Origin: a bacterium
GTDB lineage: Bacteria > Bdellovibrionota_B > Oligoflexia > Oligoflexales > CAIYRB01
Assembly: GCA_900299215.1 (NCBI GenBank)
Contig: OMIY01000382.1
Location: 10,206 to 74,205 of the forward strand
DNA length: 64,000 bases
Direction: 5' to 3'
Below the pieces are notes generated by a model. It ran no database searches. It saw only the letters and a program-made list of their open reading frames with translations, and was not told the DNA's origin. Every line of letters begins with the position of its first letter. The stretch's first letter is position 1. Below, in pieces: positions 1 through 64,000 of the stretch. The position numbers and the translations under genes were made by a program.

Positions 1-328
1 CCTCAAGGATGAATTTCGGCACCCAAGTCGAAGCCATATTGATGATAGCGACGGTGCTAAGCTTGTCTTCGGGAAACTGTTCAGCCTTTAATGCCTCTTT
101 GAGCGCCTCGTTGTCGTCGCGACGACTAGGGGCGATGTAGAACATTAACCAAAGTCGATCTTTTAGGGCCTCAGTGGACCAAGGCTTTCCGTCTACGGTT
201 GCTCCAGCTTCGCCATTAAAGTTCACCAGTTCCGGTTTTTCCCCTACATTAATGGCAGCGCAGTAAGCAAGATTAGAGAGCCCTGTCAAACAGCTTAATA
301 GAGCCAGTATGGCTAGGTGCATTCGCAT
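1..328 (-). CDS. YtfJ-family periplasmic protein (partial; C-terminus lies beyond the window edge)
   Basis: Manual reverse translation from the ATG at 328-326 gives MRMHLAILALLSCLTGLSNLAYCAAINVGEKPELVNFNGE...DGKPWSTEALKDRLWLMFYIAPSRRDDNEALKEALKAEQFPEDKLSTVAIINM. It has a signal peptide and a YtfJ-like layout. It is absent from the ORF track because it is truncated. Confidence 0.55.
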   Translation of the reverse strand, partial: MRMHLAILALLSCLTGLSNLAYCAAINVGEKPELVNFNGEAGATVDGKPWSTEALKDRLWLMFYIAPSRRDDNEALKEALKAEQFPEDKLSTVAIINMASTWVPKFILE

Positions 329-417
329 GATAAATCCTCATTGTTTCGCAAAGTTATTGAAATTTTCCGGTAAAAGCGCATTGTAGTCAATCGCCGCATA
401 AATGGGAGGATCAGTTA

Positions 418-1059
418 GTGAAATACGCAACCAGTCGACACTGTTTCCTCATGATGAGCGGTCGGTCCACGAGGGGAGCCTCCGACCGTTTCTGCGGTTG
501 GACTGATCCTCCACTGTCTCCAGAGGGGCGTGAGCAGGTATTAGCGCGCCGAGGTAACTTGAATCAGCAACAGCGTAAATTGCCACGTATTTGGTACGTC
601 TCTGATCGTCGGCGTGCAGTCGAGACCTTTGAGATATTGACTGCAGGCACCCAGGTGCCAGTGCTCCGCATTTCGGACAAGCTAAGAGAGATTAACTTTG
701 GGATATACGAGAATCTGACTTGGGAAGAGCTGCCAGATGAGTTTCAAAGGCAGTATGAACTCGCTCTTTCAGATCCTCTGAGACTCTACTTTCCCGAGGG
801 CGAGTCCTTTCGAGACATGGTTGATAGGGTCTCCAGTTTAGCTCTAGATATCCTCTCTTATCAGGATGACGAATCGGACATAGGCGTGATAGGTCACCAG
901 GGAAGTATGCGGCTATGGCAGCTCATGGCTGAAGAAAAGCCACCAGAGCAATTCTTTATCGATACACCCGATCTCGGGCAGGGAAAATGGATCACAATAA
1001 GTGCAACTCAAGTGGCGCAGTGGCGACACAAGTACTTGAGCACGGTGATAGCGGGCTAA
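418..1059 (+). CDS. Histidine phosphatase family protein (phosphoglycerate-mutase-like / CobC-like)
   Basis: N-terminal SRH motif followed by GWTDPPLSPEGREQ, and a C-terminal GHQGSMR second catalytic-His motif. GTG start. Confidence 0.65.
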   Translation: MKYATSRHCFLMMSGRSTRGASDRFCGWTDPPLSPEGREQVLARRGNLNQQQRKLPRIWYVSDRRRAVETFEILTAGTQVPVLRISDKLREINFGIYENLTWEELPDEFQRQYELALSDPLRLYFPEGESFRDMVDRVSSLALDILSYQDDESDIGVIGHQGSMRLWQLMAEEKPPEQFFIDTPDLGQGKWITISATQVAQWRHKYLSTVIAG

Positions 1060-1079
1060 CGGGTGAGGCCGACCAGCGG

Positions 1080-1283
1080 ATGTGGTTGCGGTCGATACCA
1101 TCAAGAATCTCGGCCGTTGGCTTTATAATTCTGATAATTATTGGTAATTTCTGGCTTGTCGAAGCACTTTGGGGAGCTCAGGGGCAAACTTGGGTGCGTA
1201 CTGGGCTTCAACTTGGCACAGCGACAGTATTTGTAGGTGCGATCGGTCTTTTAATACGGGCGATTTTGAGCATCTTTCCGTAA
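1080..1283 (+). CDS. Small hypothetical two-TM membrane protein
   Basis: Internal ATG of ORF 987-1283, chosen to avoid overlap with the upstream gene. It encodes two hydrophobic helices (AVGFIILIIIGNFWLV, TATVFVGAIGLLIRAIL). No homology recognised. Confidence 0.3.
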   Translation: MWLRSIPSRISAVGFIILIIIGNFWLVEALWGAQGQTWVRTGLQLGTATVFVGAIGLLIRAILSIFP

Positions 1284-1323
1284 CTTGGGCACATTAAGTC
1301 AATGTTTGAGAGGCTGCCAATAA

Positions 1324-2724
1324 ATGGCCACTCGACCTACATATGGTAAAATTAAGGTACGGCGGCAAATCGACCGACACCCCTTGAGGGAGTCGGGGCA
1401 TGCAATTCCTTTACGGGGTGACAAAGAATTGAAGTCCAAAAACGACGATAAATCTAAGCCAATGAGTCCGACGGTGAAAGCCTCGGTCAAGGCTACCGCA
1501 TCGTCACCGGCGGTACGCACCAACCCTCCGCAAAGTACACCAGTGCGCGGCGTCACGAGGCCACCTCAAGCTAGTCAGCCAACTCCATCTAAGCAGCCAC
1601 CGGTTGCTGCTGCGAACGAAGGGGTGGAGGAGTTTGATCTTCAAAACACACCCTCCTACAGATTGCATCATGCCTTGGCAAAGGCTAGAGGCAAAAAGTT
1701 ACTTATATGCATCAAAGGGTATCCAGATCCCGATAACATCGGTACCTCGCTCTGTTTGCAGTGGTTAGCGCGGCACTACGATATAAACACGACCATCATC
1801 CATTTTGAAGCAATCTCCCACCATGAAAACAGGGCTTTAGTTAAAAAACTTGACCTAGACATGGTGGAATACGAAAACAATTTCGACGTGTCTGGATTTG
1901 ACTATTTCGCGGTAAACGACTCGCAAAACCCCGACCTTCCGATCAAATTACCACCCGATTGCAAGTTGCTTGTGTTTGTGGATCACCACAAGGCTTTGGG
2001 TACAGTTGAAGGAGAATTTGTAGACATTCGTGAGTCTTCTGGATCAACTTCAGGGATCTACGGCGAATATTTGATTGAGGGACCGATTAATTTCCGCGGC
2101 AACTCGGTTGAAGAGAGTCGCATTGCTACGGCACTGATGCACGGGATTCGCAGCGATACCGACAATTTTGTAAACGCTCAGCCCATTGATTACAAGGCAA
2201 GTGAGTACTTTGCCCAGTTTGTCGACAAAGACCTGTTATCTCTGATTTCCCATCAGTCGATCCCAGCCAAGACCATGGACCTGACGCAGATTGCTCTGCA
2301 GCGTAAAGACATCCGGGGCACATTTATGTTTTCCGGGGTGGGTTTCGTTAGGGATGAGGACCGTGATGGCATAGGCCAATGTGCCGATTATCTGTTGCAT
2401 CGCGAAGGCATTGATACGGTGGTGGTTTATGGGGTTGTAGGTAATCAATTTATCGACGGCTCTCTCCGTACTAAGTCCCATACACTCGACCCTGACAAAT
2501 GGTTAAAAGATGTTTTTGGCGCCGATGAAGCGGGTAAGTACTATGGCGGCGGGCGCAAGGACAAAGGTGGCTTTCAGATTCCAATAGGTGTGTTCGCGCG
2601 CTGTAACGATCGAGAACTACTCTGGATTCTGATTAAAAAGACTATAGATGAGCTGTTCTATCAAAAGATTGGCATTGAAGAGGATGCAAACATTGATAGC
2701 GATCTAGCCAGCCAGAAGGGTTAA
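1324..2724 (+). CDS. DHH/DHHA1-family phosphoesterase (NrnA-like) with a ~100-aa Pro/Ser-rich N-terminal extension
   Basis: DPDNIGT and FVDHHKA (DHH motif), GIRSDTDNF, and a GGGRKDKGG stretch at the DHHA1 GGGH position. Confidence 0.7.
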   Translation: MATRPTYGKIKVRRQIDRHPLRESGHAIPLRGDKELKSKNDDKSKPMSPTVKASVKATASSPAVRTNPPQSTPVRGVTRPPQASQPTPSKQPPVAAANEGVEEFDLQNTPSYRLHHALAKARGKKLLICIKGYPDPDNIGTSLCLQWLARHYDINTTIIHFEAISHHENRALVKKLDLDMVEYENNFDVSGFDYFAVNDSQNPDLPIKLPPDCKLLVFVDHHKALGTVEGEFVDIRESSGSTSGIYGEYLIEGPINFRGNSVEESRIATALMHGIRSDTDNFVNAQPIDYKASEYFAQFVDKDLLSLISHQSIPAKTMDLTQIALQRKDIRGTFMFSGVGFVRDEDRDGIGQCADYLLHREGIDTVVVYGVVGNQFIDGSLRTKSHTLDPDKWLKDVFGADEAGKYYGGGRKDKGGFQIPIGVFARCNDRELLWILIKKTIDELFYQKIGIEEDANIDSDLASQKG

Positions 2725-3173
2725 CCCTCTGGGGTTGGGTAGTCGAGTATGAAGGTTACTGGACCATCGTTGAGTAGGTCCACCTTCATATCTGCGCCGA
2801 ATTGACCTGTCTCTACCTTTAGACCGGCCTGTTTTGTCGCCGTGACAAAATCCGTATAGATTTTATTAGCCAGGTCTGGTGGGGCAGCCTGTGTAAAACT
2901 GGGACGGCGTCCTTTGCGACAATCAGCGTAAAGTGTGAATTGACTGACAAGCAGGATCTCGCCCTCAATATCCCGGACACTTAAGTTCATTTTGCCGTCT
3001 GGGTCATTGAACGCACGAAGGTTAATTAGCTTGTCTACCAGGTAGCTGACGGCAGCCGTACCATCACTTGACTGAACACCAATCAGTACTAGCCACCCGC
3101 GCCCAATACGACCAACTATCTCAGAGTTAACCTCAACGCTCGCTTGGCTGACTCGTTGAATCACAAGGCGCAT
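2721..3173 (-). CDS. dtd: D-aminoacyl-tRNA deacylase
   Basis: MRLVIQRVSQASVEV...GWLVLIGV...SQFTLYADCRKGRRPSF, a typical Dtd sequence; 150 aa. Confidence 0.95.
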   Translation of the reverse strand: MRLVIQRVSQASVEVNSEIVGRIGRGWLVLIGVQSSDGTAAVSYLVDKLINLRAFNDPDGKMNLSVRDIEGEILLVSQFTLYADCRKGRRPSFTQAAPPDLANKIYTDFVTATKQAGLKVETGQFGADMKVDLLNDGPVTFILDYPTPEG

Positions 3174-3269
3174 TTAAATTCCTCTGCAGCTGTCTGTGGT
3201 TATTGAAACTTGCCATCGATGGCTGGGACACCTATAAAAGGTCCTCCATGATCCAGATAGGGCGTCATT

Positions 3270-3842
3270 ATGGAACAGGCTAGCTACCAGTACCACTGTG
3301 AAAAACTGAAGGAGCTCCTAACTTCGCTGGGAGAGGACCCGGAGCGGGATGGGTTGCTCAAGACCCCCGGCAGAGTTATGGACTCACTGCAGTTCTTGAC
3401 TTCTGGTTATAAAGAGGATGTTGAAAGTGTACTTACCGGCGCTCTTTTTGACGTCGATTATCAAGACATGGTTGTTGTCCGGGACATAGAAATCTACAGC
3501 ATGTGTGAGCATCATATGCTGCCCTTCTATGGTCGCTGCCACGTGGGTTATATTCCAAGGGACAAGGTTGTTGGGCTGTCCAAATTGCCACGCGTTGTTG
3601 ACATTTTTTCTCGACGCCTTCAGGTGCAAGAACGCCTCACTCACCAGATTTCGGAGGCTATTGAGCAGTACCTTAAACCATTAGGTGTTGGTGTGGTGGT
3701 GGAAGCTTACCATTTGTGTATGATGATGAGAGGGGTCACTAAACAGAACTCGTTCACTCTAACGAGCTCGATGCGAGGATCCTTCCAGAATCTTGAGACG
3801 AGAAACGAGTTTTTTAGCCTAATTAGAAGCCAAAAGTTGTGA
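3270..3842 (+). CDS. folE: GTP cyclohydrolase I
   Basis: [12 protein letters not shown] and [15 protein letters not shown] signature segments; 190 aa. Confidence 0.95.
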
Positions 3843-3845
3843 TCG

Positions 3846-4499
3846 ATGGGTATGCACCTATACACCTATGACGACCCACCAGCTGAGCGAGATATCAGCA
3901 GGGCGGTGCGTATATTGGCCGATTCCGGTGTGCTAGCTTATCCGAATGACCTCAATTGGGCATTTGGCTGTGATGCTGCGAGTGCGAAGGCTCTGGACAG
4001 GATCTATATGCTCAAGCCCACTCATCCCAGGGATCTACCGTTTAGCCTACTCTGTAGCTCTATTTCTATGGCGGCTGAGTATGCTGTTATCGATAATGCT
4101 GCTTACCGCCTGCTCCGCAAAGCGTGGCCGGGTCCATTTACGGTGCTTTTAAACGCCACCAAACAGCTTCCCAGACAGTTAAAAGACAAACGTCGAGTCG
4201 TTGGCATTAGGATACCTACAAGCAATCTGCTGCGGACTATCGTGGAGCGCTTCGGTCAACCAATCGCGACGACTTCTATTCCTCCGATCAAGCTCAAGTC
4301 TGCAAACAGCATGGATCCTCAGGCTCCGCGCTTTGGATATGAAGTGTTCGAATCTTATGGACATGCGATTGACCTCGTTCTGGACCTGGGAGCGGAATTA
4401 CCGGGGCTAGAATCCACAATTATCGATCTGACGTCGGGTCAGCCTGAAATTGTGCGATTAGGTGCGGGTGATCCTAGTCTTTTCAGTGCGGGGACGTGA
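3846..4499 (+). CDS. tsaC: L-threonylcarbamoyladenylate synthase (YrdC/TsaC family)
   Basis: YrdC-domain features: KPTHPRDLPFSLLCSS, WPGPFTVLL, GIRIPTSNLL, TTSIP, STIIDLT. Confidence 0.85.
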   Translation: MGMHLYTYDDPPAERDISRAVRILADSGVLAYPNDLNWAFGCDAASAKALDRIYMLKPTHPRDLPFSLLCSSISMAAEYAVIDNAAYRLLRKAWPGPFTVLLNATKQLPRQLKDKRRVVGIRIPTSNLLRTIVERFGQPIATTSIPPIKLKSANSMDPQAPRFGYEVFESYGHAIDLVLDLGAELPGLESTIIDLTSGQPEIVRLGAGDPSLFSAGT

Positions 4500-4506
4500 T
4501 CTTACG

Positions 4507-5130
4507 GTGAGCGAGCACATAAACCCCTTTCCGTATCCAACTCCGCTTGAAGTGGTCTTGTTGCAAGAGCTGGCGGCAGCAGGGCGGGAGTGCTACGAGC
4601 GAGGCTGGTGTCCAGGCACTGCGGGCAATTTTTCTTTGCGTGGGAAGAGAAGCCTCTCGTGGGTCAGTCGTACCAGCATAAGCAAGGCTCAGCTTAGTGT
4701 CAGGGACTTCGTTCCCGTATCATTAGAGACAGGTGACCCTGTAACCCCCGAATCGCCAAGGGCTTCGTTGGAGGCTGCGGTCCATCTTGCGATTTATCGC
4801 CTGAGTCCAGATGCGAGAGTCGTCGTACACGCTCATCCCCCATATACTGTGGCGAGAAGCGCTGTCGATGCAGAGTTTTTATTCAGAGGGGCAGAGATAC
4901 AAAAGGCCCTAGGTGCCTTGTCACATGAAGAGTCCCTAAGTATTCCGCTCATTGCAAATCCGACCAAATTAACACTCGCTCATATGCAGAGAGAGTTAGA
5001 GGCCATGACTAATTTGCGTCCTGGAGTAATTGTTCTCCGTGGTCACGGGGTCTATGCCTGGGGTGAGTCACCGGTAATGGCATTAGATCGACTTGAGGCA
5101 CTGGAGTTTCTATGTCAGACGAGCACTTGA
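4507..5130 (+). CDS. mtnB: Class II aldolase/adducin-domain protein, methylthioribulose-1-phosphate dehydratase-like
   Basis: GWCPGTAGNFSLR and VVHAHPPYTV motifs. The start is moved to the GTG at 4507, just after the tsaC stop; the track ORF starts at 4462, inside tsaC. Confidence 0.65.
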   Translation: MSEHINPFPYPTPLEVVLLQELAAAGRECYERGWCPGTAGNFSLRGKRSLSWVSRTSISKAQLSVRDFVPVSLETGDPVTPESPRASLEAAVHLAIYRLSPDARVVVHAHPPYTVARSAVDAEFLFRGAEIQKALGALSHEESLSIPLIANPTKLTLAHMQRELEAMTNLRPGVIVLRGHGVYAWGESPVMALDRLEALEFLCQTST

Positions 5131-5774
5131 GCCGCTTTCGTATCCTAGATGTGGGAGTGCTTGATTATCTCTCTGCTTTGAAACTCCAGGAACTGAGCCA
5201 CCATGAGGTGGTAAGAGGTCTTGTCGCCCCAACCATTATCGTGGTTCAGCACCCGCCGGTTCTGACACTGGGTAAACATGCGGACTCTGGATTTCTAAAG
5301 CTCCCAGTGCCCGAGTTTAAAAAACTAGGAGTCGAAGTTGTCCAAACAGATAGAGGGGGTGAGGTTACTGCTCATATGCCAGGGCAGCTGGTTGTTTATC
5401 CGATCATAAAACTAGTTGACTTCAAGCTCACCCCAAGAACTTGGGTTGCCCTTCTTGAAACAGCAGTCATCGATACCCTAGCCCTTTGTGGCGTCAGCGC
5501 TACCACTGATCCGATCAACCCGGGTGTATGGGTAGGCAGTCAGAAGATTTGTGCAATCGGCATTCGAATCAAGGATCGCACCAGCCTTCATGGGCTAGCG
5601 TTGAATGTATCAAATGACCTTGATCTCTTTGACAAAATCATCCCTTGTGGAATTAAAAATCGAGGGGTTACGACTTTGTCGGGGTGCGTGCCTAAAGCCC
5701 CTACGTTGTCGGAGGTGGCTAGTATGTTGCTAGATCGGCTGACAAAATTATTGATGTCTAGGGTGGCGCGCTAG
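5112..5774 (+). CDS. lipB: Lipoyl(octanoyl) transferase
   Basis: QHPPVLTLGKHA, TDRGGEVTAHMPGQLVVYPI, KICAIGIRI, SLHGLALNV. Confidence 0.9.
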   Translation: MSDEHLSRFRILDVGVLDYLSALKLQELSHHEVVRGLVAPTIIVVQHPPVLTLGKHADSGFLKLPVPEFKKLGVEVVQTDRGGEVTAHMPGQLVVYPIIKLVDFKLTPRTWVALLETAVIDTLALCGVSATTDPINPGVWVGSQKICAIGIRIKDRTSLHGLALNVSNDLDLFDKIIPCGIKNRGVTTLSGCVPKAPTLSEVASMLLDRLTKLLMSRVAR

Positions 5775-5785
5775 TTTACTGTTAC

Positions 5786-5814
5786 TTGCAAAGCCGCCAA
5801 ATAGGCTCTACAAT
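5786..5814 (+). promoter_or_regulatory. Sigma70-like promoter upstream of ORF 5858
   Basis: TTGCAA (5786-5791), a 17-nt spacer, then TACAAT (5809-5814). Confidence 0.45.
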
Positions 5815-5857
5815 TAAAATTATAGATTTCAAGTAAAATCTTTCCTAGGGAGTCGCG

Positions 5858-6175
5858 ATGGTCGACGATAGCCTACGGGCAATCGCTACACCGCAAAAGC
5901 TCGGTACAGATGAGGACCAAGTGGTCTCGTCTACACTGACCATCGCCAACAATATCCCTGAGTGTTGCATCGCAACCATTCAGGAACATGTTCGTTACAA
6001 TCCGATGATGGTATGTAGTCATTGCAAAAATATCATTAAGTGCTTCGACAATGAGCGAGCATTTCAGAACTATCTGATTTTTTGCCAGTCACGTCGACGT
6101 AATGTGTTGACTGGACAGGTGAATGAACATTGGACTGTGGCATTTCGATCCTACGAAACCTTCCACAGTCGCTAA
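5858..6175 (+). CDS. Hypothetical Cys-rich small protein
   Basis: 105-aa ORF with its own promoter-like element. It contains CC...CSHCKNIIKC...C cysteine spacing. No family recognised. Confidence 0.4.
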   Translation: MVDDSLRAIATPQKLGTDEDQVVSSTLTIANNIPECCIATIQEHVRYNPMMVCSHCKNIIKCFDNERAFQNYLIFCQSRRRNVLTGQVNEHWTVAFRSYETFHSR

Positions 6176-6191
6176 ATCAGCTTCAGCCGGC

Positions 6192-7646
6192 TCACTTGTT
6201 CTGGCCTTCGCCTGGGGAGGTCTGATCAGATCCGTCCAAAATCACTTTAGGCGGAAGCTTCTCATCGGGTCGTGCCGCCGAGCGCTGCTGCTCGAATCGC
6301 GTCCAACTTTTGAGATAGGTGAAAGCGGTGACTAACTGATGATCTGAGCGTAGCGGCTCAGGCCATTTGTTCACGTGGGTGGCGATATTTGATTCTTTGG
6401 CTAAGTCACTTAAGTCGTTACTAGTTATGTGCCCCTCTAGGTCTGACTCCTTGCGAGCGTCTTCGTCACCTTCGCGCCTTTGTTTAGCACTATTGGGGTC
6501 ACTATTTGACGCTAGAGCCTTATCTTTCTTGGACCGCATGGGAACTATGATATCTGGAGTAATCCCCTTAGCCTGAATTGAGCGATCTTTGGGAGTGTAA
6601 TATCTCGCGACTGTGAACTTCAGTCCCGACCCATCTGGCAGCGAGACTAAAGTTTGCACAGACCCTTTACCAAAAGTTGTTGTCCCCATGATAACTGCGC
6701 GCTCGTGGTCTTGAAGGGCGCCAGCGACGATCTCTGAAGCACTCGCAGACCCTCCGTTAACTAAGACAACCAGAGGAAAACCAATGTGTGCACCTCTCTT
6801 AGAGGCAAACTCTCGCTCAACTCTGGAACGATCGCGGCCAACTGTTGAGACAATCACACCACTGTCAATAAATAAGTCGCACACTCGGACCGCTTGATCG
6901 AGCAAACCTCCTGGATTGTCACGAAGGTCTAAAACCAGCCCACGCAGGGATTTTTTATGACTCGCTAAGAAATTTGTGAGTTCCTCACCCGTGTTTTCTT
7001 GGAAACTTGCAATCCGGGCATAATGAATTCCATCAGCCAAGACTTCCCCACGGACAGATTTAACCTTGATAATCTCTCGGGTGAGCTCGAAGTTAAGAGG
7101 ATCCTTGACACCCTCTCTTCTTATCGTCAGGCGAAGGACTGAGCCTGGCTCCCCGCGCATAAATTCGACCGCGTCAGTGTTTTTGAGTTTAGCAAGATCT
7201 TTGCCATCTACGGCAATAATCTCATCACCAGCTTTGACCCCGGCAGTGAATGCAGGAGTATCCTCAATCGGCGAAACCACAATCAGCTTTTGATTTTCCT
7301 GGGAAACAATAATGCCGACACCACCAAATTTGCCTTGAGTGTCGCTGGTCAGTTGTTCGAAAGCTTTCTTTGGAAGCAGCACTGTGTGAGGGTCAAGTTT
7401 TTCTATGATACCGCGCAAAGCATTAGTACTCATTTCACCGAGCTTAACTTTGTCCTCATCGACGTACATGGTCTCAAGGTAAAACATCCCTCGAGCCAGA
7501 GTTTCCAGTGGTTGATACCGGTTATCTAGCTTAATCGTTGGCGGGGCATCAGGTGCGGCTTCTAGGCTCTGACCATTTACCATTCCAAAAAACAAAATGG
7601 ACTGCATCAGAGGGCGAAGCCAGCGAGTGTTAGCTTTTGTGTGCAA
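6192..7646 (-). CDS. S41-family carboxy-terminal processing peptidase (Ctp/Prc)
   Basis: Signal peptide; PDZ segment (GVGIIV...AGVKAGDEIIAVDG); LVLDLRDNPGGLL and NGGSASASEI catalytic-region motifs. TTG start. Confidence 0.9.
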   Translation of the reverse strand: MHTKANTRWLRPLMQSILFFGMVNGQSLEAAPDAPPTIKLDNRYQPLETLARGMFYLETMYVDEDKVKLGEMSTNALRGIIEKLDPHTVLLPKKAFEQLTSDTQGKFGGVGIIVSQENQKLIVVSPIEDTPAFTAGVKAGDEIIAVDGKDLAKLKNTDAVEFMRGEPGSVLRLTIRREGVKDPLNFELTREIIKVKSVRGEVLADGIHYARIASFQENTGEELTNFLASHKKSLRGLVLDLRDNPGGLLDQAVRVCDLFIDSGVIVSTVGRDRSRVEREFASKRGAHIGFPLVVLVNGGSASASEIVAGALQDHERAVIMGTTTFGKGSVQTLVSLPDGSGLKFTVARYYTPKDRSIQAKGITPDIIVPMRSKKDKALASNSDPNSAKQRREGDEDARKESDLEGHITSNDLSDLAKESNIATHVNKWPEPLRSDHQLVTAFTYLKSWTRFEQQRSAARPDEKLPPKVILDGSDQTSPGEGQNK

Positions 7647-7742
7647 CTGGTTGCTCCCGGACTATTTCGGCGATTTCTAAAGTTACGCAGGCCAATCTGT
7701 AAAAGTTAACGCAGGCCCCCGTGTTTGCCAAGTCCCAAGGTA

Positions 7743-8585
7743 TTAACCGCCTTTACCTACTCGCACGTCCTCCGCTGAGGAAAGTTGAGAATAGAGGCTT
7801 TTAGCCTTGGTCTTGTCATCTTGCGTGATGCCTTCGACTTTGCCGTATTTCGCAAGTAGTTTTCTAGCTTCGGAACTTCGCCCACTACGAACATACAGGC
7901 TACTTAAAGATTGGACGGGCTCAAAGCATACGGTGCAGAAATCGATTGCCTTTTGATAAGCCTGAATCGCAAGTTGATGCCGGTTAGATACTTCGTAAAT
8001 ATGAGCTAGCTCCAAATGAGATAGGAAGAAGGTCGGGTTCTCCTCTAAGGCTCGTTTGTACCAGGTCTCTGCTTGATTAGGCATGCGATCCTTGGAGTAG
8101 GCATATCCTAAATTGTGAAACAGTCGCTCCTTGTAGGCATAGTTTTGTTGCTCTGCATCGGTAAGCAGCTGGTTTAGAAGTTTGATGGCTCGGCTCAGCT
8201 CTCCGGCACTGATAAGAGCCGAACTTAGATTCAACCCAGTGGCAACTTGTTTATCGAGCTTGTAGGCTATCTGAAACTCTTTGACAGCGCGCTGATTGTT
8301 GCGAAGTGAAAGTTGAGTCAATCCCATCAAATTATGCATGACGGGATCTTGTGGATACTGTCGTATCAGATAACGCAGACTGCTGAGCGCCGCCTCGGGT
8401 TTACCTGAATCCAAAGCCTCTCGGATGATCTGTCTTTGGGATTCGAGGACGGTGTTCTCAACCTCCTTACTGGTCCCGTCGGTTTGACACCCTGACAGTG
8501 CGGAGATTAGACTGACAATAGTGCCTATTATGGCGACTTTGAATTGGAACTCAAGGCTCGGTCCGAAACGTTGCTGGCCAGACAT
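7743..8585 (-). CDS. TPR-repeat lipoprotein (PilW/PilF-like)
   Basis: Lipobox LSGCQ followed by several TPR-like repeats (AxxxYxxAlxxxP pattern). Confidence 0.65.
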   Translation of the reverse strand: MSGQQRFGPSLEFQFKVAIIGTIVSLISALSGCQTDGTSKEVENTVLESQRQIIREALDSGKPEAALSSLRYLIRQYPQDPVMHNLMGLTQLSLRNNQRAVKEFQIAYKLDKQVATGLNLSSALISAGELSRAIKLLNQLLTDAEQQNYAYKERLFHNLGYAYSKDRMPNQAETWYKRALEENPTFFLSHLELAHIYEVSNRHQLAIQAYQKAIDFCTVCFEPVQSLSSLYVRSGRSSEARKLLAKYGKVEGITQDDKTKAKSLYSQLSSAEDVRVGKGG

Positions 8586-8721
8586 GAGGAAACCTCGTGA
8601 TCAGTTGGGCAGAGAGGTCAAGGAGGCGAGTAGTCGCTTGCATCTATGTTAACAGATGTGCGGAGCCAGCGGAAATTGACGGCCCCCGGATCCTTGTGGG
8701 GCTTCAACGGAAGGACGGGCC

Positions 8722-9852
8722 ATGCGAGTAGATCACGACGATGATTCCCAAGTGACTGAGACCACGCAGGCGGACCTTGCGTCCCGCCGGCGATCCTTTG
8801 GGGTGAAGCTTCAACAGTTGCGGTCTCAACATGGCGTTAGTGTTGCTGCATTGGCCGAAATTACGCGAATCAGCCAAGTCTTCATTGAAGCCTTGGAAGC
8901 CGGTGCTATGGAGCGATTGCCTGGAAGGGTTTTTGGTCGAGGCTTCGTGCAAAACATAGCTAAAAACTTCGGTGAAGATCCGGAGCCATGGCTTGCCGAA
9001 TTTGCGGATGTCTGGGAGTCCACTTCAGTTCCCTCGGTGCTGAAGGTGCAGATCAAGAATAAGCCCACCAAAGATTTTTCCGATCGATTTCAGCCAATTG
9101 CCGCGCAATTAACCAGCCTGGCCCGCCGTGGCGAAATTGTTAAGATTGCATTACCAATTCTTGCCATCGTAATCGTTGGCTATCTTAGCGTCAGTCGCTC
9201 GCTGGTTCAGAACGCATGGCGGAATTTCAGTAGCCGCCATGCGGCAACCATTGTGAAGGCCAAGCCGCTCGATTTGAGGCCTGTCGATACCAATCAAAAT
9301 GTCAACGAAGGCTCCGCAGCACCAGAAGTTGGACCAAGCGTAGTTGCAAGTTCCTCTACCTTAGGGGCACTAGAAGCTCCAAAACCAACTGAAACCAAAG
9401 GTAAATTTACTTCTGGTGTCAAAGAGGAACAAATTGCTCCTGGAGCCGGAGTGAAAAATACGTCCTCCTCAAGCTCGGACGCGGCTTTAGTCGCAAAGCC
9501 CGCCACCGCCAAGTCGACTCAGGATGCAACGGTTACTACAAACATTAAAGCGGTCGAAAAAGAGACTAAGCAAACAGTGGTGGCCACCACTGAGGGGCAG
9601 CAGCAGCTGGTGATTGCTGTAACAGAGCCGGTTCGAATCAAACTTGACGTGGATCAAGGACCATCAGTTACCAGGGAATTACAGCCTGACACCTATAAGT
9701 TTGGGTTCAATAAGAAAGCAGACATGCTGATCTATGATGCAGCAGCCGTTCAAATAAGTTTCAACGGCAAAGCTCTTGGTACTTTGGGCAATAAAGGGCG
9801 CGTTCGACGCCTTAGCTTTCAAAACCAGGTTCCGCAATCCAAGTCTATGTAA
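8722..9852 (+). CDS. rodZ: RodZ-like cytoskeleton protein (HTH, TM segment and DUF4115-like C-terminus)
   Basis: N-terminal XRE-type HTH (LRSQHGVSVAALAEITRISQVFIEALE), one TM helix (IALPILAIVIVGYL), a low-complexity linker, and a C-terminal beta-domain (VRIKLDVDQGP...ISFNGKALG). Confidence 0.75.
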   Translation: MRVDHDDDSQVTETTQADLASRRRSFGVKLQQLRSQHGVSVAALAEITRISQVFIEALEAGAMERLPGRVFGRGFVQNIAKNFGEDPEPWLAEFADVWESTSVPSVLKVQIKNKPTKDFSDRFQPIAAQLTSLARRGEIVKIALPILAIVIVGYLSVSRSLVQNAWRNFSSRHAATIVKAKPLDLRPVDTNQNVNEGSAAPEVGPSVVASSSTLGALEAPKPTETKGKFTSGVKEEQIAPGAGVKNTSSSSSDAALVAKPATAKSTQDATVTTNIKAVEKETKQTVVATTEGQQQLVIAVTEPVRIKLDVDQGPSVTRELQPDTYKFGFNKKADMLIYDAAAVQISFNGKALGTLGNKGRVRRLSFQNQVPQSKSM

Positions 9853-9875
9853 TTACAGTATAAATTTTAACATCG

Positions 9876-9901
9876 GGCGCCGCAATTGCGGCGCCTTTTT
9901 G
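9876..9901 (+). terminator. Rho-independent terminator of rodZ
   Basis: GGCGCCGC-AATT-GCGGCGCC, a perfect 8-bp GC stem, followed by TTTTTG. Confidence 0.9.
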
Positions 9902-9919
9902 TATTAGTGATGGCCTAGC

Positions 9920-10161
9920 TAAAGTTTCCCCTGGAAGCTCCGAAGATAAGTTTGAAGGTGCAAACCTCGCAGGGAATAGTGGGACGAAGCTTGAGGGTCA
10001 AGTTGACCTGAGCTTCTACGGGGATGGAATGGATACTTTGGTATCCAAGGAATTGTGCGGGCCTATGATGGGCCAAATTGCCATGAGGGCGATTTAAGAT
10101 CTCCTAACTTACTACCCTCTGAATCCCAACGGCTCAAATCATGTTCGGGCCGTTGGGTTTT
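9920..10161 (+). ncRNA. Candidate standalone c-di-GMP-I (GEMM-I)-like riboswitch RNA (merRNA-like)
   Basis: GCAAACC (9960-9966), a 12-nt gap, then GUGGGACG-AAGC (9979-9990). A strong hairpin GAAGCU...GGUCAA-G-UUGACC...AGCUUC spans 9986-10016. ACGGGG at 10018-10023. These mirror the GGCAAACC / GUGGGACGCAAAGC / AGCGGGG cores of GEMM-I. A TAAAGTTT box lies at 9920-9927 and a terminator at 10125-10161. No credible ORF follows. Confidence 0.45.
10125..10161 (+). terminator. Intrinsic terminator-like hairpin inside the rodZ-panC intergenic region
   Basis: CCCAACGGC (10125-10133), a 15-nt loop, GCCGTTGGG (10149-10157), then TTTT. Confidence 0.6.
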
Positions 10162-10311
10162 AGCTTTTGGCGGCAATCGCCATGTTCCAGCCTGGTATGA
10201 GGGCGCAAAAGGCCGCAAGCTGATTGTCATAATCTGGTGTCTGCTGTACTGATACATGATTGTTTTAAGCAACAGGCATTACATTCAATGACTCTTATGA
10301 GAGTGTGAGAG

Positions 10312-11163
10312 ATGTTACCTTCCACCCTAATTTCCATCGCAGACTTAAAAGCCCGTCGGGACACCTGGGCAGCTGAAGGGCACCGATTGGCCTTTGTTCC
10401 AACAATGGGTGCTTTGCACGAGGGGCATCTCAGTTTAGTACGGGCAGCAAAGTCCGCTGCTGACCGCGTCATTGTTAGTATCTTTGTCAATCCGACTCAA
10501 TTCGCACCAAGCGAGGACTTGTCCAAATATCCCAGGACGATCAGTGCCGATTTGGAGCTGCTTGCAAGCGAAGCTGTTGACGCAGTATTTCTGCCAAATG
10601 ATACCACGATGTATCCAGAGGGTTTTCAAACCTTTGTGCATGGTAAGGGTATGGCTCTGCAATTAGAGGGTATATCGCGTCCACATCACTTTGAGGGTGT
10701 GCTCACTGTAGTCTTGAAATTGTTTAATCTAGTTCAGCCCGACATAGTTTTCTTCGGTAAAAAAGACTACCAACAGTGGCGACTCATCTCTCAAATGGTT
10801 ACGGATCTCAATCTCCCAGTTAAAGTAATTGGGTGTGAGACTGTCAGAGAATCCGACGGGCTAGCAATGAGTAGCCGAAATCGATATTTGTCTGGTTCGG
10901 AAAGACCCATTGCGGCTGCGATTTTTCAGGGTCTGGATGCAGCACGCCAACTTTATCGTCAAGGTGAGCGGTCAACAAGTAAACTGCTTGCTGCTTGCCA
11001 TTCTCAGATCACGGCTCATCCAGAACTCCTGCTTGAATACATTGAGATTAGGAGACGTCGCGATTTGAATGCTTTTGAAACTGATTTAACCGAGGAAGCG
11101 GTGCTTTTGCTTGCGGCAAAATTAGGAAAAACCCGTCTCATCGACAATATTGAACTGGATTAA
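10312..11163 (+). CDS. panC: Pantoate--beta-alanine ligase
   Basis: FVPTMGALHEGHLSLV, VSIFVNPTQF, FFGKKDYQQ, GLAMSSRN. Confidence 0.95.
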   Translation: MLPSTLISIADLKARRDTWAAEGHRLAFVPTMGALHEGHLSLVRAAKSAADRVIVSIFVNPTQFAPSEDLSKYPRTISADLELLASEAVDAVFLPNDTTMYPEGFQTFVHGKGMALQLEGISRPHHFEGVLTVVLKLFNLVQPDIVFFGKKDYQQWRLISQMVTDLNLPVKVIGCETVRESDGLAMSSRNRYLSGSERPIAAAIFQGLDAARQLYRQGERSTSKLLAACHSQITAHPELLLEYIEIRRRRDLNAFETDLTEEAVLLLAAKLGKTRLIDNIELD

Positions 11164-13655
11164 TGATTGTGGGAAATCAGCCAACTCTTTCAAGTCTTCC
11201 TCTAAGGTGGTTACGTAAAATCCAAAGTCTATGGGTTAAGACAAAGGTAGCGCCTGCGTCCCCAGCAAGTGAACTCGGCCTCAAACCTGGTGTTCCTGTA
11301 TGTTACGTACTTCCGTCTCGGTCACTTTCGGATCTTTTGGTTTTGCAGGAATTGTGTGAGCGTCACGGTTTGCCAATGCCGGAAGCAAACAAAGTGTCCG
11401 TAGATAAGGCGGGTTCCGCATTTTATATTTATCTACACAAGGTTGGTTTACTGCAGGTCGATAGAGAGAGTGGAAAAGAGCCGCCATCACCGCTATCTAA
11501 ATTAATCGAGATGGCAGAGAAGAATCCAAATTTAGAGGTCCAACTAGTTCCAGTTGGTGTTTTTTGGGGACGTAATCCCGGTCGTGAAGAACGCTCAATC
11601 ATGCGTCTTCTCTTCTTTGATGCAGAGCACGCAGGAATCCTGCAAAAGCTTTTCATAGTTTTTGCTCAAGGTCGGAGCAATTTTGTTAATTTTGGGGCCC
11701 CGATCTCCCTGCGAAATTTAGTTGATGAGAAAGCTGGGGTGGAAGACACGGCTAAAAAACTTCGCCGAGTTTTGCGAGTTCATTTTAGACGTCAGAGAAA
11801 TACGGTTTTGGGCCCAAGCCTACCGAGTCGTGACAGTGTCGCAGCAATCTTGCTGCAGAGTAAAGCAATCCGCGATGTCATAGAGGATGAGGCAAAAAAA
11901 AGGAAAGTCCCAGCCCTAAAGGTTCAGGCAATTGCCAGACGTTACATTATGGAAATTGCCTGCGAGCAAAGTTATGCCATCGTCAGGCTGTCAGATTTGT
12001 TTTTCTCATGGCTGTGGAATCGGCTCTTCAACGGTGTTGTGATCAAGCATGCGGAGCGTTTGCGGACAATCGACCAGACTCACGAAATTGTCTATCTCCC
12101 AGCTCACAGAAGTCACTTAGATTACTTGCTTTTAGTCTACTCGATTTATCAGCTAGGACTTACGCCCCCTCACACAGCCGCAGGGATAAACTTGAATTTT
12201 TGGCCCGTTGGAGGATTTCTCCGCCGAGCTGGAGCTTTTTATATCCGACGTACTTTCAACGGAAATCGACTCTATACAGTGGTCTTTAATGAGTACGTCC
12301 ATTATTTGCTGACCCGCGGTTACTCTCTAAAATTTTACACTGAGGGTGGTAGAAGCCGTACCGGTCGATTGCTGCCGGCCAAGACTGGCATGCTGTCAAT
12401 GGTGGTTCATAGTTATCTGAGGAGCTCAGAGCGTCCGATCGCCATAGTGCCGATTTATGTTGGATATGACAAAGTAATAGAGGTTCGTACCTATCAGCAT
12501 GAGCTACGCGGGGCGAAAAAGAGAACAGAGTCTGCCGGCCAGTTAATCAAAGCGAGGCGTGTTCTCAAGACCAATTTTGGCAAGGCCTATATAAGTATCG
12601 CTGAACCGATTTACCTAAGTGATTATTTAAACAAGAAACATCCTGGTTGGGACAGTGAGAGTATTGCTAGCGGGGCAAAACCCTCCTGGATGTCACCCGT
12701 AGTCGAAAGTTTGGCAAACGAAGTATTAACTGCAATCAATGGTGCAGCTATTGTCAGCCCGGTCGCGCTCCTAGCGCTGATATTGCTTTCGACGCCAACT
12801 AAGGCAATGGCGGAAGAGGAACTCCTCTACATGATGGAGAAGTTTACCTCGTCGATGAGAGCTGCTCCCTACAGTCGCGATATCGTACTCCCTGAGGGAA
12901 GTTCGCGTGATCAGCTGGCTGAGGCTATGAACGTGGCTAAAGTTCAGCGATTCCAGCATCCAGGCGGGGACGTCATTTTTGTCGAGGAGCAAGACTCTGT
13001 GCTCCTTAACTATTACAGAAACAATATTTTGCATTTACTAGCGATTCCGTCACTAATCGCAGCATTCTTTGAATACAATGATCGGATGAAGGAAGCCACG
13101 TTAGTCAGCGCAGTTGAGCAATTTTACCCACTATTAAAGCAGGAATTTTTCCTACGATGGTCAGATGAGGCCATGGGGCGTACTGTAACCGCGATAGTCG
13201 GCACCATGGTGGATGAAGGCTTGCTCGTGCGTTCTGGTCCAGACGAGCTTTCGAGGCCCGTGGTCACAAGTAGAGATCTAACGACGCTACTAGTTCTTGG
13301 TAGATGTTTAGGTCAGCAGCTGGAAAGGTATGCGATTGCCTTCTCAATTTTGGCTAAACGTGCTGAAGCGGGTATACCGATAAGAACGGAAGACTATGCT
13401 GAGCAAGTCACCTTAATGGCGCAGCGGATAGCGATTTTAAGTGGCCTTGTCGATGCAGAATATTACGACAAGAAAATGCTGCTTAACCTAGTCGATCAGT
13501 TGATTGAGCTGGGTTATCTCGAACAAGTCGACACCGGCATACTGCGTGCAAGTTCAAGGGTTGCAAGCTTGGCAAACAATGCAGTGCTTATGCTTAGTTC
13601 AGACATTCGTGAAAGTATTCATCGCATGACCGTAGTCGCGCCTAAGAAACATTAA
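11163..13655 (+). CDS. plsB: Glycerol-3-phosphate 1-O-acyltransferase
   Basis: 830 aa; acyltransferase HRSHLDYLLL motif, FFIRR-like GAFYIRR, and YTEGGRSRTGRLL. Confidence 0.9.
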   Translation: MIVGNQPTLSSLPLRWLRKIQSLWVKTKVAPASPASELGLKPGVPVCYVLPSRSLSDLLVLQELCERHGLPMPEANKVSVDKAGSAFYIYLHKVGLLQVDRESGKEPPSPLSKLIEMAEKNPNLEVQLVPVGVFWGRNPGREERSIMRLLFFDAEHAGILQKLFIVFAQGRSNFVNFGAPISLRNLVDEKAGVEDTAKKLRRVLRVHFRRQRNTVLGPSLPSRDSVAAILLQSKAIRDVIEDEAKKRKVPALKVQAIARRYIMEIACEQSYAIVRLSDLFFSWLWNRLFNGVVIKHAERLRTIDQTHEIVYLPAHRSHLDYLLLVYSIYQLGLTPPHTAAGINLNFWPVGGFLRRAGAFYIRRTFNGNRLYTVVFNEYVHYLLTRGYSLKFYTEGGRSRTGRLLPAKTGMLSMVVHSYLRSSERPIAIVPIYVGYDKVIEVRTYQHELRGAKKRTESAGQLIKARRVLKTNFGKAYISIAEPIYLSDYLNKKHPGWDSESIASGAKPSWMSPVVESLANEVLTAINGAAIVSPVALLALILLSTPTKAMAEEELLYMMEKFTSSMRAAPYSRDIVLPEGSSRDQLAEAMNVAKVQRFQHPGGDVIFVEEQDSVLLNYYRNNILHLLAIPSLIAAFFEYNDRMKEATLVSAVEQFYPLLKQEFFLRWSDEAMGRTVTAIVGTMVDEGLLVRSGPDELSRPVVTSRDLTTLLVLGRCLGQQLERYAIAFSILAKRAEAGIPIRTEDYAEQVTLMAQRIAILSGLVDAEYYDKKMLLNLVDQLIELGYLEQVDTGILRASSRVASLANNAVLMLSSDIRESIHRMTVVAPKKH

Positions 13656-13664
13656 GAGTAGAAC

Positions 13665-14837
13665 ATGGCCAAATGGCATATGAAAGACACCGATCGTTTA
13701 GAGAAGATCGGAAAAATAAGAAAAAAATCGAGAAAAAAGACTCATGCTATAGAACCTGGAGAGACTTTCGAAAAGTCGGCTACAGACTGGTCACTAGGTG
13801 GTGACAGTGGGGCATTCGCAGCCAGAGTTGTCGAGGTGCATAAGCGCTACGCGTTTGTATCAACGGAACCAGAGCAGGGGGAAATTGATACCAAAGATGT
13901 TTGGCTTGCAGAGGTAGCGCGTAAATATCTGGTCTCAGAAAGATCTGAACGCAATTTTGTCGCAGTCGGCGACTATGTGCTATGCACTCCAGATCGCGAG
14001 CATGTGGTTAAGACTAAGGCAGATTTACCCAAATGTGTCATACAGCATTTGGCGCCTCGTCAGGCGAAGATTGCGCGTTTGGATCCTCACACTCCAGGTT
14101 TAGAGCACGTACTTGCTACAAACATGGACCAATTACTGATCGTGGCAAGCTATTTAAGCCCCAAAGTGAAATGGGGATTAATTGATCGCTATCTAGTCCT
14201 TGCTGAGTGCGAAGGTATCGCACCTATCATTGTCCTCAACAAAGCAGATTTGCTTCGAGAGGAGGGTTCTGAAGAGGAGATTGCAGAAGCCGAGGCAATG
14301 GTAAAGCTATATAAAAACATCGGTTATCCCGTGTTTTCGATACAGGCAAACTCAAGCAAAGCAAGTAAAGATGCAGCCATTATCGAGATTGGAGATCTTC
14401 TAAAAGGTAAGATTACCTTGCTTTCGGGTCACTCAGGTGTGGGCAAATCGTCTCTAGTTAATCTTTATAGACCAGAGATCGAGCAAGCAGTTGAGGAAGA
14501 CGATAATATTTTTTATAAGGGGCGTCATACGACCTCTTTCGCAAGCTTTATCAAGTTAGGAAGGGGTGGCTACGTAATCGATACACCTGGCATTCGAAGT
14601 TTCACCTTCGAAGAGAAAGGTCCGATTGAGCTTAGCCACTGCTTTGTTGAGTTTCGGCCATTTTTGGGTCAATGCAAATACCGTGAATGTCGGCACCTTG
14701 ATGAACCAGAATGTGCCATTCGCGCTGCGGTAGAGGAAGGAAGCCTCAGTAAATGGCGTTACAAGTCTTATCTGGGGATCTTGTTGGGTGCTACTGGTCG
14801 CGAGGGACGAATTCGCGATTTGCCGTTAGAAGAGTGA
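13665..14837 (+). CDS. rsgA: Ribosome small-subunit-dependent GTPase A
   Basis: Circularly permuted GTPase: VLNKADL, GHSGVGKSSLVN, DTPGIRSF, and a C-terminal zinc motif CKYRECRHLDEPECA. Confidence 0.9.
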   Translation: MAKWHMKDTDRLEKIGKIRKKSRKKTHAIEPGETFEKSATDWSLGGDSGAFAARVVEVHKRYAFVSTEPEQGEIDTKDVWLAEVARKYLVSERSERNFVAVGDYVLCTPDREHVVKTKADLPKCVIQHLAPRQAKIARLDPHTPGLEHVLATNMDQLLIVASYLSPKVKWGLIDRYLVLAECEGIAPIIVLNKADLLREEGSEEEIAEAEAMVKLYKNIGYPVFSIQANSSKASKDAAIIEIGDLLKGKITLLSGHSGVGKSSLVNLYRPEIEQAVEEDDNIFYKGRHTTSFASFIKLGRGGYVIDTPGIRSFTFEEKGPIELSHCFVEFRPFLGQCKYRECRHLDEPECAIRAAVEEGSLSKWRYKSYLGILLGATGREGRIRDLPLEE

Positions 14838-14879
14838 TACAACAAATTATAATTGAAATGAATTTACATCTTAGTCGGA

Positions 14880-16049
14880 GTGTCTGAAATGAGTTACGAG
14901 TTCGAAGATAATGAAGAGCTTAGTTTAATGCGTCATTCCGTGCGTCAGTTTGCTGAAAACGAAATTGCACCTAAAGCGAGAGAACTAGACGAAAAAGAGG
15001 AGTTTTCAATCGAGCTCACCCGGCAAATGGGTGCTCTGGGTTTATTTGGTACCGTGGTGCCCGCAGAGTATGGTGGGCAAGGCATGGACTATATTTCTTA
15101 TGTGGTTGCCGTCGAAGAGTTGGCTAGGGTGGATGGTTCTCAGGCGGCAACTATCGCTGCCCATAACAGCCTCGGAGCAGCTCCCCTATATTACTATGGA
15201 AACGAGGAACAGAAGCGCAAGTATCTTCCAAGCCTTTGTACGGGAGAAGGGTTGTGGGCGTTTGGACTAACTGAGCCAGAGGCAGGTAGCGATGCTCAGG
15301 CAAGTAAGACCACGGCAGTATTCGATGAGGCGAAACAAGAGTGGGTCATAAACGGCAGCAAGCTTTGGATCACCAATAGCGCCAGCGTGCTGACAAAGGG
15401 CATCACGGTTCAAGCAGTGACAGGCCGCTTGGCAAATGGACGGCCCGAACTTTCATGTTTTATTGTGCCGGCAGGAACACCCGGACTGACAGCGCGGGCT
15501 ATGCATGGAAAAATGATGTGGCGCGCATCCAATACTGGCGAACTTTATTTCGATAACGTCAGGGTACCGGCCAAAAATATGCTTGGGTCTCGCGGCCAAG
15601 GATTCAAGATGATGATGGAGACCTTGGATAACGGTCGTTTGTCCATCGCAGCAATGGGCTTGGGTTTAGCAAAAGGTGCTCTCGCGATGACGCTCAAGTA
15701 TGCGAAGGAGCGCCGCACCTTTGGCAAACCAATTGCTGAGCATCAGGCAGTCGGCTTTAAATTGGCTGAGATGGCGACGCGCATTGAGGCGGCAGAAAGC
15801 ATGCTCTACAAGGCTGCTTGGTTAAAACAAAACCATAAGCCGTTCCAAAAACTTGCTGCCATGGCAAAGCTCTACTGCTCAGAAGTGGCAGAATATTGTG
15901 CTCGAGAGGGCCAGCAGACTTTTGGCGGTTACGGATTAATGAAAGAGTATCCGATCGAGCGTTTTTATCGAGATGCAGCTCTTTTGCGTATTGGCGAGGG
16001 GACAAGTGAAATTCAGCGTCTCGTGATTTCGCGATATATAGGTTGCTAA
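14880..16049 (+). CDS. Acyl-CoA dehydrogenase
   Basis: GLTEPEAGSDA, WITNS, RLSIAAMGLG, QTFGGYG, and IGEGTSEIQRLVISR at the C-terminus. Confidence 0.9.
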   Translation: MSEMSYEFEDNEELSLMRHSVRQFAENEIAPKARELDEKEEFSIELTRQMGALGLFGTVVPAEYGGQGMDYISYVVAVEELARVDGSQAATIAAHNSLGAAPLYYYGNEEQKRKYLPSLCTGEGLWAFGLTEPEAGSDAQASKTTAVFDEAKQEWVINGSKLWITNSASVLTKGITVQAVTGRLANGRPELSCFIVPAGTPGLTARAMHGKMMWRASNTGELYFDNVRVPAKNMLGSRGQGFKMMMETLDNGRLSIAAMGLGLAKGALAMTLKYAKERRTFGKPIAEHQAVGFKLAEMATRIEAAESMLYKAAWLKQNHKPFQKLAAMAKLYCSEVAEYCAREGQQTFGGYGLMKEYPIERFYRDAALLRIGEGTSEIQRLVISRYIGC

Positions 16050-16050
16050 C

Positions 16051-17070
16051 GTGAGGCTTTGGCGATTGCAATTAATTCTGAGTGGCGTTACCGCTGTCTC
16101 GCTATTGTTTACTTGGGGCTGTGTAAACGACCTTTTTAGTCGACCTGCGAATTTCGATGGTAGGCCTCTTACCGTATTAAATTCGTCATTATTTAATCAA
16201 AGAACAAGTAGTCGCTTGGTTAAAAGACCCTGGAAAGGTGACTGGGTTCTTCGACGAGACCGCCTAGAGATGGTTGATCGAGATTTACGAAACGCTCAAC
16301 CTGATATCATCCTTTTTCAGGAGAGCATGGAGCGCATAGGTAGTGTTGCAGAGTCTGATAGTCGTATTCTAGGGGCCGGCTCGTTATCTGAATACGAATG
16401 GCGTCAGCAAAACATTAGCGAGTACGGCGACACCCAGGAGGCAGAGTCCATGGTGATCGCAGCTCGACCTCCTCTGAAATTTACTCTCAAAACTGACGGA
16501 CGTGGTGAGACATGGACGATGGGAGGTGGTGGTTTTTTAATGACAGCCACCCTAGATTTCGAGAGTCAGCCAGTCGTTGTATTTAACGTACAGATGCCAC
16601 CCGCTAACGCCGGTGGATACGTTTGGTATACGTTTGTCCAAGAACGCATCCTCGCAAAAATGAGGAAGGAGCAAATCTGTCCTAAAAGGTTAGTAGTTGG
16701 TGGCTATCTACCAGGAGATGAAACAAATAAACGGTTCGCAGAGTTTGTAAAGACGCTACAGTTGAGGGATTCGTCAGCGGGATTTTGTCAGGTCGCGGCG
16801 CGTTGTTTTACAGCTACTCCTATCAATGACATTTTCATGGCTACAATCGGTGAAGAGGCGCCTGCTAGAGTGGACAAAATCTTTGTACATTCATCTGCAA
16901 ATATTTTTTCTAGTGGTCGATTTTTTGAAGACTCTGATGCTACTGACCACTATATCCGTGAGTTTGGAATAAGCAAATTATGGCCTACTCAGCGCTTTGG
17001 ATGGAAAACTCAGCTTCGTATGGCGCGTTGCACAAGTTCAGAAATTGAGCAATACCAACAGATTCTTTAG
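16051..17070 (+). CDS. Putative endonuclease/exonuclease/phosphatase-family lipoprotein
   Basis: Lipobox LFTWGC; PDIILFQES (the D-I-x-x-x-Q-E motif of the EEP fold); a distal TDHY in place of SDH. The assignment is weak. Confidence 0.45.
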   Translation: MRLWRLQLILSGVTAVSLLFTWGCVNDLFSRPANFDGRPLTVLNSSLFNQRTSSRLVKRPWKGDWVLRRDRLEMVDRDLRNAQPDIILFQESMERIGSVAESDSRILGAGSLSEYEWRQQNISEYGDTQEAESMVIAARPPLKFTLKTDGRGETWTMGGGGFLMTATLDFESQPVVVFNVQMPPANAGGYVWYTFVQERILAKMRKEQICPKRLVVGGYLPGDETNKRFAEFVKTLQLRDSSAGFCQVAARCFTATPINDIFMATIGEEAPARVDKIFVHSSANIFSSGRFFEDSDATDHYIREFGISKLWPTQRFGWKTQLRMARCTSSEIEQYQQIL

Positions 17071-17666
17071 TTTGTTGGTATTGCAACACCCAAGGCGATT
17101 TCTAGACCAGCAAGTCTTGTGCTGTTGACGCCCCGCCAACGATCAATCCGAAGATTTAGCATCGTTCTTTCACCCACCATTCGTATTAATTGCGCAAAAA
17201 TTCCGGCCCCGATTTCGGCGGGATAAATGGGATCTCGAAGCGGAGGAAGCTTGCCGCTCTTGGATGGTAAAAGGTAAGAAATCTTCATTCCCAGCGAGCC
17301 GTAAAAAGGATGAGAGATGCGAAAAACTCTTCCAGATTCATGATTCAAAGCAAATATGGCTAGCGTTCGACTTGGCGCTTGGCGGTCTGGTAGGCTTGCT
17401 CGATCCAGAGTCCTCAGTCCGACGCCTAAAGCCATTAGCCATTCCGAATTGACTACATGGATGTAGCTTATATTGCTCTGAATACTTCCAGGTCTTAGGC
17501 TAAGCTGAGTCCATGATTCAGGATAGTTCCGAGTAAATTCAAGGCGGACGTAAGACTTGTGTAGGGGGGACGGCTCAGATTGAAGACTACCTTCAGCGAA
17601 ACAGTCATTTGGAATGATAAGTATTAACATCAAGCAAAACTGAATCAGCCGCACTATGAACCTCAT
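17067..17666 (-). CDS. Hypothetical secreted protein
   Basis: Start moved to the internal ATG at 17666, giving the signal peptide MRFIVRLIQFCLMLILIIPNDCFA. The longer track ORF (to 17822) would overlap the divergent gene at 17764. Confidence 0.45.
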   Translation of the reverse strand: MRFIVRLIQFCLMLILIIPNDCFAEGSLQSEPSPLHKSYVRLEFTRNYPESWTQLSLRPGSIQSNISYIHVVNSEWLMALGVGLRTLDRASLPDRQAPSRTLAIFALNHESGRVFRISHPFYGSLGMKISYLLPSKSGKLPPLRDPIYPAEIGAGIFAQLIRMVGERTMLNLRIDRWRGVNSTRLAGLEIALGVAIPTN

Positions 17667-17763
17667 TTTTAAATTAATATCTATCAATTGAGTTTGCGGT
17701 TCCAGAGAATAATCGCATACCATAATCGCATTATAATCAGGATTTTCGCTGAGGTGTCGCGAC

Positions 17764-19146
17764 ATGGATCGAACTGGTAAAGCTCTCATACTAGTGCTTT
17801 CTCTAGCACTCCTTGCGACCACCCTGCCGATTTTTGCGGGTTACACGTTCGCATTCATCCTCTTAATCTGTCTGTTTGTATCAGGGTTGTGGCGTCGCTT
17901 AGCTCTGATCGCAAGAAAACAGCCAAACTGTCCGGAAGTTGTTTCAGGGGATCCCACCTGGCAAGCCTCAGCTTCGCTAAGGCCGATGACCTTGGGTTGT
18001 CTGGCTTTGGTATTAGGACACTTGATTGCGGCACTGACTGGAATTGTACTTTCGCCCTGGACTAAACCTTTGGGCCCCTCATTAGGCGCCTGGGTACATA
18101 CGGCCATCAAGTATGGGTTGTTGTGGTGTACTTTGGCTACTGGAATTCTCGCTGCGAGCTTCTACGGGTGGAGGCTTAGAAACGCTGGGCGAATTATGTT
18201 TTGGTGGCTTTTCGCCCTTTTGATCTATGTCGCTTTGCAGCATTGGACAGGTATTGATGTGGTGCATGGTATTAACGCCAAGCTAGGACCTCATCGCTAT
18301 GCATACGGTGTATATCGAGTATCTGGGCTAATGGGGCACCCTCTGACCTTTGCCTATAATCTGATGCTTGTGTGTCTTGCGTCTTTGGCAATGTCCTGGG
18401 GGCGGCAAGGTTCTTTTGGGTACAACGAGAAATGGTGGCTAGGTTGTTTTCTCTTGTCATCGTTTATGCTCTTAATATCCGGCTCTCGATATGTGCTTTT
18501 GGTAGTCATGGCTACGCTACTTATTTGCGAGCGTAGGAGAATTTGGCAACTTAGAAAACAAATCATTCCAATTATTGTTGGTGCTTTCGCGATCTTGTGG
18601 TTGGAGGGGTCAGCATTATCGCGATTTACTGAGATTTTTTCACAGAATCAGTCAATTGAAGAGCGATTTCCGCGCTTTGTCTTTTGGAAGTTGCATTGGC
18701 GTATGTTTCTGGATCATCCAATTTCTGGGGTAACACGATCTGGTTTACAAGATGCTATGCATGCTTACTTCGTAAGTATCGGAAAACATGATACAGTATA
18801 TGAAGCTCATAATCTTTTCCTACAGTATCTTGCCGATACAGGGTTAGTTGGTTTCACCGGCCTTTTAATTTGGATTGTGAGTGTGCTTGTTGGCTTGCAT
18901 AGATTGCCTCTCAGCAATTCTAGAGGAATTAGATATCTTTTAGTGGCCACCCTTCTCACCGCGCTCATGCAAAATAATCTTCGAGACTCCGCCTTTGTAT
19001 ATGCCCTCTGGTTCTATCTCGGTGCCTTGGTTGTTGATGGATCAATGGATCGCTTAAATCCTTTGGACACTTCGATTGATGAGCGAAAATCGCCTGAAAA
19101 TTTCATCCGCCGAACGCATTCAGCGTATCGTTCTGAGGGTTTGTGA
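17764..19146 (+). CDS. O-antigen ligase/polymerase (Wzy_C)-family integral membrane protein
   Basis: About 10-12 predicted TM helices and a SGSRYVLL...HNLFLQYLADTGLVG region typical of WaaL/Wzy_C proteins. Confidence 0.65.
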   Translation: MDRTGKALILVLSLALLATTLPIFAGYTFAFILLICLFVSGLWRRLALIARKQPNCPEVVSGDPTWQASASLRPMTLGCLALVLGHLIAALTGIVLSPWTKPLGPSLGAWVHTAIKYGLLWCTLATGILAASFYGWRLRNAGRIMFWWLFALLIYVALQHWTGIDVVHGINAKLGPHRYAYGVYRVSGLMGHPLTFAYNLMLVCLASLAMSWGRQGSFGYNEKWWLGCFLLSSFMLLISGSRYVLLVVMATLLICERRRIWQLRKQIIPIIVGAFAILWLEGSALSRFTEIFSQNQSIEERFPRFVFWKLHWRMFLDHPISGVTRSGLQDAMHAYFVSIGKHDTVYEAHNLFLQYLADTGLVGFTGLLIWIVSVLVGLHRLPLSNSRGIRYLLVATLLTALMQNNLRDSAFVYALWFYLGALVVDGSMDRLNPLDTSIDERKSPENFIRRTHSAYRSEGL

Positions 19147-19870
19147 GGCAAAAATACCGGTCGTATTGAGAGTGGTGGGAGCAAATTCAGCGATTGCGAT
19201 TAAGGCTCGAGCGCACGAAACCAAAGGTCCGACTTCCAATCAGCCATTTGTGAGCTTCAGCGGGATATCTAAGGCCGGGATGGCAATGATTGAAAAGGGC
19301 CGGGGCATTCAGGTTGAATTTGCCACAATGGCAACAAAGATCATGTTTACCTCTCCAGTTTTGGATATCGGTGAATCATGGGTCCGTGTCGGTTTCCCCA
19401 AGACTTTAGTAAGTCTCGAGCGTCGCAGTTCAGACAGATACGTCTGTCGTGATCATTTGATGTCTTTTTTGAGCTTTAGTCTTTGGGAGCCAAAAGTTAA
19501 TGATGTCCTCGCTCCTCCGATGTATGCGCATCAAAAGGAGTCTGGAGCAATGGTCACAATTGCTGACATAAGTGTGGGTGGTATTTGCGTAGTGACCAGA
19601 TTTCCCTCAATTTGCTCTGTATTCTTTCGCGGAGTGGTAGACGGTCGAGCACTTCTCCATTTGCCAATGCAGATTCCTCTGCCTGTGGAGGCAGAGGTTC
19701 GTTGGATCAAAAAAATAAAGGAACATGTGGCTCAACCAAAGGCTGATGGAACGATTTCTTTGTATACTCGGTCTTATAGATTAGGTCTTCAGTTCCGAAA
19801 TCAGAGCGAAAGTTCAAAAATAGCAATTAAGCAATTCACACAGCAGCTAGCGCTGAAGGATGCGATATGA
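19076..19870 (+). CDS. PilZ-domain (c-di-GMP-binding) protein, YcgR-like two-domain architecture
   Basis: RRSSDR (RxxxR) followed by ADISVGGICV (D/NxSxxG). It overlaps the preceding gene by 71 nt. Confidence 0.7.
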   Translation: MMSENRLKISSAERIQRIVLRVCEAKIPVVLRVVGANSAIAIKARAHETKGPTSNQPFVSFSGISKAGMAMIEKGRGIQVEFATMATKIMFTSPVLDIGESWVRVGFPKTLVSLERRSSDRYVCRDHLMSFLSFSLWEPKVNDVLAPPMYAHQKESGAMVTIADISVGGICVVTRFPSICSVFFRGVVDGRALLHLPMQIPLPVEAEVRWIKKIKEHVAQPKADGTISLYTRSYRLGLQFRNQSESSKIAIKQFTQQLALKDAI

Positions 19871-20733
19871 TGCAACGAATTTTTTTAATCGTAATAACTT
19901 GTTTGATGACCTTGGGGTGTTCAACTTGGGAAAAGTTGACGAGAAAAGAAGTGGTCGTTGTTGAACCAACAAAGACGGTCAAAGTGGAAGCAAAGCAGGA
20001 ATCATCCGAGCATACAGAGCATGATGGTGCATTAAAGGACGAGAGAGACTTAAAGGTAGCAAAATTGTGGGCTCGTGTAGATGAACTTGAAGAAGAAGTT
20101 TATCGCCAAAAAGAGAGAATAGTAATTCTGGAGCGGGGCATGACATTAGGCTTAGTTCCGGAGGAACTCAAATATCCAGAGCGTTCCAAGAGCGCTAAGA
20201 GTGTTTCTGGGGTTTCAGCCACTTCACTTCCGCAACCAAAGGTGAATGTTGAGGAACAGGCAATTCCGAAAATGCCGGCGGTGATACTGGAGGTAAAAAA
20301 ATCGGAAGAAAGTGACAAGAAGTCAACACCAAACCAATCTAACGATCGCGAAGAATATGAACTTGCTGTTGCTGCTGCTCACGACAGTTTCCGCTCAGGA
20401 CGTTACGGCCGAGCCATAGTCGAATATTCTGCAATTGGTAAGAAGTTTGGTGATCAAATCGATGGAGCTATGCATCTCTATTGGATTGCAAAGAGTTGGG
20501 CCAACCTTAAGGAGTTCAATACTTCTAAGCAGCAGCTAGAGGATTTCATAAAAAAGCATGGAGACAGTCCTTGGACACCAAGAGCAAAGCTAGATCTTGG
20601 ACGGGTAGAATGGCAGCTGGGTCTTAGAGAGTCAGCCTTAGCTACATTTAAGTCGGTTATACAAAAATACCCTTTGGCTGATGCTGCAGAGATGGCCCGG
20701 ATGGAGTTAGAGAATCTAAGTAAAAAGCTTTGA
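19867..20733 (+). CDS. CpoB/YbgF-like lipoprotein (coiled coil plus C-terminal TPR)
   Basis: Lipobox LGCS; coiled coil (VAKLWARVDELEEEVYRQKERI); C-terminal YbgF-type TPR (AHDSFRSGRYGRAIVEY...IQKYPLADAAEMARMEL). 4-nt overlap with the PilZ gene. Confidence 0.6.
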   Translation: MMQRIFLIVITCLMTLGCSTWEKLTRKEVVVVEPTKTVKVEAKQESSEHTEHDGALKDERDLKVAKLWARVDELEEEVYRQKERIVILERGMTLGLVPEELKYPERSKSAKSVSGVSATSLPQPKVNVEEQAIPKMPAVILEVKKSEESDKKSTPNQSNDREEYELAVAAAHDSFRSGRYGRAIVEYSAIGKKFGDQIDGAMHLYWIAKSWANLKEFNTSKQQLEDFIKKHGDSPWTPRAKLDLGRVEWQLGLRESALATFKSVIQKYPLADAAEMARMELENLSKKL

Positions 20734-20750
20734 GAGAAAGGCGCCCCATT

Positions 20751-22247
20751 ATGGCCAAGCGCATATTTTTCAATTTGCTCATATCAATATCGTTACTGAC
20801 TTTGATAACCGAGGTTACTTTTGCTGAGGACGCTCTGCAAAAGGCAACACCCAAAGATAACCAAGATGAGACCACAAGCTCAGAAGTCGAAGATACTCTA
20901 AGACCATCGCCGCAAATTTTAATTCCAGCCGTATCTGCTCCCAAAAATGCTACTAATGCACCGACAAGTGTTCCAGAAATAAACCCATTACTGGAAGTGC
21001 CCGAGATCACAAATAGTGACGATGACATTCCATTGGGTAATTTTAGTTCGCCACCACTAGGAAACGATTTTGCCGGAGCACCACCAGTTCCTGGCACTAT
21101 TCGAGGTTTAGCCGAAGGTGAGGCTCCGGAGGAGTATACTATCGAGGAAGGTGATACCCTCATCGACATTTGTGACCAACTACTCGACGAACCTGGCTAC
21201 TGGCCTAAACTTTGGTCTTTAAACCCTGAAATCAAAAATCCACACTTCATTTTCCCCCTAATGCGGCTGCGGTTTTACCCTGGGGATGATGAGGTGCCTC
21301 CATATTTGCAAGTTGTTTCAGAGGACGATGTCGTACCTATTGATAAACAAGATTTGCAAGAGACACAGTTGATTTCTGAACCCGTTAGTCGTGCTGCAAA
21401 GTCGATAATTCATCGCAAAAAAACGGGAGAAACAACTGACCCATCAGCAGAAAAATTAGTAACGCCAGTGGTCAAAGCTTTCCAAAGAATGTTTGCAGAA
21501 GTGATCGGGGTCGACGGGGTTGGGGATCTTCCCGAGCTACCCATGATGGGTGGTAGGATATTTGAGGGAACATCTATGATTACAAATATTCCCGGTTTTA
21601 TTTACGGGGATGAAGTTGATCCTAGTGGCTATGTAGTGGCAGGTAGACTCGGTCAGTTTTCAGCCGCTCAGGGTGAAGAACTTATTGTCGAGTCAGAGAA
21701 AGGACTACAAGCGGGGACCAAATATACAATTTTACGAGACGTCGGGAAGGTAGTGAGCAGCCGCACCGATGACAAAGTTGGTTATAAGTATGAGTACGTA
21801 GCCACAGTGCGCCTTGATCGCGATCTCGGCGAGAGCCGATTTAGGGGCATTATTCAGTCGAGTAGACTTGGGGTTGCACCAGATGATTTGCTGGTCCCTT
21901 ACATCAACATCGAACGTGTCATACCCCATGATGATGGTGCTCAATCCTCTCAAAAGGTAGAAGCATCAATTATTGGCTGGGAAAATCAAGATCAAGAGAA
22001 TGGTGGTAAGGGGAATTACGCTTTTATTGATAAAGGCCGAGACGGTGGAGTTTCCGTCGGCTCCACTTTCGCGATTTACTCGACGCCTGGTTATTTGATT
22101 GGTGAGCTTAGTGAGCTGTCAAGCCTAGTTGATTATCAACAAATCGGAATCATGAGAATTGTCGATGTGACCGATGTGGCTGCCGTTGGTTATATCACTA
22201 ATAATACCTCCGAATTGCGTATCGGTGACATGACATACAAGCCGTGA
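20751..22247 (+). CDS. LysM-domain secreted protein
   Basis: Signal peptide MAKRIFFNLLISISLLTLITEVTFA; LysM segment YTIEEGDTLIDICDQLL...LWSLNPEIKNPHFIFP. The C-terminal ~330 aa are of unknown function. Confidence 0.65.
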   Translation: MAKRIFFNLLISISLLTLITEVTFAEDALQKATPKDNQDETTSSEVEDTLRPSPQILIPAVSAPKNATNAPTSVPEINPLLEVPEITNSDDDIPLGNFSSPPLGNDFAGAPPVPGTIRGLAEGEAPEEYTIEEGDTLIDICDQLLDEPGYWPKLWSLNPEIKNPHFIFPLMRLRFYPGDDEVPPYLQVVSEDDVVPIDKQDLQETQLISEPVSRAAKSIIHRKKTGETTDPSAEKLVTPVVKAFQRMFAEVIGVDGVGDLPELPMMGGRIFEGTSMITNIPGFIYGDEVDPSGYVVAGRLGQFSAAQGEELIVESEKGLQAGTKYTILRDVGKVVSSRTDDKVGYKYEYVATVRLDRDLGESRFRGIIQSSRLGVAPDDLLVPYINIERVIPHDDGAQSSQKVEASIIGWENQDQENGGKGNYAFIDKGRDGGVSVGSTFAIYSTPGYLIGELSELSSLVDYQQIGIMRIVDVTDVAAVGYITNNTSELRIGDMTYKP

Positions 22248-22284
22248 AGCTCTGACAAAATTTCAGTACTTTTGATCACTTCTC

Positions 22285-23286
22285 TTGATCAAGATGATGT
22301 CTCTAGAGTTTTTGCCAGCCCCATTGGAGATTGTTTTGCAGGGGGGGCAAATGAACAGTCGGGCGTTGACAATTGTGACTCATGTTGCATCTCAATTGAT
22401 GTACCGTTGGATTCCTCCGGTGAGCAATGACAATTTTGTGCACCTACCACCATTTGATGTTGAGGCGGCGCGTGAGAGAGACTGGCTTGAGTTCATCTCG
22501 TATTTAACTTTGACGTCAGACTATGTGAATTCCTGGTGGCCAAAGTTTCAAAAGAAGATGCGAGATGATGGGCGTCAACTTGCAGCGGCAATTTATACGC
22601 ATTTGGCTGCAATTCGGATGTCCGGTGCTCATTATGTGGTCTATAGCGATGAATCCTATCCACAAATTTTGCGGCATATGACAGACGCCCCCTTAGGATT
22701 GACGTTCACTGGTGACCCTTCTCTTTTTGACCGTTTCGCAGTGAGTGTTGTTGGCTCTCGGAAAGCTTCTCCTTTTGCAATACAACAAAGTCAGACCGTT
22801 GGTACTATGCTTGCTGAGCGGGGTGTCGTCGTAGTGAGTGGTGGAGCGTTTGGATGCGATATAGCGGCTCACTTTGGCGTTTTAGCTGGTGGGATTAAGC
22901 CGGCACCAGCGATCTGCGTCTTTGCCGGTGGCTTGCAATCTCTCTACCCGCGATCCAATTATGCGATTTTTGCCAAGTTGCGAGGGCGATCGGGGATTAT
23001 GCTGACTGAAAGGTTGTGGCAGGCTCCTTGTCGACCAGCTGATTTTACGGCTCGCAATCGTATCATTGCGGGCCTCTCTCGGATCACACTAGTTATGCAG
23101 GCCGCTCAGCGTTCTGGTGCGCTGGTGACTGCCCGGCGGGCATTGGACCAGGGAGCGGACGTTTATGTCCTTCAGCATCCGGCCGACGATATCCGAGCAG
23201 TTGGCAGTCACGCGCTAATGGGCGAAGGGGCACCAACATTTGCTGACGGCCAGGACCTGTTGCGCCAGCTGGATGGAGACCTTTAG
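22285..23286 (+). CDS. dprA: DNA-processing protein DprA (Smf)
   Basis: VSVVGSRKASP, VVSGGAFGCDIAAH, ARNRIIAGLS, GALVTARRALDQGADV. Confidence 0.85.
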   Translation: MIKMMSLEFLPAPLEIVLQGGQMNSRALTIVTHVASQLMYRWIPPVSNDNFVHLPPFDVEAARERDWLEFISYLTLTSDYVNSWWPKFQKKMRDDGRQLAAAIYTHLAAIRMSGAHYVVYSDESYPQILRHMTDAPLGLTFTGDPSLFDRFAVSVVGSRKASPFAIQQSQTVGTMLAERGVVVVSGGAFGCDIAAHFGVLAGGIKPAPAICVFAGGLQSLYPRSNYAIFAKLRGRSGIMLTERLWQAPCRPADFTARNRIIAGLSRITLVMQAAQRSGALVTARRALDQGADVYVLQHPADDIRAVGSHALMGEGAPTFADGQDLLRQLDGDL

Positions 23287-23381
23287 TCGGGAAGATCCAA
23301 CCTAGGGTGACTTGCATCAAATATCCGATACTGCTATGCCGGGAATAGGGGTTGTGTTGCCGGGACATAGATGGGTGGTGA

Positions 23382-23879
23382 ATGACGGCGAGTGAAGGAA
23401 CAAAACAGGAATGGTGGCAAGCAGTTCGCATTATTGCCGAATTGGTCCATAGGCAAGGTATACAACCAGATGATGACCGGCAAATCCGAGCCCAGCTGAT
23501 CGGGCAAGGATTTTCAGAGGCGGGTATTTGCCAAGCTTTAGACTGGATGGACAAAGCGTCGCTTTCTGGTAACCTGTTAGATTCATTAGCTATGCTTCAC
23601 GATGCACCATCTTCCCCGCGGGTTGAACATATGCTCGAACAGGTGTCGGTCCATCCCCAGTTGCTGAGAGCAGTGACCACGTGTAGGCAGCGGGCCTGGT
23701 TGCAATCTGATGTGGCCGAAAGACTGCTCGAGGGACTCAGAGTCATGGATTCTCGCGATTGGGACCGCCAGGAGATTGACGGGTTCCTGGCAGATGTTTT
23801 AGGGGTGTCAGTACCCAGTTTGGCTGGGTTGAGTTTAGAGTCACTACTGAGGCGCTGGCCTCGGGATCGATATAACTGA
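23382..23879 (+). CDS. smg: Smg (DUF494) protein
   Basis: 165 aa with a GFSEAGICQALDWM core, in the conserved position between dprA and topA. Confidence 0.65.
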   Translation: MTASEGTKQEWWQAVRIIAELVHRQGIQPDDDRQIRAQLIGQGFSEAGICQALDWMDKASLSGNLLDSLAMLHDAPSSPRVEHMLEQVSVHPQLLRAVTTCRQRAWLQSDVAERLLEGLRVMDSRDWDRQEIDGFLADVLGVSVPSLAGLSLESLLRRWPRDRYN

Positions 23880-23922
23880 GTTAAAAATGCGTCAGCTACA
23901 AGATCGGAGTAAGTAAGCGATC

Positions 23923-26250
23923 ATGGCTAAATATTTGGTGGTCGTCGAGTCTCCGACGAAAGTTAAAGCTCTCAAAAAATACTTAGGCAAGGACTATGAA
24001 GTTCTGGCGTCGAAGGGCCATGTGAAGGATCTTCCCGACAGATCTTTAGGTGTTGATATTGATAAAGATTTTGAGCCTCAATACGTCACCATTCCTGGCA
24101 AGGAAAAGGTGCTGCGTGAAATCAAAGCGGCAGCCGATGACGCCGAACATGTCTATCTGGCTCCCGACCCCGATCGCGAAGGTGAGGCTATCGCTTGGCA
24201 TATTGCCAGCGAAATCGGCAAGCCTGCCAGTCAGGTTCAGAGAGTGCTTATCCAGGAGATCACCAAAAAAGGTGTGCAAGAAGCAATAGGTCATCCTGGT
24301 GACCTCGATCCCAACAAATACGAATCTCAGCAGGCACGACGGATCCTTGACCGTTTAGTGGGTTACCAGATCAGCCCTCTTCTGTGGAAAAAAGTTAAGC
24401 GAGGCCTATCAGCAGGTCGAGTGCAAAGCGTAGCTGTTAGGCTGATCTGTGAAAGAGAAGGTGAGATCAAGCGTTTCAAACCGGATGAATATTGGACGAT
24501 CGATGCGGCATTGGACGCCAAAGTTCCACCCACAATCATTTCGCGATTGGTGTCGGTAGATGACCGCAAACTGGGCAAGGATTTAAAAATTGATAATGGC
24601 GACCTTGCAGCCGCTATTAAAAAGAGAATTTCAGCAGGTACCATCGAAGTCAAATCGGTGCAGCAAAGGGAGCGAAAGAAAAATCCGGTACCTCCGTTTA
24701 CGACTTCAAAGCTGCAGCAGGAAGCGTTTCGTAAGCTTGGCTTTAATGTTAAACGAACAATGTCGGTGGCTCAGAGCCTTTATGAGGGTGTAGATATTGA
24801 GGGCGAGGGGCCCCTAGGTCTCATCACTTACATGCGTACCGACTCAACGCGTATCGCCGATGATGCATTGACCGCAGTTCGAGGTTTTATCGAGACTAAG
24901 TTTGGTGCGGAAAACCTGCCGGAAAAGCCCGTCGTCTATAAGTCAAAGAAGTCTGCGCAGGACGCTCACGAAGCTATCCGCCCCACCACTCTCGACTACC
25001 CACCAGATCGCGTTGCTGATGTTTTAAGCAAAGAGCAGCTTTCGCTCTACCGTTTGATTTGGAATAGATTTGTTGCATGTCAAATGAAACCCGCCGTTTA
25101 CGATCAACTATCCGTCGACTTCGCTGCTGATAGCGGCAAAGTGGTTCTGCGGGCTACTGGATCTAGGCTAGTATTTAAGGGATTCTTGGAAGTCTACGAA
25201 GAGGGCCATGACGAAGAGCGTAGACGTGCAGACGAAGAAGAGGATCCAGAGCAAGTCAGTGAAGGCATCTTGCCTCCACTGAAGGAGGGCGACAAAGTTA
25301 AATTAAATAATGTCGACCTTCAGCAGCATTTTACTCAACCACCCCCACGCTTTAACGAATCGTCTCTGGTGAAAGAGCTCGATGAAAAAGGTATAGGCCG
25401 TCCTTCAACCTATGCCACGATCTTGTCAACCATCGTAGATCGAGGCTACATCAAAAAAACTGAGAACCGGTATGAGCCCACAGTACTAGGTGAAAAGGTT
25501 AATGAGCTCTTAGTGCAGGCCTTCCCCGACGTCTTGAGCGTTCTATTTACTGCTGGCATGGAGGAGAGCTTAGATAGGGTTGAAGAGGGCACCGCGCAAT
25601 GGCGTCAGCTTCTAAAAGACTTTTACTCTCCTTTCGCTTCCAAAGTTAAAGAAGCGGAAGGTTCCATGGTCAATGTCAAAGCTTCATCAGAGCCGACCGA
25701 TATCGTTTGCGATCGATGTGGCAGTTTCTTCCATATCAAATGGTCCTCGCGCGGAGAGTTTCTCGGCTGCTCAAACTATCCTAAATGTCGGGCAACGCGG
25801 GAATTCGTTCGGGATGCTGACGGCAAAATCATTGTCAACCAACCGAAATATACAGGTGATAAATGTCCCAAGTGCGGTAAGGACATGATACTGCGCAGCG
25901 GCAGATATGGTGACTACATCGCCTGCCAGGACTATCCTCAGTGTCCTACCGTGAAAAGTCCTCAATCTGACGTCAAGTGCCCTGAGTCGGGGTGCTCCGG
26001 CGGACTTGTGCCCCGACGTACTAAGGTAGGAAAGAACTTCTGGGGTTGCACCAATTATCCTGGGTGCCAGTATGCAGTCTGGGATAAGCCTATACCCAAA
26101 CCTTGCCCAGCTTGTAGCTTCCCAATTTTAACTGAAAGAACCACGAAAAAAGATGGCACTCGCTACATCTGCCCGTCGTGTAAAGCGGTCACTGAGGCGC
26201 CAGAGTCCTCTTCGCTAGAGTCTGCTTCTGAATCAGATACTGACGTTTAA
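23923..26250 (+). CDS. topA: DNA topoisomerase I
   Basis: Toprim (VVVESPTKVK, APDPDREGEAIAWH), active-site region GLITYMRTDS, and several C-terminal Cys4 zinc ribbons. Confidence 0.95.
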   Translation: MAKYLVVVESPTKVKALKKYLGKDYEVLASKGHVKDLPDRSLGVDIDKDFEPQYVTIPGKEKVLREIKAAADDAEHVYLAPDPDREGEAIAWHIASEIGKPASQVQRVLIQEITKKGVQEAIGHPGDLDPNKYESQQARRILDRLVGYQISPLLWKKVKRGLSAGRVQSVAVRLICEREGEIKRFKPDEYWTIDAALDAKVPPTIISRLVSVDDRKLGKDLKIDNGDLAAAIKKRISAGTIEVKSVQQRERKKNPVPPFTTSKLQQEAFRKLGFNVKRTMSVAQSLYEGVDIEGEGPLGLITYMRTDSTRIADDALTAVRGFIETKFGAENLPEKPVVYKSKKSAQDAHEAIRPTTLDYPPDRVADVLSKEQLSLYRLIWNRFVACQMKPAVYDQLSVDFAADSGKVVLRATGSRLVFKGFLEVYEEGHDEERRRADEEEDPEQVSEGILPPLKEGDKVKLNNVDLQQHFTQPPPRFNESSLVKELDEKGIGRPSTYATILSTIVDRGYIKKTENRYEPTVLGEKVNELLVQAFPDVLSVLFTAGMEESLDRVEEGTAQWRQLLKDFYSPFASKVKEAEGSMVNVKASSEPTDIVCDRCGSFFHIKWSSRGEFLGCSNYPKCRATREFVRDADGKIIVNQPKYTGDKCPKCGKDMILRSGRYGDYIACQDYPQCPTVKSPQSDVKCPESGCSGGLVPRRTKVGKNFWGCTNYPGCQYAVWDKPIPKPCPACSFPILTERTTKKDGTRYICPSCKAVTEAPESSSLESASESDTDV

Positions 26251-26256
26251 AAAAAT

Positions 26257-26287
26257 AGAGCCTCGTCGGAGTTGCCGACGAGGCTCT
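26257..26287. terminator. Bidirectional intrinsic terminator between the convergent topA and aspS genes
   Basis: AGAGCCTCGTCGG-AGTT-GCCGACGAGGCTCT, flanked by an A-run upstream and T-rich sequence downstream. Confidence 0.8.
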
Positions 26288-26308
26288 AATGCTTTTGCTC
26301 TGAAAATC

Positions 26309-28093
26309 TTACGATTTCTTTGCAGCTAATACTGCAGGATCAATCTTAATATGCACATCGCGAAGTTGCTTATCTAACACTTCTGCAGGTGCATTCATTA
26401 GCAAGTCCTGGCCTTTCTGATTCAGCGGAAATGCGATGATCTCTCGAATGCTAGACTCTTCTGCCAAAAGCATTACGATACGATCAATCCCGGGTGCGAT
26501 GCCGGCGTGAGGTGGTGCGCCGAACTTGAACGCTCGAATCATTCCACCAAACCTTTGGTCCACAGCCTCGGGAGGGTGGCCGGCTATTGCAAAGGCCTTG
26601 TACATAATTTCGGGAAGGTGATTTCGAACGGCTCCGCTGGATAACTCCACCCCGTTACATACCGAGTCATATTGGAATGCCTTGATTGTCAGGGGATCTT
26701 GATGATCGAGAGCGTGCATTCCCCCTTGTGGCATCGAGAAGGGATTATGAGAAAACTCAATCTGACCTTCATCATTGCGTTCATACATCGGGAAATCGAC
26801 AATCCAGCAGAATCGGTAAACATCTTTTTCGAGTAAATCTAAGTCTTCACCCAACTTAGTGCGCAATAGGCCGGCTAACTTGGCAGCCACGAGTTCCTTA
26901 TCGCAAATGAAGAATACAGCGTCACCGGACTTTACCTGACAAAGTTTTTGCAAAGTCGCCATTTGTTCCGGTTTGATGAATTTACCGATCGGTCCTTTGA
27001 CGCCCTCGTCCGTCCAAACTAGATATGCCAGGCCTTTCGCTCCAATGGAAGTTGCATGGTCGACTAGCTTGTCGTAAAAGCTTCGCGGTTTAGTTGCAAT
27101 TTGCGGGACCGCAATGGCTCTAACGACATCTCCGCCTGCAACTGCTGTTTTGAATGCTTTAAAATCAGTTTCCGCGAAAAATGAGCTGACATCGCATATT
27201 TCGAGTGGATTGCGTAAGTCAGGCTTGTCCGATCCATACTTAAGCATTGCTGTGTCAAAGCTGATGCGTGGGAACGGTGCAGGCGTGTGTCTTTTCGTCG
27301 AGAATTCGCCAAAGACCCCAGTCAGTAACTGCTCTACGACCGCAAAAACATCGTCCTGGGTGGCAAAACTCATTTCCATATCTAGCTGGTAGAATTCGCC
27401 GGGAGATCTATCAGCACGCGCATCTTCATCGCGAAAACAAGGCGCAATTTGGAAGTAGCGATCGAATCCACTTACCATAAGGAGCTGTTTAAACTGCTGA
27501 GGAGCCTGCGGAAGTGCGTAGAATTTCCCGGGATGTAGACGACTTGGTACTAGAAAGTCTCGTGCACCCTCAGGGGAGCTGCTAGTTAAGATTGGGGTTT
27601 GAAATTCATTAAATCCAAGATCGATCATGCGTCGTCTGATGCTGGATATCACCTTTGAACGCAAGATGATGTTGCGTTGCATCTTTTCGCGTCTGAGGTC
27701 CAGAAAGCGATATTTAAGGCGATGCTCTTCTGTCACTTCCTCATCAGTGTCCAAAACAAATGGCAACACCTCAGCATTGGAATGCACAGTGTATTCATCT
27801 ACGACGACTTCGATTTCACCAGTAGGCATATTGGGGTTGATAGTGTTGTCGTCGCGACGAATCACTCGCCCGGTGATCGTGATGACGCTCTCAATGCGTT
27901 GGTGAGTCGCAGCTTCAAAAAAACTACGACTTGGTTGGATTACTACTTGAGTGAGACCGTAATGATCGCGCAGGTCAATAAACAGTAACTGACCGTGGTC
28001 GCGTTTGCGAAAAATCCATCCAGACAGACGGACGGTTTGGCCGACATCTTGAGCTCTTAGTTGGCCGCAGGTATGGCTGCGATAAGCATGCAT
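26309..28093 (-). CDS. aspS: Aspartate--tRNA ligase
   Basis: Start set at [13 protein letters not shown] (ATG at 28093-28091), matching canonical AspS N-termini. Class II motifs FRDED, GGMIRAF-like, [11 protein letters not shown]. Confidence 0.95.
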
Positions 28094-28279
28094 GCACAGG
28101 CTCCTTAGTGGTGACTCGGGACGGTAGCGTAATACCACGGATTCCCAATTGTAAAATACGCCAGAGTTTTGGCCAAATTCTTCGACGAGTGACATCTGAG
28201 TCAAAGGTTTCCAAGTCCCTGGCAAGGTCTTAGGGCCCAGGTTATCAGTTGTCCCCACTGTAGATGGAGGTTTGGGCGC

Positions 28280-29176
28280 ATGGAAGCAAGGCAATTTGAG
28301 CAATTAACTCGTGAAATAATGCAATTTTTTGAAGACTCGGATGTGGACGAGGTACTTGTGAATGGGGTGGCGTCTGCCTGCGCGGTGCAAGGAGACACCC
28401 TTAAGGCCATTCCCGCACCCTTTGAATCGATCAAAGACCTCACTTTATGGAGCCAACATTGGGCTCGTCGACTTGGGGTGCGGTTGGATCCTTTAGTCGG
28501 TGCTGCTGGAGGTAGCTTTGACGGTCAGAATTATCGTTGGCATTGTGTGATGCCACCTTTGGCACCTGACGGTCCACTTTTCAGCATTAGGCGACATCGA
28601 TTTGACCAGCTTGATTTAAGCCGGTTCGAAGTCGATTCGGACACGTTGAGCAAGCTTGAGGAGTCCATGATCAAGCGGGCCAATATACTCATCTGTGGTC
28701 CTACTGGCTCAGGCAAAACCTCCGTATTATCAACTTTGCTCCGGACGTATGCTGGTTCCGAACGTGTGATCTTAGTGGAATCATTGCCAGAGCTACCTTT
28801 ACCTACGCCCTTTTCAGCTCGCTTGATCGAGCGCCAGGCAAATCTTGAGCAGGTCGGAGCTTTCGGACTTGATCGGCTGCTTCGGGAGGCTCTACGTTTG
28901 CGGCCAGACCGCTTGGTTGTTGGGGAGGTAAGGGGGGCCGAAGCCGCTGTCTTATGCGAGGCTTTGCTTTCGGGGCACCAGGGGGTAATGGCGACAATCC
29001 ATGCGGCGACTTCCTCCGAGGCTGTTTCCAAACTTGGCATGTTGGCAGGGCTGACCTTGCGGGCCAGTTCTGCCTCTCGATGGTGCTCGATTCCAATCGG
29101 CGTTTTAAAGATGCAGCGTGGTTGCCCCCCTCGACTGGCTTCCCTTAGTCAGGAGGTCATCGTGCCAAGCGCTTAA
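28280..29176 (+). CDS. Compact T2SS/T4P/T4SS-family secretion ATPase (CpaF/VirB11-like), orphan
   Basis: Walker [12 protein letters not shown], Asp box [11 protein letters not shown], Walker B plus GEVRGAEA, His box [11 protein letters not shown]; 298 aa. Confidence 0.75.
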
Positions 29177-29244
29177 ACCTCTGTTATGATTCTGTTATGA
29201 TGTAGACTTGACGAGGTAAGTACCTGAGTAAACGGAGGCTAGCT

Positions 29245-29946
29245 TTGGCGCGACATGTAAAAATGCTATTGAGAGCTCTCATCAGCCTAGGTGCTTCAAG
29301 CTTCGCTTGGTCAGGGTTGGCTCTGGCCGAGGAGCCTCAAGCAGATGTAACTAGTTCGGGCGTAGTCAAGGAAAACGATGAGCAGGCTGCAGAGCGAAGA
29401 CGTCAACAGCGTGAGCCCATAACATTCGACCGCCATGAAAATAGCTTCGACATTAAGGCCACTAATTTATTCGGGCGACAGATCACTTCATCGTCGCAAA
29501 ACGTCCTTCTTGCCGCCCAGTGGAACTACCGTTTCCATACTGAGACTTTCGTCGGTATTAACATTGATGGAATGCTCACTCCATCCCGAGCCCCTACGTT
29601 GGATCAATCGGTACTTAAGTATTCAACTTACTCCGGTGGCGTAACCTTGGCTCAAAGCTTGTTCTCTTATCAGTCGTTCCGGGTTGTCATTAATGTTAAC
29701 GCCGGCGTAGGTGTGATCTATTTGCGCAATAATCCTTACGGAACTGACAAGTATACGCTTGAAAAACCAAGTTATAAATTTGTCGAACCAGGTGCGTTTG
29801 TGACCTTATTCGACCTAAGTGGAGTTCAGGTTGGGATCATGGGAAGTATGCGACGCGCTCAGCTGTTGAGTAAGGCAGCCTTGGTCCGCGATGATGACTT
29901 GACCTCGCGAACCATCGGCCTAACATTTCGAAGCATGCTGCATTAG
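29245..29946 (+). CDS. Hypothetical secreted, beta-strand-rich (outer-membrane-like) protein
   Basis: TTG start; signal peptide ...SGLALAEE; alternating hydrophobic pattern in the C-terminal two thirds. Confidence 0.45.
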   Translation: MARHVKMLLRALISLGASSFAWSGLALAEEPQADVTSSGVVKENDEQAAERRRQQREPITFDRHENSFDIKATNLFGRQITSSSQNVLLAAQWNYRFHTETFVGINIDGMLTPSRAPTLDQSVLKYSTYSGGVTLAQSLFSYQSFRVVINVNAGVGVIYLRNNPYGTDKYTLEKPSYKFVEPGAFVTLFDLSGVQVGIMGSMRRAQLLSKAALVRDDDLTSRTIGLTFRSMLH

Positions 29947-29959
29947 CGTGTTAAGTCAT

Positions 29960-29997
29960 AGGGCCTGCCGGACTCGGCAAAGCCCTGCAAACTTTTT
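29960..29997. terminator. Hairpin between convergent genes (possible terminator)
   Basis: GGGC-CT-GCCG-GACT-CGGC-AAA-GCCC followed by ...ACTTTTTT. Confidence 0.4.
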
Positions 29998-31746
29998 TCA
30001 GCGCTTGCCGATTCCAAAAAGTGTCTTAAGAAGCTTCATGATCATACCGAACATGGTCTTCGGCGAAGCGTCGCTTACAGGCGAAAGCTCTTGACCAAAT
30101 CCAGTTCGCTGTCCATGACGGGAGCCGTGCATCGAGCCTGCTGCTGCATGATTTGCGCCTAGATGAGTTCCCTCACCATCGCGGCCCCGGCCTCTGCGGC
30201 GTCTGCGCTTACCGTTGGCGTGTGGCTGTGCCGAACTATTCGCTGCAGAACCGTTACGTAGAGGCTGGCCCTCAAACTTGTTGCCCTTCGGTTTATGTTG
30301 AGGCCTACCATCACGGAAGCCACCAGCACGCTGATCGCGCTCTTTTCTTTCGCCTTTACGTTCCCGGTGGGCTTGATAGCGATCTTCGAATGGATTCCCA
30401 GCTTGGTCCACAATTTCTAGGTAACGACTTTCCGGCCATTTTGAATGCAGAGCAAGGGGCCCCAAGAGGCTATTAATTGCGGTCAGATTTTGTCCGTAAT
30501 CGTCACAAACTAAGGAGTAGGCGACACCTTTAGCTCCAGCCCTTGCGGTTCTGCCAATGCGGTGTACATAGTTGGCAGCGTCATCAGGTAGATCGAAGTT
30601 GTAGACGTGAGTGATCCTAGAAATATGCAAACCACGACTAGCCACATCGGTCGCAACCAGCGCTTTGATCTTACCATCTTTGATCTTGTGAATAAGGTTG
30701 ATGCGTTTTTTCTGTGGCAAATCGCCACTTATTAAGTCGGCATCAACACCATTGTGCTGCAGCTTGTAATAAAGCCATTCAGCTGTGAGTTTAGTGTTGG
30801 TGAAAATGATGGCGCAATCTGGTTTGTGATCTGCCAACAAACCTAGAAGCACGCGCAGCTTCTCAGTTGCGTGGCAATGGATGGCGTTTTGTTCAATTCT
30901 TTCCGGTGTGATCGTTTCGGGATTGACTGAGATGTACTCGGGATTTTCCAGGTACTCAAAGGCAAGCTCTTTGACTTGCTCGTTTGTGGTCGCTGAGAAC
31001 AAGAGTCTTTGAGCTGAAGTTGGAATTCGTTCTAGGAAATACTCAACATCTTCGATGAAACCCATGTCAAACATGCGATCGGCTTCATCACATACAAAGC
31101 AGGCGATGTCTTCAAGTTTGACGACCTTTTTTTGAATGAAGTCCTTGAGTCGTCCCGGTGTTGCAAAGATGACATCAACGCCGTCTGAGATCTCGCGCGC
31201 TTGCTTTTCGTAATCGATTCCACCGAATACGGCTAACGACTTGAGGCCCGACGTGGCAAACAGTTGCTCAGCATCCTGCTCACTCTGCATAGCTAGCTCG
31301 CGGGTGGGAGCTATGACGATTGCTCGCGGGACTCTGGGCTCAGAGGCTTTAGTGCTTAAAAGCTTGTTGAGAATGGTGATTAGGAATACGGCGGTCTTCC
31401 CAGTCCCAGTCTGAGCGAATCCTGCCACATCACGCGATCTGAGAGTGTATGGAAGGCAGAGCTTTTGCACTGGCGTGGGGACGTGCCAGCCCATGGTGGC
31501 GATGGCAGCAGCAATCTGTGGATGCAGGGGAAGATCGGCAAAGCTGTTTACTCCGAGGGCTGCTACCTCTGGACTCACGTCTTTTAGCGGTACTACCGGA
31601 CGCGGGCGCTCAACGACTTCGTCCTCGCTGCTGTCAATATTCGCGGCAAAATCACCACTCTCATCAGGGCTGAGATCGGAGGCTTCAGTGTCACTTTCCG
31701 GCTCGGAGTTACCTGCTGGGGGTGGGATAAGGTGTTCCATGGTCAA
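29998..31746 (-). CDS. DEAD-box ATP-dependent RNA helicase with an Arg/Gly-rich C-terminal tail
   Basis: AQTGTGKT, PTRELA, VCDEADRM (DEAD), SAT, HRIGRTARAG; C-terminal RRRRRGRGRDGEG tail. Confidence 0.9.
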   Translation of the reverse strand: MTMEHLIPPPAGNSEPESDTEASDLSPDESGDFAANIDSSEDEVVERPRPVVPLKDVSPEVAALGVNSFADLPLHPQIAAAIATMGWHVPTPVQKLCLPYTLRSRDVAGFAQTGTGKTAVFLITILNKLLSTKASEPRVPRAIVIAPTRELAMQSEQDAEQLFATSGLKSLAVFGGIDYEKQAREISDGVDVIFATPGRLKDFIQKKVVKLEDIACFVCDEADRMFDMGFIEDVEYFLERIPTSAQRLLFSATTNEQVKELAFEYLENPEYISVNPETITPERIEQNAIHCHATEKLRVLLGLLADHKPDCAIIFTNTKLTAEWLYYKLQHNGVDADLISGDLPQKKRINLIHKIKDGKIKALVATDVASRGLHISRITHVYNFDLPDDAANYVHRIGRTARAGAKGVAYSLVCDDYGQNLTAINSLLGPLALHSKWPESRYLEIVDQAGNPFEDRYQAHRERKGERKERDQRAGGFRDGRPQHKPKGNKFEGQPLRNGSAANSSAQPHANGKRRRRRGRGRDGEGTHLGANHAAAGSMHGSRHGQRTGFGQELSPVSDASPKTMFGMIMKLLKTLFGIGKR

Positions 31747-31860
31747 AAATTTCCCTTAAATTACAATTATTTGCAGTCGGAGGCCGCAGCATTTATGAAG
31801 TTGGGTGCCCTTGCTGCCGATATGCTCCTCAACCAAGCGGCTAAGTTAGTCACATGATCC

Positions 31861-32235
31861 ATGGGATGGTTACGGAACATGTCCGAACTCGATGAGAGCC
31901 AAAACGCTATCGAATCCGAGATGTCAGGTCTGCAACAAGAGGTGACTGTTTCACCTACTGCGGACGATAGACCGTCGACGGCTGAAGATACGCCAAAATT
32001 ATTAGAAAACCAAGAGAAACCGGCTCATGCGGCGGATGCACTTTTGACCAGATTGCGACATAGACAGCAGGTGGTCGATGAACTCCTGCGCGAGAAAGAA
32101 AGGTTGCAATTAGGTTACGTTACAAGCAAGACTCCAAAGTCCTTTTACTTGCGGTGGAAGGCCGAATGTAATCAGATCTTCTTCCTGAACGTCGGACTGA
32201 AGCGCCGACTCAAACGGGTAGCAGGGAAGAGCTGA
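31861..32235 (+). CDS. Hypothetical acidic/coiled-coil protein
   Basis: 124-aa ORF in an otherwise empty interval; no recognisable domain. Confidence 0.3.
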   Translation: MGWLRNMSELDESQNAIESEMSGLQQEVTVSPTADDRPSTAEDTPKLLENQEKPAHAADALLTRLRHRQQVVDELLREKERLQLGYVTSKTPKSFYLRWKAECNQIFFLNVGLKRRLKRVAGKS

Positions 32236-32293
32236 CAGGTTTGCCAGGGTATGCTTTAATCTGGCTAACATAGGAATAGAGGATCTAGGCAAC

Positions 32294-33130
32294 ATGAACG
32301 AGTCTCGCGTACTCCTGCGTGTGGCAGGTATTGTTATTCTAGCTTCATCGCTAACGGCCTGTATCACCCCTGGTGAAAAACGCGTCATGAAGGACGACAT
32401 CTATAGCGTTCAGATGCGACTTTTGAACCTCGAGCGTCTCCTTGCAGATACTAGTAAGGATGCAAAAAGTACTGGAGATTCAGCCACTAAACGGATTGCT
32501 TCGACCCAGGCTGAGCTGGAAAGAATGAGTCGAGAGCTTCAAATGATTCGTGGTGAGATTGATGCCTTGCGCGTCGGTGTCTTGACTGGACAATTGCCCG
32601 GCGCCGACCCTTCAGCTCAGGAGCATTCGGTTGCTAAGAATCTGAGCAAGTTGTCAGATCGCGTCGCAGCCGTCGAATCGGCGCAGGAAGACTTGATCGA
32701 CGTGCTCAAGAAAGCCGGCGTTAAGAGTGGAAAAAAAAAAGACAGTCGCAAGACAGTCACTGAGGTCGGCGAGCTCCAACGAGCATTTGAGGAAAAGCGT
32801 TACAAGCAGGTCATCGAAGACGGTGCGCACGTCGTTAAGCCGTCAAACTCCGATGAAAGTGAGCAAATCCAGTACCTTATAGCAGAAAGCCAGTTTCGGC
32901 TCGGCAACATCAAAGAGGCTGCCTTAAAGTTTAACGACTTTGTTGATTCTAAGCCCTCCTCGAAGTATTTAGCGATCGCCAAGTTGAGGCTTGGTGATTG
33001 TTTTAGGCACCTGGGCGATACGGCAACGTCAAACGTGTTCTACGAGGAACTTATAAAGGAGTTCCCGACCTCGGACGAGGCAGCCAAAGCACGAGAGCGA
33101 CTTGCCGAAGTTGTTACCGGCAACCGATAA
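32294..33130 (+). CDS. CpoB/YbgF-like protein (lipobox, coiled coil, YbgF-type TPR)
   Basis: LTAC lipobox; long coiled coil; C-terminal AFEEKRYKQVIED...LGDCFRHLGD...LIKEFPTSDEAAKARERL. Confidence 0.6.
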   Translation: MNESRVLLRVAGIVILASSLTACITPGEKRVMKDDIYSVQMRLLNLERLLADTSKDAKSTGDSATKRIASTQAELERMSRELQMIRGEIDALRVGVLTGQLPGADPSAQEHSVAKNLSKLSDRVAAVESAQEDLIDVLKKAGVKSGKKKDSRKTVTEVGELQRAFEEKRYKQVIEDGAHVVKPSNSDESEQIQYLIAESQFRLGNIKEAALKFNDFVDSKPSSKYLAIAKLRLGDCFRHLGDTATSNVFYEELIKEFPTSDEAAKARERLAEVVTGNR

Positions 33131-33144
33131 GGTGATTTGAGTTA

Positions 33145-34185
33145 GTGTTAGTTCTTGGAATTGAGTCGAGTTGTGATGAAACTGCCCTAGCCCTTGTCCG
33201 CGATGGCGTTGAGGTTGTAGGTTCACTAGTTGCATCGCAAGTGACTGTACATGCAAAATTTGGTGGAGTGGTCCCCGAAGTGGCTGCAAGGGAGCACCTT
33301 AAGGTGATCGCTCCTATGTTTAGGCAGTTGCTCGATTCGTCGAAAGTCCGGCCTACAGATATCGATCTAGTTGCTGTGACTCAGGGGCCTGGTTTGATAG
33401 GGGCGATACTTGTTGGGGTGGCCTACGCCAAAGGTGTCGCGCTTGCACTCGAACGTCCACTTATTCCGGTGGACCATGTGCATGCGCATATCCACGGTGC
33501 CATGCTGGGTGTCTCAGGGACGGAAGAGTTGGAATTTCCGTGTTTGGCCTTAGTGGTCTCTGGTGGGCACACCAACCTTTACCTCATGCGTAGTCCGGTC
33601 CACTTTAAATTACTGGCCTGCTCTATCGATGATGCGTGTGGTGAATGCTTTGACAAGGTGGCTAAGCTTTTGGAGCTGGGCTATCCAGGAGGGCCTCGTA
33701 TTGAGGCACTTGCAAGCCACGGGCGTGAAGGCGCGGTAGCGATGCCGCGCATGGTCAGTCAGCGGTCACGCCTTGAGTTCAGCTATTCTGGTCTAAAGAC
33801 ATTCATGGCTAACTATCTGCGTCAATCGGGACAGATGACTGATCAAGCTAAAGCGGACTTATGTGCCAGCTTCCAGGCTGAAGCCTTGGGCCAAATAGTA
33901 CGCAAGGTTCAAGAGGCCGAGAAACTGTATCCAGAGGCCAAGTCTGTCTTGGTCGCTGGTGGCGTAGCCGCTAATCAGAGATTTCGCCAGTTAATGTCTG
34001 AGCACGTGGGCCTTCCAGCGTACTTTCCCAAGTTAGATTACTGTTCCGATAACGCTGCGATGATTGCTGCGTATGGATATCACATTTACCAGAGCAAGCC
34101 TGACGATCGTGCCGCTTGGTTAAGCCACGACTGGGATGCTTACTCTCGTTATGATTTTGCAAAGGCGCTAAATGCGACGTCGTAA
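33145..34185 (+). CDS. tsaD: tRNA N6-adenosine threonylcarbamoyltransferase
   Basis: LGIESSCDETA, VDHVHAHI, VSGGHT, and GGVAAN motifs. Confidence 0.95.
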   Translation: MLVLGIESSCDETALALVRDGVEVVGSLVASQVTVHAKFGGVVPEVAAREHLKVIAPMFRQLLDSSKVRPTDIDLVAVTQGPGLIGAILVGVAYAKGVALALERPLIPVDHVHAHIHGAMLGVSGTEELEFPCLALVVSGGHTNLYLMRSPVHFKLLACSIDDACGECFDKVAKLLELGYPGGPRIEALASHGREGAVAMPRMVSQRSRLEFSYSGLKTFMANYLRQSGQMTDQAKADLCASFQAEALGQIVRKVQEAEKLYPEAKSVLVAGGVAANQRFRQLMSEHVGLPAYFPKLDYCSDNAAMIAAYGYHIYQSKPDDRAAWLSHDWDAYSRYDFAKALNATS

Positions 34186-34996
34186 GCAACCTGATCCCTT
34201 GCAGCAAAAAAAATCACTTAGCCAAGTTTTTCTCAAGGTTGATTGGCCGGTAAAGCGTATGGTCGCCCTTTTGACAGACTTAGGCGTCCAAAGAGTGATT
34301 GAAATAGGGCCAGGTGGAGGAGTGCTAACTCGCGCCATGGTCGATGCCGGCATGACTGTTACGGCAATTGAGAAAGACGAGCGATTTGCAGCTCACCTCC
34401 AAGGTCTCGTTGAGCTCTGGGAAAGTTTGAGCCCCGGTAAGTTACAGGTTCACAATGAAGATATACTTCGCTGTAACTTGGATCAGTTCCTGGATTCAAG
34501 TGGCGGTGCGTGCGCTTTAGTTGGAAACATCCCGTATCACATTTCTAGTCAAATTGTTCAGCTGGCCATCGAGAAACTCTCACGACTGCAAGTTGTGGTG
34601 CTCATGACTCAACTAGAATTTGCTGAGAGAGTTGCAGCTAAGTCAAATACCAAAGACTACGGTAGCTTGACTGTTTATGCGCAGCTAAGGTCAGCAGTTC
34701 AGCTTGAGTATACGGTACCTCGCGATTGTTTTCAGCCTGTGCCTAAAGTGGATAGTGCAGTTATGACTATCAAGCCAAAGGCCGAGAAAATATCAACGGA
34801 TACACTTGCGGCCACCGAGAAACTAACGCGGCTAGCTTTTTCTCAGCGGCGCAAGAAACTTAGCAACAGCTTGTCATCAGTGTTGACAGATATTGATCTG
34901 GCAAATAGCCCCGTAGATTTAGATCGACGGGCGGACGCGATCTCGCCGACTGATTTTGTAGCTTTAGCCGAGTGGCTGAATCCCAGTATCAGATAA
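34172..34996 (+). CDS. rsmA: 16S rRNA (adenine1518/1519-N6)-dimethyltransferase
   Basis: KKSLSQVFL (compare KKxxGQNFL), VIEIGPGGGVLT, GNIPYHISS, FQPVPKVDS. Confidence 0.9.
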   Translation: MRRRKQPDPLQQKKSLSQVFLKVDWPVKRMVALLTDLGVQRVIEIGPGGGVLTRAMVDAGMTVTAIEKDERFAAHLQGLVELWESLSPGKLQVHNEDILRCNLDQFLDSSGGACALVGNIPYHISSQIVQLAIEKLSRLQVVVLMTQLEFAERVAAKSNTKDYGSLTVYAQLRSAVQLEYTVPRDCFQPVPKVDSAVMTIKPKAEKISTDTLAATEKLTRLAFSQRRKKLSNSLSSVLTDIDLANSPVDLDRRADAISPTDFVALAEWLNPSIR

Positions 34997-35058
34997 ACAT
35001 CTCCGAGTTTTAATCGGGATTAGCGCTGGATGTAAGCAATATGGTAAATTAGAGCCAT

Positions 35059-36324
35059 ATGACCCGGCACTTAGTACTAAAATTCGTTGCTGCGATTCAG
35101 CTCATGGGCGCTGTACTTCAGAGCTCTGAAGCTTATGCGATCGATTTTATCCTCCCAGGAGTTGAAGCCAAAGCCGCAGCTGGCGCTGGGCAAACGGTGA
35201 GTCGCGGTGCATCATCGCTATTCTTTAACCCAGCAAACGTGATTCTGACGCAGAATTTCGAACCCGAAGCAGATTTGTCTTTTGCAAATATTACTTATTC
35301 CTATCAAAACGCCAACACAGGCGTATTTGAACCTGCGGTATTGGGAATTTCAACTCCTACGATGAGCTTTGGTTTAGGGTGGAGGGCCAAGCCAGACCTG
35401 GCCGTTGGGTTCGAGGTGCTGCCTCTTGGCCTTGGCTCTTCACAAGAATATTTTGGTGCTCCGGTTGAGCTTAGCCCTGGAAGTGTTCAAGCTTTGGATG
35501 TGAGTCGTAAAGAAATTGCGGCCAAGATTGCGGCTGGAGGTGCCTACCGATTTCTCAAAAGATTTACATTTGGTTTTGGCGTCATAGTTACAAGCGAACG
35601 ATCATCGCTCAGGACCAAAAATGCAGGAACTGAGAGAATAATGTCAGAAGCTAGCTATGTAGGGAAGTCTGTTCAGCCAAACCTCGGATTACGTCTGGAT
35701 ATAGGATACGGTGTGGTCTTAGGTTTTAGCTTTAAAACTTCGGTCACCCGTGCTTATCAAGGCACTTTTTCAGTAAATACAGCTAAGGAAGGTAGCGCAG
35801 AGGACTTCCAAATTGGTGAATACACAGGCAAGGCATTTGATCCATCGGTGCTAGGCGCTGGTGTCGAATGGCGGATTTTAAAATATGGATTTTTTGCTGA
35901 CTTTACCCGTAAGTTTTGGGCTTCTGGGCGTACCATAAGTAAAAGTGGTCTCGGTGCCGATCCGCGGGAAGTAGATCTCAAAAGCACAAATGATTTTGTT
36001 CTCGGTAGCAAGCTTTGGTTTGCCAACAATCATCTAGTTCAATTTGCGGTAGGATCTAACGCCGCAAACAGCGGCAACGGTAGTGTCATCGGAGCGGATA
36101 ATGCCACCAGAGACGTTGCAGGGGTGCAACTCGGGCAAATTGAGGCAATACCGCGAACAATTTTGTCTGGCGGATACAGTTACAAGATTGCTCCTGGGCG
36201 TCAATTTGAAACGGCCATGATGCTAGTTAATGGTCAGCGTGAGATTCCGGCTGCATATAACCAAGCTGGAATCTTTAAACTACGAGTGTTTATAACCACT
36301 GTTGGTTGCAACTTCGCTCTCTGA
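35059..36324 (+). CDS. Outer-membrane beta-barrel protein, FadL/OMPP1-like
   Basis: Signal peptide, SSLFFNPANV near the N-terminus, and repeated amphipathic beta-strand segments over 421 aa. Confidence 0.5.
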   Translation: MTRHLVLKFVAAIQLMGAVLQSSEAYAIDFILPGVEAKAAAGAGQTVSRGASSLFFNPANVILTQNFEPEADLSFANITYSYQNANTGVFEPAVLGISTPTMSFGLGWRAKPDLAVGFEVLPLGLGSSQEYFGAPVELSPGSVQALDVSRKEIAAKIAAGGAYRFLKRFTFGFGVIVTSERSSLRTKNAGTERIMSEASYVGKSVQPNLGLRLDIGYGVVLGFSFKTSVTRAYQGTFSVNTAKEGSAEDFQIGEYTGKAFDPSVLGAGVEWRILKYGFFADFTRKFWASGRTISKSGLGADPREVDLKSTNDFVLGSKLWFANNHLVQFAVGSNAANSGNGSVIGADNATRDVAGVQLGQIEAIPRTILSGGYSYKIAPGRQFETAMMLVNGQREIPAAYNQAGIFKLRVFITTVGCNFAL

Positions 36325-37257
36325 CTACTTCGCAATTTTCGACTGTTCGTATACCTTCAGTAGATTTTTTTCTACATCGCTCATAAGGCCTGTCGCGGCC
36401 TGCGCTGGAAATCCGAGATCATCGATGGCCACATCGCCAACGACCGTCAGGTATGTGCCACCATTTAGCTCAAAAAGAGCACTGATCAATTCGTTGTTTC
36501 TTACAGTGCTGGTGCCCTCTTTGAATGTTTGGGCATAAAGATAAAGTCCACGACCGAAATCAAAGTGATTCACCTGATACGAGTAAGAGGTAACTACTTG
36601 CAAAATGACAACGTTTCTCGACCAATCTTGGGTCATATCCCAGCCTCTGGACCAACCCTTGTCCGGATTTGAGATGATCGGCGTTGATGAAACAGTGACA
36701 TTTTGGGCGCCATCGGCAACAAGTCCCTGCTCTGCTATTTTCTTATCTCCCTGCCTTGGCCCTACAAGGTCGAAATGTGACTTAGCACTTATTGGTAGCT
36801 TAAGTGAACTGGCGTACGACCAACTGACTTGACCATCTTTGGAGACTATCTGGCCCAGGCCAGTTATGTTCGGACGACCGGTACCTGTATAGGCTTTGGC
36901 AATTAGGTCCGAAAACAATTGAGTGGGAGCATTTGCGGTACCGCAAAGGTTTGCAACCTGGGTGGCATGATCTTGGATTTTTACCAGTTTCGTGCCGGAA
37001 ATCTCCGAACACCAACTAACTAGGACGGCTGGAGGGTTACCACTTACCTGATTAGCGGATTGCGAACCGATTACGTTGGAAGCACCACCAGTCCCGACAG
37101 CGGGTTGGCCGACGCTGTTTGATGCACCGAGGGTGCTTCCGCTTTTGTTGGTATTGGTCCCTTTCTTTGAGGACTGCCCTGTACTGCAGGCAACCACCAG
37201 AGCGACCATCACCGCGGTGTATTGGGTACAATGCTGACGCAAGAAGCCCTCCGCCAA
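36325..37257 (-). CDS. Hypothetical lipoprotein
   Basis: Lipobox LVVACS followed by a Gly/Ser/Asn-rich linker; no recognisable domain. Confidence 0.45.
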   Translation of the reverse strand: MAEGFLRQHCTQYTAVMVALVVACSTGQSSKKGTNTNKSGSTLGASNSVGQPAVGTGGASNVIGSQSANQVSGNPPAVLVSWCSEISGTKLVKIQDHATQVANLCGTANAPTQLFSDLIAKAYTGTGRPNITGLGQIVSKDGQVSWSYASSLKLPISAKSHFDLVGPRQGDKKIAEQGLVADGAQNVTVSSTPIISNPDKGWSRGWDMTQDWSRNVVILQVVTSYSYQVNHFDFGRGLYLYAQTFKEGTSTVRNNELISALFELNGGTYLTVVGDVAIDDLGFPAQAATGLMSDVEKNLLKVYEQSKIAK

Positions 37258-37348
37258 TCGATAAACTAGTTATCGGCAGAGTTGGGGAGTTCCTTGAACA
37301 ACTATAAAATGGACCAATAATCCCAGTAATTTAAGGGATATTGGTAAA

Positions 37349-37424
37349 TGGTCGGGCCGGCGAGATTCGAACTCACGACCTCACGCACCCCAAGCGTGCG
37401 CGCTACCAACTGCGCTACGGCCCG
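37349..37424 (-). tRNA. tRNA-Pro (anticodon GGG), CCA encoded
   Basis: The reverse complement CGGGCCGTAGCGCAGTTGGTAGCGCGCACGCTTGGGGTGCGTGAGGTCGTGAGTTCGAATCTCGCCGGCCCGACCA folds as a cloverleaf. The anticodon loop is TTGGGGT. Confidence 0.9.
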
Positions 37425-37547
37425 TTTACCACGAAGTGACTTGGGACACTCTTGATGAAAAGAGAATTCCCCAGGGAATTTTGCTACTTATCACAGCAGG
37501 TCGGAATCGTCAACCCAAAGGCTCTAGGGACCCTAGGTCCTGGCTCG

Positions 37548-37577
37548 TTGCTGGGTGGGGTACCTAGGGGATATAAT
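37548..37577 (+). promoter_or_regulatory. Candidate sigma70 promoter for the 37697 operon
   Basis: TTGCTG (37548-37553), an 18-nt spacer, then a perfect TATAAT (37572-37577). It is flanked by CTAGGG(G)A repeats and palindromes at 37524-37540 and 37563-37571. Confidence 0.35.
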
Positions 37578-37696
37578 CTTATTAGTTAAATCTCGTCCGG
37601 ACTCCTAGCAGCGCATTCAGTCCTCCATTTACTCAGCCTCGATAAATCATTCGTTCCTATCTTCCCACATACAAGACGTTATCGGAGTTTTAGATC

Positions 37697-38944
37697 TTGG
37701 CACGTCCAATTGATTGCAAAACTTTCGCACTCTGCCTCGTTATTTGGGCCATTGGTTCAGATATCGCTCAGGCCGCTAATTCAAATAAAAAACCAGCAAA
37801 ATATCAGCGTGAAATCAGAGACGATTTATTTCCTAGACCACCCACGGTGCGCAAGTTGGTCAGGTTTTGGCGAAAAATATTTTACGATTATTCTTCGACG
37901 AGTGCTGTGATTCACGATGCCAATGATACAGATCGCATCGTCGATGTGATTGATTATTCACCGCTTGAGAAACAAAAATTTTCGTTTATGGTACCACGTC
38001 GTGATCGCGATGAAGTGACATCTCGCAATCTGATTAGGTACATCAAAGCAGCTGAGAACTTTGCTAAAGAAGGGGAAGCGGCATTAACGCGCGGTGAGCC
38101 TGAACGGCGACTTTACGAGGCTTACAAATCCAGCCCAGCAGCACTTCAGCGCCTTTACAAAGGTGAAGTGAAACTTCGGGCACAGGGTGGGTTATCAGAT
38201 GACCTTCTGCGTGCAGCAGCCACGGCGCAGGTTTATCTACCTCAAATGGAAAAGATATTTCTTCGCTATGGTGTCCCCACAATACTCACAAGGCTGCCCT
38301 TTGTTGAATCGATGTTTAATTTGAAGGCGAGATCCAAGGTCGGTGCGTCGGGTATTTGGCAGTTCATGCCACAAACAGCCCGCAATTATATTTTTGTTAG
38401 CGATATGGTCGACGAACGGAACGCTCCTGAGAAAGCTACTAAGGCTGCGGCTCAGTTCCTTGCCAACAATTATCGGATGCTAGGGAGTTGGCCACTTGCG
38501 ATTACGGCTTATAATCACGGCGTGATTGGCATGGCTAACGCTGTCAAGAAACATGGGACAAAAGACATCGGAACAATTATTGATACCTACAGCTCACCTA
38601 GCTTTGGATTTGCAAGTCGTAATTTCTACTCCGAATTTCTAGCTGCTGCTGATTCGTACGAGAAGCTTCAACGACAAAACAGAATACCAAAACCCATCGA
38701 CAATCAGCAGACGGCATCAGTGATTTTGCGGCATCCCATGTCTGTCGCTCAAGTTTTGCAAAGTACGACATTAACCAAAGATCAACTTATTGCTTTAAAC
38801 CCTTGCCTTTTAGAAACATCATGGACGCGCAAAATCAACAAGCAGCTTCCAGCCTTTTACGAAATAAAGGTCCCGCGTGTGCTGCAGAAACAGATACAGA
38901 TTGGCATAAAATCCTTCAATGCAAAACGGTACGCAAGGAGATAG
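37697..38944 (+). CDS. Lytic murein transglycosylase (SLT domain, MltD-like)
   Basis: Signal peptide; SLT catalytic motif FVESMFNLKARSKVGASGIWQFMPQTA, then AITAYNHG. TTG start. Confidence 0.8.
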   Translation: MARPIDCKTFALCLVIWAIGSDIAQAANSNKKPAKYQREIRDDLFPRPPTVRKLVRFWRKIFYDYSSTSAVIHDANDTDRIVDVIDYSPLEKQKFSFMVPRRDRDEVTSRNLIRYIKAAENFAKEGEAALTRGEPERRLYEAYKSSPAALQRLYKGEVKLRAQGGLSDDLLRAAATAQVYLPQMEKIFLRYGVPTILTRLPFVESMFNLKARSKVGASGIWQFMPQTARNYIFVSDMVDERNAPEKATKAAAQFLANNYRMLGSWPLAITAYNHGVIGMANAVKKHGTKDIGTIIDTYSSPSFGFASRNFYSEFLAAADSYEKLQRQNRIPKPIDNQQTASVILRHPMSVAQVLQSTTLTKDQLIALNPCLLETSWTRKINKQLPAFYEIKVPRVLQKQIQIGIKSFNAKRYARR

Positions 38945-38951
38945 TGGCATT

Positions 38952-39713
38952 ATGCACTCAAGAGCATTTTTGACCATATTGATGGCCGCCAATCTGGTGG
39001 TATCGTCACATCAGGCCTTTGCCGCCGAGGGCAAAAATACAGAATCTCGAGTGGGTCAAGTTGATACTATCTTGGATCGGTTAGAAAAGCGGTTGCTGGA
39101 TCAAGAAGCCGATGGAATGACCTTTAGTGAAAAACGCTCGGAGCTCAATTTTTTGCGTCAACCTCTCGATGGGAAGGTTAAAAAGTTCCAGTTCAAAGGT
39201 GGCAAATTTGAGTCCAAAGCGCCTGAGAAAGATCGTCTTAAGGCTATTGAGGTGCTTGTCACAGATCTAGAGCGGCAGGTCGATGCGCTTGCGGCGAAAG
39301 TACAGAAAACTAAGCAAGCAGTAATAGACGATGCGACCCTTAGTAACAACATAGTAGTCGATGCAGAGCTTGAAGGAGTCGACAAAGCTACCATCAAATC
39401 GATGCGGATTCGCCTCGATGGCTACGAATTATATAGCGTCTCGGACGCTTCCGGGCTTTGGCTACCGGCAAAAATCATGCCTATTTATTCGGGGCCTCTA
39501 CAACCTGGCTCGCACCGTATCGATCTAGAGGTCCGTTTGATGCTTCGTACCAATCCTGATCTACCATTGAACACAGATATATACAGACTGCTCAATAAGA
39601 GCTTTTCGATGATTGTAGGTGGTGGCACAACGCAAGGCCGTTACGTAATTGCAATCAAAGCCCCCGAGACAATGGATGCTGCAGCCGAGGCTAATTTAAA
39701 GGAAATCATTTGA
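38952..39713 (+). CDS. Hypothetical periplasmic coiled-coil / beta-domain protein
   Basis: Signal peptide MHSRAFLTILMAANLVVSSHQAFA, coiled coils, and a C-terminal beta-rich segment (IRLDGYELY...GSHRIDLEVRL). It starts 7 nt after the upstream stop. Confidence 0.55.
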   Translation: MHSRAFLTILMAANLVVSSHQAFAAEGKNTESRVGQVDTILDRLEKRLLDQEADGMTFSEKRSELNFLRQPLDGKVKKFQFKGGKFESKAPEKDRLKAIEVLVTDLERQVDALAAKVQKTKQAVIDDATLSNNIVVDAELEGVDKATIKSMRIRLDGYELYSVSDASGLWLPAKIMPIYSGPLQPGSHRIDLEVRLMLRTNPDLPLNTDIYRLLNKSFSMIVGGGTTQGRYVIAIKAPETMDAAAEANLKEII

Positions 39714-42040
39714 TAAAATTGTTTCAAAAAATCGGTATTAAAGTGCCGCGTTTAGGCAGCATTTTTGTCATTTTATTTATTTTAAATTCCAATTCTAACG
39801 AAGCTTATTCCAGTAATTATGTAGAAGAGCCTGAGACTGAATTGGCTTTAATTAAGGCTAGTCTCGACCAATGGCTTTTGAAGCTTAATGCTGAAGAAAA
39901 ATTGAATCATGAATATGGTATCGGACCCCAAAACGATGCCGCAGAACGAGCTTGGATTAACTCGAATGAATTCTTCGGACGTAAGGAATGGACGTCTGCA
40001 ATCCGCGAGTTAAATAACTTTCTCAATCAGCTTCAGGTCCCAGATGGCGAGCGCTTCTTGAAATCGCAGTACATGCTCGGTATCGCCTATGAGGAGCTTC
40101 AGTACCGAGAAAAGTCAGTAAAGGCTTATTTTCGATATATAGCAGCAACTTTGACCTCGAAGCAGGAGAGATACGAAGAACTACTCGATGTCCTGAGGCG
40201 ACTTGTGCCGCTGGCCAGTACAGTAGCTACAAAGAAGGAGCTCAGGCAGCAGTTGGCTGCATTAACTAGTCTCGATCTGCCAAAAAGTATCAGGCATTTG
40301 GTTTATTACTATGCAGGTAAAGCTGCAATTGGCGTCGGTGACTTCATGATCGCAGACGAATGGCTTCGCGAGGTAGCTGCAATTGAGGACGACGAAGTTC
40401 TGAAATCACGAGCAACTTACCTTTCAGGTGTGATTGCCATTCAGAGCAAAAAGACGGATCTGGCAGAGGAATATTTCAGTAAAGCTATTGCTTCTAAGGG
40501 CGATGAGGAGACACGCGACCTCGCTAGATTGGCCCTAGCGAGACTAGCCTTTAAACAGAGGAAATCTGCGGTCGCAATCAGATATTACGATGCTATTTCC
40601 TCAGAGGCTCCCGCATTTAAAGATGCAACTTTTGAAAGCATATATGCACTGATGGACACGAAAAATGAAGCTGAGGCTCGAGTCAAAGCCCTCCTATATC
40701 TTAGTCGATGGCCCGAGGGGTCTGAGGCGATGCAGGTTCGAATCTTACTTCCTTATTTAGACATGAAGGTGGGCGATCTTACAGCTGCCAAGGCATCCAT
40801 AGGAGAGGCTGATCGACGTCTACAGGACATTAAGAAGTGGTTGCAGGTAAATCTTGCGACTCAGTCGTCAATTACTCAGACTATACTTGATGACCTTAAG
40901 ACGTTAACGGGACCACAATTACCAGTTCCTGCAACGGTGGAGAGAGCGACGCAGTTGTACGTGAGGTTGGCTGAGCTTTCTCGACGCTTATATGACATCC
41001 GGGGAAGTGTAAGAAACACACTTTTCACGGTTGGGCGGGCTCGAATTGAAAACCTTCGGCCATTTTGGATTAAAAGAGCTTCGCAATTGAATATTGCGGC
41101 AGAAGAGCTATTGAAAATTGGGCATCGACTGATCGAAACCGAGAGGCGACTGTACGCAAATAGGCTAAGCCCGGTTGATCGGCAAAGACTTGAGGCATCA
41201 TTTGCACGCAGATCTAGTCTGCTAAGTGTCCCGGCAATCAGTCACAGAAAAGCGCGAAATTGGGATGATTTTACGACCACCTCAGCCCTGACAGCTAGGG
41301 TTGCAGGCCTAAACGCAAAGGTTTCCCAAATTAAATCGCAACTAGCTGCGGCTAAGTACTCCTGTCTTCTATCGACTAAAGGAGATGGACAGGGAGAAGA
41401 GCTTGTAAAAATTGAAGAGCAGATCCAAAAGATGGAGAAACTGCAGGAATTTACTCTACGAAGTTTGGAAGCGATTCGCAGATACAGAGTTAATGAAATT
41501 GCAGAAGAATCGCCTCATATCGCGACTTATATGCTATTCCAGGGGTATGCGTCTGCCTTGATCGATGAAGAGCTTGTTTTGTCTCGGCCTCGTAGTATCG
41601 CAAAATCAAGTCATGAGCGCTTAAACGCTGAAGATGCAAATGCTGCGTGGGCCCAATGGCGAATTTTAGCGAGTATGCTAGTTGACCAATTGGCGAATCT
41701 AGATCACGAAATGCGCAAGAAATTGGGTGGTTTGGTCGAAGACCTTGACTCTCAAGAAAATGGCTTTGAATTGTCCGATGCAAAAATTTTAACTCTCAAT
41801 CGAATGCTTTCCGATCAATTGGGTCAATCATTGAATTCAATCGTAGATCAGTATAACAGCGCCATTGATGAGAGATTTGCGCGACATCAAAAGATGCGAG
41901 GCGACATTGATTATTTAAGTTACTTAAATAAGCGCGAAGATCGAGAAAAATTACAGGATCAATACAACCTTGAGCAGCAGATACTCCGCGATAATCTGCT
42001 CGGACTGCAACAAGGGGCGTTGTGGCAATGGCCAAATTAG
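39710..42040 (+). CDS. Large exported helical-repeat (TPR-like) / coiled-coil protein
   Basis: 776 aa; N-terminal hydrophobic signal/anchor; TPR-like repeats in the first half and long coiled coils in the second. TTGA start/stop overlap with the upstream gene. Confidence 0.6.
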   Translation: MIKLFQKIGIKVPRLGSIFVILFILNSNSNEAYSSNYVEEPETELALIKASLDQWLLKLNAEEKLNHEYGIGPQNDAAERAWINSNEFFGRKEWTSAIRELNNFLNQLQVPDGERFLKSQYMLGIAYEELQYREKSVKAYFRYIAATLTSKQERYEELLDVLRRLVPLASTVATKKELRQQLAALTSLDLPKSIRHLVYYYAGKAAIGVGDFMIADEWLREVAAIEDDEVLKSRATYLSGVIAIQSKKTDLAEEYFSKAIASKGDEETRDLARLALARLAFKQRKSAVAIRYYDAISSEAPAFKDATFESIYALMDTKNEAEARVKALLYLSRWPEGSEAMQVRILLPYLDMKVGDLTAAKASIGEADRRLQDIKKWLQVNLATQSSITQTILDDLKTLTGPQLPVPATVERATQLYVRLAELSRRLYDIRGSVRNTLFTVGRARIENLRPFWIKRASQLNIAAEELLKIGHRLIETERRLYANRLSPVDRQRLEASFARRSSLLSVPAISHRKARNWDDFTTTSALTARVAGLNAKVSQIKSQLAAAKYSCLLSTKGDGQGEELVKIEEQIQKMEKLQEFTLRSLEAIRRYRVNEIAEESPHIATYMLFQGYASALIDEELVLSRPRSIAKSSHERLNAEDANAAWAQWRILASMLVDQLANLDHEMRKKLGGLVEDLDSQENGFELSDAKILTLNRMLSDQLGQSLNSIVDQYNSAIDERFARHQKMRGDIDYLSYLNKREDREKLQDQYNLEQQILRDNLLGLQQGALWQWPN

Positions 42041-45000
42041 TCAAGTTAGTGTGGTCGGCAATACTGGTTTTGCACCTTGCACCTACAGTGTACGCTGCGG
42101 GTCAGAGGGAAGAATTTCCACCAGAGGTAAGTGATCCGATCGCAATTGAGGCGATTAGGAAATACTGGGGTGCATTTGAAGCTTATGAGTACAACCTTTT
42201 AAAGGACGGTGAGAAAAAATTCAATGAGGCCTGGCGCGAAGTTAAGAAAAACTTCCAAAAATCGCGCTTGAAAATCAGTGCTGCAGAACTTGAGGCGCTT
42301 CAACGAGCTGCCCAAAATTATCGGACTCAACTTCAAAATCATCAGAATTCGGCTAGTCGTCCATTTACACTTCTAAATTTAGCGCAAATTCTAGCGTTAA
42401 TTGGTGATCATCAGGCATCGGAAGACCCAGATGCTGGAACTTTTGCAAGATCTGAAGCACTCGCTTTGGTAAAAGATATCGAAGTTAACTATCGTACTTT
42501 TCGACACCTGGACCAGGCACTCTATTTGCGAGCAACAGTGCTTGCGGGAATGGGGCGAGATGACGAATCGCTGGATGCCTGGCGAAGTCTAGCAAGCTCT
42601 GCTCCGGCTTCGGTGTACGGTATGTACGCTAAGATTGCGATTGGAGATGACTTTTATAAGAAGGATCAGCCACTCGATGCACTCAGATCTTATCAAGATG
42701 CCCAAGATATCTTAGCTAAGATTCGGATTGAGGATAGTGACTTCGAGAGAGTTCGCCTTGATTACCGTCTTGGTTGGTCAGCTTATCGCGCTACTGAATT
42801 GGAGGCCGCGATTGCGGCTTCAACTGATCTTTTGAGTCCTGAATTGCGATTTAGTTCGACAGATCAGAAAGGGCGGATTCAACAGGATGCAATTGACTTA
42901 ATTGGTGACGCTCTATTCGAAAACAATGTTCTTGAGCGAACCTATAGCGAATTAAGGCGGACAGATCTTGTCGAGTTCTCTGGAGCAATTGGTCTCAGAA
43001 CGATCAAGAAGTATTTTGCAAATGGAAATTATGACCAAGCAGCGCAATTGGCATCGTTCATCTATAGGACTGTGCCACTTTGCCTACAGTTGCCGGAGAT
43101 TTTGCGCATTGAAGCGGACGCATTTGGCAAAATTGGTAAGCCAGAGTTGCGTATAAAAAGCCTTGAGGCTTTGGCCGAGATGTTGCCATCTCAAAGTCTT
43201 TGGCGCGCAAGAAACAAGGCTAACTTAAAAGCCACAAAGTCTATGGAGCAAATCAGTAAGCAAGCAGCAGAAGTTGTGGCGATTAGTAATTACGAAACAG
43301 CGATTGCATCCGGTAATCCGCGGCTATTTCTTAATTCTGCCGCGCTGTATGAAACGCTCATCGAACAGTTTCCGTCAGATTCACAGGCCAATGAATGGCG
43401 ATTGCGACGAGCCCATAGCGCCTATTTCTCAGAAAATAATGATGAAGCGGCAAAACTTTATACAGCGCTAAAAACTGACTTCAAGGTCTCTCCAGAAATT
43501 CTGCAAATTGCTTCCTACCAACTTGTTTTAACTAACGAGAGGAGGTGGCGTGAAGCGTTCGCACGAGCTGTAGGTAAAGGTGATGACCCCTATACAGATG
43601 GCCCCACCCTTACAACTTTAGCTGAACTGGAAAAAAGTATAGATGAGTTTTCATCGCGCTTTGCCGGACAGAGTCGAGCTGTGGATTTGCTGTTGGTGGG
43701 TGCAAGCGCAAATCGAGATATGAATCGTTTAGGTGATGCTAGTCGCTATTGGCAAAGAGCATTGGTCTCACAACCGTCTCCCGCTCAGCGAGGCTTAGCG
43801 GTTCGAGGATTGATTTTGACTGCGATGAAAATCGGTAGCCCGGCCGAAGTGATAGAAGCATGTCGTCGATATCTTAAACTTGAAGATTGGCAAGCTTTAG
43901 GGTTGACGATTGCAACCGAGCTGAATGGTGTTCTTTCAGCTGCAACTTTAGAGCAGGGCAAGGTATTGGTGGGCAGCGGGAAGCTGCAAGAAGCCGGTGA
44001 ACTGATGGTTGGGGTGGCAGAGGAATTTCCTAAAGTTCCGGAACGCGAGAGGATTTATCGCGATGGTGCTTATCAACTTGCCATTGGTGGTGAATGGAGC
44101 GGTGCAGAGAAAGCTGCGCAAGGGTATATCCAGGCCGGCTTAGTAACTTACCGTGGTGATATGGTTTATTTGCTGGCAAGAGCGCAGGAATACCAGCTAA
44201 GGCTTCATGACGCGGCTAAAAGTTATGCTGAATTGGCGGATAAATATCCAACCCATGCTCGCGCTGCGACAAGTGCTGCAAGGGCGGAGCGACTCGCCGT
44301 CGCCGAGGGTGATTACAGCCTAGCTGCGCGTGCGGCAACTATGCAGGCAGAACGCGCTACTGTCGAAAAAGTTCGGAGAGCAGATTACGCACGCGCGGCA
44401 GAATATCTTGATAAAGATGGAGACCCTAACCGGGCTCTATTGATTGCTCGCAAAGGTCAGAGAGCGAGTCGAACTGCGGCAGAGCGCTATCGGGCGGAAC
44501 TTCAGATCGCTCGTTTGGCTTTTAAGACCGGTTCCGAGCAAGAGGCGTTAGATGATCTTGCGATTTTAGCGAAGCAGATCGATAAAAGCTCGGGAAAGAT
44601 GCCACAGCAAGATTTTGCCGCTATATCAGGGGAAGTACACGTGATGTTGGGTGATGAGTCTAAGCGACAATTTGAAGATTTCAATATCATCGAGCGTGGT
44701 CCGGACTTCAATGCCAACATCGAAAAGAAGACGGAATATTTTGCAAATATGTCGTCCGAATATGATAAGGCTGCGGCATCGGGTGATCCGAAGTGGGGTA
44801 GCGAGGCAAGATTTCAAATCGCCTCCTCAGCCGAGGCTTTAGCCGATGAAATTGCTGCTATGCCTGCACGCAACGGTGAGCAGCTAACGCTTAAATCTCA
44901 GAATCGATATAATGCAACGGTCCAAAGACTAAAATCATTGGCGCAGAAATATTATGGTGCCAATGTTTTGGCGGCACGCAAGAATCCGGATCTGTACAAA

Positions 45001-45129
45001 GACAACGTCTGGATAAGTAAATCTGCGACAAGGCTAGGTGGTGTCCTTGCAACCGATCAAGTGACGAGGCACAAGGAAGCATTACCTACGGCTGTACAAA
45101 GCAATGTTCCATCGGATTGGAGCCTTTGA
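42022..45129 (+). CDS. Very large exported TPR-repeat protein
   Basis: 1035 aa; signal peptide ...LAPTVYAAG; YbgF/BamD-style TPR repeats throughout. 19-nt overlap with the upstream gene. Confidence 0.65.
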   Translation: MAMAKLVKLVWSAILVLHLAPTVYAAGQREEFPPEVSDPIAIEAIRKYWGAFEAYEYNLLKDGEKKFNEAWREVKKNFQKSRLKISAAELEALQRAAQNYRTQLQNHQNSASRPFTLLNLAQILALIGDHQASEDPDAGTFARSEALALVKDIEVNYRTFRHLDQALYLRATVLAGMGRDDESLDAWRSLASSAPASVYGMYAKIAIGDDFYKKDQPLDALRSYQDAQDILAKIRIEDSDFERVRLDYRLGWSAYRATELEAAIAASTDLLSPELRFSSTDQKGRIQQDAIDLIGDALFENNVLERTYSELRRTDLVEFSGAIGLRTIKKYFANGNYDQAAQLASFIYRTVPLCLQLPEILRIEADAFGKIGKPELRIKSLEALAEMLPSQSLWRARNKANLKATKSMEQISKQAAEVVAISNYETAIASGNPRLFLNSAALYETLIEQFPSDSQANEWRLRRAHSAYFSENNDEAAKLYTALKTDFKVSPEILQIASYQLVLTNERRWREAFARAVGKGDDPYTDGPTLTTLAELEKSIDEFSSRFAGQSRAVDLLLVGASANRDMNRLGDASRYWQRALVSQPSPAQRGLAVRGLILTAMKIGSPAEVIEACRRYLKLEDWQALGLTIATELNGVLSAATLEQGKVLVGSGKLQEAGELMVGVAEEFPKVPERERIYRDGAYQLAIGGEWSGAEKAAQGYIQAGLVTYRGDMVYLLARAQEYQLRLHDAAKSYAELADKYPTHARAATSAARAERLAVAEGDYSLAARAATMQAERATVEKVRRADYARAAEYLDKDGDPNRALLIARKGQRASRTAAERYRAELQIARLAFKTGSEQEALDDLAILAKQIDKSSGKMPQQDFAAISGEVHVMLGDESKRQFEDFNIIERGPDFNANIEKKTEYFANMSSEYDKAAASGDPKWGSEARFQIASSAEALADEIAAMPARNGEQLTLKSQNRYNATVQRLKSLAQKYYGANVLAARKNPDLYKDNVWISKSATRLGGVLATDQVTRHKEALPTAVQSNVPSDWSL

Positions 45130-46328
45130 TGCTAAGTAAATTCGCAACAAAGTTAGTTTTTCTGAGTCTTTCCGTTTCCGGATGCTTGGGAACAACGAGT
45201 ACCCAAAATGCCGACTCTGATCTTGATTTAGGTTCCACCGCCATAGTTAAAATTAAAGGTAAGTCATCAAAGGGAGATCATTCTGTCCGTGTTGCTAGAT
45301 CCGATTTGAAGGTTCCTCCGCATGCAGTGACCAATTGGCGCAGTTTTTTTAAAGCACCACCAACGGTAAAAGAGCGATCAATTCTCGAGCAACGTCTGCG
45401 TCATTCCTATGATTCTGATGATGTGGATAGTTTATTGGGGCGGGCGCGTTCTGAGCTTGCCTTAGGGCGGTTTATTGCTGCCGAAACAACCTTGCGATTG
45501 GTGCTTCGGCATGATGAGCGTAACGTAGAGGCAATGATTGAATTAGCATCGCTTTACCTGCGTCTCAATCGAGTGAATGATAGCTTCGATCTTTTGAGTC
45601 AGGCAAAAGTTGTCATCAATAATTCAGATGATGTGGGTCAGGGTGTAGCGATGAAGTATCGTTATACTTTGGCCCTGGCATATACAGCACGAGGAGATAA
45701 GGAAAAGGCGCATAAAATACTGAGTGACCTAATTGGAATCGATAAAACCTTTGCCCCAGCCTATGCGACTCTTGGACAGTCCTACTTGAACTCTGGTCGT
45801 GATTCGGTTGCTGAGTTTGTGATTCGACGTGGTTTAGATCGGGTTCAGGATAGCGGCAGTCTTCTTAACCTAATGGGTGTGATCGCTCAACGGCAAAAGC
45901 GTCCTGAAGAAGCGAGGTCATGGTTCGATAAAGCACTAAAATCAACTCCAAGCTATGCGCCTGCATTAGTGAACCGTGCAGTTTTAAGTACGGAAAATCT
46001 CGAATACGCCGCAGCTGAGCAAGATTTGCTGCAAGCGCTTGCTCTTGATCCTCAGAATGTCGAGGGTTTGGTGGCACTTGGTGTGGTGCAGAAAAGGCAG
46101 GGTAATGTGTCCGGGGCTAAGGCCTCGTTCATAAAGGCCATTGAAGTTGGTCCAGAAGATCCCTACGCAAGATTTAATCTAGCAGTGTTGCAGGCTGACG
46201 AACTTAACCGACCGAGTGAGGCATCTCGGCTATTCAAGGAGGTCCTGCAGATGAGTACAGCTACTGAGGGACTAAAGGACCTTGCACGCACGTATATGAC
46301 TGATTTGCAGCCGAAGTCAAATCGTTAA
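45117..46328 (+). CDS. TPR-repeat lipoprotein
   Basis: Lipobox SVSGC; at least 6 canonical TPRs (for example AEQDLLQALALDPQNVEGLVALGVV). 13-nt overlap with the upstream gene. Confidence 0.7.
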   Translation: MEPLMLSKFATKLVFLSLSVSGCLGTTSTQNADSDLDLGSTAIVKIKGKSSKGDHSVRVARSDLKVPPHAVTNWRSFFKAPPTVKERSILEQRLRHSYDSDDVDSLLGRARSELALGRFIAAETTLRLVLRHDERNVEAMIELASLYLRLNRVNDSFDLLSQAKVVINNSDDVGQGVAMKYRYTLALAYTARGDKEKAHKILSDLIGIDKTFAPAYATLGQSYLNSGRDSVAEFVIRRGLDRVQDSGSLLNLMGVIAQRQKRPEEARSWFDKALKSTPSYAPALVNRAVLSTENLEYAAAEQDLLQALALDPQNVEGLVALGVVQKRQGNVSGAKASFIKAIEVGPEDPYARFNLAVLQADELNRPSEASRLFKEVLQMSTATEGLKDLARTYMTDLQPKSNR

Positions 46329-46390
46329 ACTTCTGATTTAACAATGGTAAATGTCAAAAAAGGTAAGCCGGCCTCAAGTTGTGACCAACT

Positions 46391-47013
46391 TTGACCGAAG
46401 CTCAGGTTGGGACTACGGTCGAGGACTACATGGGCTCAGATCACAACAACCATTCTGAAGGTAATTTACCGGTGGGTGACCATCCTACCGGAGCCTACGA
46501 TACTACTAGTTACATCCTTGTAGTGGACGACGATAACACTCTGCTTAAATTTTTCAAAATTCATCTAAATAAATTCTTTTCCAAAGTAATCGTCGTAAAA
46601 AATGCGCGAGAGGCAGCTCAGACTCTCGCGGAGAAGCAGGTAGATTTAGTACTCTGTGACATCAGGATGCCGCGAGTAAATGGCTTCCAACTGATGCGTC
46701 GAGTGCGTCGTCATGACCCGAGTATACCTGTTCTCTTAATTAGCGGTGCTTTGTTAACTGAAGAGCAGGAAAGCGAAGCTTTGCTTTTGGCCGACGGTTT
46801 TTTACTAAGCCGTTCTCCGTAGACGAGCTACATCAGTTTATAAATAGAGGCATGGAATTGCGGGCACAGTTTGCTCGGTTGGTACTGCTTTTAGGCGACA
46901 AAAAACTTTTACGCCCAGTCCTTGCCGGCAAGCGGAAAGTTGAAAGAATCATCGAGACGGAACTTTTTGACGAGGCCAGGTTACTAATTTCGGCCATTAA
47001 AAAAGTTGGCTAG
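46391..47013 (+). pseudogene. Response regulator (REC domain plus short C-terminal extension) interrupted by a -1 frameshift at a T6 run
   Basis: Frame 1 (46391-46822) gives ILVVDDD...DLVLCDIRMP...PVLLISG...ADGFLLSRSP*. Shifting at TTTTTT (46798-46803) gives ...TKPFSVDELHQFINRGMELRAQF... running to the TAG at 47011-47013. That restores the canonical REC ending D-x-F-L-x-KPF-x-x-x-EL. Confidence 0.7.
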
Positions 47014-47017
47014 CCGA

Positions 47018-47452
47018 TCATATCTTTCGCTCGACGCATCGAGAAGTAAGAGCTGCTGCGTGACTAAACAGGCTGATCAGCGCCGCAGAAAGTAGTGCTC
47101 CCAGAATCAGGCCTAACGGGTCTGAGTCGTTACCTGGTGCTTTTAAAGAACGCAGGAACATTCCTGGGCCCATCGCCACAACCCCGCATACAAGCCCAGC
47201 AGTTTGCAGCACTTTAAATCGATCTGCAATTCTTGAATAGGGTAAGGTAAGGCCAAATACGATGTGGAGTAGGCCGAACAGATTACTGTGTCCATGGGCA
47301 CTGCTTAGTAATACTGAGCTCCAAGTCTGGCTTATGGATTTTTCAGCAATGTATGTGGCTGTCAGGTCCGTAGCAAGAAAAGCGCCACAAGCGGCTGCGA
47401 GGAACAAGGTCCAAAATCCGATTGTTAAATTGAAGAGTGCAATTCTAGACAT
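47018..47452 (-). CDS. Hypothetical 4-TM membrane protein
   Basis: 144 aa with four hydrophobic helices and a conserved-looking SAHGHSNLFG segment. Confidence 0.45.
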   Translation of the reverse strand: MSRIALFNLTIGFWTLFLAAACGAFLATDLTATYIAEKSISQTWSSVLLSSAHGHSNLFGLLHIVFGLTLPYSRIADRFKVLQTAGLVCGVVAMGPGMFLRSLKAPGNDSDPLGLILGALLSAALISLFSHAAALTSRCVERKI

Positions 47453-47466
47453 AGAGCTATCTTATT

Positions 47467-47922
47467 TTAGGTTCCTAAAAGGCCAAGGGCGGAGAGTCCC
47501 TGACGATATGCCTGCTGTTTAAACGGCACCACTCTCTTTAGGGCTTCAGAGACGGTCACCCAAGCTAATGCTCGAAATTCCTTATCTGTGGCTCTGTCTA
47601 GGGAAGGTTCGTGACCAGCTGGTAACCGGATGTGAAACCATATTTGATCTTGGCCTTTAAATTTTTTCGTAAGAGGACCCGAGATATCAGACGGGAAATC
47701 ATATCGAATTGCGGCAACACTTCGTCCGAGAACAATGAATTCAGCGACTCCGATCTCTTCTTGAATTTCACGACGAAGAGCGGTCTCAGGAGATTCGCCT
47801 GAGTCAATTCCCCCCTGAGGAAACTGCCATGAACCTGGCGGTTCGGTTCTTTCTCCTACAAGTACAAGGCCATCCCTATTGGTCACAACGGCAAGGACGC
47901 ACGGTCTATACTCAGATTCCAA
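47467..47922 (-). CDS. rppH: RNA pyrophosphohydrolase (Nudix)
   Basis: Nudix box WQFPQGGIDSGESPETALRREIQEEIG; 151 aa. Confidence 0.8.
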   Translation of the reverse strand: MESEYRPCVLAVVTNRDGLVLVGERTEPPGSWQFPQGGIDSGESPETALRREIQEEIGVAEFIVLGRSVAAIRYDFPSDISGPLTKKFKGQDQIWFHIRLPAGHEPSLDRATDKEFRALAWVTVSEALKRVVPFKQQAYRQGLSALGLLGT

Positions 47923-47961
47923 TGGACTACCTCTCGAGGCTGATTTTTCGCGTCTCTATTA

Positions 47962-47970
47962 TGGTATAAT
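47962..47970 (+). promoter_or_regulatory. Extended -10 promoter element (TGgTATAAT)
   Basis: A perfect TGNTATAAT lies 70 nt upstream of the ATG at 48040. Confidence 0.35.
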
Positions 47971-48039
47971 AAACTAATCAGACCTTTCGGTCAGCCCCCT
48001 AATCCTCCATTAGTGTCACACCATCTCAAGAGTGCTACG

Positions 48040-48702
48040 ATGAAAATTAATCGCCAACTAGCACAATTAGTCGTCAGCTTTTCTCTGGTACTCACGGGCA
48101 CATTAGTTGTGACGACCGCATCGCTGGCCGGGATCTCAATTTCCGGCTCAGTCTCAACATCTACAACAAACGTACCGTTGCAAATCACGACGATGCAGTA
48201 TGGCACAGCAGGCATCGATATTGACTTAGGCCAATATATCCGTTTCGGTTTAAATTATGGGGTGCAGTTGAGCACTACTTCTGTGTATCAGCCTCCTGCA
48301 AGTGGAACCAACGGATCTGCTAGCTTGGCAGACCTCACTTGTCCGAAAGTCGGATCATGTGCCTCAGTTATAAATAAAACGATGATCACTGAGAGGGGGA
48401 GTGGCTTTACGTTGATTTTGTGGGCCGGTGAAATATTTATGCCGTATGTGACGGTTGGTGGAGTAACAAAAAACTATACGTTCACTACCCAAGTAAACGA
48501 TGGAGCAATTGAAGAACGAAAAGGTCAGACACCTCTATCGGTGAGTTTGGGGGCCGGGCTTGTTTGCCGCCTCAATCGCGATTTCAGTCTAAAAATGAAT
48601 GCTCAGATTTCTCCCGGTGTTACCATGAGTCCTGGTGATTCTACTCCCCGAATGACATGGGATAAAAAGAACACAATTGGTCTAACCTACCAAATTCGAT
48701 GA
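48040..48702 (+). CDS. Hypothetical secreted beta-barrel-like protein
   Basis: Signal peptide MKINRQLAQLVVSFSLVLTGTLVVTTASLAG, alternating beta-strand pattern, and an aromatic-rich C-terminus (GLTYQIR). Confidence 0.45.
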   Translation: MKINRQLAQLVVSFSLVLTGTLVVTTASLAGISISGSVSTSTTNVPLQITTMQYGTAGIDIDLGQYIRFGLNYGVQLSTTSVYQPPASGTNGSASLADLTCPKVGSCASVINKTMITERGSGFTLILWAGEIFMPYVTVGGVTKNYTFTTQVNDGAIEERKGQTPLSVSLGAGLVCRLNRDFSLKMNAQISPGVTMSPGDSTPRMTWDKKNTIGLTYQIR

Positions 48703-48799
48703 CGGCAAAATATGTAGGTGTGGGAAAGTAGTCCCCTAATATTAGTGCTTAGTCGATCCGATAGGCTCTTAGAGTCCAACCAAGAATTTTGGACTCTAT

Positions 48800-50554
48800 T
48801 TGGGGTTAATAGTGCCTATCGCAGTCAAAATTGAGATCGGCGTCGTGCTCACCATTGTTGTGGTGCTGTTGGCACTTGCCGTTGTGTTTATTTTTGCTGC
48901 GCTGTGGCAAGTCGCTAACGTGCGCGGCTTGAAGGCACGGGGCCGTCGTCGGCGGATTCCAGGCTCTGGCGATCAGCGTTCAAGTGATCGCCGGCGTAAA
49001 TTCTCACGGATTGAGAGAAAATTGTTTCAGGAGGCTCAGCATTTTCTTGAGAACGGAAAGGTACAGCCAGCTGCAGCAATACTTGAACAGCTTTCGATGC
49101 AACGAGAGGCCATTCAAGTCTTGGAGGATCACGGATTCATTCATGATGCCGCGAAAATTCTGATGCGAATGCAAAGGCACAATCGGGCCGGTGTGGTGTA
49201 CGCAAGACATGGTATGTGGGAAAATGCAGCTCAGTGTTTTAAGATGGCAAATATGCCTGCAGAGGTTGCGAAATGCGCGCGAGAATTTGGTGATACTGCC
49301 CTAGCATGTGAGTACTTTGAGAAGGCCGAGCGATATGGTGACGCAGCGGAATGTGCTGAGGAGCTAGGCGATAATTTGCGAGCTGCGCGACTTTATTTGA
49401 AGAGTTCCAACCAGGCAAAGGCAATGAGCTGTTTTAGCAAAGTAGTTGCTAAAAGCGGGGCCTCAAAAACAACTGATTTGCGTTCCTCTGAGTTACAAGC
49501 AATCGCGGCTTATGTCACGGAGGGTCGTGGTGATGGCAACTTAGCACGGTTGCTCCATGCAAACGATAAATTGCTGTCTGTGATTCAAAAGTTACTAGGT
49601 GCCGGCATGGCTGGGCAGGTGAAGGAAATACTCACCGCAATCAAGGTCGATATCATTCCTCAAATAATGGCGGAATTAAATTACTCTGATGAAAGCGCAG
49701 CGATTCTCGCTGATGTCTTATCCAAATTAGATAGGCATCAGTATGCTGGGATGATTTATGAGCAAATGATGTTATTCGATCGTGCTGCGGCCGCATTTGA
49801 AAGAGCTGGTGATTTGTCGCGAGCTAATTACTGTCGTGAGCGGGCCGGGTTACCATCGAAGCCGATTAAGGCATCGGTTGATAATGAGGCAACACATGTG
49901 GTTCAACCGACGCCTTCACGCCCCGAGTCAAAGCCATCGCGTTCGATTGCAAATTCGAGTTCTCCTAGGGTTGAGTTTGCTCTCGCGGCAGTTACCGAAG
50001 TTGGTCGACCGAAGGGCGTTGTAGCAGCGGCTGTACCAGCAGTAGCTGAGTTTGTTCCACCGCCCATTCCTGTGCCTCCGGCCCAGCCGCCGCCTTCCGC
50101 AGAGGACTATGGCCAATCTGCATTCGTGAAATCGGCACTTTGCAGTGACCTTAGCTTTGATCAGTCACAGGCTTTATGGGACATCGGTGTTTCCCAGGTT
50201 TATAGAGCTGGAGAGTCGATTCTTGATTACAACGGCGAGCCTCGGGGTATTTATGTGGTGTTGCGCGGTCAGATCAGTTGTTATCGCCGTTACGGCGAAA
50301 AAGATGCGTTTATAGATCAACTTGGAGCAGCTGATTCCTTTGGGGAACTCTGGTTGTTAGCTGAAAACCCAAGTGCAGTTCAGTTTGTCGCACTTCGGGA
50401 CGTGGAGATCCGCATCGTCGAGCGAGCTGCTTTCCTGCAGTTGCTGGAAAGGGATTCGACAATTGCGTGCAAGCTCTACAAAAGATTTGCCATGAAATTG
50501 CTGGATAAATTGTTAAATCAGCGATCTGACAGGAAAAACCCATTGGCCTCCTGA
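48800..50554 (+). CDS. Membrane-anchored helical-repeat protein with a C-terminal cyclic-nucleotide-binding domain
   Basis: N-terminal TM helix and Arg-rich stretch; about 19-aa Ala-rich helix repeats (G-x4-AA-x2-F/Y-x2-A); Pro-rich linker; cNMP-binding signature FGELWLLAENPSAVQFVALRDVEI. The start could instead be the GTG at 48812. Confidence 0.6.
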   Translation: MGLIVPIAVKIEIGVVLTIVVVLLALAVVFIFAALWQVANVRGLKARGRRRRIPGSGDQRSSDRRRKFSRIERKLFQEAQHFLENGKVQPAAAILEQLSMQREAIQVLEDHGFIHDAAKILMRMQRHNRAGVVYARHGMWENAAQCFKMANMPAEVAKCAREFGDTALACEYFEKAERYGDAAECAEELGDNLRAARLYLKSSNQAKAMSCFSKVVAKSGASKTTDLRSSELQAIAAYVTEGRGDGNLARLLHANDKLLSVIQKLLGAGMAGQVKEILTAIKVDIIPQIMAELNYSDESAAILADVLSKLDRHQYAGMIYEQMMLFDRAAAAFERAGDLSRANYCRERAGLPSKPIKASVDNEATHVVQPTPSRPESKPSRSIANSSSPRVEFALAAVTEVGRPKGVVAAAVPAVAEFVPPPIPVPPAQPPPSAEDYGQSAFVKSALCSDLSFDQSQALWDIGVSQVYRAGESILDYNGEPRGIYVVLRGQISCYRRYGEKDAFIDQLGAADSFGELWLLAENPSAVQFVALRDVEIRIVERAAFLQLLERDSTIACKLYKRFAMKLLDKLLNQRSDRKNPLAS

Positions 50555-50636
50555 GCGGATCCGTTGGCACGTCGTATGCAAAGATTAGACTAATGGCAGG
50601 TGTTGTGGCTGATCTGTGTGATTGCGGAGATTGTAG

Positions 50637-50837
50637 ATGAATATGAGATGTATCAAGCACCCAGAGTATCGCGGTAAAACTTCTCCAGTTTTAGCTTGTC
50701 GAGCTTGCTGCTCGATGTTTTTAGCGGAGAACAGACTTCGTGATGGAGGTGGTATCAAAGTACCACCCCCAGCGTCTTCTGATTTAACTCAAAACGCACG
50801 ACAGAGCATCATTCAAACTGTGCTGCAATCGTTGTGA
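50637..50837 (+). CDS. Hypothetical small CxxH...CxxCC protein
   Basis: 66-aa ORF, MNMRCIKHPEY...LACRACCSMF; zinc-ribbon-like spacing; no family recognised. Confidence 0.3.
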   Translation: MNMRCIKHPEYRGKTSPVLACRACCSMFLAENRLRDGGGIKVPPPASSDLTQNARQSIIQTVLQSL

Positions 50838-50843
50838 CAGAAG

Positions 50844-52022
50844 TTACAGGCATTCAACTATAACCGCGCTAGCTTCGCCGCCGCCTATGCAAAGCGTGGC
50901 AAGGCCTCGTTTCTTGCCAGCTGCTTTTAGTCCGTTTAACAGAGTAGCCAAGACTCTGGCTCCACTGGCCCCGATCGGGTGGCCAAGTGCGACGGCACCA
51001 CCGTGAGCATTGACTTTTGAGGGGTCAAGTTTTAGCTCCTTGATAGCGGCCATCGTCACGACAGCAAACGCTTCATTGATCTCAAATAGATCGATGTCAG
51101 ATACTTGTAAATTAGCTTTGGCAAGCACTTTTCGGATGCACTCGATAGGCGCCGTTGTAAACCAACTTGGCTCTTGAGCGTGTGATGCTTGAGCTATAAT
51201 TCGTGCCACTGGTTTAAGGTTGTGTTCCTTGACTGCAGACGCACTCGCTAGCACGCTGAGGGCGGCTCCATCGTTTATCGATGACGCGTTGCCAGCTGTG
51301 ACAGTTCCATCTCTTTCGAATGCCGGCCGCAGCGTGGACAGTTTACTGAGATCAACGGAAAATGGTTGCTCATCTTTATCGACCGATGTTGTGCCTTTTT
51401 TTCCAACGATTTCTACTGGCACGATTTCCTTGGCGAAGTGGCCAGATTCTACGGCTTGTCGAGCTCGTTCGTAACTTTGTGTGGCAAACTTATCTTGTTC
51501 TTCACGCGTGAAGCTAAAATCTTTGGCGCACATATCGCCAAAATTGCCCATGGCCTTATTCCCGTAAGGGTCCCAAAGACCGTCGAATTGCATATGATCT
51601 TGAAGCTCGATCGCTCCAAATTTGTAACCTTGTCGGCTACCCGGTAACATGTGTGGTGCAAGAGACATGCTCTCCATACCACCCGCGAAAACGATCCTTG
51701 CATCACCGGCTTTGATTGCCTGGTCGCCGAGCATAACAGCCTTTAGACCGGAGCCACAGACTCGGTTGATGGTTGTAGCGCACACAGATTTTGGCAGGCC
51801 GCCATAAATAGCGGCTTGACGAGCCGGAGCTTGACCAATTCCGGCTGGGAGCACGCAGCCCATAATGATCTCATCTACTGAGTCGGCCTTGATACCGGTG
51901 GCTTCGATCGCATTCTTAACTAGCGTAGCGGCGAGTTTAGGCGCCGGCACTGAAGATAAGGAACCGCTTAGTTTTCCGATTGGGGTTCGTTTTGCATACA
52001 CAATATAAGTATCTGCTGACAT
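50844..52022 (-). CDS. Acetyl-CoA C-acetyltransferase (thiolase)
   Basis: Start set at MSADTYIVYAKRTPIGK (ATG at 52022-52020). Active-site segments NRVCGSGLKA, NEAFA, GGAVALGHPIGASG, CIGGGEA. Confidence 0.9.
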   Translation of the reverse strand: MSADTYIVYAKRTPIGKLSGSLSSVPAPKLAATLVKNAIEATGIKADSVDEIIMGCVLPAGIGQAPARQAAIYGGLPKSVCATTINRVCGSGLKAVMLGDQAIKAGDARIVFAGGMESMSLAPHMLPGSRQGYKFGAIELQDHMQFDGLWDPYGNKAMGNFGDMCAKDFSFTREEQDKFATQSYERARQAVESGHFAKEIVPVEIVGKKGTTSVDKDEQPFSVDLSKLSTLRPAFERDGTVTAGNASSINDGAALSVLASASAVKEHNLKPVARIIAQASHAQEPSWFTTAPIECIRKVLAKANLQVSDIDLFEINEAFAVVTMAAIKELKLDPSKVNAHGGAVALGHPIGASGARVLATLLNGLKAAGKKRGLATLCIGGGEASAVIVECL

Positions 52023-52239
52023 GCCGTCCTCATCTTCTTGGGGTGGCTTTCGCCAACCTGGTTTGGTGGTCTTCTGTGTCCTTATTAATGGAAAGTTTTC
52101 CGCCTGATCTACCAAATTATTGCTTCGTGCCTGATTCAGAAGTTTTTTGTGGCGCGATCGGATCTTAGCCGTTATAAGTTGCATCCAACCCAGATCGGAC
52201 CGGGCCACTTCAGGCCGCTTGCTATGAGGACATCCCGCT

Positions 52240-53379
52240 ATGTCTTTTCGAGGTCCTAGAGACGACCGCGCTCCATGTGTTCTACAGCTTTCAGATGGCA
52301 ATCGTTTTGTTGGTCAGCTTATCGGAGCTCCCGTAAAGGCTAGTGGCCAAATGGTTTTCACTACCGGGATGGTGGGCTACAGCGAAGCTATGACTGACCC
52401 ATCTTATTTCGGTCAGATCTTAGTTTTCACCTATCCACTGATTGGCAATTACGGAATCCCGTCATTACCTCGTGCGTTAGAATTACCAATTCCGCATGGA
52501 TTTGAAAGTGACCGTGTCAATGCGGCAGCGGTCATACTAGCCATAGATAGTCCAGAGACTTTTCATTGGAATAGTTTTCAATCGCTGGATACTTGGCTCA
52601 AGCAGCAGGGTGTGCCAGGTATAGTCGGACTAGATACTAGACATATAGTACACTTGATTCGGCAATCCCCGAACCTTCTCGGACAAGTGATCCCTGAACA
52701 TTCGCGGGGTGTGCGAGATTTGGGTTCGACTCTCACGAAAGTCAGTGACGAGGGGTTCTTTGATCCGGGGCAGTACGACATCGTCGCTGAGGTGTCTACC
52801 AAGGAGCGCCGTCTAATTGGGCACGGTAAAACTAGGATCGGATTGGTGGACTGTGGCGTTAAGTGGAACATCCTGCGTCAGCTGATTGAGCGCGGCTGTG
52901 AGGTTGAGCTCTTGCCTTGGAATACAGACTTGTCGTCAGTTGACTGCACAGCTTGGCTGCTCAGCAATGGACCTGGTGATCCGATTCGGACAGGCGGGTT
53001 GCGTCGACAGGTTGCCGGACTTCTGGAAGGCAATCGTCCCATTCTGGGCATCTGTTTGGGCCATCAGGTTCTTGCTCTAGCTGCGGGGGCCAGCACCAAG
53101 AGGATGCAATATGGTCATCGCAGCCACAACCAACCGGTTTATCAGGTTGGGACCCGCCGTGGTTTTATAACTAGTCAGAACCATGGCTATGTGGTGGACG
53201 ATTCTTCGATTCCTGATGAATGGGAACCGTGGTTTTTAAACGCCAATGACCAAACCATCGAAGGTATTCGCCATAAAAGTAAGCCTTTCCGCAGTGTGCA
53301 GTTTCATCCTGAAGCAGCTGGCGGTCCGCGCGACACTGGTTGGATTCTTGATCAATTTGTCCAAGAGGTAACGACCTAA
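52240..53379 (+). CDS. carA: Carbamoyl-phosphate synthase small (glutamine amidotransferase) subunit
   Basis: TGMVGYSEAMTDPSY, PILGICLGHQ, VQFHPEA. Confidence 0.95.
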   Translation: MSFRGPRDDRAPCVLQLSDGNRFVGQLIGAPVKASGQMVFTTGMVGYSEAMTDPSYFGQILVFTYPLIGNYGIPSLPRALELPIPHGFESDRVNAAAVILAIDSPETFHWNSFQSLDTWLKQQGVPGIVGLDTRHIVHLIRQSPNLLGQVIPEHSRGVRDLGSTLTKVSDEGFFDPGQYDIVAEVSTKERRLIGHGKTRIGLVDCGVKWNILRQLIERGCEVELLPWNTDLSSVDCTAWLLSNGPGDPIRTGGLRRQVAGLLEGNRPILGICLGHQVLALAAGASTKRMQYGHRSHNQPVYQVGTRRGFITSQNHGYVVDDSSIPDEWEPWFLNANDQTIEGIRHKSKPFRSVQFHPEAAGGPRDTGWILDQFVQEVTT

Positions 53380-56300
53380 TGCCCATGCGAGCAGAGCTGA
53401 GAGCACTTGGTAGAGCCCCTAAGGTGCTATTATTGGGGTCGGGTGGACTTTCAATCGGACAAGCTGGCGAATTTGATTATTCGGGCACGCAAGCTGTCAA
53501 AGCACTCGTTGAACAGGGATGCGAAGTCATTCTTGTTAACCCTAACATTGCGACGGTCCAGACTAACCCAGAGCCGCATGTCAAAGTGTACCTGTACCCA
53601 GTTGAACCGGAGTGGGTAGAGAAGGTCATAGCGAAGGAACATCCGGACGCTATAGTTGCTGGTTTTGGTGGCCAAACAGCGCTTAACTGTTTAATCGCTC
53701 TTCATGATCGCAACACACTCGCCAAGTATAATGTCCTTAACCTGGGGACACCAGTAGCGACCTTGAAGATGACTGAGGATCGCGACCTTTTCGCGCAGAA
53801 GATGCGTGAAATTTCCATACCCGTACCGCCAAGTTTTGCTGTTACCAGTCTACCTGCTGCCGAGGCAGCTGCAGCAGACATCGGTTATCCTGTCATTGTG
53901 CGAGCAGCATATGCACTAGGGGGCTTGGGCTCTGGATTTGCATCAAATTCCGATGAACTGGCGGCCTTGGTGGTTCCTGCCCTGGCTAATTCGCCACAGG
54001 TTTTAATTGAAAAGTCACTTAAAGGTTGGAAGGAAGTCGAATACGAGGTCATGCGGGATGGTGAGGGTAATATTATCACCATTTGCAACATGGAAAACTT
54101 CGACCCGCTTGGCATTCACACTGGCGATTCGATTGTGGTTTGTCCGAGTCAGACGCTTTCGGACGACGAATACCAGATTTTGCGTAATGCAGCGCAGAGG
54201 ATAGTCGAGGCGTGTGGCATCGTTGGTGAGTGTAACGTCCAGTACGCCTTGGACCCTTTCAGTCATCAATTTTATGTGATTGAGATCAATGCAAGATTAT
54301 CTAGATCTTCAGCTCTCGCAAGTAAGGCCTCCGGCTACCCTATTGCATACGTGGCAGCCAAAGTAGTTTTAGGACACGATTTACTGGAGTTGATAAATCC
54401 AGTGACTGGAGTCACCTACGCATACTTTGAACCGGCGCTTGATTACGTAACGATCAAAGTTCCCCGTTGGGATTTAGTCAAGTTCCGCGGAGCGTCTAGA
54501 CTTCTTGGTTCAACTATGAAGTCTGTGGGTGAGGTCATGGCTATCGGCAGGAGTTTTCCCGAAGCCATACAAAAAGCGGTGCGCATGGTCACCGAATTAG
54601 GTGAGGGACTAAGTGCATTTAGAACCTCAAGTGAAGCTGAACTCGAGGCAGCTCTCTCGCAACCGACCGACACACGCTTGTATGCTGTCCTGAATGCGCT
54701 GCGGCTTGGTTGGGACATAGAGAAAATCCATTCGTTAACTGCGATCGACAAATGGTTTCTCGCTAACCTTCGTGAGATTACCACGCTGGAGCAGGAAGTA
54801 ATTAATCGTGCGCGGCAAATTTCAGCCACTCCTGACGATGAGCACTTAGTTCGTAAGGTATTCGAGGGGCTGGATTCCAATTCATGGCGAAGACTCAAGA
54901 TGACGGGCTTTGGTGATGAGCAGCTAGCAGCCCTTGTCTTGCATGCAGTACGCCATGGCAAGAAAATAGCTGAAAAGACAGTACAGTCTGGATCTCGCAT
55001 TGTTAGGGAGTTACGTAAGCAGCACGGCGTAGTTCCTTATATAAAGAAAATCGACACCACGGCTGGTGAGTATCCATCACCATCAAATTATTTATACATG
55101 TCTTATGTAGGCATGTTTCATGATCAGTTACCTGATGATGGTAAGCATTCCATCGTTGTTCTTGGTAGTGGAGCTTACCGAATCGGTACCAGTGTTGAGT
55201 TTGATTGGTGTGCGGTGAGTTGTAGTCGCGAGTTACAGAAGGCTGGTTGGCGCAGTGTGATCATCAACTGCAATCCGGAGACGGTATCAACGGATTATAA
55301 CAGCTCTGATCGTCTCTTTTTTGAAGAGATGACCCTTGAGCGCATCCTAGATATCTGTGAGCTTGAGCAGCCTACAGGAGTTGTAGCTTGTATGGGCGGG
55401 CAGTTACCAAATAAGCTGGCTTTGCCTCTTGCGGCCTCCGGCGTCAGACTCCTGGGGCACAGTCCTGAAACCATAGACATGGCGGAAAATCGCAGCTTAT
55501 TCTCGGCGCTACTCGATAAACTAGGGATCGATCAACCCCGCTGGGTGGCTGCCACGACTCAGGCAGATGTCGACCGGTTCATTGCTGAGGTCGGGTTCCC
55601 TGTACTTGTTCGGCCAAGTTACGTCCTATCTGGCGCAGCCATGAGAGTGGCATATGACGCCACTTCCCTAGCCCAATCACTTGCAGTCGCCATCGACATC
55701 TCAACGGACCATCCGGTTGTCATCTCTGAGTTTCTGCTCGGTGCGAGAGAAATTGAACTGGATGGGGTCGCCAAAGATGGGGAAATCCTTACTTCTGTAG
55801 TCAGTGAACATATTGAGAATGCCGGAGTACATTCTGGTGATGCGACTATGGTGGTGCCGGCGCAGAGACTGTATGTGGAAACTGTTAGACGAGTCAGACG
55901 AGCAGCGCGACTGATCGCTCGGGGGCTAAATCTCAACGGGCCATTTAATATTCAATTTTTAGCCCGTCAGAATCACATTAAAGTAATAGAGTGTAACGCT
56001 AGGGCAGCTCGATCCTTCCCATTTGTATCCAAAGTGGTGGGTCTAAATTTGGCCGACACTGCCACGGCTCTGATGATTGGGAACAAGCCGGCCATGTTGA
56101 GGTTGTCTGAGGACGATCTGCCTCATGTCGGTGTTAAGGCCCCGATGTTCAGCTTTACTAGACTGGCTGGTGCTGATCCTGTGCTGGGTGTGGAGATGGC
56201 ATCTACTGGAGAGGTTGGTTGTATCGGGCGTTCTTTTGATGAGGCTCTTTTACTTTCCCTTGAGTCGGCAAAATGTCGTAGACCTCGCAAGGGCATCTTG

Positions 56301-56708
56301 GTTTCTGCCGGACCTGAGAGCGAAAAACTGAAGTTTCTTGAATGTGCTGAATATTTTGCAAAAACTTCCTTGCCACTTTTTGCGACATCCGGGACCGCCG
56401 ACTATCTAGAAAAACATGGCTTCAAGGTAACTCGATTGGCATGGCCAGGTGAGGCCAAGGGTGGCATGGATGTAATCCGGGCCATTAAAGAGGGGTTGGT
56501 TGACTTGGTCATTAACGTACCAAAGGCACTGCAGTCTCAGGAACTAAGCTACGGGGCTCAAATTAGACGTGCAGCAGTACAATTTGGGTGTTCATTACTG
56601 ACGAATATGGAAGCGACTATCGCCTTTTCGCAAGCTTTGGCTCGGATGCCGGATTTTGCTCAAGTTCACGAGGTCTTACCGCTCCCCGCCTATCGTAGTC
56701 AGGCCTAA
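53379..56708 (+). CDS. carB: Carbamoyl-phosphate synthase large subunit
   Basis: 1109 aa with duplicated ATP-grasp halves (GQAGEFDYSGTQA; IEINARLSRSSALASKA; second half NIQF...IECNARAARS) and an MGS-like C-terminus. Confidence 0.95.
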   Translation: MPMRAELRALGRAPKVLLLGSGGLSIGQAGEFDYSGTQAVKALVEQGCEVILVNPNIATVQTNPEPHVKVYLYPVEPEWVEKVIAKEHPDAIVAGFGGQTALNCLIALHDRNTLAKYNVLNLGTPVATLKMTEDRDLFAQKMREISIPVPPSFAVTSLPAAEAAAADIGYPVIVRAAYALGGLGSGFASNSDELAALVVPALANSPQVLIEKSLKGWKEVEYEVMRDGEGNIITICNMENFDPLGIHTGDSIVVCPSQTLSDDEYQILRNAAQRIVEACGIVGECNVQYALDPFSHQFYVIEINARLSRSSALASKASGYPIAYVAAKVVLGHDLLELINPVTGVTYAYFEPALDYVTIKVPRWDLVKFRGASRLLGSTMKSVGEVMAIGRSFPEAIQKAVRMVTELGEGLSAFRTSSEAELEAALSQPTDTRLYAVLNALRLGWDIEKIHSLTAIDKWFLANLREITTLEQEVINRARQISATPDDEHLVRKVFEGLDSNSWRRLKMTGFGDEQLAALVLHAVRHGKKIAEKTVQSGSRIVRELRKQHGVVPYIKKIDTTAGEYPSPSNYLYMSYVGMFHDQLPDDGKHSIVVLGSGAYRIGTSVEFDWCAVSCSRELQKAGWRSVIINCNPETVSTDYNSSDRLFFEEMTLERILDICELEQPTGVVACMGGQLPNKLALPLAASGVRLLGHSPETIDMAENRSLFSALLDKLGIDQPRWVAATTQADVDRFIAEVGFPVLVRPSYVLSGAAMRVAYDATSLAQSLAVAIDISTDHPVVISEFLLGAREIELDGVAKDGEILTSVVSEHIENAGVHSGDATMVVPAQRLYVETVRRVRRAARLIARGLNLNGPFNIQFLARQNHIKVIECNARAARSFPFVSKVVGLNLADTATALMIGNKPAMLRLSEDDLPHVGVKAPMFSFTRLAGADPVLGVEMASTGEVGCIGRSFDEALLLSLESAKCRRPRKGILVSAGPESEKLKFLECAEYFAKTSLPLFATSGTADYLEKHGFKVTRLAWPGEAKGGMDVIRAIKEGLVDLVINVPKALQSQELSYGAQIRRAAVQFGCSLLTNMEATIAFSQALARMPDFAQVHEVLPLPAYRSQA

Positions 56709-56745
56709 TCGAGGCGTGTCTGTTGCAGCCTTGTCGATCTTTTGA

Positions 56746-56774
56746 TTGACAGGCTCGCCTTGGACATTTAACTA
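56746..56774 (+). promoter_or_regulatory. Candidate promoter for tRNA-Met
   Basis: TTGACA (56746-56751), a 17-nt spacer, then TAACTA (56769-56774), about 18 nt before the tRNA 5' end. Confidence 0.3.
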
Positions 56775-56791
56775 CTTAGGCTCACTTCCCT

Positions 56792-56868
56792 GGTGGGGTA
56801 GCTCAGCTGGTTAGAGCGATGGATTCATAACCCATAGGTCGCGAGTTCAAGTCTCGCCCTCACCACCA
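56792..56868 (+). tRNA. tRNA with a CAU anticodon (Met; Ile2-lysidine not excluded), CCA encoded
   Basis: GGTGGGGTAGCTCAGCTGGTTAGAGCGATGGATTCATAACCCATAGGTCGCGAGTTCAAGTCTCGCCCTCACCACCA folds as a cloverleaf. The anticodon loop is TTCATAA. Confidence 0.9.
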
Positions 56869-57075
56869 TTAAACTCCCTGATTTTAATAACTTAAGTTTA
56901 TTTCGAGGCATTTGTAGCAAGGCCAGGTTCGGCAATGCTAACAGGATGATTCGATTTATTTTTATTAAAATGTTTTATAATTTTAATTAAACAAGCCAAT
57001 ATTAATTGACAAATTTATTTTAATTAAATAAAAGCCGCCTCGCAGTTTTATTTATTAGAGGAACTTGAGGCAAAT

Positions 57076-58836
57076 ATGCTTAACATTCGCAATGCTTCCT
57101 TAGTAACCGTGTTAATAGTAATGACTGGCTGCGCTAAAAATGACGGCTCAGGCAACGAGCAGACTAACGGCATCAATCCTGACTTAGCCGCCGAGTACAA
57201 CCGATTGCCCGATACGGTGCTAGTTGGCGTGCGGGAAAATGGTGACTCCAGTGAAATGAGGATTCCGCCAAAGGGGGCTTCGATTAAGGACGCTAGTTCA
57301 GCGTTGGAGGCCTTTGAGACTGGTTCAGATGCTAAGGTTGCCAACATATCCAGTGAACTTGATAAGTCCAGCTCTGAGCCAGCTTGGGCACCAGTTCAAG
57401 GATTAATCGGACTTGGTACCTTTGTGCCTCAGGTCTATTCGATGGTTAACCTTGGTTACACCTTCAACTATGGCTACACCAACGTCTATCAGACAGGTGG
57501 ATATTCCATCTATTCCTATCAAAAGCCAGTATGCAGTCCACCTTACTGCAATCCGGGCGCTGGTGGCATTGGCGCGGGCAGCGGCATAGCTGGTGGTTAT
57601 ATTTCGAAGTATGACGAGTACCTTGCCAGTGCATTCAAAAAATTCGGCGTGTACGCCGTGGGTGAAAAGGAATTTTACCGAGGGAGCAAAGAAAAGTACG
57701 CCCTTGGTGAACGTCTGTTTAACGACCCAATTCTTTCGACATCTAATGGTGTGTCCTGTGCATCTTGCCACGTCGCGAGCCAAGGAACGACCATCTGGAC
57801 AAGTTTCTCACCCACTGGATACGTGATTTCTGGCGAAAAGAAAGGTGCGGTCACAGTCAAGGATCTGCTGCCGCGCAATCCGCCAGCACTTTACAACCTA
57901 GGGCACTCGTCGTTCCGCAACATGTTCTGGGACAGCCGCGTAGCAGCTGCACCCCATGGTGTGAATGGTTATATCACGCCAGCTGGAGTCGAGACCCCTC
58001 CTGGTTTAGACAACGCACTAGCTGCTCAAGCACTTTTCCCGCTCGCATCGGAGAAGGAAATGGCAGGATGTGCGGCGTTTGTTAATAATACCAATCAATC
58101 TCGTTCATATACGGATATCTGGAAAGAGATTTTGGCTCGTGTGCTCAGTAAGAAAGAGTACCAGGCTATGTTTAGTGCAGCTTATCCAGAAATGAACGGA
58201 GGCGGGTTTGGTATCCAGCATCTTGCAAATGCCATTGCAGCATATGAATCCGAAAAATTTGTCGCCATCAACTCGCCATTTGACGAGTACCTACGTGGCA
58301 ATTACGGCGCCTTGACCGAAAATCAGAAGCGTGGTGCATTTTACTTCTATGGTAAGGGTGGCTGCGGCACTTGCCATTCCGGACCGTTCCAAACAGATTA
58401 CCTCCATCACGGCGTCGCAGTCGTTCAAGTTGGGCCAGGTGAAGGTGATGGCCCGATGAAATGGGATGACTTTGGATACGGCCGCGTAACGCACAATCCT
58501 AAGGATAATTGGAAGTTTAAGACCATGCCTTTACGTAATATCACCCACACCGGTCCGTGGGGGCACGATGGCGCATATGGCACACTTTACTCCTTCGTCC
58601 AGCATTATTACGATCCAGTAGCGGCCTTTGATAAATGGCAGCCATCCGAGCTGATCATGCCAAAAGGTTTTGGTTTGATGCCTGAAGTGATCGCTCCCTG
58701 GTATGACAAAAAGATGGCTAAGGGCATTAAATATGCGAACGATGCCAAGCCGAATCGCCTTGGTAGACATGAAGTAGACGCAATGATCGACTTCTTAACT
58801 ACCTTGACTGATCATAAGTCACTGGGTTCCAAGTAA
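57076..58836 (+). CDS. Di-haem cytochrome c peroxidase / MauG-family lipoprotein with a ~190-aa N-terminal extension
   Basis: Lipobox MTGCA; two CxxCH haem motifs (CASCH, CGTCH); PLRNITHTGPWGHDG, typical of CCP/MauG. The GAGG RBS lies 5 nt upstream of the ATG. Confidence 0.85.
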   Translation: MLNIRNASLVTVLIVMTGCAKNDGSGNEQTNGINPDLAAEYNRLPDTVLVGVRENGDSSEMRIPPKGASIKDASSALEAFETGSDAKVANISSELDKSSSEPAWAPVQGLIGLGTFVPQVYSMVNLGYTFNYGYTNVYQTGGYSIYSYQKPVCSPPYCNPGAGGIGAGSGIAGGYISKYDEYLASAFKKFGVYAVGEKEFYRGSKEKYALGERLFNDPILSTSNGVSCASCHVASQGTTIWTSFSPTGYVISGEKKGAVTVKDLLPRNPPALYNLGHSSFRNMFWDSRVAAAPHGVNGYITPAGVETPPGLDNALAAQALFPLASEKEMAGCAAFVNNTNQSRSYTDIWKEILARVLSKKEYQAMFSAAYPEMNGGGFGIQHLANAIAAYESEKFVAINSPFDEYLRGNYGALTENQKRGAFYFYGKGGCGTCHSGPFQTDYLHHGVAVVQVGPGEGDGPMKWDDFGYGRVTHNPKDNWKFKTMPLRNITHTGPWGHDGAYGTLYSFVQHYYDPVAAFDKWQPSELIMPKGFGLMPEVIAPWYDKKMAKGIKYANDAKPNRLGRHEVDAMIDFLTTLTDHKSLGSK

Positions 58837-58851
58837 AGTACTAATCTGTAA

Positions 58852-58882
58852 AGCCGGGAGCTCTGTGAGTTCCCGGCTTTTG
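58852..58882 (+). terminator. Rho-independent terminator of the ccp-like gene
   Basis: AGCCGGGA, an 11-nt loop, TCCCGGCT, followed by TTTT. Confidence 0.8.
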
Positions 58883-59089
58883 GTTGTTTAGAGCTTTTAC
58901 AAAACTTTGACTAATCAAAATTTCCTGATTCAGGTCTAAAATATACTGCAATTATAGCCATTTCTTTTTCATTCCTAAAATGAATCTTTAAAATAGAAAT
59001 TATATACTTTCATATATTGGCCGCCTGGCCGACTGTGATGGTGCTTTTTTACATCTGGCATTTTCAGCATGAGGTGGGAAGAACGCATC

Positions 59090-62000
59090 ATGACAGTATT
59101 TAACCAGCGGCAAGGCCTCTATGACCCCCGATTTGAGCGTGATGGCTGCGGTATTGGTGCCATAGTAAATATGCGCGGAGAGCGCACACATACGGTAGTA
59201 CGCCAGGCTCTGATGATTTTGCAAAATTTACGGCATCGTGGCGCTACGGGCTATGACGCTGAAACTGGCGATGGTGCTGGTATCATCTTGCAGAAGCCCC
59301 ATGATTTTTTAGCCGACATTGCTGAACCTCTAGGAATTAATCTACCCTCGGCGAGTGACTATGCAGTCGGGATGGTGTTTTTGCCTACGGCTGAAAGTCA
59401 GCAACATGCCATTTGGGAAATTTTCCAAGCTCAGACGGAGCGTGTTGGATTAGAGTGGCTGGGTTATCGGCAGGTGCCGGTTGATCCAAGTGTGCTAGGT
59501 GAGGCCGCCGCTGCAGTGCAGCCGGCAGTATTTCAGATCTTTATTGGTCGTGGCAGTGCGCAGGACGAACTAGCCTTTAATCGGAGCCTTTATTTAGCTC
59601 GTAGACTTAGTGAAAAAATTATTTTTCTACAGTTGCCTGATGCAACCGAGACGTTTCATGTTGCAAGCCTCTCGGTAAGCACCATTGTTTATAAAGGCAT
59701 GCTATTACCCGAGCAGGTATCATCATATTTTGTTGACCTAACTGACCCTCGCTTAACTTCTGCATTAGCAGCCGTACACTCGCGATTTAGCACTAATACT
59801 TTTCCTGCGTGGCGCCTCGCTCACCCGTTCCGCTGGTTGTGCCACAACGGCGAAATTAATACGATTCGTGGCAATGTGAATTGGTTTAGGGCAAGAGAAG
59901 TAAGTCTGGCCAATGAACTCTTTGGTGAATTCGCTGAGGAGTTGCGCCCCCTAATCAGAGCAGATCAGAGCGACTCGGCGAGTTTGGATGATGCTGTTGA
60001 GCTTTTGATCCTAACGGGTCGCAGTGTTGATGAGGCTTTGCGCATCCTCATTCCTGAAGCCTGGCAAAAAAATAGTTTCACAGATCAAGCAAGAAGAGCG
60101 CACTGTGAATACAACGCTACCCTAATGGAACCGTGGGATGGTCCTGCTGCTCTGTGCTTTACAGATGGAGTGCGGCTTGGCGTTGCGTTGGATCGAAGTG
60201 GGCTGCGTCCATGTCGCTACACTGTTACCACTGATGATACTGTGATCCTGGCTTCCGAAGCTGGTGTGTTACCAGTTGCTGCTGAAAGAGTAAAAATATG
60301 GGGTAAATTGAGACCTGGAGAGATGCTTGTCATCGACACCAAGCAGCATCGCATTCTTAGTGACTTTGAGCTTAAATCCGAATCCGCGGCTGCGTTTGAT
60401 TACGTGGGGTGGGTAGAACGACATATAACAGAACTCGAGCAAAATTGTGACATTCAAGCTGAGGTCCTTGACAACCTCAGCCGTCAGCAATCTACTTTTG
60501 CATATACCCGCGAAGAACTAAATATGGTGTTGACCTCTATCGCTAATAGCGGCGACGAAGTAGTCAGCTCTATGGGTGATGATACTCCATTGGCCATACT
60601 CTCGCAGAGGCCAAGACTACTTTTTGATTATTTCAAACAGCAATTCGCCCAGGTCACAAATCCACCAATAGATCCCTTGCGCGAGGACATGGTCATGTCG
60701 CTCACCATGTATTTGGGATCCAAAGGTAATCTAGCAGCTCCGCCATCCTCATCCGCACTTTTAGTTAAGCTCGAGTCGCCGGTGCTGAACCCTGGTGAGC
60801 TTAAATCTTTGGAGAGTATTCCTGCTCTGAAGAGCTGCAAATTATCTACTCTATTTTCACCAGCAAGTGGTGTCGCTGGCATGCGAATGGCACTGAGTGA
60901 ATTAGTTTGCGACGCTGTCAAGCAGGTTCGCTGTGGCTCGGCACTACTTATCCTCAGCGATCGTGGGGTAAATGAAGAACATGCAGCAATTCCAAGTGTT
61001 CTTGCAGTGGCAGCGGTACATCATGAATTGGTCAAGCTTGGACTGCGGACACGGGCAGATATCATTGCAGAAACAGGGGAGGCACGGAATCCACATCACT
61101 TCGCCTGTCTAATTGGTTATGGCGCTGCTGCGATTGTTCCATATTTGGCGATGGCGTCGATTAATCATCTCATCAACAGTGGAAATCTTAAAGACAACGT
61201 CACCTATCAGTTGGCAGTTAAATCTTTTATTAAGGGCAGCCAAAAGGGTTTGCTCAAGATCATGTCCAAGATGGGCATTACAACTCTTCAGTCATACTGC
61301 GGTGCCCAAATCTTCGAGGCTATTGGCCTTTCATTCCAGCTTATAGATGATTTTTTTCCTGGTACAGCTAGTCGCTTAGCCGGTCTTACCTTCGATGATC
61401 TAGCGCGTGAAACGATTGCACGGCACCGTTACAGTTTTGATTTCGCGACATCTCCCGCGGAATTGCCTCCTATTGGTGGATTTATACACTACCGATTTGG
61501 TGGCGAGCAGCATGCTTGGAGCCCGGAGGCTATTGCAAAACTGCAGCAAGCTACTGCGTCAGGCAGTTTTACCGCATATGATGATTTTAGGCGATTAGCG
61601 AACGCCGAAAATGCTCCCGTGACAGCTCTGCGGCACCTACTAACACCACTAAAGCAAAGAGCTAAGGTCGACATCACGTCGGTAGAGTCAGCGTCGGAAA
61701 TTGTGAAGCGCTTCACTACTGGTGCTATGTCTCTCGGAGCTATTAGTCAAGAGTCGCACGAGGCCCTGGCAATCGCCATGAACCTAATCGGGGGCAAGAG
61801 TAATACCGGTGAAGGTGGCGAAGATCCGGTGCGCTTCCAGCCTGAATCTGCAAGCGTATCTCGCAACTCTGCCATCAAGCAGGTGGCATCAGGTCGCTTT
61901 GGTGTGACTATTCATTATCTGACAAATGCCGACGAGATTCAGATTAAAATTGCCCAGGGTGCCAAGCCTGGTGAAGGAGGTCAGCTGCCTGGTCATAAGG

Positions 62001-63625
62001 TCGATGCGCAAATTGCCAAGTTACGCCATTCGACTCCTGGTGTTCAGCTAATTTCACCTCCTCCACATCACGATATTTATTCGATTGAAGATCTTGCACA
62101 GTTAATTTTTGACTTGAAAAGCGCCAATCCGCGTGCGCGTGTTTCAGTAAAGTTGGTTTCAGAGGCAGGCATTGGTGCAGTTGCAGTCGGTGTGGCAAAA
62201 GCCGGTGCAGATAAAATTCTGGTGGCCGGTGATAACGGTGGTACTGGAGCGTCACCCTTAAGCTCGATCAAACATGCAGGAGCTCCTTGGGAACTTGGTC
62301 TTGCAGAGGTACATCAGACTTTAATTATTAATAGATTGCGTGATCGTGTAATCATTGAGACTGATGGGCAACTTCGAACCGGGCGTGACGTTTTGATTGC
62401 CGCTGCCTTAGGTGCAGACGAATTTGGCTTTTCAACGGCTCCGCTCATTGTTCAAGGTTGTATTATGATGCGAAAATGTCATCTTAATACTTGCCCAGTT
62501 GGAATCGCCACTCAAGACCCAGAGCTACGCAAGCGATTTAGCGGCAAGCCAGAACATGTTATAAACTACTTCTTCTTTGTTGCCGAAGAGATTAGAGAGC
62601 TTATGGCAGATCTAGGCATCACGCGATTTGCCGAGCTCGTCGGGCGGACAGATCTTCTAGGCCAAAGACGTGTTGAAGGTCCAAGTAAGTCTCGGCATTT
62701 AGATCTAAAGCCTTTACTTCATAAGCCGCAAATCGCACCAAAGTTCACCAAGCCAGCGGGAAGTTTTACTCCCGATAACTATGACGAATCTCTATTGCAG
62801 CAATGCCGTCCTGCACTTGAAGATCGAACACCCGTAGTCCTATCGCGTCGAATCAATAATTCGCGTCGAGCAACTGGGACTTTGCTCTCTGGAGAGATAG
62901 CCCGACGCTTTGGAGCAGAAGGGCTTTCTGATGGAAGTATTACACTTCGCTTTGAGGGTATAGCCGGACAGTCCTTCGGAGCATTTTTAGCTCCAGGTGT
63001 CACAGCCAGTTTGGTCGGAGCTGCCAATGATTATGTAGGCAAAGGTCTAAGTGGTGGGCGTATTGCCATCGCGGCACCTAAGCAGGCCCAATTTGAGTCT
63101 GAGGTACCTGTCGTCATTGGCAACACAACTTTATATGGTGCGACCTCCGGATCGCTTTATGTTGCCGGCGCTGCAGGAGAGCGATTTGCTGTGCGTAACA
63201 GCGGCGCATTTGCAGTGGTTGAGGGGGTAGGTGACCACGGTTGTGAGTATATGACTGGCGGTGTTGTCGTAGTGCTTGGTAACGTTGGGCGAAATTTTGC
63301 TGCTGGAATGTCTGGTGGTGTTGCCTACGTGCTGGATACCGACGGCCTCTTTCATCTGCGCTGCAATCCAGGGCTCGTCGAATTAAGGAGACTATCGCCC
63401 GCCGGGGACGAAGCTGATGTGTCTTTATTGCGCCAGATGATTCATCGGCATGTTGCTCACACGCAGAGCTCAAGAGCTCAAACTATTTTGACTAATTGGG
63501 AATGGCATGTGGCCAAATTTGTGAAAGTGGCTCCCAAGTCTGATGGTGCCAAATGCAGCAAGAATTCAGGGCGTACTAAATCAGCTCCAAGAACATTTGG
63601 CCATGAGGTTCAAAGCCATGTCTGA
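59090..63625 (+). CDS. gltB: Glutamate synthase large subunit
   Basis: N-terminal amidotransferase region ERDGCGIG, the FMN and GXGXG domains, and the C-terminal [11 protein letters not shown]. The ATG at 59090 is preferred because it has a GAGGTGGGA RBS; the track ORF starts at 59069. Confidence 0.95.
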
Positions 63626-64000
63626 CCCAACTGGATTTCTCGAAATTCCTCGGCAAAAGACAGCCTATCGGCCAATAAAGGAAAGGATTAAGGATTGGGA
63701 TTACATAGGGCCCAGGACTTTGCCATCCGATCAAAATGCTCAGCAAGCCCGTCGCTGTATGGATTGTGGTGTGCCATTTTGTCAAAGTGACTTTGGCTGT
63801 CCTGTGCATAATGTGATCCCAGAATGGAATAGTTTAGTCAGTTCGGGCCGATGGGAAGAAGCTCTCAATAGATTGCATGCTACTAATAATTTTCCTGAGT
63901 TTACTGGCTTTCTCTGCCCGGCACCTTGTGAAAATGCTTGCGTCTTGAATCGAGATGGTCAGCCGGTGACTATCCGCGAGGTTGAATTAGCAATCATTGA
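63618..64000 (+). CDS. gltD: Glutamate synthase small subunit (partial, runs off the window)
   Basis: Manual translation gives [29 protein letters not shown]...[10 protein letters not shown]...[11 protein letters not shown]...[19 protein letters not shown]. It overlaps the gltB stop by 8 nt. Confidence 0.9.

Follow-up and report, generated by a model that had tools for sequence, protein, structure and literature searches.

The 459-nt gap (9853–10311) between a rodZ-like ORF (8722–9852) and panC (10312–11163) contains a conserved, structured RNA on the + strand of the analyzed window, by which we mean the whole 64-kb stretch of DNA. The gap is probably best explained as an independent gene for a small RNA (sRNA) of approximately 208 nt that represents an undescribed family, depends on FliA and is free-standing. 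The initial annotation had interpreted the gap as an orphan c-di-GMP-I (GEMM-I)-like riboswitch resembling the merRNA of Bdellovibrio. A discrete structured non-coding RNA gene with a sigma-28-type promoter, its own terminator and no conserved ORF was retained from that interpretation, but the c-di-GMP-I/merRNA-like identity had to be abandoned.

Genomic Context of the RNA Gene

The rodZ-like ORF matched HTH_25 (7.8e-15) and, weakly, RodZ_C (E = 0.0018), and the panC product matched Pantoate_ligase (3e-102). The downstream gene string is panC-plsB-rsgA-acyl-CoA dehydrogenase. An exact look-up of the window PanC returned no record. The gap had been singled out as the longest non-coding one, and indeed no other unexplained gap in the window is as large, the rest being filled with ORFs or bearing tRNAs. 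The elements that delimit the RNA gene are as follows.

9875–9896, + strand: intrinsic terminator of the rodZ-like gene, GGGCGCCGCAATTGCGGCGCC followed by a T-run
9920–9927, + strand: sigma-28 (FliA)-type −35 box TAAAGTTT; TAAAG(T/A)(T/G) in 14/14 lineages, TAAAG invariant
9939–9946, + strand: sigma-28-type −10 box TCCGAAGA; CGA core invariant, GCCGATCC in lineage L099 and GCCGATCG in L104
9954–10161, + strand: predicted transcript of ~208 nt, with a putative start 7–9 nt past the −10 box and a putative end at the terminator U-tract
10125–10161, + strand: intrinsic terminator of the RNA, CCCAACGGC...GCCGUUGGG followed by UUUU
10223–10256, + strand: conserved block in the interval between terminator and panC, ATTGTCAT...CTGTAnnnnTACA, seen in alignments A1 and A2

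The terminator of the rodZ-like gene is as strong as had been described, with 9 pairs (8 of them G-C) before the T-run, so that the RNA gene is shielded from upstream transcription. The block at 10223–10256 may be a promoter or operator of panC that lies outside the RNA; it was not called in a sigma-70 scan.

The ORFs in the gap had been regarded as noise, in agreement with our finding that they are 53–87 aa long, Pfam-negative and unconserved among relatives. A protein-coding gene in the gap was rejected on the basis of the missing Pfam match, of indels that are not multiples of three and of the compensatory pairs described below. In lineage L090, a 149-aa ORF has been called over the RNA and was judged spurious. 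The RNA itself has no conserved ORF, but the earlier statement that it has no attached ORF holds only with a qualification, since panC follows it at a distance of 150 nt in the same orientation.

Conservation, Strand and Secondary Structure

The ~208-nt RNA is shared by 14 distinct lineages of uncultured, Oligoflexales-like bacteria, with PanC identities as low as 56%. A gap length of 453–461 nt and a near-invariant block persist while PanC identity falls to 68%. The P3 domain (~10056–10110) showed 69–95% nucleotide identity in every comparison, compared with 59–71% for panC and 45–66% for the rodZ-like gene, and a covariance model built from the homologs scored 251 bits on window positions 9919–10174. 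A dispersed repeat or MITE was rejected, as no second copy was present in the window and none was found on viral contigs.

The predicted RNA comprises eight helices, namely the 5′ hairpin, P1, P2, P3 and P3a–c. Covariation was evaluated in a MAFFT alignment (A3) and in a 14-sequence alignment (A4). In A3, 93.1% of the pair cells were paired, compared with 30–57% for slid partners, and 19 double-change pairs were observed compared with 5–9 (0/500 shuffles). In A4, 94.9% were paired, compared with 30–56% with slid partners (0/500 shuffles), and 27 pairs showed double, compensatory changes compared with 6–10 (0/500 shuffles). The minimum free energy structure of the 208-mer alone recovered the consensus helices. 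Single-sequence folding was better than chance in both orientations, with z scores of −3.5 (+) and −4.9 (−). The + strand was nevertheless assigned because of 102 G·U cells, with the helices 94.9% paired on the + strand and 79.9% on the − strand; an RNA from the minus strand was rejected for the same reason, in spite of its better single-sequence z score. The structural elements of the RNA are listed below.

9956–9967, + strand: 5′ hairpin AGG-UGCAAA-CCU (helix 1; 95% paired, 2 double-change pairs)
9972–9983, + strand: 5′ strand of P1, GGG..AGUGGG, with its partner at 10108–10117 (helices 3–5; 88–94% paired)
9986–10016, + strand: P2 hairpin GAAGCUUGAGGGUC-AAGUU-GACCUGAGCUUC (helix 6; 96.4% paired, 6 double-change pairs)
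10020–10025, + strand: 5′ strand of P3, GGGGAU, with its partner AUCUCC at 10099–10104 (helix 7; 100% paired)
10030–10047, + strand: variable hairpin P3a, UGGAUAC-UUUG-GUAUCCA (helix 8; 7/7 pairs double-change)
10056–10074, + strand: invariant GUGCGGG junction and P3b, GGCCU-AUGAU-GGGCC (helix 9; 100% paired, 4 double-change pairs)
10075–10095, + strand: P3c hairpin AAAUUGCC-AUGAG-GGCGAUUU, abutting P3b (helix 10; 97% paired)
10099–10117, + strand: 3′ strand of P3 (AUCUCC), invariant CUCCUnAC and 3′ strand of P1 (CUUACU..CCC)

Sequence changes that preserve pairing were found throughout the fold. The loop and length of the 5′ hairpin differ among lineages, the hairpin being longer in L094 (GGUCC-UUUG-GGGACC), and P1 is supported by compensatory changes at the pairs 71/223, 72/222 and 73/217. 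P2 has a conserved GA bulge, changes from GGGUC/GACCU to AGAUC/GAUCU and is shorter in L103, L104 and L105. P3 closes the most conserved domain, itself with compensatory changes (GGAGAG/CUCUCC in L104 and GGGGU/ACUCC in L103). Within this domain, P3a is missing from L094, L103 and L104, and P3b is changed on both strands to CGUCC/GGACG in L104 and GGUUC/GAGCC in L103. P3c changes to AAUUACC/GGUAGUU in L103 and GAAUCGCC/GGCGGUUC in L090. The abutting P3b and P3c hairpins have A-N-G-A-N loops, the one of P3c being A-N-G-A-G. A role as a CsrA sponge was also considered and rejected, since GGA motifs are unconserved across the RNA family.

A Conserved Sigma-28-Type Promoter

Conserved promoter-like boxes are located upstream of the RNA. 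The sigma-28 boxes reported by the initial annotation were confirmed, with TAAAGTTT at 9920–9927 and, 11 nt further on, TCCGAAGA at 9939–9946. All 14 lineages carry TAAAG(T/A)(T/G)-N12/13-nCCGA (or nTCGA, nACGA). The spacer measures 12 nt after TAAAGTT (13 in L099); its length is fixed and its sequence is not conserved. Conserved boxes around a spacer that is constant in length and free to vary in sequence are the signature of a promoter, not of an RNA.

This promoter matches the sigma-28 consensus TAAA-N15-GCCGATAA and fits the attack-phase (AP) consensus TTAAG-N16-CCGATA, which was derived in another organism, Bdellovibrio (PMC3627812). Distant members of the family are closer to the consensus, with GCCGAT in L099 and L104. 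With a stricter sigma-28 pattern, the sole match in the window was the RNA site, which is not significant alone (expected 0.33), and a loose pattern applied to all loci was uninformative, giving chance matches everywhere. No flagellar genes or fliA were found within the 64-kb window. The boxes suggest that the predicted RNA may be sigma-28 dependent.

Comparison With c-di-GMP Riboswitches and Other Known RNAs

The GEMM-I assignment was based on short strings. GGTGCAAACC is present at 9957–9966, one base off its annotated coordinate, GTGGGACGAAGCT is present at 9979–9991, and so are the hairpin at 9986–10016 and ACGGGG at 10018–10023. The order and spacing of these strings had been equated with the cores of the Vc2 aptamer, a resemblance that exists at the level of letters only. 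Neither c-di-GMP-I (RF01051) nor c-di-GMP-II (RF01786) matched: nothing reached the gathering threshold or even E ≤ 10 in a 600-nt query (9800–10400), none was found in 13 homologous loci, and L099 and L103 were negative at E ≤ 10. Membership in the c-di-GMP-I family is already refuted.

The covarying structure explains the same strings in another way. GGUGCAAACC forms a local hairpin (GGU-GCAA-ACC), and covariation around GCAA supports the AGG/CCU hairpin, which is longer in L094 and L099 and non-GNRA in most lineages. GACGAAGC forms one side of a helix that covaries, with AUGGGGC in its place in the closest relatives. The P2 of GEMM-I, formed by the strands GGCAAACC... and ...GUGGGAC under a GNRA cap, has no counterpart here, as the 12 nt in between (UCGCAGGGAAUA) form no hairpin.

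In Vc2 structures, the J2/3 junction ACGCAAAGC of GEMM-I carries the intercalating adenine. This junction is also absent, the window having ACGAAGC and its relatives AUGGGGC, ACGAGC, ACAGGC or ACGGAC, and the supposed J2/3 bases belong to the paired 5′ strand of P2 with its 6 double-change pairs.

The annotation had further proposed a mutually exclusive helix between 9934–9940 and 10010–16, as expected of a switch. This helix can be drawn in the window, but it is unconserved (63.6% paired, equaled by 54/500 shuffles) and shows no excess covariation, and its partner is the variable, presumably untranscribed promoter spacer. The covariation check supported the helices of the RNA, including the hairpin at 9986–10016, but the resulting fold is incompatible with GEMM-I and the switch helix gained no support from it.

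The merRNA of Bdellovibrio is 445 nt long, includes a genuine GEMM-I aptamer (GGCAAACC-GUCG-GAAA-CGGC-GGGACGCAAAGC) and is not listed with a FliA promoter (PMC3627812). A profile of the family was searched with nhmmer (--max, E ≤ 100) against merRNA, taken from Fig S1 of PMC3627812, and APsRNA1–7 and found nothing, and blastn-short returned 7–9-mers only. The RNA resembles merRNA in being free-standing and structured, in its Bdellovibrionota-related origin, in having no conserved ORF and in a conceivable binding or sponge role. It differs in its size of ~208 nt, in its fold and in matching no GEMM-I model. The merRNA architecture that had been claimed is therefore a loose analogy to free-standing attack-phase RNAs, and similarity to merRNA itself was not detected.

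That the RNA is a divergent GEMM-I aptamer acting as an orphan c-di-GMP sink like merRNA is almost certainly wrong. G(U)GCAAACC, GUGGGACG.AAGC and ACGGGG do follow one another as in the Vc2 and merRNA cores, and a free-standing RNA with a motility-type promoter in a Bdellovibrionota-related lineage would suit this idea. RF01051 shares GCAAACC, GUGGGACG and CGGGG in this order and a hairpin-rich junction. The RNA nevertheless fails the covariance model, its covarying helices differ from those of GEMM-I, and the strings occupy other structural contexts: the 'J2/3' letters are unconserved and paired, and GGGGAU, which includes part of 'ACGGGG', pairs with AUCUCC. The case shows that short-string likeness to riboswitch cores can mislead, since the c-di-GMP call fails both the covariance-model and the covariation tests.

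No Rfam family matched the RNA in the window or in its homologs. Weak matches to ar15, tracrRNA and GcvB in the window were rejected as terminator-driven or low-score noise, and those to rsmX and NEAT1, as well as to the Na+ riboswitch, Srn266 and snR78 in L099/L103, were likewise considered noise.

Terminator and Relationship to panC

The terminator at 10125–10161 that had been annotated is present (CCCAACGGC/GCCGTTGGG followed by TTTT). Its stem covaries (CCCACCGGC/ACCGGUGGG in L087/88) and is swapped for unrelated stems in L091, L102, L099 and L103 while the core stays constant. A terminator-like hairpin was found in ~11/14 lineages, with a U-tract in most. No terminator was recognizable in L104 and L105, and in L094 the G+C hairpin is not followed by a U-tract; in these most compact loci, ~35–100 nt are left before panC, and transcription may run on into panC there or the RNA may serve as a leader.

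The RNA is located directly 5′ of panC and co-oriented with it in 13/14 lineages. This position raises the alternative that the panC-plsB-rsgA-acyl-CoA dehydrogenase string is regulated in cis by the RNA, as its leader or riboswitch, with the core serving as an aptamer (a CoA- or pantothenate-related metabolite is one candidate ligand) and the hairpin as the expression platform. We consider this alternative unlikely. It would account for the aptamer-like conservation of a junction of several helices in which unpaired bases are invariant, for the hairpin close behind the core, for the CoA/acyl-CoA theme of the downstream genes, and for the three compact lineages with very short panC spacers and no clear terminator. 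The position itself is of little help either way because all sampled genomes share general synteny.

The RNA was found to be independent of panC. In L103, the RNA (1966–2181) is followed by carbamoyltransferase, DUF5989 and SxtJ genes before panC begins at 4919, and no copy of the RNA lies next to that panC. A panC leader would be expected always directly 5′ of the gene it regulates, but here three unrelated genes intervene. The terminator hairpin folds intact with or without the core, no consistent alternative pairing between core and terminator and no conserved antiterminator were found, and the terminator stems change fully while the core is invariant.

Further points against a leader are that the proposed switch helix is unconserved, that the pan motif (RF01749) gave nothing at E ≤ 10 on 9800–10400, that transcription from a sigma-28 promoter would be unusual for biosynthetic genes, and that the interval from the terminator to panC contains a conserved block of its own. 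A PanC contig scan recovered matches from many phyla that share universal PanC motifs (best match, 52% identical) and no orthologous gaps. The 80 panC loci drawn from it, from diverse genomes of other phyla, served as a negative panel, and the RNA was absent upstream of panC in all of them. With three genes between the RNA and panC in L103 and no conserved antiterminator, a free-standing FliA-dependent sRNA is the best reading.

Proposed Function and Relation to Known Systems

For the free-standing sRNA, the following course of events is proposed. RNA polymerase with sigma-28 (FliA) would initiate at ~9954 from TAAAGTTT-N11-TCCGAAGA, and transcription would end at the intrinsic terminator at 10125–10161. 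The transcript is predicted to fold into the 5′ hairpin and a P1-closed junction bearing P2 and the P3 domain, the latter with abutting P3b/P3c hairpins and many invariant unpaired bases. Given a sigma-28 start, the RNA would accompany the motility program and be co-expressed with the late flagellar genes, which in Bdellovibrionota means the 'attack-phase' program. It may then act in trans. Binding of a protein or small ligand (titration or sensing) appears more likely than simple antisense pairing because conservation extends over a compact core of several helices instead of a brief single-stranded seed.

In E. coli and Campylobacter, the dependence of certain sRNAs on sigma-28 is well documented (PMC10578931, PMC11187230, PMC4626219), and in Bdellovibrio, attack-phase genes and three sRNAs are transcribed from promoters of the FliA type (PMC3627812). 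Like E. coli MotR, FliX, UhpU and FlgO, Campylobacter CJnc230 (FlmE) and CjNC1/4, and Bdellovibrio APsRNA3, 6 and 7, the RNA is small, non-coding and probably under a flagellar sigma factor, and it shares their promoter layout, TAAA-N15-(G)CCGA. No homology to them was seen in sequence or structure: neither the family profile nor BLAST found anything in the Bdellovibrio sRNAs, and Rfam gave no matching family. The E. coli sRNAs are UTR-derived and use short seeds with Hfq, whereas the RNA described here is intergenic, larger and folded into a compact multi-junction structure. A look-up in Table S1 of PMC3627812, meant to place panC relative to the Bdellovibrio AP sRNAs, did not find the gene terms.

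A classical base-pairing sRNA, in which mRNAs such as flagellar or cell-envelope ones would be bound by the conserved anti-SD-like CUCCU (10101–10105) or by some other exposed segment, has precedent (PMC10578931, PMC11187230) and would agree with the sigma-28-type promoter, the terminator and the invariant CUCCUnAC. It is nonetheless very unlikely, as CUCC lies inside the fully paired P3 with a partner strand that is invariant or covarying, and as ~110 nt of compact structure are kept, far beyond the needs of a seed.

It is also conceivable, if quite unlikely, that the P1-P2-P3 core is a new class of ligand-binding aptamer, either a free-standing sensor or sponge restricted to the sigma-28 (motile or attack) phase or an ancestral riboswitch of the CoA-themed panC-plsB-acyl-CoA dehydrogenase cluster. 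The former would parallel the role proposed for merRNA, with another ligand. The compact junction, the invariant unpaired nucleotides, the abutting hairpins and the persistent position before panC would fit such a class. To our knowledge, no natural CoA riboswitch class has been reported.

The free-standing sRNA is comparable to the orphan motifs of the Weinberg/Breaker surveys, being recognized only by its conservation and covariation, with a complex fold, invariant nucleotides at the junction and a narrow phylogenetic range. It is unlike most of them in carrying a recognizable alternative-sigma promoter, which suggests a time of expression, and it is not in Rfam 15. Large RNAs with a complex fold and a near-invariant core mostly turn out to be ribozymes, aptamers of riboswitches or scaffolds for proteins, so that any new family may hold new biochemistry. 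These results describe a well-supported new family of structured RNAs from a relative of the predatory Bdellovibrionota, a branch that has been little studied and is mostly uncultured, and the flagellar sigma-factor promoter that it carries gives a clue to when the RNA may be made.

Genomic context of the rodZ–panC gap

The initial annotation described a highly structured 459-nt gap at 9853–10311. This gap is real and is bordered by two genes, the second of which is followed by plsB and rsgA.

Genes flanking the gap (window coordinates)
8722–9852, rodZ-like ORF (HTH_25, 7.8e-15; RodZ_C match sub-threshold)
10312–11163, panC (Pantoate_ligase, 3e-102)

All sequence strings quoted in the annotation were found, at coordinates that were exact or at most one base off, and the strong terminator 3′ of the rodZ-like gene is present at 9875–9896. 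Segment 9905–10165 was more structured than shuffled controls on both strands (z = −3.5 on the + strand and −4.9 on the − strand). A dispersed repeat was considered as the nature of the region and rejected.

The remaining apparent large gaps of the window are occupied by ORFs or tRNAs; two of them (439 and 367 nt) are explained by tRNA genes at 37352–37424 (−) and 56792–56865 (+), the only matches in the window to Rfam 15 at the gathering threshold. Functionally, the window is a housekeeping region; flagellar and c-di-GMP genes are absent, and no GGDEF, EAL or PilZ domain was seen among its ORFs. The sole cyclic-nucleotide-binding domain among these ORFs (cNMP_binding, 9.5e-14) is C-terminal in a 584-aa protein (48800–50554). 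A 21-nt inverted repeat with A- and T-run flanks (26249–26295), located where topA and aspS converge, is a probable bidirectional terminator.

Distribution among relatives

Hits to universal motifs overwhelmed a PanC-based genome scan. A protein search yielded PanC relatives whose identity graded from 83% to 54%, and their contigs were compared. The order S41 peptidase, TPR protein, rodZ-like gene, gap, panC, plsB and rsgA was syntenic throughout, the gap length was kept at 453–461 nt down to 68% PanC identity, and a near-invariant block inside the gap corresponded to window positions 9919–10165. A pattern search with the invariant core returned eight metagenome contigs only, every one in the same context. 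A covariance model derived from 11 different sequences detected the element in three further, more distant genomes (56–60% PanC identity; 63–126 bits), including a MAG listed by NCBI as "Oligoflexales bacterium". With this model, none of 80 panC loci of other phyla gave a match and the window yielded no further copy; viral contigs did not contain the RNA. At one homologous locus (L090, 2573–3022), the source gene caller had placed a 149-aa ORF across the RNA that overlaps the start of panC; this ORF lacks Pfam domains and is not kept in relatives, and is probably an artefact of gene calling prompted by the length of the gap.

Consensus fold

A consensus fold was obtained with RNAalifold and mapped onto the window.

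Predicted features of the RNA (window coordinates, + strand; all but the terminator from the RNAalifold consensus)
9956–9967, 5′ hairpin
9972–9983 with 10108–10117, P1
9986–10016, P2
10020–10025 with 10099–10104, P3
10030–10047, P3a, variable, within P3
10060–10074, P3b, within P3
10075–10095, P3c, within P3, abutting P3b
10125–10161, terminator hairpin, 9-bp, G+C-rich, plus UUUU

In the MAFFT alignment, 93.1% of cells were paired compared with 30–57% for slid partners, and double changes occurred in 19 pairs compared with 5–9, a result equalled by none of 500 shuffles. The corresponding values for the 14-sequence alignment were 94.9% and 27 pairs (compared with 6–10), again equalled in 0/500 shuffles. 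The most conserved helices also showed compensatory changes: GGAGAU/AUCUCC to GGAGAG/CUCUCC in P3, GGGCC/GGCC to CGUCC/GGACG in P3b, and GCC/GGC to ACC/GGU in P3c. Because of 102 G·U cells, 94.9% of cells paired on the + strand compared with 79.9% on the other strand, and the + strand is therefore the RNA strand. Nucleotide identity of the P3 domain was 69–95% and exceeded that of panC (59–71%) and the rodZ-like gene (45–66%) in every comparison. Three lineages lack P3a and three have a shorter P2, which puts the minimal core at approximately 110–120 nt. The directly abutting P3b and P3c (10060–10095) end in 5-nt loops that resemble each other (AUGAU in P3b, AUGAG in P3c; consensus A-N-G-A-N), an arrangement that would lend itself to binding by a dimer or to a paired tertiary contact.

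Comparison with c-di-GMP riboswitches

The gap had been proposed to hold an orphan c-di-GMP-I (GEMM-I) riboswitch resembling Bdellovibrio merRNA. A permissive Rfam scan of 9800–10400 (E ≤ 10) gave no match to c-di-GMP-I, c-di-GMP-II or the pan motif, only terminator-driven or minus-strand noise. These three families were likewise not matched in Rfam searches of 13 homologous loci or in permissive scans of the divergent loci L099 and L103. The segments assigned to the GEMM-I core have other roles in the fold. GGU-GCAA-ACC is a local hairpin whose loop is non-GNRA in most lineages and whose stem is longer in L099 and in a compact locus, L094; the 12 nt between it and GUGGGAC form no hairpin that could serve as the GEMM-I P2. 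In P2, ACG-AAGC makes up the 5′ strand and is base-paired, with AUGGGGC in its place in the closest relatives; ACGGGG overlaps P3, whose partner strand is AUCUCC. The suggested mutually exclusive helix was 63.6% paired across relatives, which 54 of 500 shuffles equalled, and its upstream strand GAAGCUC (9934–9940) lies in the variable promoter spacer, 5′ of the likely start site. The profile of the RNA family showed no similarity to merRNA or APsRNA1–7, whose sequences are given in Fig S1 of the Bdellovibrio study (PMC3627812). Given no Rfam match, a different fold and no profile similarity, the GEMM-I or merRNA identity is not supported; the underlying observation largely stands, as does part of the architectural analogy.

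Putative promoter and terminator

In each of the 14 lineages, the fold is preceded by TAAAG(T/A)(T/G), a spacer of 12 nt (13 in L099) with unconserved sequence, and n(C/T/A)CGA. This is the sigma-28/FliA layout, TAAA-N15-GCCGATAA, and distant members fit it better (GCCGAT in L099 and L104). The conserved boxes, free spacer and lack of a pairing partner indicate a putative promoter rather than part of the RNA. In Bdellovibrio, TTAAG-N16-CCGATA occurs in 92 of 140 attack-phase promoters, including those of three sRNAs (Karunker et al., PMC3627812).

Elsewhere in the family, the stem of the terminator covaries or gives way to unrelated stems, whereas the core is constant. The terminator still formed when the 3′ part was folded without the core, and the P1 3′ strand did not consistently invade it in these folds, so there is no conserved antiterminator. 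The exceptions are three compact loci: the hairpin at L094 lacks a U-tract, and no terminator could be recognised at L104 or L105. Only approximately 35–100 nt are left before panC at these loci (L094, 2880–3000; L104, 9905–10000; L105, 9880–10000). Given this short distance and no canonical U-tract terminator, read-through into panC may occur there.

Relation to panC

The RNA lies directly 5′ of panC and co-oriented with it in 13 of the 14 lineages, and it could be read as a panC leader or riboswitch, especially in the compact loci. This position is weak evidence because overall synteny is common to all these genomes. At L103, in the Oligoflexales MAG GCA_015232735.1, a cassette encoding a carbamoyltransferase, a DUF5989 protein and an SxtJ-like protein (2400–4798) separates the RNA, which still adjoins the rodZ-like gene, from a panC with no copy of its own. 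This insertion works as a natural uncoupling experiment. Furthermore, switching helices are not conserved, a separate conserved block precedes panC (10223–10256), and the panC loci of other phyla lack the RNA upstream. A leader function is therefore unlikely, and the RNA is probably a free-standing gene.

The block at 10223–10256, between the RNA terminator and panC, consists of ATTGTCAT, approximately 10 nt, and CTGTAnnnnTACA(G). It contains a short palindrome, CTGTA-N4-TACAG, and can alternatively be read as TTGTCA-N17/18 with an extended −10. It is kept in most lineages, L094 and L105 retaining a GGTAT(T/G)GATA remnant only, and may be a panC promoter or operator.

Proposed function

The RNA is a new family without an Rfam match, of a familiar kind. 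What is conserved is a compact core of several junctions in which unpaired bases are invariant, together with the two abutting A-N-G-A-N hairpins; this style of conservation would favour a protein or small-molecule partner over seed pairing. The best-supported model is a structured RNA of approximately 208 nt (9954–10161) that would be ended by the intrinsic terminator and act in trans. In this model it would be transcribed by sigma-28 and made with the motility or attack-phase programme.
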